The notes beneath the pieces were generated by a model that was given only the letters and a program-made list of their open reading frames with translations, did no database searches and was not told the DNA's origin. A program made the translations under genes and the position numbers. A stretch of DNA of 64,000 nucleotides from Eledone cirrhosa (taxonomy: Eukaryota), in NCBI GenBank assembly GCA_964016885.1, contig OZ024740.1, positions 161,324,001-161,388,000 on the forward strand, written 5' to 3'. Positions within the stretch are counted from its first letter, which is position 1; each line of letters opens with the position of its first letter. Below, in pieces: positions 1-64,000 of this stretch.

Positions 1-2163
1 TCGTATTCTCTTAGTGTAGTGCCGATCGCCTCGATGTGTTTGGCGTTTGACACCACTACGGTGGCATCGTCGGCATATGCTGACACGGATCTTCCGCATC
101 CTAGTTCGCGCGGGACCCCCCTCAACGTCTCCAGTTTGTGCAGTAATGGCTCGAGAGTCAATACGTACAATAGGGACGAGAGGGGACATCCTTGGCGGAC
201 CGAGCGCATGATGTTGAACGGTTCCGAAAGGTGACCGTTCACTCTCACTACAGAGCAGATGTCGCTGTGCATGGCAGCGATCCAGCCTCTGAAGACGGGC
301 CCAAAGCCAGCCGCCCTCAGGACTGCCGCTAGGTAACGATGGTCGACCCTATCGAAGGCTTTCGACTGATCTAAATTGATCAAAGACCCACCCGTGCCAG
401 GTTCCCTAGCTACCCTCTCTACGATGTATCGCATGAGGTGGAGGTTGTCGTGGATGGATCTGTCGGGAATGGCGCATGTCTGTGCCTCTCCCACCAGACC
501 ACCAACGACAAGCGCCAACCTCTTTGCTAGCACCTTGGCCAAAATCTTGAACTCTGTGTTTAGCAGAGTTATGGGCCTAAAATTATCTATGTTATCCCCC
601 TTGTTCGGATCCTTTCTCAGCAGTGCCACCGCTCCTCGGCTCACAGAGCTGGGAATTCTCCCGTTCTCTTGCCAGTTGCAGTAGACGTCCGCCAAGAGGC
701 CTCCGAACAAGTTTGGCATTTGTACGTAAAGTTCATAGGGCAGACCATCCAAACCAGGCGATTTACCCCTTGTGCAACTAGTCATTGCATCCCGTACTTC
801 AGCGGTTGTTATCGGCTTTTCGCAACACTCCGCCTCAGTGGCCGAAAGCCGCGGCAGTCCGTCGAGGTAGACACTAAAGTCCATCCCTCGATCCGGCCCG
901 CCACTGCCCCCGAACAGTTGAGCGAAGTGTCGCTGAAAAGCTTCACACATTTGCCCGGGATCGAGTAGCATGCGCCCGTCGTGGTCCACCAAAGACCGGA
1001 TCGTGGCTTTCTTGCCACGACGCGCCTCCGCCACTCGGGCCCATTGAACGGCTTTCGTCCCCTCGTGTCTGAGAGCACGCACCCTAGCTCTGACAACGCA
1101 GCCTTCGTGCTTTGCATTGAAGAATTGGTCAAGGGCCAATTTCGCCGCAAGTACGTCGGTCGCGATGCCTTTGCTAAGCGCCTCATCTAATTTTCTAACT
1201 AATTCTCCCTCTGCTCTATTTTTCTCTATTGCTAAAGTCTTACTAAACCTAATGGACTCTATTCTAATTGCTCTTTTCAGAGCAAACCACCACTTGTTGT
1301 TGACGATGGCCCCCGTCAAAGCCCGCTTAACTAGTTCGCTAATCCGGTCTCTGTAGGCCTTGCGCGCTGGTAAGGACGCGTTTAGCTTCCAGTAGCCGGG
1401 TCCTCGTCTATGAAGCCTATCTAAGTCAAGCACACAGATCACGAATTTGTGGTCCGTGTAGCTGACTATCTGGAATTGTGGACAGCCTATGCTAGACCTA
1501 TCTATTTCCCTACAAAATACTCTATCTAGATATGATCTGGATGACCCTATGCGATTTGTCCAAGTCCACATTGGTACATTCGGGAAATCCATTCGGTACC
1601 TGTCAGACAGTTCAAAACGTCTGAGCAGGTTGGTGAGACTCTTGCACCCTCCTTCCCTATCCACTAATCCCACACAATCCCAGCGTGCATCTAAGATCCC
1701 GTTCCAGTCGCCCACTAACACTAAAGAGCGGGACGTTCCAAGAAAGGTCTCCAGACGCCGGAAGAAATCAGGCCGCCCTGCTCCTGTCGGGGCATAGACG
1801 GCCACTAACCTGAAAGCTTGCCCGTCTCCGCTGGTCACGTCCAGCACCACCAACTTACCTTCTGGGTCCAGGAAGATGGCCCGTATCTCAAGATCCAAAC
1901 CTCTCCGAAAAAGCACAGCAACTCCTCCCCCCGATCCCGGACGGCTGGGAGATGCGTACACATCGTAGCCGCCGAAGATCGGTGCGAAAGCCTGTGCTTC
2001 GGAGATTCTGGTCTCGCTGATGGCCACTACATCTATGTTTAGTGACCTGAGGTCGTTGAGCAGGTGGCCCTGCTTCCATGACGACCCCAAGCCACGCGCA
2101 TTTATGCTGCCTATTCTGAGTGAGGTCATGTTGAAAAGGAGTGGAAAAGATGGGAAAGACCAC
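1..2163 (-). pseudogene. Tx1-type ORF2 (AP endonuclease + reverse transcriptase), broken by stops/frameshifts
   Basis: APE and RT motifs are in the correct order, but there is no continuous ORF in the track. Confidence 0.85.
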
Positions 2164-4084
2164 TTACCTTACTTCTCGTAGGGGAAGGACGGCTTTTCCA
2201 TCCTTTTCACTGCTTGTGGCCTCCTCAGGAAGGATGTCCTTATAAATCCTCCTGGAGAGTGCTTGTCGGAAGTCTCCGATGTCTTTGGGGAATTTTTGTT
2301 TTAGTGTCATGTACGTTTTCTGTGTGATGCGAGTGATTTGTATGTGTGGAGGTGGTGTGAATTTTGGGGTTGTTGTGTAGTCTTTTTCTGTGATGCTGGT
2401 GTTGTGTTGAATGTAGTGTAATAATTGGTTGTTGTTCAAATTTAATGCTGTGTAGTGTGTATCGTTTTGGTTGTTTTGTTTTGTTTGCGTTTGTTGTGGG
2501 TTTGTTTCTGTTTCGCTTTTTGGTGACTGTTGTGGTGTTGGTGATGGTGGTGTTGGGGTTAATGATGGTGATGGTGTTGGTGTTTGTCGTGATGGGGTTG
2601 GTGATGCTGGTGTGGATGGTGGCATATATTTCCTAACTTTTTTGTTTGATAGTTTATTTGTTTCCCTCTGTATTTTGTTTTTGGAGGGGGAAGGAAGAGG
2701 ATTTTTTTCTTTTTTGGCTTCTTTTTCTTTTTTTTTTCCTGATACCGTTTCCCACTCCTCGTCGTCATAATCTGTCTCCAGTTGCGATAGGTCGGGGAGT
2801 GCAAATTCCTCCACAGGCGTTGGTTTTGGTTGTGGCGTGGTGGATGGTGTTGGCGCTGGTGCTAGTTCTGGCGCGTTGGGTGGTGGTGGTGGTGGTTTTG
2901 CTACTGTTGCTGGGGTTGTTGCTGTTACAGTTGCTTCTGTTGTTGCTGCTACAGTTGTTGCTGCCATTTCTGCTGCTGCTGGTGGTGTTGATGGTTGAGT
3001 CACTGGGGTGGGTAAGAGAGGTGGCCTCAACCTTTTAGCCTGAGGGCAGAAAGCTTTTAGGTGGGTTCCTTCACCACAAACGACACACCAAGGCCTTCTG
3101 CCCTCGACGATTACGGTGAGGTGGCTGCCGTCAGTGAGGTCTATTACCTCGGGGATCTCCAAAATGCTTTTTTGGTCCGCTTGGATCAGGAGCTCCATCC
3201 CAGATCCAGACCTGTTCTCCTGCTTTTCTTTCGCTATTTCGATTATCTTGGTGTTGGCTTCGATGCCGGCGAGGACGGCAGCCATTAGCCAGGGAATTTC
3301 AATGGCCAGTGGAACGTGGGTCACCCTGATCTTCACGAGTCTCTGGCCACAATAGCTTGGGACGACTGTGAAGTCGTCACTTCTTAATGGGGCCATGAGT
3401 GTTCTCTGGCCTCCTGTGGTGTTTCAAAGAACACGTCCACGGTTCCATATTTCTGCCCACGCCTGATGTGGGTTTTTTTGCCTACAGATGTCCCAAAGCT
3501 TTTTGGATTTGGGACTCGGATGCCCGTTCCACTCGGCGCGATTTTATGTTAATCGTCCGATAAGACACGGTGCATAGGCGCCGATGCTCCATTTTATTAG
3601 GTGTGGGGGTGAGACTGACCCTGTACCCTTCTTTCTTTACCATTTGTTTGGCTTCTTCTAATTCCTCCTGAGTTAGGAATGCTTCGCACTTTTTTTGCTA
3701 CTCTGGCAAAACTCAGGGTGGTTTTCTTAATTTCATTGTTGCTGTTGTTATCGTTATTTTTGTTATTGTTAATTTTAGTTTCAGTTGTGGTGGTGGTGGC
3801 GTCAGTGGTGTTCGGTGTGGAAGAGTTCATTTTGGTTGAATTCATTTCGATATCACGAGTTAATTTATTTTTTCTTTTGTTTCTGTTGTGGCTGTGGTGG
3901 TGGGGGGGGCGGATTTAACACCTGCAGTCATTGGTAATGGCGGGAAATGAATGTCTGCCTGAGACAAATTAAAAATATTGCTACTGCTTATATTTTTAGT
4001 GTTGGAAAACGTAGTAATATTTACAATGGCGGTGTCGGTGTGAGGTGTTAGTTTGTGAGGAAGGTGTGACTCTGAGTTGTCCAT
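2164..4084 (-). pseudogene. Tx1-type ORF1 (gag-like, zinc knuckle, Pro/Thr-rich), frameshifted
   Basis: ORF pieces 3860-4084, 3597-3845 and 2164-3396; CVVCGEGTHLKAFC = CX2CX4HX4C; its stop directly abuts the ORF2 start at 2163. Confidence 0.8.
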
Positions 4085-4298
4085 GATTTTTCAAAGGAAA
4101 ATCTTTGTTTGATAATTATAAAAGTTTAAATTTTGGGCTCAAGTCCCCAATCTTTTTGAGTGTCCTTTTCAGAAAACAATGTATGTGCACTTATATACAG
4201 TTAACTATAAAAAATTTCCATAAATGGCAATTTTAAACAACTGAAAATAACAAACCTTTGTGAAGCTCACGATGATACGATTTACTACGTAGGTCTCC

Positions 4299-4347
<49 letters not shown>
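4299..4347. repeat. (AAT)n microsatellite; further tracts at 4461-4537, 5611-5726 and 10095-10130
   Basis: Directly visible. Confidence 0.97.
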
Positions 4348-4350
<3 letters not shown>

Positions 4351-4460
4351 GCAAGAACCCTCCGATACGTCCTGAATATCTGAGGCTGCAGGTAGTGGCT
4401 TGATATTCATTTCAACAAACTTTCCAGTTAAATAACATCAATGACTGAGACTCAAAGAAC
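4348..4460 (+). mobile_element. Heavily 5'-truncated R4/Dong copy (last codons + 3' UTR)
   Basis: Near-identical to 5498-5610 and 9982-10094; (AAT)n on both sides. Confidence 0.9.
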
Positions 4461-4537
<77 letters not shown>

Positions 4538-4538
<1 letters not shown>

Positions 4539-5610
4539 TGACTATCTACAACATGTTCCACAAGAGGAGTGATGTCGATAGACTCTACCTAAGGAGATCT
4601 GAGGGTGGAAGAGGTCTTATCAGCATAGAGGACTGTGTGCAGATGGAGAAAAACAACTTATACAAATACGTGACCTATAGTAAGGAGCCAATGCTCAGAA
4701 CTGTACTGAAGGAGGGGACAGTAGGCCAGGGGATGTCCAAGGAGGAAATAACATCAAGGAGGAAGAGCAGCCTTAAGGGAAAATCCCTTCATAGTACCTT
4801 CTTTGAGAAAACTGAATTTAGAGATCCACAGACATGGAACTGGTTGAGAAGAGGAGACCTCAAAAAGGCTACAGAAGGAATGCTAATGGCTGCGCAGGAG
4901 CAGGCCCTCAAAACGAAGTGGTTGAAGCACCATATCTACAAGGAGGAGGCTAGCCCACTGTGCAGGATCTGTGGAGAGAGAGAGGAGACTGTGGCTCACA
5001 TTGTGTCCGAGTGTAAACACCTAGCCCAGACCCACTATAAGGGCTGGAGACACGATGTGATGGGCAGGGTGATCCACTGGCACCTGTGCAAAGTAAACAA
5101 TTTACCACATTCTGAGAAATGGTATGAGCATAGGCCAGAGGCGGTGATGGAGAACAATCAGGTGAAGGTGCTGTGGGATTTTAGGATACAGACGGACAAA
5201 AAACTGGAACACAATAGACCTGACCTGGTGGTTGTGGACAAAGAAAAAAGATCGTGTCTGATTGTGGATGTGGCCTGCCCGTTCGACACGAGAGTGCAAG
5301 AGAAGGAGAGGGAGAAAATTAACCGATACCAGGACCTAAAGTGGGAGGTGAAAAGGATTTGGAACTGCCATGAAGTCAAAGTGATCCCGATTGTCATAGG
5401 CGCACTGGGGAGTATCTCCAAAAGTTTCCAGGGATGGTTAAAGAAAATCGGCCCCTTCACGCTTTTTGGAACGCTTCAAAAGGCATGCTTGCTTGGAACA
5501 GCAAGAACCCTCCGATACGTCCTGAATATCTGAGGCTGCAGGTAGTGGCTTGATATTCAATCCAACGGACTTTCCAGTTAACCAACATCAATGACTGAGA
5601 TTCAAGGAAT
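4538..5610 (+). mobile_element. 5'-truncated R4/Dong non-LTR retrotransposon; open ORF 4538-5533 with zinc knuckle + restriction-like endonuclease
   Basis: CRICGEREETVAHIVSEC, RHD, RPDLVVVDK, DVACPFD, EKINRYQDL, PIVIGALG; (AAT)n on both sides. Confidence 0.92.
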
Positions 5611-5616
5611 AACAAC

Positions 5617-5728
<112 letters not shown>

Positions 5729-6549
5729 GAAGAAAACGCACATGGTGGATATATATCGTTATGGAATCGCTCCAGTAAGTTTTTGATTTTTACTTATTTA
5801 AAACAACTGTGATAGAATAATTCTTATTACAAATGAAGTATAAGATTACAGTTTTCACGCTCAGCAAGCCACAGCGCATCACTTTACGGCATAGGGCCCC
5901 AATATTTAATATGTAATTTTGGATCAGAAATGTTATAGTCAAAATAGAGGAAAATGGCAAAAATGGCTAAGTGGACAGACAGGCAAATAATTTCACCACC
6001 AACACCACCACCACCCCCATCACCACTGCCACGCCAAAAACTCTAGTCAAGTTACCTCAACTTCTATTTCTACTTCAACTTCAACACCATCACTACAGTA
6101 CTACAATCACATCACCCCCACCACTGCCTCATTATCGCTACCGCCGCTATTCTCTCCCACTACCTCCTGCTAAGTACTACTAGCACAGCACCACCACCAC
6201 CACCACCACCACTGCCTCATTATCGCTACCGCCGCTATTCTCTCCCACTACCTCCTGTTAAGACATGCATCGTAGTGTCCCCACTAAAAGAGGAAGGCAT
6301 CAAAAGATATAAATAGACTGATTTGATGACCCGGTCAAAAAATCAAAAAAAGAAAAATCAAAATCAAAACAGCACAGCAACAACGAAAAACGTAAAGAAA
6401 AGAAAAATGAAAAGAAAAACAAACAGACAGAGAAGGAGAAGAAAAAAAACTAAGTCAGACATTCAAACATTACATTACAATGAAATTTATGCTTATTCTT
6501 TTGGGTTTTTTTTACCTATTTGTTTGTTTGTATATTTATGTTCGTCTAC

Positions 6550-9500
6550 AGCGTGATAGTGCCACACTAAAATCACCGGGTTGATGAAATCACCGGTGGT
6601 TATGTTACCATACATTCACCAATCCTCGATAAGAGTGTTTAAATGTCGAACCTAAACAGTTCGAATAACGGTGAAGTGGAGACTGGAATGTCATGTGACA
6701 GACTGTCACCCAGTAGGTGCTCCCTGGCTCAGCAGCAGGGACCTGGCTGTCAACCAAATACTGCTGGTGTCGGGGGAAGAAGAAGGAAAGGGACCAGAAC
6801 CAACTGGACGAAAGAATTTAATAGAACTGTTATGCAATGTTACCTGAAGAGTAAGACTATAGGAAACGGACGCATAACATCTGGAACGAGATTGGTCTAT
6901 TTAAATTAGATGAACAAAAATTGGCCGGGCAGGCTCGGGTAATAAGAACTAATGGGTGGATAAGCGAGCTGGAACTGGAGGAACTGAGCAGAGGGATTAG
7001 GTTGGAAATGGAGAGTGGAGTATGCCAGGCAAACGAGCCAGTGGGAAATGAAGGTGAAGAGGTTGAGAGAACGGAGGAACCATCCGAAGCAGACAATGAT
7101 CTGAATGCTAAAATAAATAATACCTGGAACAAAGATACGGCCATTGAGGAGATGAATGTTGACGGGCTACGACAAGATTTGGTTGATATCCTAAACTTAG
7201 TGGTAGATGAATTGAACAATAATAGTGGGAAACCTATGAACCTAAGACTTGTAGACAGGAAAAAGTTAAAAGAAACAACAGCTAAGGTAAACAAAGTAAT
7301 CCCATACCTTGAGGCGAGGAGCCTTCACCAGTGCAACAATATCCTAAAAGCAACAGCAAATGCGGTGAGGAAATTACTTGGCATAAAAGCGAGAGGAAAC
7401 AACAAACAAGAAAGATCAGAACCTTGGTGGAAGAAACGACTGAATGGTCAAATCAGGGAAATGAGAAATGACATTGGAAAGCTTGAGTCCCTACTGAATG
7501 GGACACTAAAAAATATAGACACTAAAAATAGACTGGAAATAAAGTACAAAACTAGGAGGAAAAAGCTAAATATTATCATAGAGGAACTGAAGCAATGCAC
7601 TGTAGCAAAGAGTGCAAAAATTAGGCGATTCGAGAGCAGAGTCAGTTAGTATAGACAGAGCCGCATGTTTGACAACAACCAGAAGATACTGTTTGGACAG
7701 CTTGAAGGGAAAGAAAGAGGCAGCGACTTGATCCCTGAGGCGGAACAAACTAAGGCATTCTGGAGAGGAATATGGGAGAAGGATGTTAAACATAATGACC
7801 AGGCAGTGTGGATTGAGACAGTACAAAAGGAGATTAGTGAACAGGCACACCAACAAACTGATTTGAGTATCACAGTTGAAACTCTTAAGGGGCAGGCCAA
7901 AAAACTAACCAACTGGAAATCACCACGCCCAGATGGTATGCAGGGGTATTGGATTAAAAATATAACATCCCTCCACCCGAAACTGACAACCATGTTCAAT
8001 GACTGTTTGATGTCAGGTGAGGTACCAGAGTGGTTGATAAAAGGTACCACAGTTCTGGTAATGAAAGACCGAATCAAGGGTAATGATGTTACCAACTATA
8101 GACCTATCACATGTCTGTCCGTAATGTGGAAACTGTTGACAAGCATTATGTCTGAGGAAATCTACCATCACCTCCACACAAACAACTTGTTACCGGACGA
8201 ACAGAAAGGATGCCGAAAGAAGTCCCGTGGTACAAAGGACCAGTTACATATTGATAAGATGGTAATGAGGAATTGCAAGAGGAGACACACTGGTCTGGCC
8301 ATGGGATGGATAGACTACAAAAAAGCATTTGACATGGTGCCTCATTCTTGGATCACCAAAAGCCATCAGACAGTTGTTGGGCAAAAGTATGAATTCCTGG
8401 AAAACAGAGTTAACATCAGCTGGAGAATCCTTGGGAGGCGTGAAGATCAAGAGAGGTATCTTCCAGGGAGATAGTCTGTCCCCTCTGCTGTTTGTCCTTG
8501 CCCTGATGCCCCTGAACATTATATTGCGAAAGGTGAGAGCAGGATACAAGTTGGGAAAGGGAGAGCTTACCATCAATCACCTCCTATTCATGGACGATCT
8601 TAAGCTCTTCGGGAAGAGTGAGAAGGAGTTGGATGTGCTTGTTGCCACTGTCCGTATTTTCAACAATGATATATGTATGCAATTTCGTATTAGTAATTGT
8701 GGAGTCCTTGTGATGAAGAGGGGTAAATTGAGCAGAAGCAACGGAATCCAGGAACCAACAGGTGAGATGATAAAGGAAATTGACACTGAAGAAGGATACA
8801 AGTATTTGGGTGTTCTGGGGGCAGATGACATCAAGAACAAAAAAATGAAGGAATTGATAAGATCTGTATACATTCGGAGAGTAAGGAGCGTATTAAAGTC
8901 ACATCTGAACAGTAGGAATGCCATAAGTGCAGTAAATTCCCGAGCTGTGTCTATTATTATGTACAGTGCGGGAATTCTGAGCTGGAATATTGCTGAACAA
9001 AAAGAAATGGATAGGAAGACTAGGAAGCTATTGACTATCAACAACATGTTCCACAAGAGGAGTGATGTCGATAGATTCTACTTAAGGAGATCTGAAGGTG
9101 GAAGAGGTCTTATCAGCATAGAGGACTGTGTTCAGATGGAGAAAAACAACCTACACAAATACGTGACTGATAGTAAGGAGCCAATGCTCAGAATTGTACT
9201 GAAGGAGAGGACAATAGACCAGGAGATGTCAAAGGAGGAAATAACAAGGAGAAAGAGCAAAAAAAATCCTTTCATAGTACCTTCTTTGAGAAAACTGAAT
9301 TCAGAGATCCACAGACATGGAACAGGTTGAAAAGAGGAGACCTTAAAAAGGCTACAGAAGGAATGCTAATGGCTGCGCAAGAGCAGGCCCTCAAAACGAA
9401 GTGGTTGAAACACCATATTTACAAGGAGGAGTCTAGCCCACTGTGCATGATCTGTTGAGAGATAGAGGAGACTGTGGCTCACATTGTATCCGAGTGTAAA

Positions 9501-10094
9501 CACCTAGCCCAGACTCACTATAAGGGCTGGAGACATGATGTGATGGGCAGGGTGATCCACTGGCACCTATGCAAAGTAAACAATTTACCACATTCTGAGA
9601 AGTGGTAAGAGCATAAGCCAGAGTCGGTGATAGAAAACGATCAGGTGAAGGTGCTGTGGGATTTTAGGATACAGACGGACAAGAAACTGGAAGATAATAG
9701 ACCTGGCCTGGTGGTTTTGGACAAGGAAAAAAGATCGTGCCTGATTGTGGATGTGGCCTGCCCATTCGACACGAGAGTGCAAGAGAAGGAGAGGGAGAAA
9801 ATTAACCGATACCAGGACTTAAAGTGGGAGGTAAAAAGGATTTGGAACTGCCATGAAGTCAAAGTGGTCCCGATTGTCATAGGCGCACTAGGTACTATCT
9901 CAAAAAGTTTCCAGGGAAGGTTAAAGAAAATTGGCCCCAGCCACGCTTTTTGGAACGCTTCAAAAGGCATACTTGCTGGGAACATCAAGAACCCTCCGAT
10001 ACGTCCTGAATATCTGAGGCTGCAGGTAGTGGCTTGATATTCATTTCAACAAACTTTCCAGTTAACTAACATCAATGACTGAGACTCAAAGAAC
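6550..10094 (+). mobile_element. Near full-length, decayed R4/Dong RLE retrotransposon (single ORF ~6643-10015)
   Basis: RTNWTKEFNRTVMQCY N-terminus; RT motifs NWKSPRPDG, YRPITCL, DYKKAFDMVPH, GIFQGDSLSPLLF, HLLFMDDLK; RLE C-terminus; (AAT)n tail; several stops and frameshifts. Confidence 0.92.
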
Positions 10095-10184
10095 AATAAT
10101 AATAATAATAAAAATAATAATATTAATAATGAAATTATTGTGTAAAGTGCTCAGGTGCACTCGTCAAAGTTGTTACACTCAACT

Positions 10185-12170
10185 CGTCAAAGATGTAACA
10201 CTCAACCTAAACACAGGATTAATAGAACCCTTCCATAAGAATAACGAGAATCTAGCCTACATTAGTTATAACTAAAACCACCCCCGATCCATAATTAACT
10301 CCATAGCATATCCCTCAGAATATCCCGCCTATCTTCGAACCTAGAAATTTTTAACGAACACGCAAACTATTATAACATAGCTTTACATAAAGCTGGACAT
10401 GAGAAGAAGCTGGAATACATACTAGATAGAGACAACAACAACAAACCTAACGACAACAACACTACCCGCTCATATAGAAATAACAAGCATAGGACTAAGC
10501 ATAGAATTAGACAACGAGCACCAAAAATAACTGAACAGAAACTAATATAAGGACCCCAAAAACTATAGAAGATCCAGAGATAGAAGTACCTATGGTTCAA
10601 TCCAATATTCAACTCCTCTATAAAAGCTAAACTACCTTCTATATTCTTTAAACTAATAGATAAGCACTTCCCTACACTACACAAATACCATAAAATCTTT
10701 AATAGTAAAACTATAAAACTTTCCTACTCTACTGCACCCAACATAGAATCGCACATACGTAAAATCAACCACAAAAATATCTCTAAAGAAATTAACCTAC
10801 CAACATGCACCATAGCACCAAATACAAAACGCAAACACATAACAACATCACAACCACAAACGCATCAGAACGCATCACAACAAAACATTAATAGGTCTAA
10901 ATCATAACCCACCCGCAACAACTTACAAAACCGCAACGATGAACCTGCACACAGTAAAACCTCAAATTGTATTTGCCACCTACCGGATAAGTGCCCACTA
11001 CGGAATAGATGCCAGGATTCGAGTATGGTATACCAGTGTACTGTAAATTCAGGCAACTCTACTTGGCACTACATATGTTCCACGGCTGGGGAGTTCAAGA
11101 AAAGGTGGTACGTCCACAGACACTCCATGAAGAACCGTAAACTGGAGAACTCTATAACACTCGCCAATAAAATCTGGCAGCTTAAAGACAAAAACCTAGA
11201 ATATAAGATTAGCTGGTCAAAATTATAAGTAGCAAGTGCCTACAGCAACGGAATGTCCCACTGCGGGCTTTGTAATATTTTAAGGTACGATGGGATGCTG
11301 CTTAACGGCAAAATAGAAAGATCAATTTTCTGTAGGCATAAAATAGCTACTAGATTCACAAACTTCAAACCACCATCATTTGAACCAGCAATCCCAAAAT
11401 TAGAACTGAACCACCTAGATTTTAACATATCGAATACACACCATCGCATTGCTGTTAGCTGTCAAACGGCCAACTGGTCACTGGATCATAAATCTCTGAA
11501 CATCTCTTTCACCCTCTCTCCCTGAAACAACATCAACCCCATTAAGATAGAACAATCAGCAAAACATTTACAACAAGCGTTTATCAAACGTCCCGTCATC
11601 CCTAGCCCATAAATCTCATACATGTATCCACCAATTAATCTCTAATTTATTGTTTTTTTCTTTTATCTGTCACGACATCGGACTCTCGAATGTGTACATC
11701 TCGAATCTGGTTTTTTCATGTTAACACTAAACCCACAAACGAATCCTTATAAGAACACTTACTCAAAACTAATACTAACATACGATATACTTACGCTCTC
11801 ACTTACCCTTATTTATTTATTTATTTATATTTTCCATTTTCTCATTTTCTTACTTTTATAATGTACCCCATCTTATCTTTTACTTTTTACATCTGTAACT
11901 TCTCTACCTATTTAGTATATATGTTTTACTATTGATGTTATTGTTTTGATTATACGCTAATTTCCTATATGTCTTGCCTCGAGTTAATTATTTTCATATG
12001 TACGTACTCTGATGTGTTGACCAGAGGTAAATAATGTATTGGAGATCGAGTGACGCAACTTCAAGCGATTAGCGAACTCTAGACTCATCTGATCAACGAA
12101 ACCATTGTCAGTACTTTAAATAACGCCCCTTATTGTGCAGCAAACCAAGTTACTCTTCATTCTTTAACTA
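10185..12170 (+). mobile_element. Decayed Penelope-like element (RT C-terminus, GIY-YIG endonuclease, pLTR with HHR)
   Basis: DVTLNLNTG..PFHKNN; WFNP..KLIDKHFP..KYHKIFN..IKLSYS; CPL..C..MVYQCTV..YICST..FKKRW..H; ends at (TA)n. Confidence 0.82.
12004..12114 (+). ncRNA. Type I hammerhead ribozyme motif with a long stem II insert (A9 mutated)
   Basis: GTACT-CTGATGT-GTTGAcCAGA...TCTGaTCAAC-GAAA-CcattG-TC-AGTAC. Confidence 0.7.
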
Positions 12171-12194
12171 TATGTATATGTATATGTATATGTG

Positions 12195-13592
<1,398 letters not shown>

Positions 13593-13594
13593 TA

Positions 13595-13624
<30 letters not shown>

Positions 13625-13629
<5 letters not shown>

Positions 13630-14815
13630 TATTCCAAAATTTGCTCCTATACAAGGGGCAGGTCTCATTTGTGTCATTATTTACCATTTTTTTACCATTT
13701 TTTCCATTTGGTTCTGGCTCCTTTATATAGAGGAGCCAGAACCAAATGGGAAAAAATGGGAAATAATGACACAAATGGGACCTGCCCCTTGTATAGGAGC
13801 AAATTTTGGAATAGAATAGAAAGAACTAGGAATAAGGCTAATAGAATAAACTCATGGTATGATAGCAATAAATACCAGAGTGTAATGTTCATCGATACAA
13901 CCCCTAGAGGTGAATTAGCTTACAAATTTAGAAGGGCCCTAGATAAACATAAACTCAATATTAAGATAGTAGAAAGACCAGGTACCTCCATAAAAACACT
14001 TATTAGCAAGACATACCCTTTTCAAAGACCTCCCTGTATAGATAAGAAATGTATAATCTGTAAATTAAGCCCCCATATTAACTGTAAAACTAGAAATGTA
14101 GTATATAGCATAAGATTACTGAAGGACAATGTAGAGATAAAAATATAGTGTACATAGGTGAGATAGCTCGTAGTATAGGGGAACGGATAAATGAACACTG
14201 GCGAGACCTTCAAGATAGTAAAGAATCAACTGTACCCTACCAACATGCTAAAATAGAACACAGGGGTAAATTAGAGAACATAGAAATAAAAATAGAATCT
14301 ACACACAGAAAAGACGCAATGTTTAGACAAATCACAGAGGCAATAAACATATATGAACTCCAACCAAATTTAAATAGAAAACATGAGTGGAACAGTAACA
14401 TCACAACTTACAATTAAGGACAGAATGAAAATACACACGCACATAGAACAAACAACCAATCAGTAACATGTAAATAAACAAATAAATAAACAAATATAAA
14501 CACACACAGACACACAGATGTGGCGCATGCGCAGACTGAGCATACAGCACACACACAGAAACAAGATGTCGTAGGACAGAACAAAGGAGAGGCACAAAAA
14601 CAACGAAAAGAATCCCCAGTCACTGAAGAGGTCACAGAATGTGTGACGAAAGAACTTTGACAATACATAAACAACCATTTGGTTGTGGAACCAGCCAACG
14701 AACCGGAAATTTATAAATTCCTAAATTTATAAATTTAATTTATAATAAATTGAAGTGAAAGCAACTGGTGCGTGTGTTTCTTATTGGTAACATGACCCTC
14801 CCAAAGTATAACAAT
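13625..14815 (+). mobile_element. 5'-truncated Penelope-like element (Naiad-like GIY-YIG) with 5' foldback and HHR-bearing pLTR
   Basis: VMFIDTTPRGELA..IKIVERPGTSIK..CIDKKCIIC..CKTRNVVYSI / IVYIGEIARSIGERINEH..H..H..E; one frameshift near 14118; flanked by (TA)n. Confidence 0.85.
14619..14661 (+). ncRNA. Minimal type I hammerhead ribozyme
   Basis: GTCA-CTGAAGA-G-GTCACA gaatg TGTGAC-GAAA-GAAC-TT-TGAC. Confidence 0.82.
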
Positions 14816-14825
14816 ATATATATAT

Positions 14826-14899
<74 letters not shown>

Positions 14900-15046
14900 A
14901 GTGTATTTGTGCGTCCATGGCGTCCATGGTTGGAGATATGTATAAACATACATAAATGTCTTTTTACGAATAAAACTGTTCACGGCATAATATTGGTGCT
15001 GTTTATATATGTCTATATACTTGCATACAAACGTAAATATATTCAT

Positions 15047-15128
<82 letters not shown>

Positions 15129-16409
15129 TTGTGAGAAATACTTTCACTGAGCTTTATACCAAACGCAAATAAATTTGCCAAACGTGAATAAATATTTTAT
15201 TTTATTTTTCCCTCTCTGTATAAAGTAATGTTGTCCTAATTAGTTATACCGTTTTGCAAAGGAAATCAAATTCCACTATAGTTTATATTTCATTTCATCC
15301 CTCAAGGACAATAAGGTAAACACCTGTGCTAAATTAATTCAACTACATATTTTCTTTAATGTACACAATTTGTTAACACAAGCTTGCGTGTGGTTTCAAT
15401 GTTCGCTTTAAAATTCTGCGGTTATTAGTTTGATCATACTGTTTAGCATATTAACTAAAGATCTAACATAACATTAGGTCAGTTAAAACCTTATGAAAAA
15501 AGAATTGGTAGTCCAAAACTATGTGGAAGCCAGTCGTATAGGTTGTTGTTGTTATTGGGGTTTGGCTGTAATCTTATGCTCATTGCCAGCTAAGTAAAAC
15601 TCTTAGGAGGACATTTAAATGTTTCTTTCAACATATCAGACTGCCTGTTGCAGCACAGTCACATTTCAAGTAGACATAAAAGCTATAAATAGCGTGTATA
15701 TATATATAGGCTTAACATGAGAAATAAGAAGAAAGCAAGAACGGAGGTTCCTCATCAGTTGTCTCGGATATTTCAACGCTTTAAAGTGGCAAACTTATAT
15801 TTATATAATTATTGACTCTACAATTAACCCATATTTAAGGGAATATAATTTCTAATCTGGTAGCATGTGAATGAAAAATATGTGATCACTGCTCTAATGC
15901 CAATTGCTGACAAGAACCGAAAGCTATACATTTGCAGGGAAGCGGTACATTTCTGTGTTTATTATATTCTATTGCGTGACTGGTACTTATAATATCGTCA
16001 TCAGAATAATGCAGGGCAGAGTCGGCTTGGGACGGAGTTAAACTTAGAACATCAAGAGATTTAACTAAATAACGTAAGGCATTTTGTTCGGTGTTCCACA
16101 AATTCTACCAATCCAGCGTTATCAATAATCATATCTAAGTTAGACAAAAGACCACAGATTTTGTAAACGGTATATCTTAGATTTGCGAACGGTACACACA
16201 TACACACACATAAATACATACACATTTATTTATATATATATATATACATATATATGTGTGTGTGTGCTTACTCTACAAAACTGGTACTTAATTTTCGATT
16301 TGGCTTGAACTCAGAATATACGGGCCATAACTAAGTATAGTCTGTCATTTTGTTCAATGTAATGCCCTCATCACTGAAAACAATCAATTCGATAGATGGA
16401 GAAAAGAGA

Positions 16410-16626
16410 GGTTTCTGATTTAGGCACAAGGCCATCAATTTGGGGGGAAGAGAAAGTTGATTAAATCGATCCTGGTCCGTTATTGGTCCTTTATTTTATC
16501 GACTCCGTAAGGATGAAAGATAAAGCTAACACGGCGAGAAATTAATTCAGAAAGTAAAAGACCATAAACGAATGCCGCAAAACATGTTGTTCAAGGCTTT
16601 ACCGACACCACTAATCCACCGCCCTT
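16410..16626 (-). mobile_element. tRNA-derived SINE (family A), diverged
   Basis: Similar to the reverse complement of 26880-27067. Confidence 0.75.
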
Positions 16627-16782
16627 AGACAGAAAATAATCAGGAAATGTGTAAATATGTGTGACTGTAATATGTAGAAAATATTAGCATACAAGTATGC
16701 ATATTGACATTAATGATATATTTGTATCTGCATGTATGTACACACACAATGATATATTTTTATCTGCATGTATGTACCACCC

Positions 16783-17481
<699 letters not shown>

Positions 17482-17778
17482 TGGTGAAAACAATATAGGC
17501 AAACAAATTTATCAAAGACTAAATTCTTACCAAACCTTATTAAAGTTATAGAAACTCTCAGTGCAAATGGCAGCTTTAGAATTGATTGCACAAGAGGTCT
17601 GGGAACAGTAACCTTTCGAGAATTACTTGTACACTTGGCATAAAAATTGGTTTCAATGCCACGCACAACGTTATGACCAGCGTAAAAGAAAATGTTTGAA
17701 TCACTATTCCAAGTAATAACTTTGAGCGAAAAGAAACACACACACAACCACGCACGCACACGATTATATATATATATA

Positions 17779-17838
<60 letters not shown>

Positions 17839-17974
17839 CTGTGTGTGTATACTGACATGCTCCCACACACGCGTGCTAACTAATTGTTTCATATTTTCCT
17901 ATACCTATTGTTCCTTCTGGCAGAAAATGGAGGTTTAAGTCTGAATATGTAACTCCAATTAAAGTACGTATGTC

Positions 17975-18009
<35 letters not shown>

Positions 18010-18014
18010 ATGTG

Positions 18015-18052
<38 letters not shown>

Positions 18053-18642
18053 TGTATATATATATATATAAATATATAATCATAAACGCACACATACATC
18101 ACACACAACATTTTTAGTCTACCAAATACAAGGAAGTATTTTAATGAAATACGAAAGTAAGTTGAGCTGTGAAAGATAATAACAAAGAGAGCAATTGCGG
18201 TACTTTAGAAGTAATGTATGCTATATGTTCTACTGCTCAGACCGACTTTCACTAACTTGTGAAATTTCTGTCTGCGTTAATTATCATCTTTCTGGACTTT
18301 CTTCATCATTTAGAAACGCCTGCTTTGAATACTTAATATCTGCAGGTGGCTAATTGGCCACGTCGTTGGTCTTATAGATTCAACAGTTCACGTTTCATAA
18401 GCTGTCAATTACTTCTGTGGTTACGTCAAAGGCAATTAGTTGAAGTGGAGCGGGAGACTTAGATGAAACTTTTATGATATTCATTATTCCTGTTGGATGT
18501 TATTGACGTATACGATTGTAATTTTTTTTTTTTTTTTAAGTATTAATTTCATCTTATATCCGTACTTAAATCTGTACGGAGTTACAATCTTGTTTTCCGA
18601 TCGTCATTAGGCGTCTTACTCTTCAATGGTTCCCTATTCCGG

Positions 18643-18742
<100 letters not shown>

Positions 18743-18776
18743 CGTATTTAAGAAAGCCACAACAATGCAGAGGGAA

Positions 18777-18836
<60 letters not shown>

Positions 18837-18957
18837 CATATATATATATATACATGCATATATATATATACATTACATACATATATATACATACATACAT
18901 ACATATATATATACATACATACATATATATATATACATAAATACATACATATATACA

Positions 18958-19270
18958 TGATGGTTGCCCTCTCGTTATCGAGTATGGCCATTGCGCGATA
19001 TACCATTATTAATAATTATTAATTGATTCTATTGTGCAATGCCTGTGCGTGAAGATATTTTTTAAAGTGAGGAAAGACTGCACTGAGCCAATCCCACTCT
19101 CTGACAGTAGCTATAACCCGAAAAGAAGAAAAGATGAACGTCATCGATAACTACTGAGCCACAGGTTTTATATCGGAGTTATCCCAGTTTCCTGAGTTGC
19201 CTCCTCCTAGAAGAATGCCCTGACAAAGGCTAGGTGTCCTTCACTCCCAGTGGTTTAACCACGCGGTACA
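18958..19270 (-). mobile_element. Short non-autonomous RTE derivative (RTE-like 5' region + RTE 3' tail)
   Basis: Its terminus TGGTTGCCCTCTCGTTATCGAGTATGGCCATTGC matches the RTE 3' end at 58470-58503; the minus-strand CTAGGAGGAGGCAACTC motif resembles RTE 5' UTRs. Confidence 0.55.
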
Positions 19271-19464
19271 TGTATATATACATATTTAAACACTTTGGGA
19301 TGTCCGTTGACTCTGATGAGTTCTTCCGCTCTTTGTCAGGTTTTGTTTTTTGTCCTGCAGGGTATCCAAAATCTCCCTCCTCCCCAAGTAAACTTGGTGG
19401 GGTTGCCGGTTAGTCACCGAGGACCCGACCATCCGACAGGTTGCACTGGGTTACCATACATACA

Positions 19465-19498
<34 letters not shown>

Positions 19499-19879
19499 CA
19501 TATATACATATATATAGATATATATATATATATGTATATATATATATTCAGGAACTGATTATACAGAGCTGTAGAAATGGGTTGCGACGTCAGTAATGCC
19601 AAACTGTATCGGCCATTACCTTTCCTTTGAACATCATCGATGGCGTGGAGAGAGTAGACTTGCATGCATAAGTGACTGCTAGTCTTCCACAAATACACCT
19701 TCCTTTTGTGCATCGGAGAGGAACTTTCCGGTGCAAAACCATAACCATTTGTGACCGAAGGGAGCCTACGATACACACACACCAACACTGGTCCAATCCA
19801 CCATTACATGCGTCCCTAGAATCGACAGCAACAAAGCTCTCACTCTCAACGGATCGATTTTTCTCTTTCACCTATTACC

Positions 19880-20340
19880 ACATTACGTTGCCTCTCCATA
19901 GGACGGTTTTTCTTCCCTTTCGTTAGCCCCAGTCATATTCCTCTACCTCTGCTATTTTTCACTTCTACACCTCCATTTATTTAAGGGCGACCACATCTTT
20001 AGGAAACTCCCTCCCCTAGCCCTGCTTCCTTCCGCAACAATACCAAACCCCTCCCTTGATCCAACAGCTGTACTTTCAGTCGGCCACGTCTTTGAGCTCC
20101 GTACCTCGCTGTGAGAATCATCTTCATCAGCTAAACAGGCCGCCCACTGGTGGACAGATTTGCCGAGCATCTTCAGGATATCAGGCTCCGCAATCACCCT
20201 CTAGTCGTTCAGCATTTCTGTTAAGCTGACGACTCTAGACAACATCTCACTGTCTTCAGTTTATTTTCCAATACCGGACACACGTCCCCAGAGGAAAAAC
20301 ACCACATTCTCTCTCTCTTAGATTTCACACCTCACTGCTT
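19880..20340 (+). mobile_element. Decayed PLE GIY-YIG fragment
   Basis: Reading IFIS*TGRPLVDRFAEHLQDIR..VVQHF near 20117-20220 matches YIGETGR.L.DRFAEH. Confidence 0.6.
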
Positions 20341-21121
20341 CCTTAGTTCTTCTACTCTGCACTTTCTTAGAAGTACCATTACACACATCACACCCCTTAG
20401 TTTTACGTGTACACCCAACACACACACACGAAGTGTATAACACACATAGACACGTATGGTACCATGGTTGTAGTAAAGGTGTTAAAATTTGTATAAAACT
20501 AAGCTTTGTTAATAGAATGTCTGTCTTAGCTCGTTGGTCTAAAAGCCGAAACCAAAAGTTTGGAGTAAATCTATTGACAACTTCATTGTTCTGGTGTCTT
20601 TCGTAAACTGGAGCGAACTGCCTTCGACAGCCGAAGGTAGACTATTTTTTCAGGATACCTTTATCTTATGGCAATCGGCAGGTAGCCTCTAGAAAGCCAT
20701 TCCTCCAAACAATTTGGGAACATGTGTCCCAAACAAAGGAATTAAATATCTATGAGGCCAAAAGGTCAGCGTGTGTGGTCATAATTTAGCTTTCTTGGAA
20801 ACAGAAGTTAAAATCCCTCTGCTTAGCTGTACTACACATTCGCCTCTTTTGTCAATCTGAAATATTTTGTTTTTAACCGATATTACTGATCTCTACCACT
20901 TTGAATTACCATTTTTTGCACTGTACCCATCCAGGTGTATCGCTCACCATTCCATTTCCTCTTAAATTCCTGACTTTGACCTACTTACTCCATTTTTCAT
21001 CTAACTACAGTGCGATTATCATATTTTAGAGTACCATTTCTCAAGGGTTTACTGTGATTATCTACCTCACACCTTACCTTGTTGCAATAACACCTTCGTC
21101 CTTTTACATCATGCATGCGCG

Positions 21122-21153
<32 letters not shown>

Positions 21154-22860
21154 CACACACGCACAAACAAACAAACATCTACAAAATGCATAATACACAC
21201 AATATACACATACATACACAGGCACATGCACGTAGACATACACTCACAAACTCCGACAAAAACACTCTTAAAGTATACACTTATATAAAAGACATGCACT
21301 AAATATACACACGTCCGATAAACACAGACACGTGTACTCTGATTCACTCACACATTTACATGCTACAACCGATACACACAAACACCATACAAACCGACAC
21401 GCTCACATTCTATTGCACCTCTATAATCCAAACACCACCTATACCACAGACACAAACAAATAATTCAGGCTCATATGTGCACACTCAACAGAGACTATTC
21501 GAACATATATCTAACGATGTATAATTCACAATGGGGCTCCACGGATGATCATAAGTAATTATAAATAATTCAGGACTGTAATCTTAGTCTCTAGTGAAAA
21601 ATAAAACAGACAGGACATCTCAATACACCACATTAAAGAAAAGTTGATAAGTACTATTACTTCACAGCTTTAAAATCACACACATACAAACATATATTGT
21701 ATTTGTCCTGTGCGCCTCCTAGTTCTGGATTCGAATGTCTCAGCAACGTGATATTTTTTAAACTTACCAAAGAATAGACGTCACACAGCTAGGCCTGTCT
21801 TCTTCTATTCCTCTTGCCTACCTTTTCTATGCCTCCGTGTTTATTGATAAAGTTTCATTCAAAGCAAATTCAACTGCTGTAATATCAGGTGTTTGCAGAA
21901 ACACTGAAGATCCTTAAATGTTGACCGCAGCTAATTATTAGAATCGTGGACTTATTCGCTGCTTGTCTACACCTCGCATCAGCTACCTTCCCCGAGCGAT
22001 ATGGAAGATAATAAGCTTAAGTTGAAATCGCATAGAAGAAGAATAGATGTTCTCATCATACAATACCATATGAAGGCAGAGTATGTAGCACTCCTTAGTT
22101 AGCCTCATCGTTGCTCTTAAGCAGCCTTGAAGAGGAATAGTGGTACTTATCTACAATACTACTTGAGGCTTGGAAATACTGTAACTAACCCTATCATGAC
22201 CCTACACACATATACAACATATATAATTTTGAGTATATACCTTACCCATAAATACTTAATCAGACTAAACCTAGACATTGCAAAAGTACTAATAAACACG
22301 CCTTCTCATACTAAAACTCGGGGTAACAATTAACATACATGCCGAGACCACATAGACACAAGTGACAGTATTACATGCTCTTAATATTAAATCATACGGG
22401 ACTTAACACTTAAGAAACATTAATTAGTCTTGACATTTACTGCAATATAACTCACATTCCCATCTTCAATGAGACACTTTCAGGGCCAATTTCAATGGAA
22501 AACGGTGCCAAGCAAGGCGACATACCTGCAACCACTTTGTTCTCCATCTAATTTGCCGTGCTACTGACATATGCCTTCCAAGACTTCCAAATTGTTGTAT
22601 ACTTGCGAATTAGAACCTCTGGTAAAGTCTTAATCTAAGACGTTTTAACACCAAGTCCAAACCATTTGGCACTCTGGTCAGGGAGTTCCTGTATCCTGGT
22701 GATGCAGATTGTGTGGCACCTACTGTAGAGGATATGCAGTTGATATTGGACACCTTCTCCAAAGCATACGATGTATTTGGACTACATATTAGTATAAAAA
22801 AGACAAAGGCCATGTACACTCCACCAGTTGGGGAAGTGTATCTGGAGCCCTACATTTTCG

Positions 22861-23558
<698 letters not shown>

Positions 23559-23574
23559 TATATATATATATATA

Positions 23575-24336
23575 TAAGAGAGACGTAAAATAAGAAAATT
23601 ATAAAATTAACTTACTTACTAAAATATCACTTCCAACTAATTATTTTCTGGAATGGAGTAAATATATTTTCCGAAGAAGATATAGAGAAGCATTCCGTCG
23701 TCAGGAAAGTCTATTCTCATGTAAGTTTCCAGGCAAAGCGAGGACACTGGAAACTTATTAAAAAATAATTCAGTGGATAGGAAATAGCAAAGCGTGGACT
23801 GAATTCCAAGCCATTGAGAAAATCACTGCCTCTACGTCTGTGGCAAATTCAAAAAGAATCGAACACGTGACATCGAGGTCAATCAGTGGAAAGTGGTTTG
23901 CTAATAAGACAGCGGGCTGCCTACAACCGTAGCAGCAGTCATGGCCAATATTGCTCGACAAATAATTTGGAGATAATAATAAAGAATTCATATCTAGTAA
24001 CATATATATACATACAGATGCATATCAATGCTAGCAAATATATAGGTTTTGTCTTAATGACAGTGTGGTTCAATGCATGGGGTTGCAGAACAATAATATA
24101 AGAGACGTAAAATAAGAAAATTATAAAATTAACTTACTTACTAAAATATCACTTCCAACTAATTAGTTTCTGGAATGGAGTAAATATATTTTCCGAAGAA
24201 GATATGGAGAAGCATTCCGTCGTCAGGAAAGTCTATTCTCATGTAAGTTTCAAGGCAAAGCGAGGACACTGGAAACTTATTAAAAAATAATTCAGTGGAT
24301 AGGAAATAGCAAAGCGTGGACTGAATTCCAAGCCAT

Positions 24337-24337
<1 letters not shown>
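23575..24337. repeat. ~520-bp-period unit with ~240-bp terminal direct repeat, embedded in (TA)n
   Basis: ~23575-23815 recurs at ~24098-24337 with few substitutions. Confidence 0.9.
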
Positions 24338-24405
<68 letters not shown>

Positions 24406-24535
24406 GTGAGGGTTTTTTACAAATTGAAAATTAACCGAGGTGTCCTACACGAGTGAAAGTATAAAGAAAAAGAGATGAAATCGAAAATGCAACTGGAGTC
24501 TTATTTTTTTTTTAAATATATATATTTATTTGGTT

Positions 24536-24573
24536 CCTTTACCGGTTTCGCAGTTCTTCTGCTTTTCAAAATG
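24536..24573 (-). ncRNA. Minimal type I HHR in the inverted pLTR
   Basis: Reverse complement of 27455-27492 with one stem I change. Confidence 0.75.
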
Positions 24574-24946
24574 TGAGTTGAGATGGAGGATCTGTGGTTT
24601 TTCTCACATCTGATTGGTCTCTGAATGTTACTTGTTTTATAGGGAAAAAGTGGCTCGAAATGCCAGGTTTTTCGAGAAGTAATTTTATTGGTTTGTCAAT
24701 AATTATAATAAATTTCGCGCCAGTTCGCGTTACAATAGTTCTTCAAATAAGAGGGGGGTTGTCACAGGTTGTTTTTTCATATATGAGTGTTTGAATTTCT
24801 TTTTACTTGAAAAAAGGGCTCACGAAGGCTTTTTTTTGGTTGGTTATAAATGAAATTATGGCTGTCACGTGAACAAGTTTTCATTAAATTTTTGTGCCCT
24901 TATTTGGAAATCCATTCTGTAGCCTTTTTAGAGAATTTTATGATAA

Positions 24947-25855
24947 GTGAAAGATAATGGTCAAGAGAAATGGATGAGAGAAACTGACATACACTACAAA
25001 CCAACAGATTCCAAACAATATCTGCTATTCACCTCCAACCATCCAAAGCACACGAAGACGAACATTCCTTTTAACCTAGCAAGAAGAATTTGCACAATTG
25101 TCTCCAATTATGAAACGCGAAATAAAAGACTCCAAGAATTAAAGGAAATTCTACTCGAGAGAGAGTACCCACTATTACTAATAAATAATGGAATAGAAAG
25201 GGCTAAAGCAATAGGCATTGATGAATTACGGAAACAGAAACAAATTCAAGGTACGTCCAATATTCTATCATATATCTCAACACACAACCCAAGAAATGTG
25301 GAAGCTTACAACACTATTCACAAGAACATCCCACTACTAAAACAAAACCCAAGAATGAAAAAAGCCCTTGAAACACACAAAATAATCAAAAGCAAAAGAC
25401 AACCAAAATCACTGAAAACATTACTCACCAATGCCAAATTACCTACCACAAACCCACAACCAAGTATCAAAAAATGTGGTCGCTCTAATTTTGGAACCTG
25501 CACTCACCTCATTGAAGGCAACACGTATACATTTAAATCAAGACAAAATTTTACTGTAAAAAATCACTTCACTTGCTCATCAAAAAATCTACTTGATGCC
25601 ATTAAATGTAAAGGATGCAATGAAGATTATATAGGACAAACTAAACTCACACTCAGAAACAGAATGACAGTTCATCGCCAACCACGAGACAGATACCACT
25701 AAGTGCATATCTAGACGTTTGCGCAAGTAATAAGACACCCAAATTCCAAGTCTTCTCATTTTACCTTTGCGCTAACAAAACAACAGAACAAATACGAATA
25801 AATAAGGAAAATATGTTTATTCAAAAATATAGACCAGCATTAAATATGGTTTAAT
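24947..25855 (+). pseudogene. PLE RT thumb + GIY-YIG endonuclease (5'-truncated, frameshift near 25685)
   Basis: TDIHYKPTDSKQYL..HPKH..IPFNLARRI; CSSKNLLDAIKCKGCNEDYIGQT..LRNRMTVHR. Confidence 0.88.
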
Positions 25856-26328
25856 ATACATTATGTCAACACCATAATATGACATACACACACACACATA
25901 ACACCTTCTACTTTAGAAAATAAAAATCCGAACTAAATAAACCTTAACATACGTTTGCACTGACAATACAACAGAACAAATACGAATAAGTAGGGAAAAT
26001 ATGTTCATTCAAAAATATTCCTACTAAAGGAATCATTTTCCTACACACACACACACAATATATATATATATATATATTCTCTTCATCTTAACATGCTAAC
26101 CATACTCCCACACACATAACACCCATACACACACATAACAACCCCCACACCCACAACTCCCTCCCCCATTCCTACTAATAGAACCACTTTCCTACACACA
26201 TATATACACACACACAAAATATATATTCTCTCCATCTTAACATACTCGCACACACACACATAACACCCATATACATACGCACACAACTCCCTCCCCCATT
26301 TCTACTAATAGAATCATCTTCCAATACA

Positions 26329-26403
<75 letters not shown>

Positions 26404-26879
26404 GCACACAAATAAACATACATATCTTTACTTCAATAGAAAATCTGAACTCTGACACCCCAGCGAACTAACCATATTCACTGAACCAGAATAATTCTCC
26501 CAATCCCATTTCTCTTGACCACTATCTTTCCCTTGTCATAACATTCTCTATAAAGGCTACAGAATAGATTTCCAAATAAGGGCGCGTAAATGTAATGAAA
26601 ACTTGTTCACCTGACAGCCAAATTTCATTTATAACCAATCAAATCATGTTTATTTTAAAAAAAGCCTTCGTGAGCCACCTTTTTTTTAAGTAAAGAAATT
26701 CAAACACACACACAGCACACACACACGCACACACAAGCACACAAATAAACATACATATCTTTACTTTCTTTATTCAATAGAAAATTTGAATTCTGACACC
26801 CCAGCGAACTAACCATATTCACTGAACCAGATCAATTCTCCCATCCCTTTCTCTTGACCATTATCTTTCACTTATCATA

Positions 26880-27067
26880 GGGTGGTGGATTGGCAGTATT
26901 GGTAGAGGGTCGGGCGCCATGCCTTGACGCATAGAGTTACGGCCCTTGCTATTCTGAGTTCAAATCCCGCCGAGGTTAACTTTGCCTTTCATCCTTACGG
27001 GGTTGATAAAATAAAGTACCAGTAATGCACTGGGATAATTGCTGGCCTTGTGCCAAAAGTAGAAACA
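26880..27067 (+). mobile_element. tRNA-derived SINE (family A) with 20-bp TSD, inserted in a PLE pLTR
   Basis: A-box-like TGGCAGTATTGG, B-box GAGTTCAAATCC; body GCCTTTCATCCTTACGGGGTTGATAAAATAAAGTACC; TSD ATTATCTTTCACTTATCATA at 26860-26879 and 27068-27087. Confidence 0.92.
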
Positions 27068-27454
27068 ATTATCTTTCACTTATCATAAAATTCTCTAAAA
27101 AGGCTACAGAATGGATTTCCAAATAAGGGCACAAAAATTTAATGAAAACTTGTTCACGTGACAGCCATAATTTCATTTATAACCAACCAAAAAAAAGCCT
27201 TCGTGAGCCCCTTTTTTCAAGTAAAAAGAAATTCAAACACTCATATATGAAAAAACAACCTGTGACAACCCCCCCTCTTATTTGAAGAACTATTGTAACG
27301 CGAACTGGCGCGAAATTTATTATAATTATTGACCAACCAATCAAATTACTTCTCGAAAAACCTGGCATTTCGAGCCACTTTTTCCATATAAAACAAGTAA
27401 CATTCAGAGACCAACCAGATGTGAGAAAAACCACAGACCCTCCATCTCAACTCA

Positions 27455-27492
27455 CCTTTTGAAAAGCAGAAGAACTGCGAAACCGGTAAAGG
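27455..27492 (+). ncRNA. Minimal type I HHR with U3-A8 core and palindromic stem III
   Basis: CCTT-TTGAAAA-GCAG aagaa CTGC-GAAA-CCGG-TA-AAGG. Confidence 0.82.
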
Positions 27493-27568
27493 AACCAAAT
27501 AAATATATATATTTTTTAAAAAAATAAGACTCCAGTTGCATTTTCGATTTCATCTCTTTTTCTCTCTC

Positions 27569-27647
<79 letters not shown>

Positions 27648-28878
27648 GTGTTTGTATGTATATAACCTTATAGACTTACAATCTACTGTCTCACATATAA
27701 CGTTAACAAACATATACCTTTCCATCCACCCCCTTCTCTCAGCCCTCCTCTCACTCCTCCTTCCCTCTCGCCTCTCGCTCTCTTTCTTTTTTTTTCCTTT
27801 CTCTCTTTCTTTCTTTTTCTTTCTCCATTTCTCTCTCTCTCACACACAGACTAATCAATTTCTAATCCTCGCTGTGATTTTAAAGACACAAAAGCACACA
27901 CACAAACACGTATATAGAGCACTTCTTTAGCATACACAGACTTTTCGCCTCACTTTTTTACACCCTCCCCCTCCACCGCCAACCAACCCAACCTCTTTAT
28001 TCAGTTCACAATTTAGAAAAGAAACATTTAGGAAAATCTTCACGCTTCACATCTCTAGATAACATCTTAAATACCTTAATCTACGTAATGAAATAAAAAT
28101 GTCAGCCATGAAATATCAAATGTTATAGTTAAACTTTTGCTGCTGTTGCTTAGACTTGGGTCAACAGGTTAAGCAGATCTACATTAGAGACGTTCCACTC
28201 GTGATCAACCAGTTTTTTATTCAAACATTATCCAGTATGCCTTTTTTGCTCTCCTTAAAGATTACTATCTTTAAGGTGATATTTAAAGATATCTAGCTCG
28301 TATTTATAGATGACCAAACGATGCATAGTGACTGTTTTAGTTTGTGTTGTAGTTTTTGTTTAGCCATAACTCAACTCTGATCAGGCATGCTTATGATCAA
28401 ATGCATTCAAACCTAAAACATCCCTGTATATATATAAGTCCACACCGAATAACGTCTTCTTCCTATTTTAAAACACTAAGGTATGGTTTAGGGATATTTG
28501 GCTTTTATTTATCGCACATCAAGCTACCGTACTGCGACTTCCATGTTGCATCATTCATAGTTTAAGTAGAATTGTGGGTGTTAGAAGAACTGAGCGACAA
28601 ATGAAAGGTACAGTTTTTCCATCAAAGACATGTGCCGACCTTACGACAGACCTCTACGTGTTACCTTGATTTGTTAAAATAATAGTTAAGTCTCTCTCAA
28701 ATTACGCTTTTCCCTGTTTCAAAAAAGGAATAACATAATAGATAATGATGTATAATACAAACTACACCTGAAAAGGCGGATTGTTTACGCATAAAATTAC
28801 TTTGATCATAGCTAAGCTTTACCTGAGGTTAAACGACAACATGAATGAAAGTTACATTGGATTTTGTAGTCCTAGATA

Positions 28879-28928
<50 letters not shown>

Positions 28929-28932
<4 letters not shown>

Positions 28933-29040
28933 ATGTTTGACCCCTGACGGCAGAGCTCAAGCCGTTTCGACGGTTATTTCTGGAGTCCAGAAATAGCCGT
29001 CGAAACGGCTTGAGCTCTGCCGTCGGGGTCAAACATTTTC
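28929..29040. repeat. Near-perfect hairpin with ~55-bp arms at the edge of (TA)n
   Basis: GAAAATGTTTGACCCC...CTGGA g TCCAG...GGGGTCAAACATTTTC. Confidence 0.92.
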
Positions 29041-31350
29041 CTATTACCCACTCTACTACCCTAAGTATTGAGTACTCTAATGCGTTATGGTCCATCTGGT
29101 TCCTTACCATACCTCCTTCGTTATATATATATATCAGATAGGGTGTGGTAAAATCCAGTTAGACCATAACCGGAGCTCACCCGTCGCGGTCATAAATCTT
29201 TTCATATATATATATATAGTGAAGAATAACAATAACAGCCCCACAGTGATGATCAAACCAGAAGACATTCTATACAGTATAAACAGTATAAATAGCAACG
29301 ATATCTCGTTTTTCATTGCACTTACTGTCTTATTAAGAGAGTAATAACATTTGATATAGTAGTCCTAGTCACCCTCTGTCAATAAAACCTATGGTACAGA
29401 AATGGCCGTAACATCTTTAATCATAGTTTTGCATCATAATGCAGTTTGACTTCGAGCTAAATAAAAATAAACACCTCGTGGTTTTTATTCGGTTGTTAAA
29501 GAGATAGGGTCGTGAATGTAGACAGAAAACAGAGCTTTGCATTCTTTTCTTGTGTTGAGAACTATAGAGATCTTTTTTAAATATCTGGACTACCAGGGAG
29601 GCCTAGAATGAAAATGTGTATGTATAACCATGGTCATGTGGTTGTTTGTTTTACAATACGGGGTTCCGGTTTCCATTCCATGACGCGGCATTTTAGACAG
29701 ATGATTTCTATCATCAACCTAAGGCTTGTGAATGAAATTAAGGTGGAAACTATCAATATAACGCCCGACAGACTGTAAACGTTTATAGTCTATGAGGTGA
29801 TGTTAAAGCGAGAGACAATTAAGCCAACCACCCAATTAGGCCACAACAGGATCTGAGCATGTAACGAAAAGAGTCAGAACAACTACCGCAAGGCAACTTA
29901 CCTGACGTTCCAGCAATTTTAGTCACATACTTTATTTTATCGTACTCGAAAGAAGAAAGGCAAAGTTGTCTTTGATGAGTTTTTAATTGGAACAAATACT
30001 ACAAGTCATTTTGTTCTACTCTCTAACGAGGCCGTCAATTCACCGTCTGTTCTACTTTTTTTTTATTGAAATGGAGCCTATACTAGAATGAAAATGACCT
30101 AAGGAAACCCATTGCATAGTATTTTCTGAGAAAAATTCGGAAGAAGTACGAACAATTTCTAACACCGGAAGGCGATGTCACTAGCAAATCTTATAGGCCT
30201 AATAATACAACTAGCTGTACATGCCCTCGTTGACATGAATAATGCGGTAACCATTAACTGAATCACAGTAAACTTAAATATTCATCCAACACCATGCTTA
30301 AGCATTGTGCTAAAATACGTGGTGATATTTGTTAATGGAATTTAGCTGTCTCTTCTGACAACAGCTGCCGTCTTTGCTAGTTTATGTAGTTTAAAACAAT
30401 ACTGCTAACATGACAGAGTATCGCTTACTTACATTAATGGTAGCTTTAATTTCCGATTATGAGTCTAAGTTCGCCACTTAACGAAGGTTTTCTTTTCAAT
30501 TTATTGCATTAAAACTGAATTTATCTTCATCTAAAGACGGCGAAAAAGATTAACAAAGTCACATCGACAATTATGTGCGTTTGTCTTCGTCTGTGTAAAA
30601 AACGTAACATTAGTGTATTATAGAATATGGCAAGCGACAATCTGATTGTGATGAATTGTTCATAATGGAGAGAGACATGAAAACAACAGAGAAACAATTA
30701 AACAGGAAATCGATTTATTTGCGAAAGACATTTATATTGGTAGCAGCAGTGTTACCAACCCTGATGTCAATACTAAGAGGAACAGCAAAAACGTTAACTA
30801 TCAGATATATCATTATTTAACAATCGTATTATTATTTGTGATTATGGGTGTTGGTAGTGGGGATAAAATGACTGTCGTATTCAATCGCTGGAATAAATTA
30901 GTGCATTGCTACAATATTTCCTTTTCCTCTAAATTTGAAGTTCAGATTTTGTCGACCTCCAAAACTTAGTAGTAGTAGTTAGAGAAGTGGTTATCTACTG
31001 ACTGATTTTATTTGATATGTACCCACACCCGATAATAACTGATATTAACTTTTAATGAGTAATAGATAGTTTTGATTTTGAAGCCAAATCTCATCACTAC
31101 TTCCTCTAAATTTGAATTATCGCTGTAGAGAAGGTAAAAAGTTAATTTCACACAGAGCTTCAGCCACGATACAGTTTCGTTTTTCTTTAGTGCATAAAAC
31201 ATAAGTAATTTACATTTCGTAAATCATAATTTACTCATCGATCACTATAGAAGGCAAACGGTAAAATCTCATAGAGATTTAACCAGTATCCGGTTTTCTT
31301 TTCTGCTTGCACATGGTTCGTTTCAGTTTTCCTCAGAAAGACATGACAAT

Positions 31351-31543
31351 AATTGTTTCTACTTTTTGGCACAAGGCCAGCAATTATCCCAGTGTATTAC
31401 AGGTACTTTATTTTATTGACCCCGTAAGGATGAAAGGCAAAGTTAACCTCGGTGGGATTTGAACTCAGACCATAAAGGGCCGTAACGCTTTGCTGCAAAG
31501 CATGGCGTCCGACCCTCTACCGATACTGCCAATCCACCGCCCT
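31351..31543 (-). mobile_element. SINE family A
   Basis: Reverse complement of 26880-27067; flanking AGACA(T/G)GACAATAAT duplication. Confidence 0.9.
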
Positions 31544-33606
31544 AGACAGGACAATAATAATCAATTCTCTCTGCACATTCGTATTAATTGAAAGCTATGT
31601 AATCATTCATTTATTCTATCTACGACCACATTTAAGTTAATTGTTTCTACATTTGGCACAAGGCCAGCAAATTACCCAGAAGTTAATAGCAAGTAATTTG
31701 TAATGAGGGACCACCAAAACCTGATTAGAAATGAATATATGCCGAGACAGATGAATTAGTGTTAAAAAGTTAACTAGAAATATAGTGAGACAAATAAATA
31801 GACAGAGAGATAGATAGTTAAGTCACTAGTAGCATATTAAATGCAAGTAATTATAATAATAAACGGTAATATTCAATTACTGTTGTTTGTTTAATAAATA
31901 CCAGATTGGTAGACTTGTTAGAGCGTCCGATGGTGTGTTTTATGTTATATGTCCCGGTTTTGTACATTCAAATACCACCAAGGTCAACTTTGATATTCAT
32001 CCCTTGGGTTCGATGAAATAAATCACCACAATGTCAAGGCTTGGTTCTTCTTTTCTCTATATATCTGTTTGTATTCTAACCAGATGTGGAATAGACTGTG
32101 TCAAATTTTGATACCCAAGATACGTAGTATGGCATCATCCAACATAAGTTGCAAGTCCAAGGTAAGGCAATTATTTTAATTATTTCAGCAAGTACGGGAG
32201 TCAAATTCATAAATATTTTTGTTCTATTATATACTTATATATCAGTGAAGAATCAATTTCTCTTTTACTCACCGACGTAATGATGAGAGTATCACTAAAT
32301 AAATGCACAATATTATACGCTGATTGGAGCAGAAAGTAGAATTTTTTAGAGCATGAATTTACTCAAAGAAATTACTCTTGCTGAAATTATGAAAACAATA
32401 TTAGTTATTAAATAATATTGTTTTATCTCACCACATAAATTTATCCAGATAGCTTTTTTTTTTCAATTCCGCTGAATTAAATAGCTTAACTATTGTTTTT
32501 CATACGGATGACTTACCGACGAGTGAATACAAGCAGAATACCTGAATGAATATTGTATTAAACAACCAGTCCAAACTAAATGAGTTCAAATTAATTCTAG
32601 TCATTCTGGTATATATCTTAACTTCATTCTACAACATCCGATCATATAACTATCGGCAAATAGAAACTGTCACTCTTCCATGCTGTTGGTGGAGACGTTT
32701 TTGTCTTGGAGATGAGGATGTTCCCATGACGTTAAGTGGAGCTATAGCTGCAATACTTAGTAGTTGAAGAACTGAACGAGTCCTAATTTGGAATAGCAGC
32801 TAAATTCCCTCGTATCACAAGTTTAGACTGGAAGGAATGCTTTGTAATATTTGTTCCTGTTCTCTGCGCTCTATGGTTAACTTTAGCTTTCATCCTTTCG
32901 AAGTTTATAAATAAAGTACCAGCACAGAAACAGTATCTTAGTATAATTTTTAAAGCGTCGACCGAGATGCCTTACGGTATATGTTCCAGCTCCTTGCGTT
33001 ATGGGTTCAAATCCCATCTCTTATCGCCGAAAGGAAAAATGATACTTATTTTTCTTGAAACTCTTTCTGAATTTTTAGGTTTTGTAAATATGCAAATTTC
33101 TAGCAGAAACTGACTAATTTAAGATATTTGCATCTGCAATATTCTTTTGTCGTATATAACTATATTTCGTTTGAATTTGACGTTTATCAATATATTTTGT
33201 TTGAAGTTGAATGGTATGAGTATGTTTTATTTGCACTTTTAGTTGTTTATCGTAAAGAATTTAAAACTAAAACAATTAGATTTTTCAGGAAGTGAAATAA
33301 AAAACAGAAATTGTAAACAGAATATATTTAAATATATACAAAACCGTCTAAATTTAATCAATTTCTGATTAACTTCTATATTTTTTATTTATTTATTTAT
33401 TTATTTTGTTTTATTTTATTTAGTTATTTATTATTTTATTTTTTTGAAATTTCTGAATCTCTGATGTTCAAAGCCACAAAATCCGAAAGCCACATTTTAA
33501 GAAGAAGCAAAATAAAGGAATTTAAAGAAGTAGTTTTAAAATATCCATTGGATGAATATAATGTATTAATTTCTTTTAAATTGTTATAGCTATAGATTTA
33601 TCATCA

Positions 33607-33972
33607 TTGGATTGGCAGTATCGGTAGGGTGTCGGACACCATGCTTTGCAGCATATAGTTACGGCCCTTTACGTTCTGAGTTCAAATCCCGTCGAGATTA
33701 ACTTTGCCTTTCATCCTTACGGGGTCGATAAAATAAAGTACCAGTAACGTGCTGGAGTCGATTTAATCGACCCCCCTCTCCCCAAATTGCTGGCCTTGTG
33801 CCTATAGTAGAAGTCATTATTATTATTATTATTCATGCCGAAGTTAACTTTCCTTTTCATCTTTACGGGGTCGACAAACTAAAGCACAAGTAATGCAAAG
33901 GGGTCGATTTAATCGACTTTCCCCTATCCTCAAATTGTTGGCCTTTTGCCTAAATCAGAAATCTAAACTATA
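33607..33972 (+). mobile_element. SINE family A, full copy followed by a partial copy
   Basis: B-box GAGTTCAAATCC and shared body; partial copy at 33837-33972. Confidence 0.88.
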
Positions 33973-34299
33973 ATAAAGTAAGGAGCGCGGGACTGCGTAC
34001 GGTTTATAATTTTTTATCACATTAGTAAAATAAGTTGCATTACTTTGAATAAATAATGAATGAATATTACATAATTTATCTACTAAATTTCGTGGCTGTT
34101 GATTAAATATATTTTGTTTATTTAAAATTTCTGAAATGTCAACACTTCCGGTTGGCCATCGCTTAAATAAACATACTAATTTTCTCCTAATGCAGTTTAT
34201 ATATAATATCGTCTTTTTTAACTTACCATGTATTACATTACTGATTAAATAAGAGAGTGTAACGCAGTCTTCGTTCAATTTCTATGTATTATATATTGT

Positions 34300-34448
34300 C
34301 ATTACTGGTACTTTATTTTATCGACGTTGTAAGGATGAAAGTCAAAGCTAACCTCAGCGGGATTTGAACTCAGAATTTAAACGGCCGTAACTCTATGCAG
34401 CAAAGAATGCTGTCCGACGCTGTACCGATACTGCAAATCCGCCGCCCT
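34300..34448 (-). mobile_element. SINE family A
   Basis: AAGGATGAAAG..GGATTTGAACTCAGAA..CCGCCCT. Confidence 0.85.
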
Positions 34449-34499
34449 TATTGACTGGTAATAATAATGGAGAAAGTTTATAACTGTCGTAGTAGAGTC

Positions 34500-35035
34500 T
34501 ACGACATTTTCAATTCCTTCTTGGCGGTGAACAGATATGGTCACCTTTCGCTGGACACGTTTTTTCCCCAAGTCGTAACTTTAACGTACCTACAGTCCTG
34601 TGTCAAGCGAATACTAAGCGGAAGCACTGCAATGTCTTCAAGCGTTCATAGTCAACAGCCAATCGGGCAGTACGATTGGTGGAGTGTCTACCTTGGCGTT
34701 CTATGGAGAGTTAGTAGAGGGTAACCGTGATGACGTTCTTGGAGAGACTCTAGGCGCTGACGATAATCAACTAGACAATTTTTTCTGTGGAACTTTCGAT
34801 CCAAGGCCCATGGACAACTTCTAAAAATCCCTACTATGGCAGTGCTACAGGGGAGCATTGCCAGTTCAAAATAAACTCTACAGGCATCAGCTCTGAGAGG
34901 CGTTCTGGGCGACAAAACCGTCCTGCACGCGTTCGTCGAGTGTCCGAGCATTGCAAACTTGTGGATTTATGTCAAACACCTACTGTCAAGTTCCAGCAGA
35001 AGGCAGCAGGGAAGCGCTATCCCGATGAGAAAAAT
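34500..35035 (+). mobile_element. Decayed Tx1/L1 ORF2 C-terminal fragment (zf-RVT region)
   Basis: LLWQCYRGALPVQNKLYRH ... KTVLHAFVECPSIANLW at ~34830-34970. Confidence 0.65.
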
Positions 35036-35084
35036 TAAGTTTGAAATACGTATAGGCAGTTAACCTCGCTGCTTCCGCTGGAAT

Positions 35085-35707
35085 CCACTAGACGGATTGC
35101 CCCTTGCGTATGGCTTGGACTTAGTGATAGCTTTCCATTGAATGGAGTAGACTATACCTGAGTCTTTGAAGGACCATATGTGTCTCGCGAGCTTCGTGGA
35201 TGATCGTTTGGCCGGGTACCTAAAGGTCGATTGATGTTTCAGGAAGCGTTCCTTAAATCGGCCCTCCGCCATACCCACATAGGATTTGACGTCCTGTGTT
35301 AGATTTGGTCGGTTGGAAGTGACCACAGCTTCATGAACTACAGCGGGTGTGCTGCATTGCTGTGAATGGACAAGCTTCATGCTTTCGGAAAGAGCATCCT
35401 GGTGGGGTGCCCCTCTTAGGACTGTTGGTTATGTGGGCCTTCATATTCTAAGCGCAGGAGTACCCTAGTTTTACTGTGTCTGTTAAAGATGGAGCAGTAT
35501 TTGTGACCCATGGGGAAGTGTCTATCTAAGAGGGTTAAAAATTCTTTTCCTACAATAGTTTTAACGTTGAGTGAGAAGGGAGGAGAGAACCAGATAGTTC
35601 GGCTATTGTTACGATTTCTTTTCTTGTTGCTGTTTGTGTTAGTGGTGGAGTAAGTAATTGGTTGCGAGAAACCGCTGTTAGCTAACGCCGTGTTATAGTA
35701 GGGTGCC
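35085..35707 (-). mobile_element. Inverted internal copy of the PLE at 36236-37370
   Basis: Reverse complement of ~36365-36986 with only a handful of differences. Confidence 0.9.
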
Positions 35708-36235
35708 GTCCACCCAGGATTCATTTTCATTTCAGCACATAATTTACAGGGACTAACGCAAGTCTATGACTCGGTTAATATTATGATATTTTGCTCCTTA
35801 TAACATCTTTCCTCTCTCTGTTTAGTTGAGCACTTTTCTTTGAGTGGTTTCGGGCTGCCATTTCTAGCCGCTCGTCCCACAAATACCGCTGGTTCACGGT
35901 ATTCCGCACGAGCTCACTTCTCTATACCGCGTGTTGCAAGGCGGTTATCTTAAATATTCTTAGAGTATCTGGAATATATCCGATTTACGCACGCTGATGC
36001 ATTTCCATTTCAGTCACTAATTTTTTGGAGAAACGAATCACTTTGGATTTGTACGTGTGTGATATATATTTATAGAGGTGGGTTTTCATTCATATGTTTA
36101 ATTATTGTGTCTACCTCACCTTCCGTAGTTTATAGATTCCATTCCTGTTAATTAATAGCACACACACACACACTCTCTCTCTCTCTCTCTCTCTAGTGTG
36201 TTATCCTTTCTACATATTGTATATATATATATATA

Positions 36236-37370
36236 TATAAACGAAAAACTTAATTACATACACAAGAACTCATGCCACCCTTCTACTGTTTTTAGAAACT
36301 TCGTAAATAATATCAATACTAGAATCTCTAACCTCTCCTCTGATAAGATTATCTTTGACAGAGCGGCACCCTACTATAACACGGCGTTAGCTAACAGCGG
36401 TTTCTCGCAACCAATTACTTACTCCACCACTAACACAAACAGGAACAAGAAAAGAAATCGTAACAATAGCCGAACTATCTGGTTCTCTCCTCCCTTCTCA
36501 CTCAACGTTAAAACTATTGTAGGAAAAGAATTTTTAACCCTCTTAGATAGACACTTTCCCATGGGTCACAAATACTGCTCCATCTTTAACAGACACAGTA
36601 AAACTAGGGTACTCCTGCGCTAAGAATATGAAGGCCCACATAACCAACAGTCCTAAGAGGGGCACCCCACCAGGATGCTCTTGCCGAAAGCATGAAGCTT
36701 GTCCATTCACAGCAATGCAGCACACCCGCTGTAGTTCATGAAGCTGTGGTCACTTCCAACCGACCAAATCTAACACAGGACGTCAAATCCTATGTGGGTA
36801 TGGCGGAGGGCCGATTTAAGGAACGCTTCCTGAAACATCAATTGACCTTTAGGTACCCGGCCAAACGATCATCCACGAAGCTCGCGAGACACGTATGGTC
36901 CTTCAAAGACTCAGGTATAGTCTACTCCATTCAATGGAAAGCTATCACTAAGTCCAAGCCATACGCAAGGGCAATCCGTCTTGTGGGCTGTGTATTCAAG
37001 GAAGGATAAATATTCTAAGGAGATTACGCAATAGCGATTGCCTAAATTTAAGAAATAAAATCTTCTCGCGTTGACCACATGTCTGGAAACACCTCTTGCA
37101 TAACTACAAAGCTCCGGATTGAATAACAACAACATTCTAAACTTCTAATCAACTCGAACATTTTATTCCAGAGATTCGTAGTTATCTCCCTTACACATTT
37201 CGTCCGTGGTTTTGCATCACTTTGGTGAAGTGACCGTTTCTGCGGTTGCGCGTTCATAGGGTTGTAATTCCTGTTCCGTATAACCATGACCAAACCGAGC
37301 TGAAGATCCGCCTCAGGTGAAACAATTGTCCTCAGTATGGTGAAGTAACTGTTGTGTCACTACTTCTATA
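36236..37370 (+). mobile_element. 5'-truncated Penelope-like element with HHR pLTR, in (TA)n
   Basis: YIHKNSCHP..RISNLSS..APYYNTAL..IWFSPPFS..FLTLLDRHFP..KY..IFN; VVHEA..YVGMAEGRFKERFLKH (GIY-YIG). Confidence 0.88.
37297..37333 (+). ncRNA. Minimal type I HHR (palindromic CAATTG stem III; weak stem II)
   Basis: GAG-CTGAAGA-tccgcctcaggt-GAAA-CAATTG-TC-CTC. Confidence 0.7.
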
Positions 37371-37374
37371 TATA

Positions 37375-37445
<71 letters not shown>

Positions 37446-37496
37446 TATATATATATATATATATTTATATTATATATATATATTATATAGATATAG

Positions 37497-37552
<56 letters not shown>

Positions 37553-37994
37553 AGCGAACCTTCAGCCGTCTAGGTTGTTTTTCTACGTGTATGTCGACAT
37601 TTATAAAACAATTTTTGTATTTTATCTGATGTAAGGACACCAAAACAGCCTTGGTTGCCCTTGAAATATATATAATAAAAATAATTATGGTTTTGTAAAT
37701 ATAGTTTCCATTTTTTATTAATATATTGTATATATTAATAAAAACATTTTTTATTAATATATTTATTAATATTATCAATAGCATAAGGTCTTCAAAATGC
37801 TTGTAATTAAGCATATAGTGTATTGCAAAATACACTATATATACATTCATATATATATCGCTATTTCAGAGCACCAATTCTAATTTTCAATTTCTACTTG
37901 ACCGGAAACCGCTCTGAATAATCAGTTCCTAATTATTACTATAATTTTATAAGAATCAAACATTCATGATTTTCAGCAAGCCGGCGGAGTACTT

Positions 37995-38039
37995 AGCTTT
38001 GATAAGCATCAAAAAGTGCGAAACAGAGCTCTGTCAGCT
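37995..38039 (+). ncRNA. Type I HHR (U3-A8 core) of retrozyme unit 1
   Basis: AGCT-TTGATAA-GCAT caaaaa GTGC-GAAA-CAGAGCTCTG-TC-AGCT. Confidence 0.82.
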
Positions 38040-38311
38040 TTATCTCCCCTGTTTGCTGAAAATTAGTAAGTGAGACTGTCACTACTCTAAAACAATAGCG
38101 TAAGGTCTTCGAAATGCTTTTAATTAAGCATACAGTGTATTGCAAAATACACTATATATACATTCATATATATATCGCTATTTCAGAGCACCAATTCTAA
38201 TTTTCAATTTCTGCTTGACCGGCAACGGCTCTGAATAATCAGTTCCTGATTCTTACTATAATTCTATAAGAATCAAACATTCATGATTTTCAGCAAACAG
38301 GCGGAGTACTT

Positions 38312-38356
38312 AGCTTTGATAAACGTCAAAAAGTGAGAAACGGAGATCTGTCAGCT
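38312..38356 (+). ncRNA. Type I HHR of retrozyme unit 2 (stem II degraded)
   Basis: AGCT-TTGATAA-acgtcaaaaagtga-GAAA-CGGAGATCTG-TC-AGCT. Confidence 0.7.
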
Positions 38357-38522
38357 TTATCTCCCCTGTTTGCTGAAAATTAATAATTAATGTAAGTGAG
38401 ACTGTCACTACTCTAAAACAATAGCGTAAGGTCTTCGAAATGCTTGTAATTAAGCATATAATGTATTGCAAAATACACTATATATACATTCATATATATA
38501 TCGTTATTTCAGAGCACCAATC

Positions 38523-38580
<58 letters not shown>

Positions 38581-38584
<4 letters not shown>

Positions 38585-41500
38585 ACTGTTGAAGTGAACA
38601 GACGTGTTTCTATGCTCTCTACCAAGTCAGTAGCAAGCTACACAGCTTCAAAGCCTATCTGACCGAATATATATATTTATATATATTTATAACCACGTGC
38701 TTTTCCTACCAACTCGTAAGTACGTTTTCTTAACTACAGATTATTATATACATTCGTTTTTCTCTTAATATCTTCAAAGAACCAAATAACCAAAAACTTT
38801 TAACAACCTTAAACAACCAAATAACCAAAAACTATAAACATCCTCAAACAACCAAACTCACACCCGTAAGAGAGAATATATATATATATATACACGATTC
38901 TTTAATTTCTTCAAATAACCAAAGTTTTACTCACGTATCAAATATCAAATATCTTAAAACGCACACAAGGGGAAAGAAATATGACTAGTGACCAGCAAGC
39001 CCACAACGGACGAAATTGGTCTGATAATGAAATTGACTTCTTAATAAACACGTGGTTTTCTCTGTCCCAAACAATAAACATTAACGCGTCATGTCTGAAT
39101 GAAATTGCTGAAAAAACAGCTCAAACATTTATCACAAGGTCTGCTAAGCAGATACACAACAAACTAAAACATGTAGAAGTCTCTTTCAAACTAATTCAAA
39201 ACCATTTTGAAAAACCTCGACATATTTACTCCAATGGAAAAACACAACAACAGCAACAACAACAGCCACAACAACAACAGCCAGAAAATCAAGAGCAACC
39301 ACTACTGAATTCAAGCATAATAGCTGAATTACTGAATGACAGTATCCCTCAACCACTCACTCAGCCATCATTATCGCCATCGCCATCACCATCACCACCG
39401 CCACCATCTTCTGCCACATAACATCTTCTGCCACATCAACTGCTAGTAATGGACCACCGCTCTTTCTCCCACCACAGTTGTCATCATCATCATCATCGTC
39501 ACCACCACGGCTTTCTTCCCCCACATCACCATCACAACCATGCCATAGTCAAAAGAACCTTTTAAAAAAATCTATGGAGCTGTATGCACCCCCCACTACA
39601 CATACTAGAAACACCAAAATATGCCGCTCTTCACTACGTCAGAGGCTATGCACACGTAGCGACTGAATATTTACCCATCTACCGGGTACTAGGCGCACTA
39701 ACACTGCCAGCTAACACCAAAGCACGCTTCCCGCACGCATAAGTCGGAGTCCCAAAATCTGCCAACATTCCCAGCGTGAGAGGCTATGTCTGCTGACTAA
39801 CTTTCCCTTCACTCATCTTCCTGGGACACAACGCACGAACAGAAAAGGGGCTCCATTCCAACACACAAACCATAATAAAGCCACCCCCTGCTTCAGTAAT
39901 GTTGCTCCAGTATTTTCACAAAGACACGATTAAAATAACAACAAATACAACAACAAAAGTAACGCTGCTCCAGTCTTTTCACGAAGACACAATTACAACA
40001 AATACAACAACAACAAAAGAGGGAAGTGCAACCCTATCCAATGGTGTAACCACAAATCCAATCAAAAACTGCTCCCTGAACAAGAAAATGTTTCTTTGTT
40101 AGCCATGAACTTGGCAAAAGAGATAGAGAAAAACATTTTAGCCATCACCCAACATCATCCTTGCTGTCACTAACACACAATCTCAAAACAAGCCCCCTGC
40201 ATCAGTCAAAACCAGCCACCACACTAGCTTCCATCTTTTTACTCAATACACAAGGTATCAGCTCATCCATCAATGCACAGAAATGGAAGATCCAATTCAT
40301 TGAGGATTGGGTTGGTAACCATCCAAGTCACATCCCCTTCTTCATTCTTACTGAGACCCACCTTGACTACTTCCACTTGGAGGCCGAAGTAAGAGTGAGG
40401 AATTTCACAACCATCCGTGCGGATCGTGTTGGCAGAAGGAAGGTTGGAACTACCATTTTCCTGCATGATTCCTTTACGGCAGATGGTAACACAACATTCT
40501 CCAATGGCTACTGTGAATCAGTCACTGTGCACAATAAAGCCAATGACCTGAAATTAGTTGGGCTCTATAGGCTGCCACAAACACCCATAATCTGCTTCAA
40601 AGAATGCCTGAACAGTATTAAATGCTTTATTAAACAGTGCCATTCTAGCAACATACTTTTGATGGGAGACTTTAATCTACCCTGTGTCGATTGGTCTACA
40701 TGTATTTTGAAACCAGGCACCTCAACTACTGACAAAGAAGCTGTCGAGTCACTTCTTGACTTCATGAATGAGTTTTTCTTGTCCCAACTTTTCCTTGCAC
40801 CAACGAAGCATCGGAAGAACATTCTGGATCTAGTGTTTAGTAACCACACTAACACTATACATAATATTACAGTAGAAAAAACCCTTCTCTCAGACCATGA
40901 CATGGTTCTTTGTAACCTGAGATTCCACCAGCCGAAAGCTAATCCCAGGGTCCTCTTTCCAGCCCACCCATTTGATAACATGGATCTCTACAATGCCAAC
41001 TGGGATGCAGTTATGAACGAACTATCACATGTCGACTGGTCTTTTACACACGCACACACTTCCACCAACATCCAAATATCTTGGCAGATCTTTGTAGACA
41101 CTGTCACAAATATATGTACAAAACACACCCCACCAAAACCTGTGAAAAAAACCAAGTGCAGTATCCCCCAAAACAGAAAAACAATTATCAGAAAAATAAA
41201 AACAACAAGCAAAAAAATTAACACACTAAAATACTGCCAACAGCAACACACACATTCGATGGCTATCACCCTGCTTGAGTAAAAAACATATAACCTCCAG
41301 CAATGCATGATGACCATCATCAATAATCAGAGAATAGCTGACGAGGGGTGGGCCATTGAGAAAATCAAACTCAACCCCAAAGTGTTCTCTTCATTTGCTA
41401 AAAACACAAGGTCACCGTCTCCACTGTTGGCCCTCTAGTTGATGAAAATGGCACACTCCAAGACAATGCCAAATCCATGGGCGAGATACTGCAGAAAAAA

Positions 41501-43177
41501 CAATACTGCTCTGTTTTCAGCAATCCTGGTATGGCCGATCTGGGCCGTATCAGTGATGTTAATCCCCAACACACTATATCAGACATAATGTTTGGCGCCC
41601 CTGATGCCTTGGCGGCAATAAACGAAATTAAACACAATTCAGCAGTAGGGCCGACAGGTTCCCTGCTTGTGTCCTGAAGGTGTATCGACACCAACTTGCA
41701 TCTTCTCTTGCTAATCTGTGGAGGAACTCACTGGACACTGGCTATATTCCTGAAAACTTTCTGTCCCAGTCCATTGTCCCAGTCTTCAAACGTGGATATA
41801 AGTCCCTTGCAGTGAACTACCGTCCGATCTCACTCACCTCTCATATTATCAAGGTATTTGAGAGGGTGGTGAGATCACGAATAACCAAATTTCTTGAAAG
41901 CAACGGCCTGCTGAATTCCAACCAACATGGGTTCCGTAAAGGAAGGGACTGCCTATCGCAGCTCCTGCATCACTTTGACGATGTTTTGAGAGCCTTGGGT
42001 GAGGGCTCCTACACTGATGTCATCTACCATGATTTCAGCAAGGCCTTTGACAGGGTTGATCATAAGATTCTACTGAAACAGCTATCCAATGTTGGTGTCT
42101 CTGGAATTTTACTATAGTGGATCAAATGTTTCCTTACAGACAGAACCCAGCATGTTGCAGTCGAAGGAGTAAAAATCTAGCCCTGCCAAAGCCAGCAGTG
42201 GCGTCCCACAAGGCACTGTATTGGGCCCGCTTAATGAAATTACTGACATCATCAAGCACAGCAACATCAGAATCTTCGCAGATGATTCCAAGCACCAAAG
42301 GGTCATCAATGAGGTGGGTGACCGGACTTGCCTTCAGTCAGACCTACTGGCTGTTATCCAATGGGCAGAAAATAATAATATGCTGTTGAATGAGGATAAG
42401 TTTGAATTAACCCACTTTGGAAAAAAGGATGCTCTGAAACTACCATACTCTCTTCCTTCGGGTGAAACTCTAGTGGCATCCAACAACATCGGAGACCTGG
42501 GAGTAATTGGGGACAACAACATAAGCTGGGCCACTCATATAAACAGCAAAGTTGATATGGCCCAAAAAATGTGTTACTGGTTACTCAGAACTTTCCATCC
42601 GAGAGATATCCACACTGTTATCCTTCTCTTCTCCACATTTGCCCGACCCCACCTTGAATACTGTTGTCCACTGTGGTCTCCCCACTCGAAACGAAGTATC
42701 ATGAAAGTTGAAGCACCCCAAAGTTCAATAACAAAAAAGATAGATGGCATGACAGGCCTTGACTATTGGAGTCAATTAGAAAAGCTCAACCTTTATTCTC
42801 TGCAACGTCGCAGTGAGCGCTACATTATCTGCATGATGTGGAAAATATTCCATCAGCTTTGCCCAAATGATGTTGGCATCACCTTTAGTGTACACCCAAG
42901 GCTTGGGCCCCATGCTATCCGCCCACGACAAAAATCTCACTCGCATCTCATAACAACAATACGGCACAATTAGTTCACCTCAATTGGCCCTGCTCTCTTT
43001 AACATTACATCAAAACACATAAAACAGACCCCATCAAGTTCAAGAAGTCTTTGGATAAATTCCTTCAAGAAATCCCGGATAAGCCTCCTACACCCGGATA
43101 TGCCTCCGTAAACAATAACACTGATCGAGTGGGCCATGGTGCCCAAAATCTGATTTGTAAGACTTCGCCAGGTGGAT
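38581..43177 (+). mobile_element. Near full-length CR1-like LINE (ORF1 + APE-RT ORF2), decayed, flanked by (TA)n
   Basis: APE: LTETHL, MGDFNLP, ILDLVF, SDHD. RT: YRPISLTS, QHGFR, DFSKAFDRV, GVPQG, IFADDSK, RPHLEYC..LWSP. ORF1 starts at 38981. Confidence 0.9.
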
Positions 43178-43180
43178 ATA

Positions 43181-43233
<53 letters not shown>

Positions 43234-43311
43234 TATATATATATATATTTTTTTTTTATATATATATATACAATATATATATATATATATATTTAATATA
43301 TATATATATAT

Positions 43312-43346
<35 letters not shown>

Positions 43347-43382
43347 AATATATATATATATATAAATATATATATAAATATA

Positions 43383-43953
<571 letters not shown>

Positions 43954-43990
43954 GGAAGTTATAGTTCACTTGAAGCATTGTGTAATGAGG

Positions 43991-44307
43991 TATAAACGTT
44001 TGTATATGTATAATAAAGCCAAAACAATGCAGGTATGGACATAGAATAAAGAATGCAAAAGCAAAAGATATTGTTGACAATTAGTCTTTTACCTTAGATT
44101 TATTTAAATGTCCTTAATTTTCAAGATAATATCTCTTCTTCGGAGGGAAGTAAAGCGGTTAAACCAGTGTTCTAAATAGCTTGCCAAGTCATGCTGACTG
44201 GAAATGGTATAGGTAAAAGACTAATTGACAACAATATCTTTTGCATTTGGATTCTTTATTCTATGTCCATACCTGCATTGTTTTGGCTTTATTATACATA
44301 TACAAAC

Positions 44308-44313
<6 letters not shown>
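43991..44313. repeat. ~103-bp inverted repeat pair (probable PLE pLTR ends) in (TA)n
   Basis: 43991-44093 vs 44211-44313. Confidence 0.8.
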
Positions 44314-44340
<27 letters not shown>

Positions 44341-44344
<4 letters not shown>

Positions 44345-46145
44345 ATCAAAAGATGGTTAAATGAGTTTCAAGTATTTTATTATGCGCATTTCAAAAACAA
44401 ATATCATCATGGGAGGATATCTGCGTTCTCATCAGATAAAATAGGGAGACATGATATGAAGCTTAAAAAATACTTGTGAATAGTGAAGTTTAAAAATCAA
44501 CATATGAAAAATAAATTAAGATTGATGTATGGGATTGGGAAAAAGTGAGGGGGTTTGGAAAAGGTAAGGAAGAGGAAGAAATAAGAGTAAAGGATAGTGG
44601 GGGAGGAGTATAAGAAGGAAGGATGAGAGAGGAGGAGAGATGGGTGATAGAGAGAGAGAGATAGCCTTTACAACTGAGAAAAAATTAAAAAGCCGTTGGA
44701 AGATAATAGATAATTTAAAAGATTTTGAAATTAAAAGTTAATCTAATTTCAATTCGATAATAAATAGACTCACAGATTTATTTTCTCTCTGCTTGCATAA
44801 ATTCCACAGAACATTCCATAAAGTATACAGCTAATACCTCAATACATTACTAGTTTAAAATCCTTTTTCTCAAAAGCTTATATATCTTTTACAAATATAC
44901 CCATCTTTCTACCTTATTTCAGTATTATATATTATATAATACAATTTACTCATTCTATATCATTCCTCTTTATCATGTTCCTTTCTTCCATTTTTCTTTT
45001 TAATTTCTAACCTCTAATCTGTACTTTTTCTTCCCAACTACTTCTCAATTCATATTATTACTCACCACGACATTATCCATTCTTCCATCTTTCCTCACAT
45101 CATTGGCCATAAAAATTATTATTTTAATACATTATAGTATTACCATTAGAAGTCCTTCGTAAACATATACATTTTTGACGTTAGATTTTTTTTCTTCCTT
45201 AAATTGTTCATATCTCTTCCGTCCTTTCATGCTCGTTTTAAACTACTACTTAATTTTACTTTTATATATTAAAATACATAAAAACAAACTTAAACCCTAA
45301 CTAATTTCTTTTGATATATTATATTATTACCATTAGAAAATATTTCATAAACATATATACTTTTTGATGTTAGATATTTTCTTCCTTAAACATTATTTTC
45401 TTCTTTCCTTCCGCGCTCATTTTAAACAAACTATTTACGTACACATATTACATTACATAAAAACAAACTTAAACCCAAACTAATTCCTCTAAATTCATAA
45501 CTCATTCATTCTTCTCCTTCTTTTCACATTATATCCTTAATATCATTAATATTTTTATTTTAATAATACATATTAATAAATTCTTTTCTTCGCACATATT
45601 ATTAAACCCTTCAATATACAAACCTTAATTTAATACTATTCTTAATTCCTTTTTCTTGATGCATAAACCTCATTAACTTTTAATTTCAAAATCTTTTAAA
45701 TTATCTATTATCTTCCAACAGCTTTTTAATTTCTCTCTGTGAGACAATATTTTTTCTCAGTTGTAAAGGCTATCTCTCTATCTCTCTCTCTCCCCCACCA
45801 TCCTTTACTCTTATTTCTTCCTCTTCCTTACCTTTTCCAACCCCCCTCACTTTTTCCCAATCTCATACATCAATCTTAATTTATTTTTCATATGTTGATT
45901 TAAAACTTTACTATTCACAAGTGTTTTTTAAGCTTCATATCATGTCTCCCTATTTTATCTGATATGAACGCAGATATCATCCCATGATGATATTTGTTTT
46001 TGAAATGCGCATAATAAAATACTTGGAACTCTTTTAACCATCTTTTGATCTTATATTATTTATACTCCATTCCTACAAATTGTAGAGTGCTACTTATCCG
46101 ATATTTGCATTGCTTTATTGTGCTACAATAAAACTCACCTCCTAC
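44341..46145 (+). mobile_element. Probable PLE remnant with ~400-bp inverted pLTR arms
   Basis: 44341-44742 is inverted at 45672-46053; internal tandem duplication ~45135-45490; flanked by (TA)n; little coding signal left. Confidence 0.6.
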
Positions 46146-46165
46146 ATATATATATATATATATAT

Positions 46166-46340
<175 letters not shown>

Positions 46341-46799
46341 ACCAGTTTTTCCAAGGGCGGTGCCCCACCATGGCCTCAGCTGGATGGCTGGAACAGGTAA
46401 AAGAGTAAATATAATTATATTTTGTTATGATTATAAGGCCAATCAAAACGCACTGGTTCTGTTTCACTTCAGATTTATTAATCAACTGATTTGCAGTTTG
46501 TCATCTTAAAACGTAACACTCTCCATTTCAATACACCATTTTTTACCAGGAACCAGTAAACCAAGGTTTTGTCTCGTGCCAGTTCTTTATTCTGACCTAA
46601 CGTCTTTCATAAAATATTATATGATTTCTTTCCCTCTTGGGCATTACACAAATTCCATAGCATATAATATACCCAGGGTGTTTGGAAATTGCTTATTATT
46701 GAAAATCATTTGCAGTGAGTGTTGTAAAACCAGCCATATAACTACATATGTACATTAAAAATAGCTTGTAGTGAGATTTAGCATAGCCTTCCATAGAGT

Positions 46800-47000
46800 G
46801 AAAGCGCATAGTTTAGTGGTTACTTTGTTTGGCTCAACATTGAAAGGATGTGAGTTCATTTCTCGGTGTCGCGTTTTTCCTTGAGCAAAACACTGGGTAC
46901 ACGTTTTGTGGAATACTCAGCTGCTTGCACGTTAATTTTGCGAACAGTCTGTTCGGTTGATCAACCATCTTGAACACTTATCGACGACTGACAGAGGTCC
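46800..47000 (+). mobile_element. tRNA-derived SINE (family B), diverged
   Basis: GCGCATAGTTTAGTGGTTA..GAGTTCATTTC..CCTTGAGCAAAACACT; similar to 61170-61450. Confidence 0.6.
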
Positions 47001-48969
47001 AACAACAACAACATCCGTACTTGACCAGAATCCTTTACTTTCAATTTTCGTTCACTTTACTTTAATTCATTGTTTTAATTTTATGGACTCTACAAATCCG
47101 ATTGAAATCTCTCTCAGGCAAATCCAATGACTTTTAAAAACACAGTTATAATAAGATTTAAGAATCGAAGTGAATTTTGTTTTTCTACTTGAAATAAAAT
47201 TTAGCAAGCTATCACATTACTTAGCGTTTTACTTTTGGTGTAGATATTTCACAATTAATATCACAATATCGCTCCGTTTAGTTTTACCAACGTGAACACT
47301 TTGCTGTTAACAAACCTATTGACGTCTATTCTGACAGTTAAATACAATGAAGAATAAAAGTATGAAGCCAATTATAGATTATTACAGTTGCCGATCACTG
47401 AGCCGTAGAAAGATCACTTAGTTTCTGTCTAAGTCTAAATATTCTGTAAGGATTATGCTGACGTTTTCCTCAACTTCATTTGCTAACTTTATTCTTCTTT
47501 TAAAATTACTTATTGAAATCGTCGTTAATCATCATCATTATTATCAACCAATTCCATCTTTTTTGTGGGGGTTGGGGCGTATTTCTAATTTGAAATTGGG
47601 AGCCTTAATGCTATGACCCTAGAATTTAGAAATCCCAGCCACATAAACAAGATCATATTGTACAAGATCTGTGTTACCTTTCACCTTTTCAAGGCTGAAA
47701 AAGAAAATATTCATCCAGGGTGGAGGATTGATGAAATTTTTAGAGCATTAGACGCCGTGTCTTTTCTGCGATTTACGTTCTTAATTCAAATCCTGTTGTA
47801 GCCTACATATATGACTTAATGTAGTCTACATATATGACTTAATCCATTGCCCGATTTAACACTATCCCTTGGCTCTTGGGTGCTTTTCGTGAATTTCCCA
47901 CTATTGCAAGTATTCGGGTAAGATCTCCTACCTGTTTCGTAGGTCCTATTTACTGTTTTTCCCGTGAGGGTCTTTAGGAGAGTCCACTCTGTTGTAAGCA
48001 TTCGGATCACAATTTTAGTTTGAAGATATCTTCCCTCCAACACTCTCATCATATATTCAGGTGCCCTAAAATGGGTCACGGGCACTGCCCTTCCATGACT
48101 GACTAAACAGTAAATCGAAAAACAACAAAAACAAACATTCCAGATATTTCTATAAACCGGTACAATATTGTAAAAGATAAAACCCTAAACAGTTCGGCCC
48201 AAGAAATACAATGAAATTCCAACGACCAGCTTGAACCGCTGTTGTTGCTGTTACATCTCCAAAATACGTATGTAAGAGCTACCTTCCTATTAAGTCGTAT
48301 CAGAAAATGTTACATAAGTCTTTTAATCATTGGAGTCCCAGTCATATCATGTCGCTATGTTTCTGGTGATGGGAGGAGTAACTCAGAACGAACATTGTCG
48401 GAAGAGATACCACAAAGCGTCTCGTCCCATGCTCTAACAACTTGAACTTTTGTTAAAAACATGAATAAGTAGTTCAATATTTTTATACAGTTCGTCCTCT
48501 CACTTCAAAGCTAACACGTACTGCCTTATAAGGTACATTTAACCTTTCATTGATTTCAATCATTAGAATGCGCCCCTGTTGGAGATCTGCTTTTAAGGAA
48601 ATTAGTCGAACCTATCGATCCCACTACTTATCTATTTTCCAAGTCTGGTATTTATTTGATCGATCTCTATCAGACGAACCACTAACGAATGGGATGTAAA
48701 CAACACACACACATATAATATATATAATATATATATATATATATGAGTTGCGACCGATAGATAGTATTACCAACTGGAAAGACCGACGAAAACATTGTTT
48801 CCTCGGTCCGATTTGACGAAAGTCGATCGATATATATGTATATATATAAAATCGTATTTCTTCTTCTGTCTCCCAGAAATGCTTTCTTCTATTCATTCTA
48901 TCTTCGGACAAAGAACTGATGTCTGAAACGTTACAACTCCTCTACTATATCAAATGTTAAACTAGTATA

Positions 48970-49142
48970 TGGTTTCGGATTTATGCACAAGGCCAACAAT
49001 TTGTGGCGTGGGAAAGTCCATTAAACTAACACATAAGGATGAAAGGCAAAGAAAACCTCGGCTGCATTTGAACTCAGAACGTAAAGGGACGTAACTATAT
49101 GTTGCAAAGCATGTTGTCCATCATTCTATTGATATTGCCAGT
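48970..49142 (-). mobile_element. SINE family A, diverged
   Basis: GCACAAGGCC..AAGGATGAAAGGCAAAG..TTTGAACTCAGAAC. Confidence 0.8.
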
Positions 49143-49145
49143 AAT

Positions 49146-49415
49146 TGTATTGTTCTCCCGTATCTTTTCTTTGTTGACTAATTTGTTATTTTGTGTATCT
49201 CCTTTGTTTTCAAAGGTCTTTCGTCACATATTCTGTGGTAGCACTTACATACGTTAGTCACTGAGGAGGTCACAGAATGTGTAACGAAAAGGCTTTGACA
49301 ATAAATAAACAACTTTTCAGGTATTAAACCAACCAACCGAAATTTTGTAATCAATTAACTGAAACCATAGGTGCGTGTGTTTTTATCGGCAGCATGACCC
49401 ACCCAAAGTATAATA
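49146..49415. mobile_element. Solo pLTR pieces of the Naiad-like family, with back-to-back HHRs
   Basis: HHR at 49257-49299 (GTCA-CTGAGGA-G-GTCACA..TGTAAC-GAAA..TT-TGAC); partial inverted HHR at 49211-49238; terminus CATGACCC.CCCAAAGTATAA as at 14791. Confidence 0.75.
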
Positions 49416-49467
49416 TCTGTTTCAACACAAGGTTTTAGATAATAAATCAATTACAAAAACGAAGTAA

Positions 49468-49512
<45 letters not shown>

Positions 49513-49663
49513 TACGTTATTCCGGGTTGAATCGGAGGTAACCACAGTAAGTAAGGTACTCAATACATAGCAGAGTATAAAAGTTTTGATGATTTCTAAA
49601 GAATGAAACAGTTCTAGTCCTGTAGAATCTCATCTATATTAAAACTTATATATATATATATAT

Positions 49664-49803
49664 GATGTGAGAAAAACCACAAACCCTCCATCTCAATTCT
49701 ACTTTTGAAAAGCAGAAGAACTGCGAAACCGGTAAAGGAACCAAATAAATATATATTTAAAAAAAAAAAGACTCCAGTTGCATTTTCGATTTCATCTTTT
49801 TTC

Positions 49804-49808
<5 letters not shown>
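49664..49808 (+). mobile_element. Solo pLTR end of the 24.5-27.6 kb PLE family, with HHR at 49701-49738, in (TA)n
   Basis: Matches ~27418-27565. Confidence 0.88.
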
Positions 49809-49866
<58 letters not shown>

Positions 49867-50279
49867 GGTGGACTTCCAGCCAGTTTGGGCCTACCAAATC
49901 TCACTCCCAAGTCATCGGTGAGACCCGACATTATAGTTAAAAGATAGTTGACCATACAGCCGTGCCTGCACCTCCGTGCTATACTTTATAACAAAACTAT
50001 TTGTATCCCATAATCACACGCTATGTCTGATATAAGATAGCTATTTATACTCTGTTATTGTCTGCTAGTCTCAGATTACGTCTTAGATCTTGTAGAATTA
50101 ATAGTGTCAGAGTTTCACCTAAGATTACGCTTTGGTCAATTTGTCAAATTTCATTACAAATCATTTTTTCCGTCTCTGTATTGGTTATGTACAGCGTACA
50201 GTACTTGCGTGCGTGTCCGTCTACGTGTGTGTATGTGTGGTTGACTGTCTTATCTCCCACTCTCACTTTCTACCTCTCG

Positions 50280-51080
<801 letters not shown>

Positions 51081-51539
51081 ATTAGTATACACTCACAAAC
51101 ACACAGAGAGATACACGTAAATACTTACGCTGTCTTCAACTGATTACTTTCAATATTACAATAGATATTCATTAGATCAGCCATCATTGTTCTTTGGACT
51201 TCGTTCCACCATTAATTCCTCTTCTAGTGACAACTACAAGTATTGTCACAATGGCAACAAGCCCCCACACATGACAATGATATTAACAATAATAACGATT
51301 TATAACATAGGCACAAGTACACATAAAATGGTGAGTAAAGAATGTAATTGAATAATTCTAAACATGTCTGTCATGTGGCTATAAACGTCATATCGTAAAC
51401 TACTTGGATCCGTGTTCGATGTCACAGCATGACCGTAATTATTGTTCTTTTTTTATTTACTAGGATTTTTTCAACACGCTGACGCGTATGTGTATGTCCA
51501 TATAACTCTTAATTGAAAGGATGGTACATTTCCAGGTAT

Positions 51540-52345
51540 ATTGAAATTGACAGCCACCGTCCTGTCACCCTAACAGTCGGGTGAAATATTAGGGCGCAGT
51601 GGTTGATACATAGATAGGTGGGAGATTGGTACAGTGAAAAGGAATGAGAGAAAAATATCCAGCTGCTTATCATAAAAAATTCTAGAGAGATTGAAATATA
51701 AGGAGGAATAATAGAAAGAGTGATGGGGAAAAAATGACTTGACTAACAGAGGAAAGGTGGAAAGAGATGGGAATTAGAGCCGCGACGTAATATAGTAAGA
51801 AATGTATAAAGACTGGGCGAATGATTTATATAAAAAACAACGCTAGTGAGATAGAGAAATTCGTGTATGGTATGAGAGTCTAGAATGGGGAAAAGCATTA
51901 ATGGGGAAGATTTTAATATGTAGCGGGAAATGGGGGAACTATATATACACATAGAGAGAAAAAGACGAATTAATAAAGTGTCATTAAAAATAATGGTGGG
52001 TGCGAGCATAAGAGTCTGAAAGTGACGTAAAAAGGCTAAGCAACATGTAAGAGAAGAAGAAGCTCAGGGAACGGCAGGACATACTCTTAATTTTTCAAAT
52101 ATAAAAGTGGCTGTAAATCAAATAGACGAGGTTCTGTTACAGAGGAATTACTCGATTTTGAACTGCAGAAAGAAGATGAAGATTACTATAAGTTAATACT
52201 AGACATGAATCGAAGAAGAGAAGTACTGCAAAACGACAGCAACAAACAAGAGAAATATAAGCAAGAATAAGGTAAAAATGGATAACTGAAAGAAGACAAA
52301 AATGAAACAAGAAAAAATATAGCAAGGTTTGAAGTAAAAAGAATA
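51540..52345 (-). mobile_element. Highly decayed LINE 3' fragment (CR1/Jockey-like)
   Basis: LHLLSAVQNRVI and VA.LAFL-like residues resemble LINE ORF2 C-termini; weak match. Confidence 0.35.
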
Positions 52346-52874
52346 AGAATTACTAAAAGGAGACAGAAATAAACACCGCCAGTATTATTTATAACTACCT
52401 ATTTATTATATTTATGGCCATTTGTATTCCTATCTTTAAAATCACACTCAACTATCTGCATTGTTTCTAGATATATACGTAAGTGTTAGTATATATGTGC
52501 GGTTACTGAGTGTCTGCCGTTTTCGTGTAGTGTTTCTGTCTATATGGGCATTTCTATCTCTGTGTGTCTGTGTGCTTGTTGTTTAACTTTATGCCTGTTC
52601 TGATCGAGTTGATCTATGATCAACAGAAGTTTGATCGTGACTATCCCGGCTAATGTTTAGCCATAGCGTAGTATATCTAAGACGACAATGTTCAATGTGC
52701 TATGCTTAAGACAACGAGGTATGCTTTGACGAAGATATTTGAATGCTATTTCTAGTAGTTCGAGCGAACACTCAAGTGTTTCTCTCTTTGGCTCGGCTGT
52801 TTCTGTGATTGTGTGGTCGTGTGTGTTGAAGCTTTCGTTGTTGTCTGATAGGAAATTTTCTTTATCGACTTCGC

Positions 52875-52914
52875 TTTTCTGACGTTTTCTAAGAGACTGC
52901 GAAACATGTCAAGA
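52875..52914 (+). ncRNA. Degenerate minimal HHR
   Basis: TTTT-CTGACG..TTTCTaAGAGActgc-GAAA-CATG-TC-AAGA; part of stem II appears deleted. Confidence 0.5.
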
Positions 52915-54985
52915 CACTTACGTCAAAAAAAAAGGAAAAGAAAAAAGTAAATTTTTCTCTCGACAAATCACTACTGTAAATCACATCTCTAATCACCGAT
53001 AATGCCTGCCACTAAGTTACAGAACTTTATAGATTTGGAAGAGCTATAAAAATGGTGTAATTGTTTTAGTTGTTGCGGTTATTGTTACTATTCTGGTATT
53101 TTAGAAAAGCTATCTCTATTTAACAGTACCGATTTGTTTAGGTTAGCTTTCACAAAATCTAATGAGGCCGATGCTTGCATTGTTGTTTAGCCTCGTCGTC
53201 ATGCCGTGGTCGTGGTCATCCCGTCTTTTTTTTATAATACGGAGTACAGAGTGGTTTGAGCGAGATTCGGTTGGTCTTTCTATTTGTAGCAGGTCAAGCT
53301 AGATCAAGCAGTAAATGCAGTTAATCCATCTGCTGCAAATACTTTTTAATTTTCACTTAGCCCTTAGGTGGTTTTGGGAAGTTCACACTGTTACAAGAAT
53401 TCGAGTAAGATCCCGAGTTTGAGGATATTTTCATTTTTGCTCTTCCATATCTCGTAGCTCCTGGGTACTGCCTTCCTTATACTTACTAGGCAGTAAAAAA
53501 TATTTATATTTTACACTGTTGTATGAAGAGTGTTGACATGTTAGTTCAATTTTCGAAACCTTTATTCTTCGAAAACATCGTTAAATCCTTGCCAAAGCTA
53601 GCTGCCTGTCTTCGATCGATTCCTGTGAATTCCATTGGAAACTTATTTACACAAATATCAAGTCTTTGATACAATCTGTCAGAAAAAAAAATGGCAGTAT
53701 GGTCACTGTGAGAATACTTATGATCCTGGGTCTTTTCGATTAAGATTGAAATGCGAAGAAACCAGTAGCAACACGACGTTAAAATTGTAGCTAACTTTCC
53801 GATGTATTTCACCCTAATGCTTGTAAAGAGAAATAAAGGGTTCATAGGATAACAAAGTAATTTTTTTAAATGAGATGAAAAACTATTTTAATTGATTATG
53901 GCGAACATTTTGAACCCAGAACGATGTGAGAAGCTTTCGCTCTGGGGAAGTATAGTTAACTATCAATTACATAATAGGGTTATTATTATTTTTAACACAA
54001 TTACATAATAGGGTTATTATTATTTTTTTTGTTGTTTTGTTTACATGTTAATGTTTTATATTGTTTGTTTGCTTTATTTGTTTGCTTTTTTTGTTTTGTT
54101 TTTTTTTTGCTTGCTTTTTTTAATTTATTTAAACACGGCTAACATAACTTTTAGCTTCAATGCATATAGAAATAAAACTCAGCAATTCGATACTGCAAAC
54201 GACAAGAAGGATGAGGGCGACAACAATGATAACAATGTTGATGATTGGGTTGATGTATCAAAAACGTTCCGCCAACTACCCGTAAATAATGAGGAAAAGG
54301 ATTAAGGGGGAGGGAAGTGGTTGTGTCGAAGTTAAAATAAGTGGTACAGAAATACAGATTGAAATGGTCAACATGAGAGAGAGTGCGGTAGAGGAAGAAA
54401 AGAAAGAAAGAGTTAGAAAAGAGGAAATATGCAATTTAGTAGAAAGTTGTGATAAAAATTTTATATAGAAATAATAAACCCCTATAAATGTTGAATTAAA
54501 TATTTTTATCGAGCTGTTTATTCAGATTTGTTGACAGGCACTTTAATAACACTCATACACATACACTCAACTATAATTATATATATATATATACATGCAC
54601 AAACACACATATATATAATATATATATATATACACACACACACACTTACATATATACATCTTTATATACACAATATATAATATGCAAACATTTTATCTAA
54701 AACAGATCCCTATCTATCAAGAAGAAGAAAAAATGATGGCGTTCTGTTGTTTATATTCAATGTTCATTTAATGCCGTTGAAAACATAAACGGAGATACTT
54801 GTAGCAAAGAAATCAATTTGGTTGGTTACGGTACTTGACGAATTGAATTTAAATTATCACGGAACACACGTACAGAAACACACACAAGCGCATGCGTATT
54901 TGGATATACCCAGGCACGCATACAAACATGAATTGTTTACCTATATTTTTATTTAATATATTACTATATATATATATACATATGC

Positions 54986-55088
<103 letters not shown>

Positions 55089-56005
55089 ATAACGATCATG
55101 CGGTTCTATGATCGCTCAATGAGAGAATTGAAGATACACACACGTGTGTGTGTGAATGAATGAGTGTATATTTGTGTGAGTGTGTGCTTGCGTATGTACG
55201 TGGCAATATATATGGACATGAAGTTACTTGCGAGGAATCAGGCACTAATTGTGTGGTAATCATGGGGTCTCAGGTTCGATCCCAATGCGTGACATTTTGT
55301 GCGTCTTTTCCCATAGCTTTTGGTCGCTCCAATTCTTACAAGAGAAATTGTGTCAGATTTGAGACACACTACATTTAGCCTGAAAATTATGTTAAGATTA
55401 CATAGGTGGAATATTGAACTACATGCATTATAAGTTCTTCAGAAGAGCAAAGTTACGACTACTGCAAGAGATAATTAATGAACACGGTTCCCCCTGGCTG
55501 GCTACAATTTCTGTTTAACTTATCACCGGCACTGGAAAAAGGCGATAAACGTTATTACTCCTGAAGTAAAAGAGAAAAGGAGTCGTATGACATTTCAAAA
55601 AACGTATGATATTTCAATACAATCTGAAAGCTGTCGATATCAACTGGGACAGAGCCGAATGAGCAAGAATATGCCTACGACCAATGCACTACCCCACGCA
55701 AGAGGAGATACGACTGGGAGGTGGCATAGCCGTTAGAACTAGGAAGAGAATACCTTGCGGTATTCGTTTCAGATCTGCGGTCAAATTCTCTCCCTCGTTC
55801 AAGAAAAATAAATCGGATGAGATTCTACCTGGATGAAGATCAACTCTATGAAGTTTAAGATTCCCAGAATACATCTTATTTCACGACGACACACATATGC
55901 CTTTAGGAGTTGAGGTCATAAAATAAGGCAAAGGTATGTAAATCAATGAGTAAACATGTATGTAAGTATGTATTATGTATGTATGTATATATATATAATT
56001 ATTTT

Positions 56006-56174
56006 TATAATCTCAACTAGGGATTGAACCTATAACTACACAATGTTAGTTTCAAAGTCCAGCACTCCTACCAAATGAGCCACAAGTAAGTGTTATGTGG
56101 CTCATTTGGTAGGAGTGCTGGACTTTGAAACTAACATTGCGTAGTTATAGGTTCAATCTCTAGTTGAGATTATA
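56006..56174. repeat. Hairpin made of two inverted tRNA-like (SINE head) arms
   Basis: ~78-bp arms with an 11-nt spacer; each arm has TGGCTCATTTGG, CTGGACTTTGAA and GGTTCAATC. Confidence 0.85.
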
Positions 56175-56199
56175 AATATATATATATATATATTTGAAT

Positions 56200-57545
56200 A
56201 AAATTAGTCCTTCATCAGTGATCTTCCAACCTTCATTGGTATTTCATCGCTTTAAAAATCATATACCTCTGGTTGGTGCGAGCAATAACTAAATAAAGTT
56301 ATTGGGACAAGTAAAATAGGATGAAGCGAGCGAGACATGTAAACAAACAAAGATGGTATTGCAACGGAAAGATAGGAAGAGACAAGTACATAATATCTAT
56401 AAGCTTAAGCTTGGTGAAATCATGGACGAAAGATCCAGACCATCCGACCTGGGTGAGATGTGAGCGAGAAAAGGATTTCACACAGGTTAAACGGGAGGAA
56501 GTGAGAGAGGGGTAGAAGCAGAGAGTGAGTGAGTGGAAGTGTGAGGAAGAGGCCAGCTGAGAGAGAGTGTGACTGGCAGACGGGTGTGGGCCAGGTGGGA
56601 AGGTGAGGGAGACAAAAAAGTGAAGGGCGTGGTTGGTGTCGGAGATGTGGGAGAGGAGGGCGGTGACGAGTGAAGGGGTCGAGGATGGAGTCGAGAAAGG
56701 CGGAGATAAGTTCAGTGGTGCAGTTGCAGGCGGAGACGATGGGGGCGGGGTTGTCGGGTTTGTGGATCTTGGGGAGGAAGTAGATGGTGGGGATGCGGGT
56801 GTGTGGACGATGAGGTGGGAGGCGTTGGGAGGGAGGAGGAGACGAGGTGTTGGATGGTGGAGGAAACTTGTCGTTGGTAGAGGGGGGTGAATTCGGAAGG
56901 GAGGGGGCGGTAGAAGAGGGGGTTTCGGAGCTGTCTGATGGCTTCGGCCGTGTAGAGGTCGGCGCGCCACACCACCACAGCGCCTCCCTTGTTCGCCGGT
57001 TTGATGACGATGTCGTCGCGGTTACGGAGGGAGCGGGGAGCGAGGAGTTCGACCCGTGAGATGTTATTCCGTTTGGAGCGGCGGCGGAAGTCGAAGCGAT
57101 TTACTGCGCTACGGCAGGCGTCAGTTCCTGGTGAGGGGGAGGAGTGAGTGGAGCTTGTGGGCTTTGGTGGAGCTGAGGAAGGAGAAGAGGTCGTAGTTGA
57201 GATTACGGATGAAGAGGATGGTGGAGTGGGCGATGAGGGGGTGACGCGTGGAGTGAAGGCGGGGGAGTTTGTGGTGGAGGTGCGGATAGTGGAGAGGGAG
57301 GAGCGGAGGGATTTGCGCATGAGGAGACGCGAGGAGTGTGTGAGGATGCGTTGGGTGGAGGGTGAAGCTAGGGGGGTGGAAGTGGAGTCGGAAACCGTGG
57401 AGGATGAGGTGGAGGTGGAGGCAGCGGCTGAGGAAATGGATGTGGCTGGAATGCCGGGTCTTAGTGAAGAGGAGGTAGGAGAGTTGGAGGGCCGAAGGGA
57501 GATAGCAGGTAGGAGGAGGGGGTGAGGAAGTATTTAGGTGAAACA
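56200..57545 (-). mobile_element. Internally deleted Neptune-like PLE (N-terminal/RT start + 3' end)
   Basis: DIVIKPANKGGAVVVWRADLY..A.RQL; YLLPKIHKPDNP.PIVSACNC; truncated CTGATGAAGGAC HHR start at ~56207-56218. Confidence 0.8.
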
Positions 57546-57864
57546 CTGAAGGGTAATATTCGTAGTAGTAGAGCCCTCAGTCTATGGGACGAGTTTGGTA
57601 GAAGTTGTTACATATATGTGGGTGTCTGTGATCTATATACACTGGTCATAGACCATATACACACACATATATATCTATATATACACAACAACACCACTAT
57701 CTCCCTCTCTCTCTCTATCTCTATCTTTCTTTCTCTCTGTGATGGGTCAACCAAATCCCGCCGAGGTTACTTTTGCCTTTCATCCTTACGGGGTCGTAAG
57801 TTGTGCCAAAAGTAGAAACAATTATTTTCCCATTTGTTTTCGGTGGCCCTTGTAAACCTTGTTT

Positions 57865-58262
57865 CAACTGAACAATATGTTCCATGATAAATCCAATTGA
57901 ACTATATGTTCTATGGTAAATCGACTAAACTATATGTTCCATGAAAATAATATACTACACTTATAGTTTCTATTTTTCTATTTTAACCATTGTTTTCACA
58001 CTCACACTTACTCTATTACATTTAAAACTGTCTGTTTTTCTTTTCTAACTACTTTCATGGTTTCTTCATTTAAAACTGTGCGTTTTCCAATTTTAACCAA
58101 ATGTTAGTACTACATTACATTTATAACTATCCGTTTTTTACTATTTTAACAACAATGTTCACACTTACACTATTTCATTACATTTAAAAACGTTTGTTTT
58201 CAATTTTAACCTCAACTATTTATTATATTACATTTAAAAATTTCAGTTTTTCCTCTATTTCA
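57865..58262. repeat. Degenerate minisatellites (~28-bp and ~50-60-bp units)
   Basis: Recurring AAC.ATATGTTC.ATG and TTACATTTAAAA..TTTTAAC. Confidence 0.6.
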
Positions 58263-58436
58263 TATACAGAAACTTACTTTGTGTGTTTGTTTTCTCTCGG
58301 TTTACAAATTTCTGTCTGAAAATAACTCTTTCACTTAATGGAACTCTAAAATAGGTTGGTACCTCAGTGTGTATGTGTATAAGGGGGCGCGCGTTTATAC
58401 GTATATGTGTGTGTGAGTATATATGGATGTGTGTGA

Positions 58437-58467
<31 letters not shown>

Positions 58468-58468
<1 letters not shown>

Positions 58469-58530
58469 GATGGCTGCCCCCTCGTTATCGAGTATGGCCA
58501 TTGCACAATAAAAAAAAAAAATAAATAAAA

Positions 58531-58584
<54 letters not shown>

Positions 58585-58585
58585 G

Positions 58586-58617
<32 letters not shown>

Positions 58618-58622
58618 AAAAG

Positions 58623-58655
<33 letters not shown>

Positions 58656-58777
58656 TATACATATATATATACATACACACATATATACACACACACATAC
58701 ATACACATACATACATATATACACACACACATACATACACATACACTCACACATATATACACACATACATTAATAAC

Positions 58778-58808
<31 letters not shown>

Positions 58809-58887
58809 GCAATAATATTAATAACGACAACAACAACAATAATATACATATTCATATATATATACACACACACGCACGCACATAAGC

Positions 58888-58925
<38 letters not shown>

Positions 58926-59878
58926 GATAGCAACTAACAGTGCTGCGATCGAATGTGGCTTTTTAGCCCAGCCAATGATCTAAAATGTCTTGCACAGAGT
59001 CGGCAACCAAAACATTTACTGGGAATAGTCGGCTGTGGTTGGAGTTCGTGTACTTTTGCATGTCGCTTGAGTCCTCCTGCTGATTTACATTCTCTACCAC
59101 ATGTTTGGCAAGCATGATGAGTAGCATCTCCAACAGCAGCCTGGTAGTCAACCACTGGTCTTACTTTATGACTGCGAAGATGACTTTCGAGTCCAGCTTT
59201 GCTTAGGCAGAGTCTCTCACAGACGCTGCATGTCAGAAACATAGGAGGACCCTCGCCGTCTGGAAGTGCAACAGCAATACCCTTCCTCACGTCCCGCTTT
59301 ACTTTCTCGTGTGCGATTCGAGATGCCTCAAAGGCAACTTTTCCCTCATATACAGTCTTTCTCCATTTATTACGATCAGCAGCAATATTTTCCCATGTAT
59401 CAGCAGAGATGTTAGCGTCTTTCAGAGAGGCCTTCAAGGAATCCTTATACCTCTTTTTTGGTTTATGTGGCGGTCGTTTTCCTTTAACCAACTCTCCATA
59501 GAAGAGTTGTTTTGGTATTCTAGAATCCTTCATCCTGGCAAGGTGACCACTCCAACGGAGTCGCTGCTTAAGCACAAGAGCTTCTATACTGTCACACATA
59601 GAGCTTTCCAAAATCTCGACATCACTGATGTGGTCCCTCCAGCGAACGCCATGTATCCGTCTGAGACACATCTGATGGAAACGCTCCAATTGCCTAAGGT
59701 GGCGTCGATATGTGACCCAGGTCTCGCAGGCATAAAGAAGACAAGAGAGTACACATGCCCTGTACACCCTTACCTTTGTCCTCCTGCATATGTCTCGCCG
59801 ACCCCAGAGTCGCCTTTCTAGCTTTCCGAAAGCATCACTTGCTTTCCTAATCCTAAGTGAGATTTCACCGTCAAGGCA
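58468..59878 (-). mobile_element. 5'-truncated RTE-clade LINE; ORF 58934-59878 ends in three C2H2 fingers; 3' UTR expanded by microsatellites
   Basis: YRACVLSCLLYACETW, LERFHQMCLRRI, LRWSGHLARM..RIPKQLFYGEL, R.KWRK. Confidence 0.9.
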
Positions 59879-60097
59879 TATATATATATATGTATGTATG
59901 TATATATATATATATATACATACATACAGACATTGATATTTCTATTCAGATATTTAGTCTAAGCTATTACATATCATTTTCTACAACATACCTTGAAAGT
60001 AGTTGAAACGTAAAAATGTAAAAGACAGACGAGATATATGTGTGTGTGCGTGTGGGGAGTGTATATATAAATATAAATATAAATATATATATATATA

Positions 60098-60867
60098 TAC
60101 CAGCAGCAGTACCCAGCGTTGCCTGGGTAGGTAAAATACTATCTGCTTTGATGAAAAGGTGTTGATCTTAGCAACTGCTTCTTGATGACTCATCTATGGC
60201 CACACACAGGCCATGGGGGAGGGTGGTGATGACCTCTATCACTGAGAAACGCAGGTGACTGACGAAGGGGCATGCTGGGGGAGGGAGGTAATGACCTCTA
60301 ACACTAAGCCAAATTTCCTCACGCTACTTGATTGGAAATCGATGAATTCTCAAATACACAACTAAAAGCTCAGACGACGTCATTAGCCTTTGACCATGTA
60401 TAAGATGTGCAATGATAGGTTCTATCGTAGTATGAAAGTTGAACCAAATAAATTGATTTATGTGTGAGGTGGAGCCGAAGTTTCGAATTTGAACGAAATC
60501 GGTTGAAAAATGTGGGAGCTAATGATAGGTCGCAGTCCCTGAACAAAAAATGCAAAGTGTAAAGCTACTATAAGATGTGCAAAGATAGGTTCTATCGTAG
60601 TATAAAAGTTGAACCAAATAAATTGATTTATGTGTGAAGTGGAGCCGAAGTTTCAAATTTGAACGAAATCGGTTGAACAATGTGGGAGCTAGAGCCAAAA
60701 AGGCGGAAATTTGAGCGAAAAGGTAGTATTTTCGAACATTTAAGCGGCAGCCACACCGTTCCTGAACAAAAAATCAAAAATGTAAAGCCACTTTCATACA
60801 TCAAATAATTTGATGTAGTGTAAAATTTGAACAAAGTAGGTTGATTAGTGTGCAAAGTAGGTTGATT
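60098..60867 (+). mobile_element. Possible non-autonomous Helitron-like/MITE element with internal 170-bp duplication
   Basis: Starts TAC(C)AGCAGCAGTACCCAGCGTTGCCTGGGTA (subterminal hairpin); 60399-60520 recurs at 60569-60690. Confidence 0.4.
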
Positions 60868-61132
60868 ACCGGCAACCACTCTGTATAATCAGTTCCTGAT
60901 TATTACTGGAATTCTATAAGAATCCAACATTCATAATTTTCAACAAACAAAGGGAGTACTAACCTCTGAGGAATACCAACAGTATGAAACAGAGATCTGT
61001 CAGCTAATCTCCCTTTGTTTGTTGAAAAAAAAGAAGTAAGTGACATAGTCACTACTTTAAAACAATAGCGTAAGGTGTTCAAAATGCTTTTAATTCAGCA
61101 TACGATGAATTACCAAATACACTATATATACA

Positions 61133-61140
<8 letters not shown>
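60868..61140 (+). mobile_element. Diverged partial monomer of the retrozyme family, with canonical HHR at 60962-61005
   Basis: Colinear with ~37901-38170; ACCT-CTGAGGA-ATAC caaca GTAT-GAAA-CAGAGATCTG-TC-AGCT. Confidence 0.82.
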
Positions 61141-61168
<28 letters not shown>

Positions 61169-61169
61169 T

Positions 61170-61450
61170 AGGTAGGAGGGTCATAACTTAATTGTTAGCG
61201 TTTTCTGCTTACGATTGTAAGGTCGATTCCCACCCGCACGTTGTGTCCTTGAGCATGACACTTTATTACACGTTGCTCAAATACACTCAGCGGGCAAACT
61301 TCAAACGGCCAGCCTTGTCGCACATTGTGTTATGCTAAATCTTCCTGAGAATTATATTATGAGTGTACGTGTCTATGTAAATTTCACGAGCAGGCACTTC
61401 AGTTGGTCGAGTAACTAACATTCTTCATCTGAACCGACGGAAGTTCAATA
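61170..61450 (+). mobile_element. tRNA-derived SINE (family B)
   Basis: tRNA-like head (GGTCGATTCC) followed by GTGTCCTTGAGCATGACACTTTA. Confidence 0.65.
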
Positions 61451-61659
61451 CCTACATATATGTATGTGGTGGGGAGCATGAATGTATGCGTCCGTATATG
61501 TGCTTCTGTGTGCGAGTCTAATAAGAAATATCTCTATTCCACTTCAGTTTACCTAACAGAAGTGCTTTTTGTTTTTGTTTTTCTAAATTGTCAACATTCC
61601 ACTGAACACTGCCCACATTCCACTGACACTGCAATGGTTCCACGTGTGACACGTGAACG

Positions 61660-62330
61660 TGTGTTTTGTTGTATACTGAGAATGTTCTACTCTACAATTA
61701 ATTGCAGATGTACATGATAAAATGACAAGTCAGTAAATCATATTGATGGCCTCCCCACAGCCCCGGCAGACAGAATGGAGAAGGCGTTTCCCCGGAGGAC
61801 GACAAGGGAGACGCGCTGGAAGAGCCATTCTAACTCGCGAGGCTCACACCTGCGGCTGGCCAGCTCAGCACCTATGGTGGTGAGTAGGGTGGTAGTCCTT
61901 GGGCCGAGGACACCAGAAGTCTCCACTGCCAAGTGTACGACCGCAAACCTGTCGGAGAGTGACTGATATTTGGAGAGTTTGGCCTCCTTAGCCAGACGTG
62001 CAGCAGAACCTGGGTCAGTCGCAGACTGCACCAGGTTGCGGCTGGAGAAAGTGTCGGTGCATGTGGCTTCCCAGACGAGGGGTTTGCCGCCGCGGAACGG
62101 GAAGATGGTCATGTCATCTGGCCTTTTGCCGTATCCTCGGCCCAGCCCCACCGGCTCGAGCAGAGAAGGGAAGCCTGCAGCATCCAAGCCAATCTTTATG
62201 ACCTCGTTGAGGGCAGCATGGCGTGGAAGGCGGCCGCACTGTGGAGACAGGAAAGTGGGTGGAGGCCGAAAGAGTCCACGGTGGATCCACAGCGACATTG
62301 GTATGGCTCGCAGATCCGGAGGCCAAGCCT
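61660..62330 (-). mobile_element. CRE-clade RLE retrotransposon 3' fragment (ORF 61738-62298)
   Basis: [55 protein letters not shown]. Confidence 0.85.
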
Positions 62331-62429
62331 CAAGGAAACTCCGATGCGCAGGCTAAATGTTAGTTCTCTCAGGCTCCATTATTAACAAATATCTAAGCCT
62401 ATACATTATAATCGGAACATTGACTCTTG

Positions 62430-62491
<62 letters not shown>

Positions 62492-63100
62492 GACATTTGT
62501 CTGAATTTGCTGAATTAATGGAATATATCTTAAATAAACCCGGATTAACAATATTCCCATCCCACACCGGAAATAAAACATCCATATGGTGTGCTGATTA
62601 ATATTTACGCATTGATTATCAATAATCTTCTAAACAGACATATGTGTCTGTGTGTGTGTTTACACGATTTACGAATCAACACCAAATTTGTTTCGTTGTT
62701 GGTCAAGTGACGGTGAGGAAAAACGTGTTTGTAGGTAAAAAGTGGGAAGCTTAGTTAGGTGTATTAAGCAGGGGGGGGGGGGTCATCCCGTTTTACCTTC
62801 CTACTGCTGCATTGGCAGGTTTAAAGTATTGACTGTTTATTTGGGAACATTTATTCATTGACTATATGTGTAATTTTTAACATCTGCTCTGCTTACTCCT
62901 ACATGGATAGAGAAAAGTGTATCTTCATTTAACATTCCGAGATGTGCTTATTGCTTGCGGAGAAGCTTGAAAGAATTCTGCAATGGTTTTGCAGGTATTT
63001 AGGGAGATCAGAGAACCCATCAGAGTCAGTAGCTTAAATTCAACCCAATTACCCCCGCTCTCCCGCTCTCTCTCTCTCTCTCTCCCCCTTCCCCATCTCT

Positions 63101-63139
<39 letters not shown>

Positions 63140-63464
63140 CATATATATATGCGAGACAAACCACAAATCCTTCAGGAATTTTGGTAAAGTTCATATGCAC
63201 TTTTTCTTCTAACTTATATTTTAGACTTAGATCCATTTAATTGATTATTTATCTAGTTAATTTCTACGGGCTAAAAGGAGTGACTAGATAAATTTTATCT
63301 GACTGTTCCTCGCGGAAAATAGTCTGTATCATTTGTCTGTTATTTCTTCATAGTTACATTTTAAACTTATAGCCTCGTTTAAATGATTATTTATCTGGTT
63401 GATTTCTACGAACTAGGGTGAGGAAAGGCTGGGTATATGTTAACTAATAATTCTTCAAACTTGC

Positions 63465-63543
<79 letters not shown>

Positions 63544-64000
63544 TATAAGTATGTATACGTACATACATATATGTATACAGACGTACAGTAGTATGTATAT
63601 ATATATATACATATATGCACACATATATATGTACGTATCGATTCACCGAACATTTATTATAATGTTCGGTGTGTTTGTAAACAAACATCCCGAATTAAGC
63701 CGTACAGTGTCTAGCAACCATCGTTGCTCATTTGTTCAACACTGACAAAGGAACGCTGTACTAGTTTCAAGCTATCGTCAGCAACGTATACCTTCCTGCC
63801 AGATGATTGAACGTCTGAAAGTATATACTTTCCTTATGCATATTAACGGCTGAGCAGCCTAATTTACATATCGAGTGAGTTAATCGGCCGGGCACACCGA
63901 AAACGATAAACTGAAAAAATGAAACGAAATTTCATTTCTCACTCTTAGTACGGCTGTTACTTAAATATAAGTATGTATACGTATATACATATATGTATAC

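What the first reader, a model, noticed from the sequence alone, without database searches (positions are those of the whole stretch)
60868..61140. Second retrozyme copy gives covariation evidence for the RNA structure
Compared with the 37.8-38.5 kb units, paired positions change together. Core U3-A8 (TTGATAA) becomes C3-G8 (CTGAGGA). Stem II GCAT/GTGC becomes ATAC/GTAT. The extended helix becomes a perfect 20-bp TTTTCAACAAACAAAGGGAG / CTCCCTTTGTTTGTTGAAAA, with CAGC/GCTG changed to CAAC/GTTG. This points to selection on RNA folding during replication, with distinct subfamilies, rather than neutral satellite DNA.
Basis: seen in the sequence. Interest (0 to 1): 0.75.

Follow-up and report, generated by a model that had tools for sequence, protein, structure and literature searches.

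The report
Retrozyme family with co-varying hammerhead ribozyme
This is a damaged, shortened copy of a 318-base non-coding repeat found at thousands of places in this animal genome, whose subfamilies change paired bases together in a hammerhead (self-cutting RNA) fold, which marks it as a likely Penelope-mobilised retrozyme, a known kind of jumping RNA.

Summary
The copy (60868-61145) is a 278-base, 5'-truncated piece of a 317-319-base unit with a type I hammerhead; 2,280 hammerhead motifs match in the genome. Seven subfamilies differ by 11 double-sided Watson-Crick swaps over 32 pairs (null mean 0.4-1.1, maximum 7 in 200,000). Recurrent variants keep pairs (34 of 54), private ones break them (128 of 171). 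The U3-A8/C3-G8 swap is published. Corrections: this copy's own stem I is broken, it has one ribozyme and is a dead end; the 'perfect' helix is a minority variant; the three swaps are separate events; some broken ribozymes also amplified. Copies end at two fixed sites 26 bases apart, sit in (TA)n, and 36 of 39 head-to-head pairs use one end of each kind: the Penelope-like 'tail' signature. Seven loci join both arms at the predicted cleavage site. Helix III stays palindromic through substitutions and a deletion, suggesting dimer cleavage. No RNA data, no partner element identified. The scan found the same architecture before in other families of this genome. New member of a known kind.

The parts
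60868..61145 (+). 5'-truncated copy (278 of 318 bases) of the retrozyme unit, subfamily C1; one hammerhead; 3' end at site A
60937..60956 (+). 5' arm of the extended helix I
   Evidence: pairs with 61009-61028
60961..60965 (+). helix I, 5' strand; C60963 is a private change from family G (C-C mismatch)
60966..60972 (+). hammerhead core C3-U4-G5-A6-N7-G8-A9
60973..60985 (+). helix II ATAC/GTAT with 5-base loop
60986..61001 (+). GAAA, near-palindromic helix III (60990-60999) and U16.1-C17; predicted cleavage after 61001
   Evidence: site inferred from the hammerhead consensus
61002..61028 (+). helix I 3' strand and 3' arm of the extended helix; A61006 is private
61039..61053 (+). small downstream hairpin; one pair swaps U-A to C-G in subfamily V
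61123..61166 (.). 3' end site A merging into the (TA)n target
37776..38527 (+). 2.3-unit head-to-tail copy, subfamily U1; two hammerheads (cores 37999, 38316; predicted cuts after 38035 and 38352, 317 bases apart); second helix II damaged; 3' end at site B, then (TA)n

Best explanation
The sequence is a dead-end genomic copy of a non-coding 318-base repeat whose subfamilies conserve a type I hammerhead fold by compensatory changes, and which likely spreads as a non-LTR retrozyme reverse-transcribed in trans by a Penelope-like element. Shown: the fold's pairs co-vary between subfamilies; copies are dispersed, 5'-truncated, often two-armed, end at two fixed sites 142 and 168 bases past the predicted cleavage site, and lie in (TA)n. 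Inferred: (1) copies with two or more intact units are transcribed; (2) the hammerheads cut, probably helped by pairing of two palindromic helices III, releasing a unit-length RNA that a host ligase would circularise; a rod-like alternative fold that hides the core would keep monomers and circles from recutting; (3) a Penelope-like RT/GIY-YIG protein nicks both strands of a TA-rich target and starts cDNA at site A from one nick and site B from the other, running round the circle or along an uncut multimer; (4) the two cDNAs join by microhomology, giving head-to-head arms, or one arm alone as here. Source lineages must keep the fold, so their changes are compensated; inserted copies then decay without constraint.
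For: 11 double-sided swaps over 32 pairs between 7 subfamily majorities, in the 3-8 core pair, helices I, II (3), III (2), the extended helix (3) and the downstream hairpin; null mean 0.44-1.08, maximum 7 in 200,000 draws. Pair counts on 57 copies: 96.3% of cells paired vs 91.7 +/- 0.3 shuffled and 28-47% slid; 114 cells changed on both sides vs 32 +/- 4. Within subfamilies, variants in 2 or more places keep the pair in 34 of 54 cases, private ones in 43 of 171 (p 9e-7; 9 of 13 at 3 or more places, p 0.002; 5 of 8 at 4 or more, p 0.03). G-U outnumbers A-C 27:6 among recurrent variants vs 38:34 among private ones (p 0.005), from both A-U (14:3) and G-C (13:3) pairs, which points to the hammerhead strand. 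In the one long tandem array, 3 of 17 units are intact vs 29 of 42 dispersed U1 units, and breaks are shared between array units. 3' ends: 58 at A, 56 at B, 13 other of 127 arms; 36 of 39 head-to-head pairs are A+B (p 4e-8), matching the two RT start sites and one-sided 'tail' of Penelope-like elements (PMC11167929, PMC3846280, PMC8557442). 79 of 100 arms that reach position +60 run on through the cleavage site, up to 750 bases. Seven family loci join both arms at or within a few bases of the cleavage site, 5 through a perfect AGCT; the control site gave no perfect joint in 13 matches.
Against: No cleavage assay and no RNA evidence was obtained. The number of pairs with a double change (11) is reached by 99 of 500 shuffles and the count of extra pair types by 403 of 500; that alignment was drawn from copies with intact motifs (57 of 91 spans found), which inflates pairing. 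Pair-breaking variants also amplified: helix III CACAG/CATAG forms and an extra A between positions 11.1 and 12 recur among the first 100 of 2,280 matches; an A-C mismatch in the V extended helix is in 9 places, a C-A in C1 helix III in 4; part of C3 has U-U at the base of helix II. Only 96 of 182 units pass the intact test. The G-U excess is not significant when 3 or more places are required (6:3). 5' ends show no clear excess just after the cleavage site in the unbiased sample (11 of 90 in that bin, other bins 3-25%). No autonomous partner was found: no shared upstream ORF in the loci searched and only 13-base matches to the two ORF-bearing families compared. Published tests found hammerhead cleavage unnecessary for insertion in vitro (PMC11167929) and absent in 8 of 9 frog dimers (10.64898/2026.07.22.740005).
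Confidence: 0.82

Rival explanations
1. The unit is only the terminal repeat (pLTR) of an autonomous Penelope-like element; the copies are its 5'-truncated insertions and the fold is selected in the full element.
For: Same ends, inversions and targets as the ORF-bearing families in this window; frog retrozymes are homologous to pLTRs (10.64898/2026.07.22.740005); U3-A8 was first seen in PLE hammerheads (PMC4209133).
Against: Upstream of the unit lies the unit itself, head to tail, in arms up to 750 bases; tblastn of window PLE fragments against 160 loci found no ORF joined upstream in the same place in several loci. An origin from a pLTR remains likely; current identity with one is not supported.
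Confidence: 0.08
2. The fold is selected for something other than cutting (RT/EN binding, RNA stability); the ribozyme is a dispensable passenger.
For: Lineages with probable catalytic defects amplified; most arms read through the cleavage site; the predicted lowest-energy fold hides the core in 5 of 6 sense strands; in-vitro insertion by an anole PLE did not need cleavage (PMC11167929).
Against: The 3-8 pair, a catalytic-core pair outside any helix, swaps on both sides, and the other core bases are the same in all 7 majorities; seven loci have arms starting at the cleavage site; the alternative fold co-varies less and is mismatched in the C subfamilies.
Confidence: 0.07
3. The paired changes come from DNA-level processes (template switching in inverted repeats, satellite homogenisation) or from A-to-I editing scars, without selection on RNA.
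For: The 20-bp arms and helix III are inverted repeats; there is a sense-strand A>G over T>C bias (119:69, p 0.005) with a recurrent hot spot in the 5' arm.
Against: The 3-8 pair and 4-bp helix II are too short for template switching; G-U intermediates arise from G-C pairs too (13:3), which editing cannot make; the family is dispersed, and the one array, where DNA-level copying dominates, spreads broken ribozymes (that array is also older, 6.8% vs 2.0% from the majority).
Confidence: 0.03

Closest known systems
Metazoan non-LTR retrozymes (Cervera and de la Pena 2020, PMC7229834, passages read; Li, Clavereau and Pollet 2026, 10.64898/2026.07.22.740005, parts 1-3 of 5 read)
   Same: Type I hammerhead in a non-coding, low-GC (36%) unit of 317-319 bases; thousands of copies; monomers, dimers and a multimer; several ribozyme variants per genome.
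   Different: Mostly dispersed 0.3-2.4-unit insertions with fixed 3' ends and inverted arms, not long arrays; helix I extended to about 20 bp; 8-10-base palindromic helix III; expression and circles not shown here.
Penelope-like element pLTR hammerheads (Cervera and de la Pena 2014, PMC4209133, passages read)
   Same: U3-A8 versus C3-G8 covariation, palindromic helix III, families 'full of covariations', opposite-strand pairs of motifs 100-700 bp apart.
   Different: No ORF; helix II is 4 bp, not 7-8; helix III is long; the unit is head-to-tail with itself.
EN+ Penelope-like elements (PMC11167929, PMC3846280, PMC8557442, passages read)
   Same: 5' truncation, head-to-head inverted arm, a short tail on one end only, two RT start sites, (TA)n targets.
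   Different: Tail is 26 bases (30-40 in the papers); element is non-autonomous; the partner clade is not identified.

Membership tests
Type I hammerhead ribozyme | Conserved core (C/U3 UGA N G/A8 A, GAAA, UH) with helix I open | tested here: met
   All 7 subfamily majorities; 96 of 182 units fully intact. Rfam gathering scan of the window gave no match.
Type I hammerhead ribozyme | Helices I-III supported by covariation | tested here: met
   This copy itself has a C-C mismatch in helix I.
Type I hammerhead ribozyme | Self-cleavage 3' of H17 | not testable with these tools
   Indirect only: 7 loci with arms starting at the site.
Metazoan non-LTR retrozyme | Type I hammerhead in head-to-tail units of 150-450 bases, low GC, no coding capacity, no LTR/PBS/PPT layout | tested here: met
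   Unit 317-319 bases; no ORF of 150 aa or more over it; architecture of 160 loci. PBS and PPT were not searched for as motifs.
Metazoan non-LTR retrozyme | [quoted passage not shown] | tested here: met
   Met by some family loci, e.g. L059, L080, L118; not met by this copy, and the second 38-kb ribozyme is damaged.
Metazoan non-LTR retrozyme | Expressed as linear and circular unit-length RNA | not testable with these tools
   No RNA run was available to lay.
Metazoan non-LTR retrozyme | Target-site duplication longer than 4 bp, when present | not tested
   Ends merge into (TA)n or (ATT)n.
Penelope-mobilised element | 5' truncation, inverted 5' arm, tail on one end, TA-rich target | tested here: met
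Penelope-mobilised element | Homology to the pLTR of an autonomous element | tested here: inconclusive
   Three other hammerhead families from the window compared; best matches 13 bases; one shares the 7-base B end. Other families in the genome not examined.
Autonomous Penelope-like element | RT and GIY-YIG ORF between pLTRs | tested here: not met
Satellite DNA | Long tandem arrays spread by DNA-level copying | tested here: not met
   72 dispersed clusters in 79 Mb against one long array.

The most novel reading that the evidence does not exclude
The genomic copies are a fossil record of the whole retrozyme cycle: a hammerhead selected to cut as a dimer (helix III stays self-complementary through two swaps and a symmetric deletion) and to switch off as a rod, RNA that was cut in the living animal (arms starting at the cleavage site), and a Penelope enzyme dimer whose two RTs must use different start sites (36 of 39 A+B pairs), a rule that the in-vitro system could test directly.
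Probability: 0.4. Interest if true: 0.68.

Novelty: new member of a known kind. Interest (0 to 1): 0.42.

Why it matters
Whether the hammerheads of animal retrozymes and Penelope-like elements are needed for transposition is open: published assays found them dispensable or mostly inactive. This family gives phylogenetic evidence that the catalytic core and all helices are under selection in the lineages that spread, a ready-made set of natural variants (U3-A8 vs C3-G8, three palindromic helices III, amplified defective forms) for cleavage assays, and a count-based prediction for Penelope integration (one start site per target strand). The class, the U3-A8 swap and the one-sided tail are already in print, so it is confirmation with a testable edge, not a new system.

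Tried and rejected
Rfam gathering scan of the window: no match. Excess of 5' ends just after the cleavage site in the unbiased sample: not clear. Partner search: the ORF-bearing family at 36159-37365 has its own hammerhead and a different, roughly 60-base tail; an apparent shared motif with the window copy faded in the other copies. The young family at 24381-27563 shares U3-A8 and the 7-base B end only. Pfam gave nothing on four PLE fragments, so clade names rest on motifs read by eye and recalled. A Penelope-type intron inside the unit (donor-like GTAAGT about 35 bases, acceptor-like TTTCAG about 152 bases after the cut) was noted but could not be tested. A-to-I editing as the sole source of G-U pairs was rejected; in the extended helix alone the A>G bias is not significant. 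Folding energy as a strand test was rejected (reverse strand folds better). The helix III inner-pair swap is not unique proof of dimers: the alternative fold also explains part of it (pair 32-67 A-U to G-C in 4 copies). R-scape was not available. Lunse et al. 2017 on dimeric PLE hammerheads is recalled only; it did not appear in the listing. Supplements of the cited papers were not opened and may list this family.

Full report
What was checked. The stretch 60937-61028 reads as a type I hammerhead: extended helix I, core CTGAGGA at 60966, 4-bp helix II, GAAA, a 10-base near-palindromic helix III and TC, with predicted cleavage after 61001. It is 81-82% identical to the two units at 37.8-38.5 kb and 93-95% identical to its 40 best genomic relatives. 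Rfam's gathering thresholds miss it.

The family. The window lies in a 3.0-Gb animal genome. Exact patterns give 957 hammerheads with helix III fixed, 2,280 with it free and 3,239 matches to a 3' motif, each with 0 for the reversed pattern; subfamily V mostly escapes these patterns, so they are lower bounds. From 217 hits, 172 non-redundant ribozyme-spanning units were aligned and 30 V units added. Setting aside 17 units of one long array and 3 unplaced intermediates leaves 182 units in 7 subfamilies (C1 48, C2 9, C3 4, U1 42, U2 26, U4 23, V 30). C1, U1 and V were enriched by best-hit searches, so these are not genome proportions.

Covariation. Between subfamily majorities, 11 of 32 pairs swap on both sides and stay Watson-Crick: the 3-8 core pair; helix II pairs 10.1 (C1), 10.2 (U1, U4) and 10.4 (U4); one helix I pair (V); two helix III pairs (U4); three extended-helix pairs (C1/C3, V twice); one pair of the downstream hairpin (V). 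Four changes give G-U and two break a pair. Dealing the same 28 substitutions at random over the paired sites, branch by branch, gives 0.44-1.08 double swaps on average and never more than 7 in 200,000 draws (branch counts were set by hand from the majorities, and the extended helix and hairpin were defined from the sequences). The pair-counting tool on 57 copies agrees for cells paired, cells changed and covariation score (0 of 500 shuffles) but not for the two measures that count pairs or types (99 and 403 of 500). Within subfamilies, recurrent variants keep the pair in 34 of 54 cases and private ones in 43 of 171 (p 9e-7, weaker at stricter thresholds), and recurrent variants favour G-U over A-C, from A-U and G-C pairs alike. 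In the long array at C1:82.39 Mb, 3 of 17 units are intact and 5 of 6 shared changes break a pair, against 29 of 42 intact and 6 of 6 shared changes pair-keeping in dispersed U1 (the array is also older). Against a strict constraint: mismatched helix III forms, an extra base before G12, and an A-C mismatch in V all recur at many places.

Helix III and an alternative fold. Helix III is self-complementary in U1/U2, in two U4 forms and, after a 2-base shortening, in V; the C form and one V form carry a central purine tandem mismatch. Predicted hairpins are 0 to -1.8 kcal/mol, self-duplexes -9 to -24 for these forms. The innermost swapped pair would close a 2-base loop in a monomer, which favours the dimer fold described for such ribozymes (PMC4209133, PMC7229834). 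But the lowest-energy fold of 5 of 6 sense strands pairs helix I's 5' strand and the core with helix III, and that fold explains part of the U4 change. Dimer cleavage and an off-state rod are inferences.

How it moves. In a sample taken by the 3' motif alone (first 100 matches, C1 3.3-82.4 Mb, array excluded), 127 arms in 72 clusters end 142 (58) or 168 (56) bases after the cleavage site, 13 elsewhere, and run into (TA)n or (ATT)n; 5' ends are scattered. Of 48 head-to-head junctions, 40 have both ends classed: 37 are A+B (36 of 39 after merging a duplicate; p 4e-8). Two adjacent RT start sites producing a 'tail' were shown in vitro for an anole Penelope-like element (PMC11167929, passages), and a tail on only one inverted arm is described qualitatively (PMC3846280, PMC8557442, passages). 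Of 100 arms reaching +60, 79 continue through the cleavage site, up to 750 bases, so the template was a circle or an uncut multimer. A genome-wide search for arms joined at the cleavage site gave 9 places, 7 in the family, 5 with a perfect joint; the same search at the other AGCT of helix I gave 13 places, none perfect, 1 of the 6 fetched in the family (the control covers U types only and 7 matches were not inspected). This fits occasional use of a cut linear RNA. No ORF is attached and no partner was identified.

Comparison with what is known. It works like, and meets the testable features of, a metazoan non-LTR retrozyme (PMC7229834), a class proposed to depend on Penelope-like elements (10.64898/2026.07.22.740005, parts 1-3 of 5). 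U3-A8 for C3-G8 and families full of covariations are in PMC4209133. Five literature searches listed no paper on this family, and the passages read gave no count of A+B pairing; supplements were not opened. Earlier notes of this scan describe the same two-armed layout for other, 310-600-base hammerhead families of this genome; none matched this sequence. I reached the layout before reading them and took from them the editing test and the partner comparison.

Verdict. Observation confirmed, interpretation supported with refinements, new member of a known kind; interest 0.42.

Noticed in passing
window 24381-27563 and 49664-49809: A young (96-97% identical copies) Penelope-like family with a C-x4-C-x2-C linker and GIY-YIG domain (Neptune-like, recalled), a U3-A8 hammerhead, and in the window a two-armed insertion with the tail on one arm; its long end is TTCTAAT then (TA)n, the same 7 bases as the retrozyme's B end.
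   Followed up: partly
window 36159-37365: Broken RT-thumb and GIY-YIG remnant of a second Penelope-like family (Hydra-like by eye) with its own hammerhead at 37301 (U-U at the base of helix II) and two 3' ends about 60 bases apart.
   Followed up: partly
window 37550-37770: A further, degenerate hammerhead (long helix II, TATATA helix III) of another repeat family between (TA)n and the 38-kb retrozyme; also seen beside L006.
   Followed up: no
L154/L155 (G000:C1 about 82,390,400-82,395,900): Tandem array of about 17 units of this family in which broken ribozymes have been copied between units.
   Followed up: partly
listing, e.g. G000:C1:3352654, 47998767, 70680761: A U4 sub-lineage with an extra A between helix II and G12, at 5 places (6 matches) among the first 100 matches; either an amplified defective ribozyme or an unusual core variant.
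   Followed up: no
window 61037-61042 and the unit's +152 region (e.g. 38500-38512): Donor-like GTAAGT and acceptor-like TTTCAG could bound a roughly 117-base intron such as Penelope pLTRs carry; end site A would lie inside it and site B just after it.
   Followed up: no
all 182 units: Sense-strand A>G changes exceed T>C (119:69, p 0.005), with a hot spot in the 5' arm of the extended helix; possible A-to-I editing scars.
   Followed up: partly
window 19544-19572 (minus strand): A 25-29-base fragment of the unit next to a TA run.
   Followed up: no
window 60330-60867: Unrelated repeat with a roughly 170-base internal duplication directly 5' of the copy; not identified.
   Followed up: no
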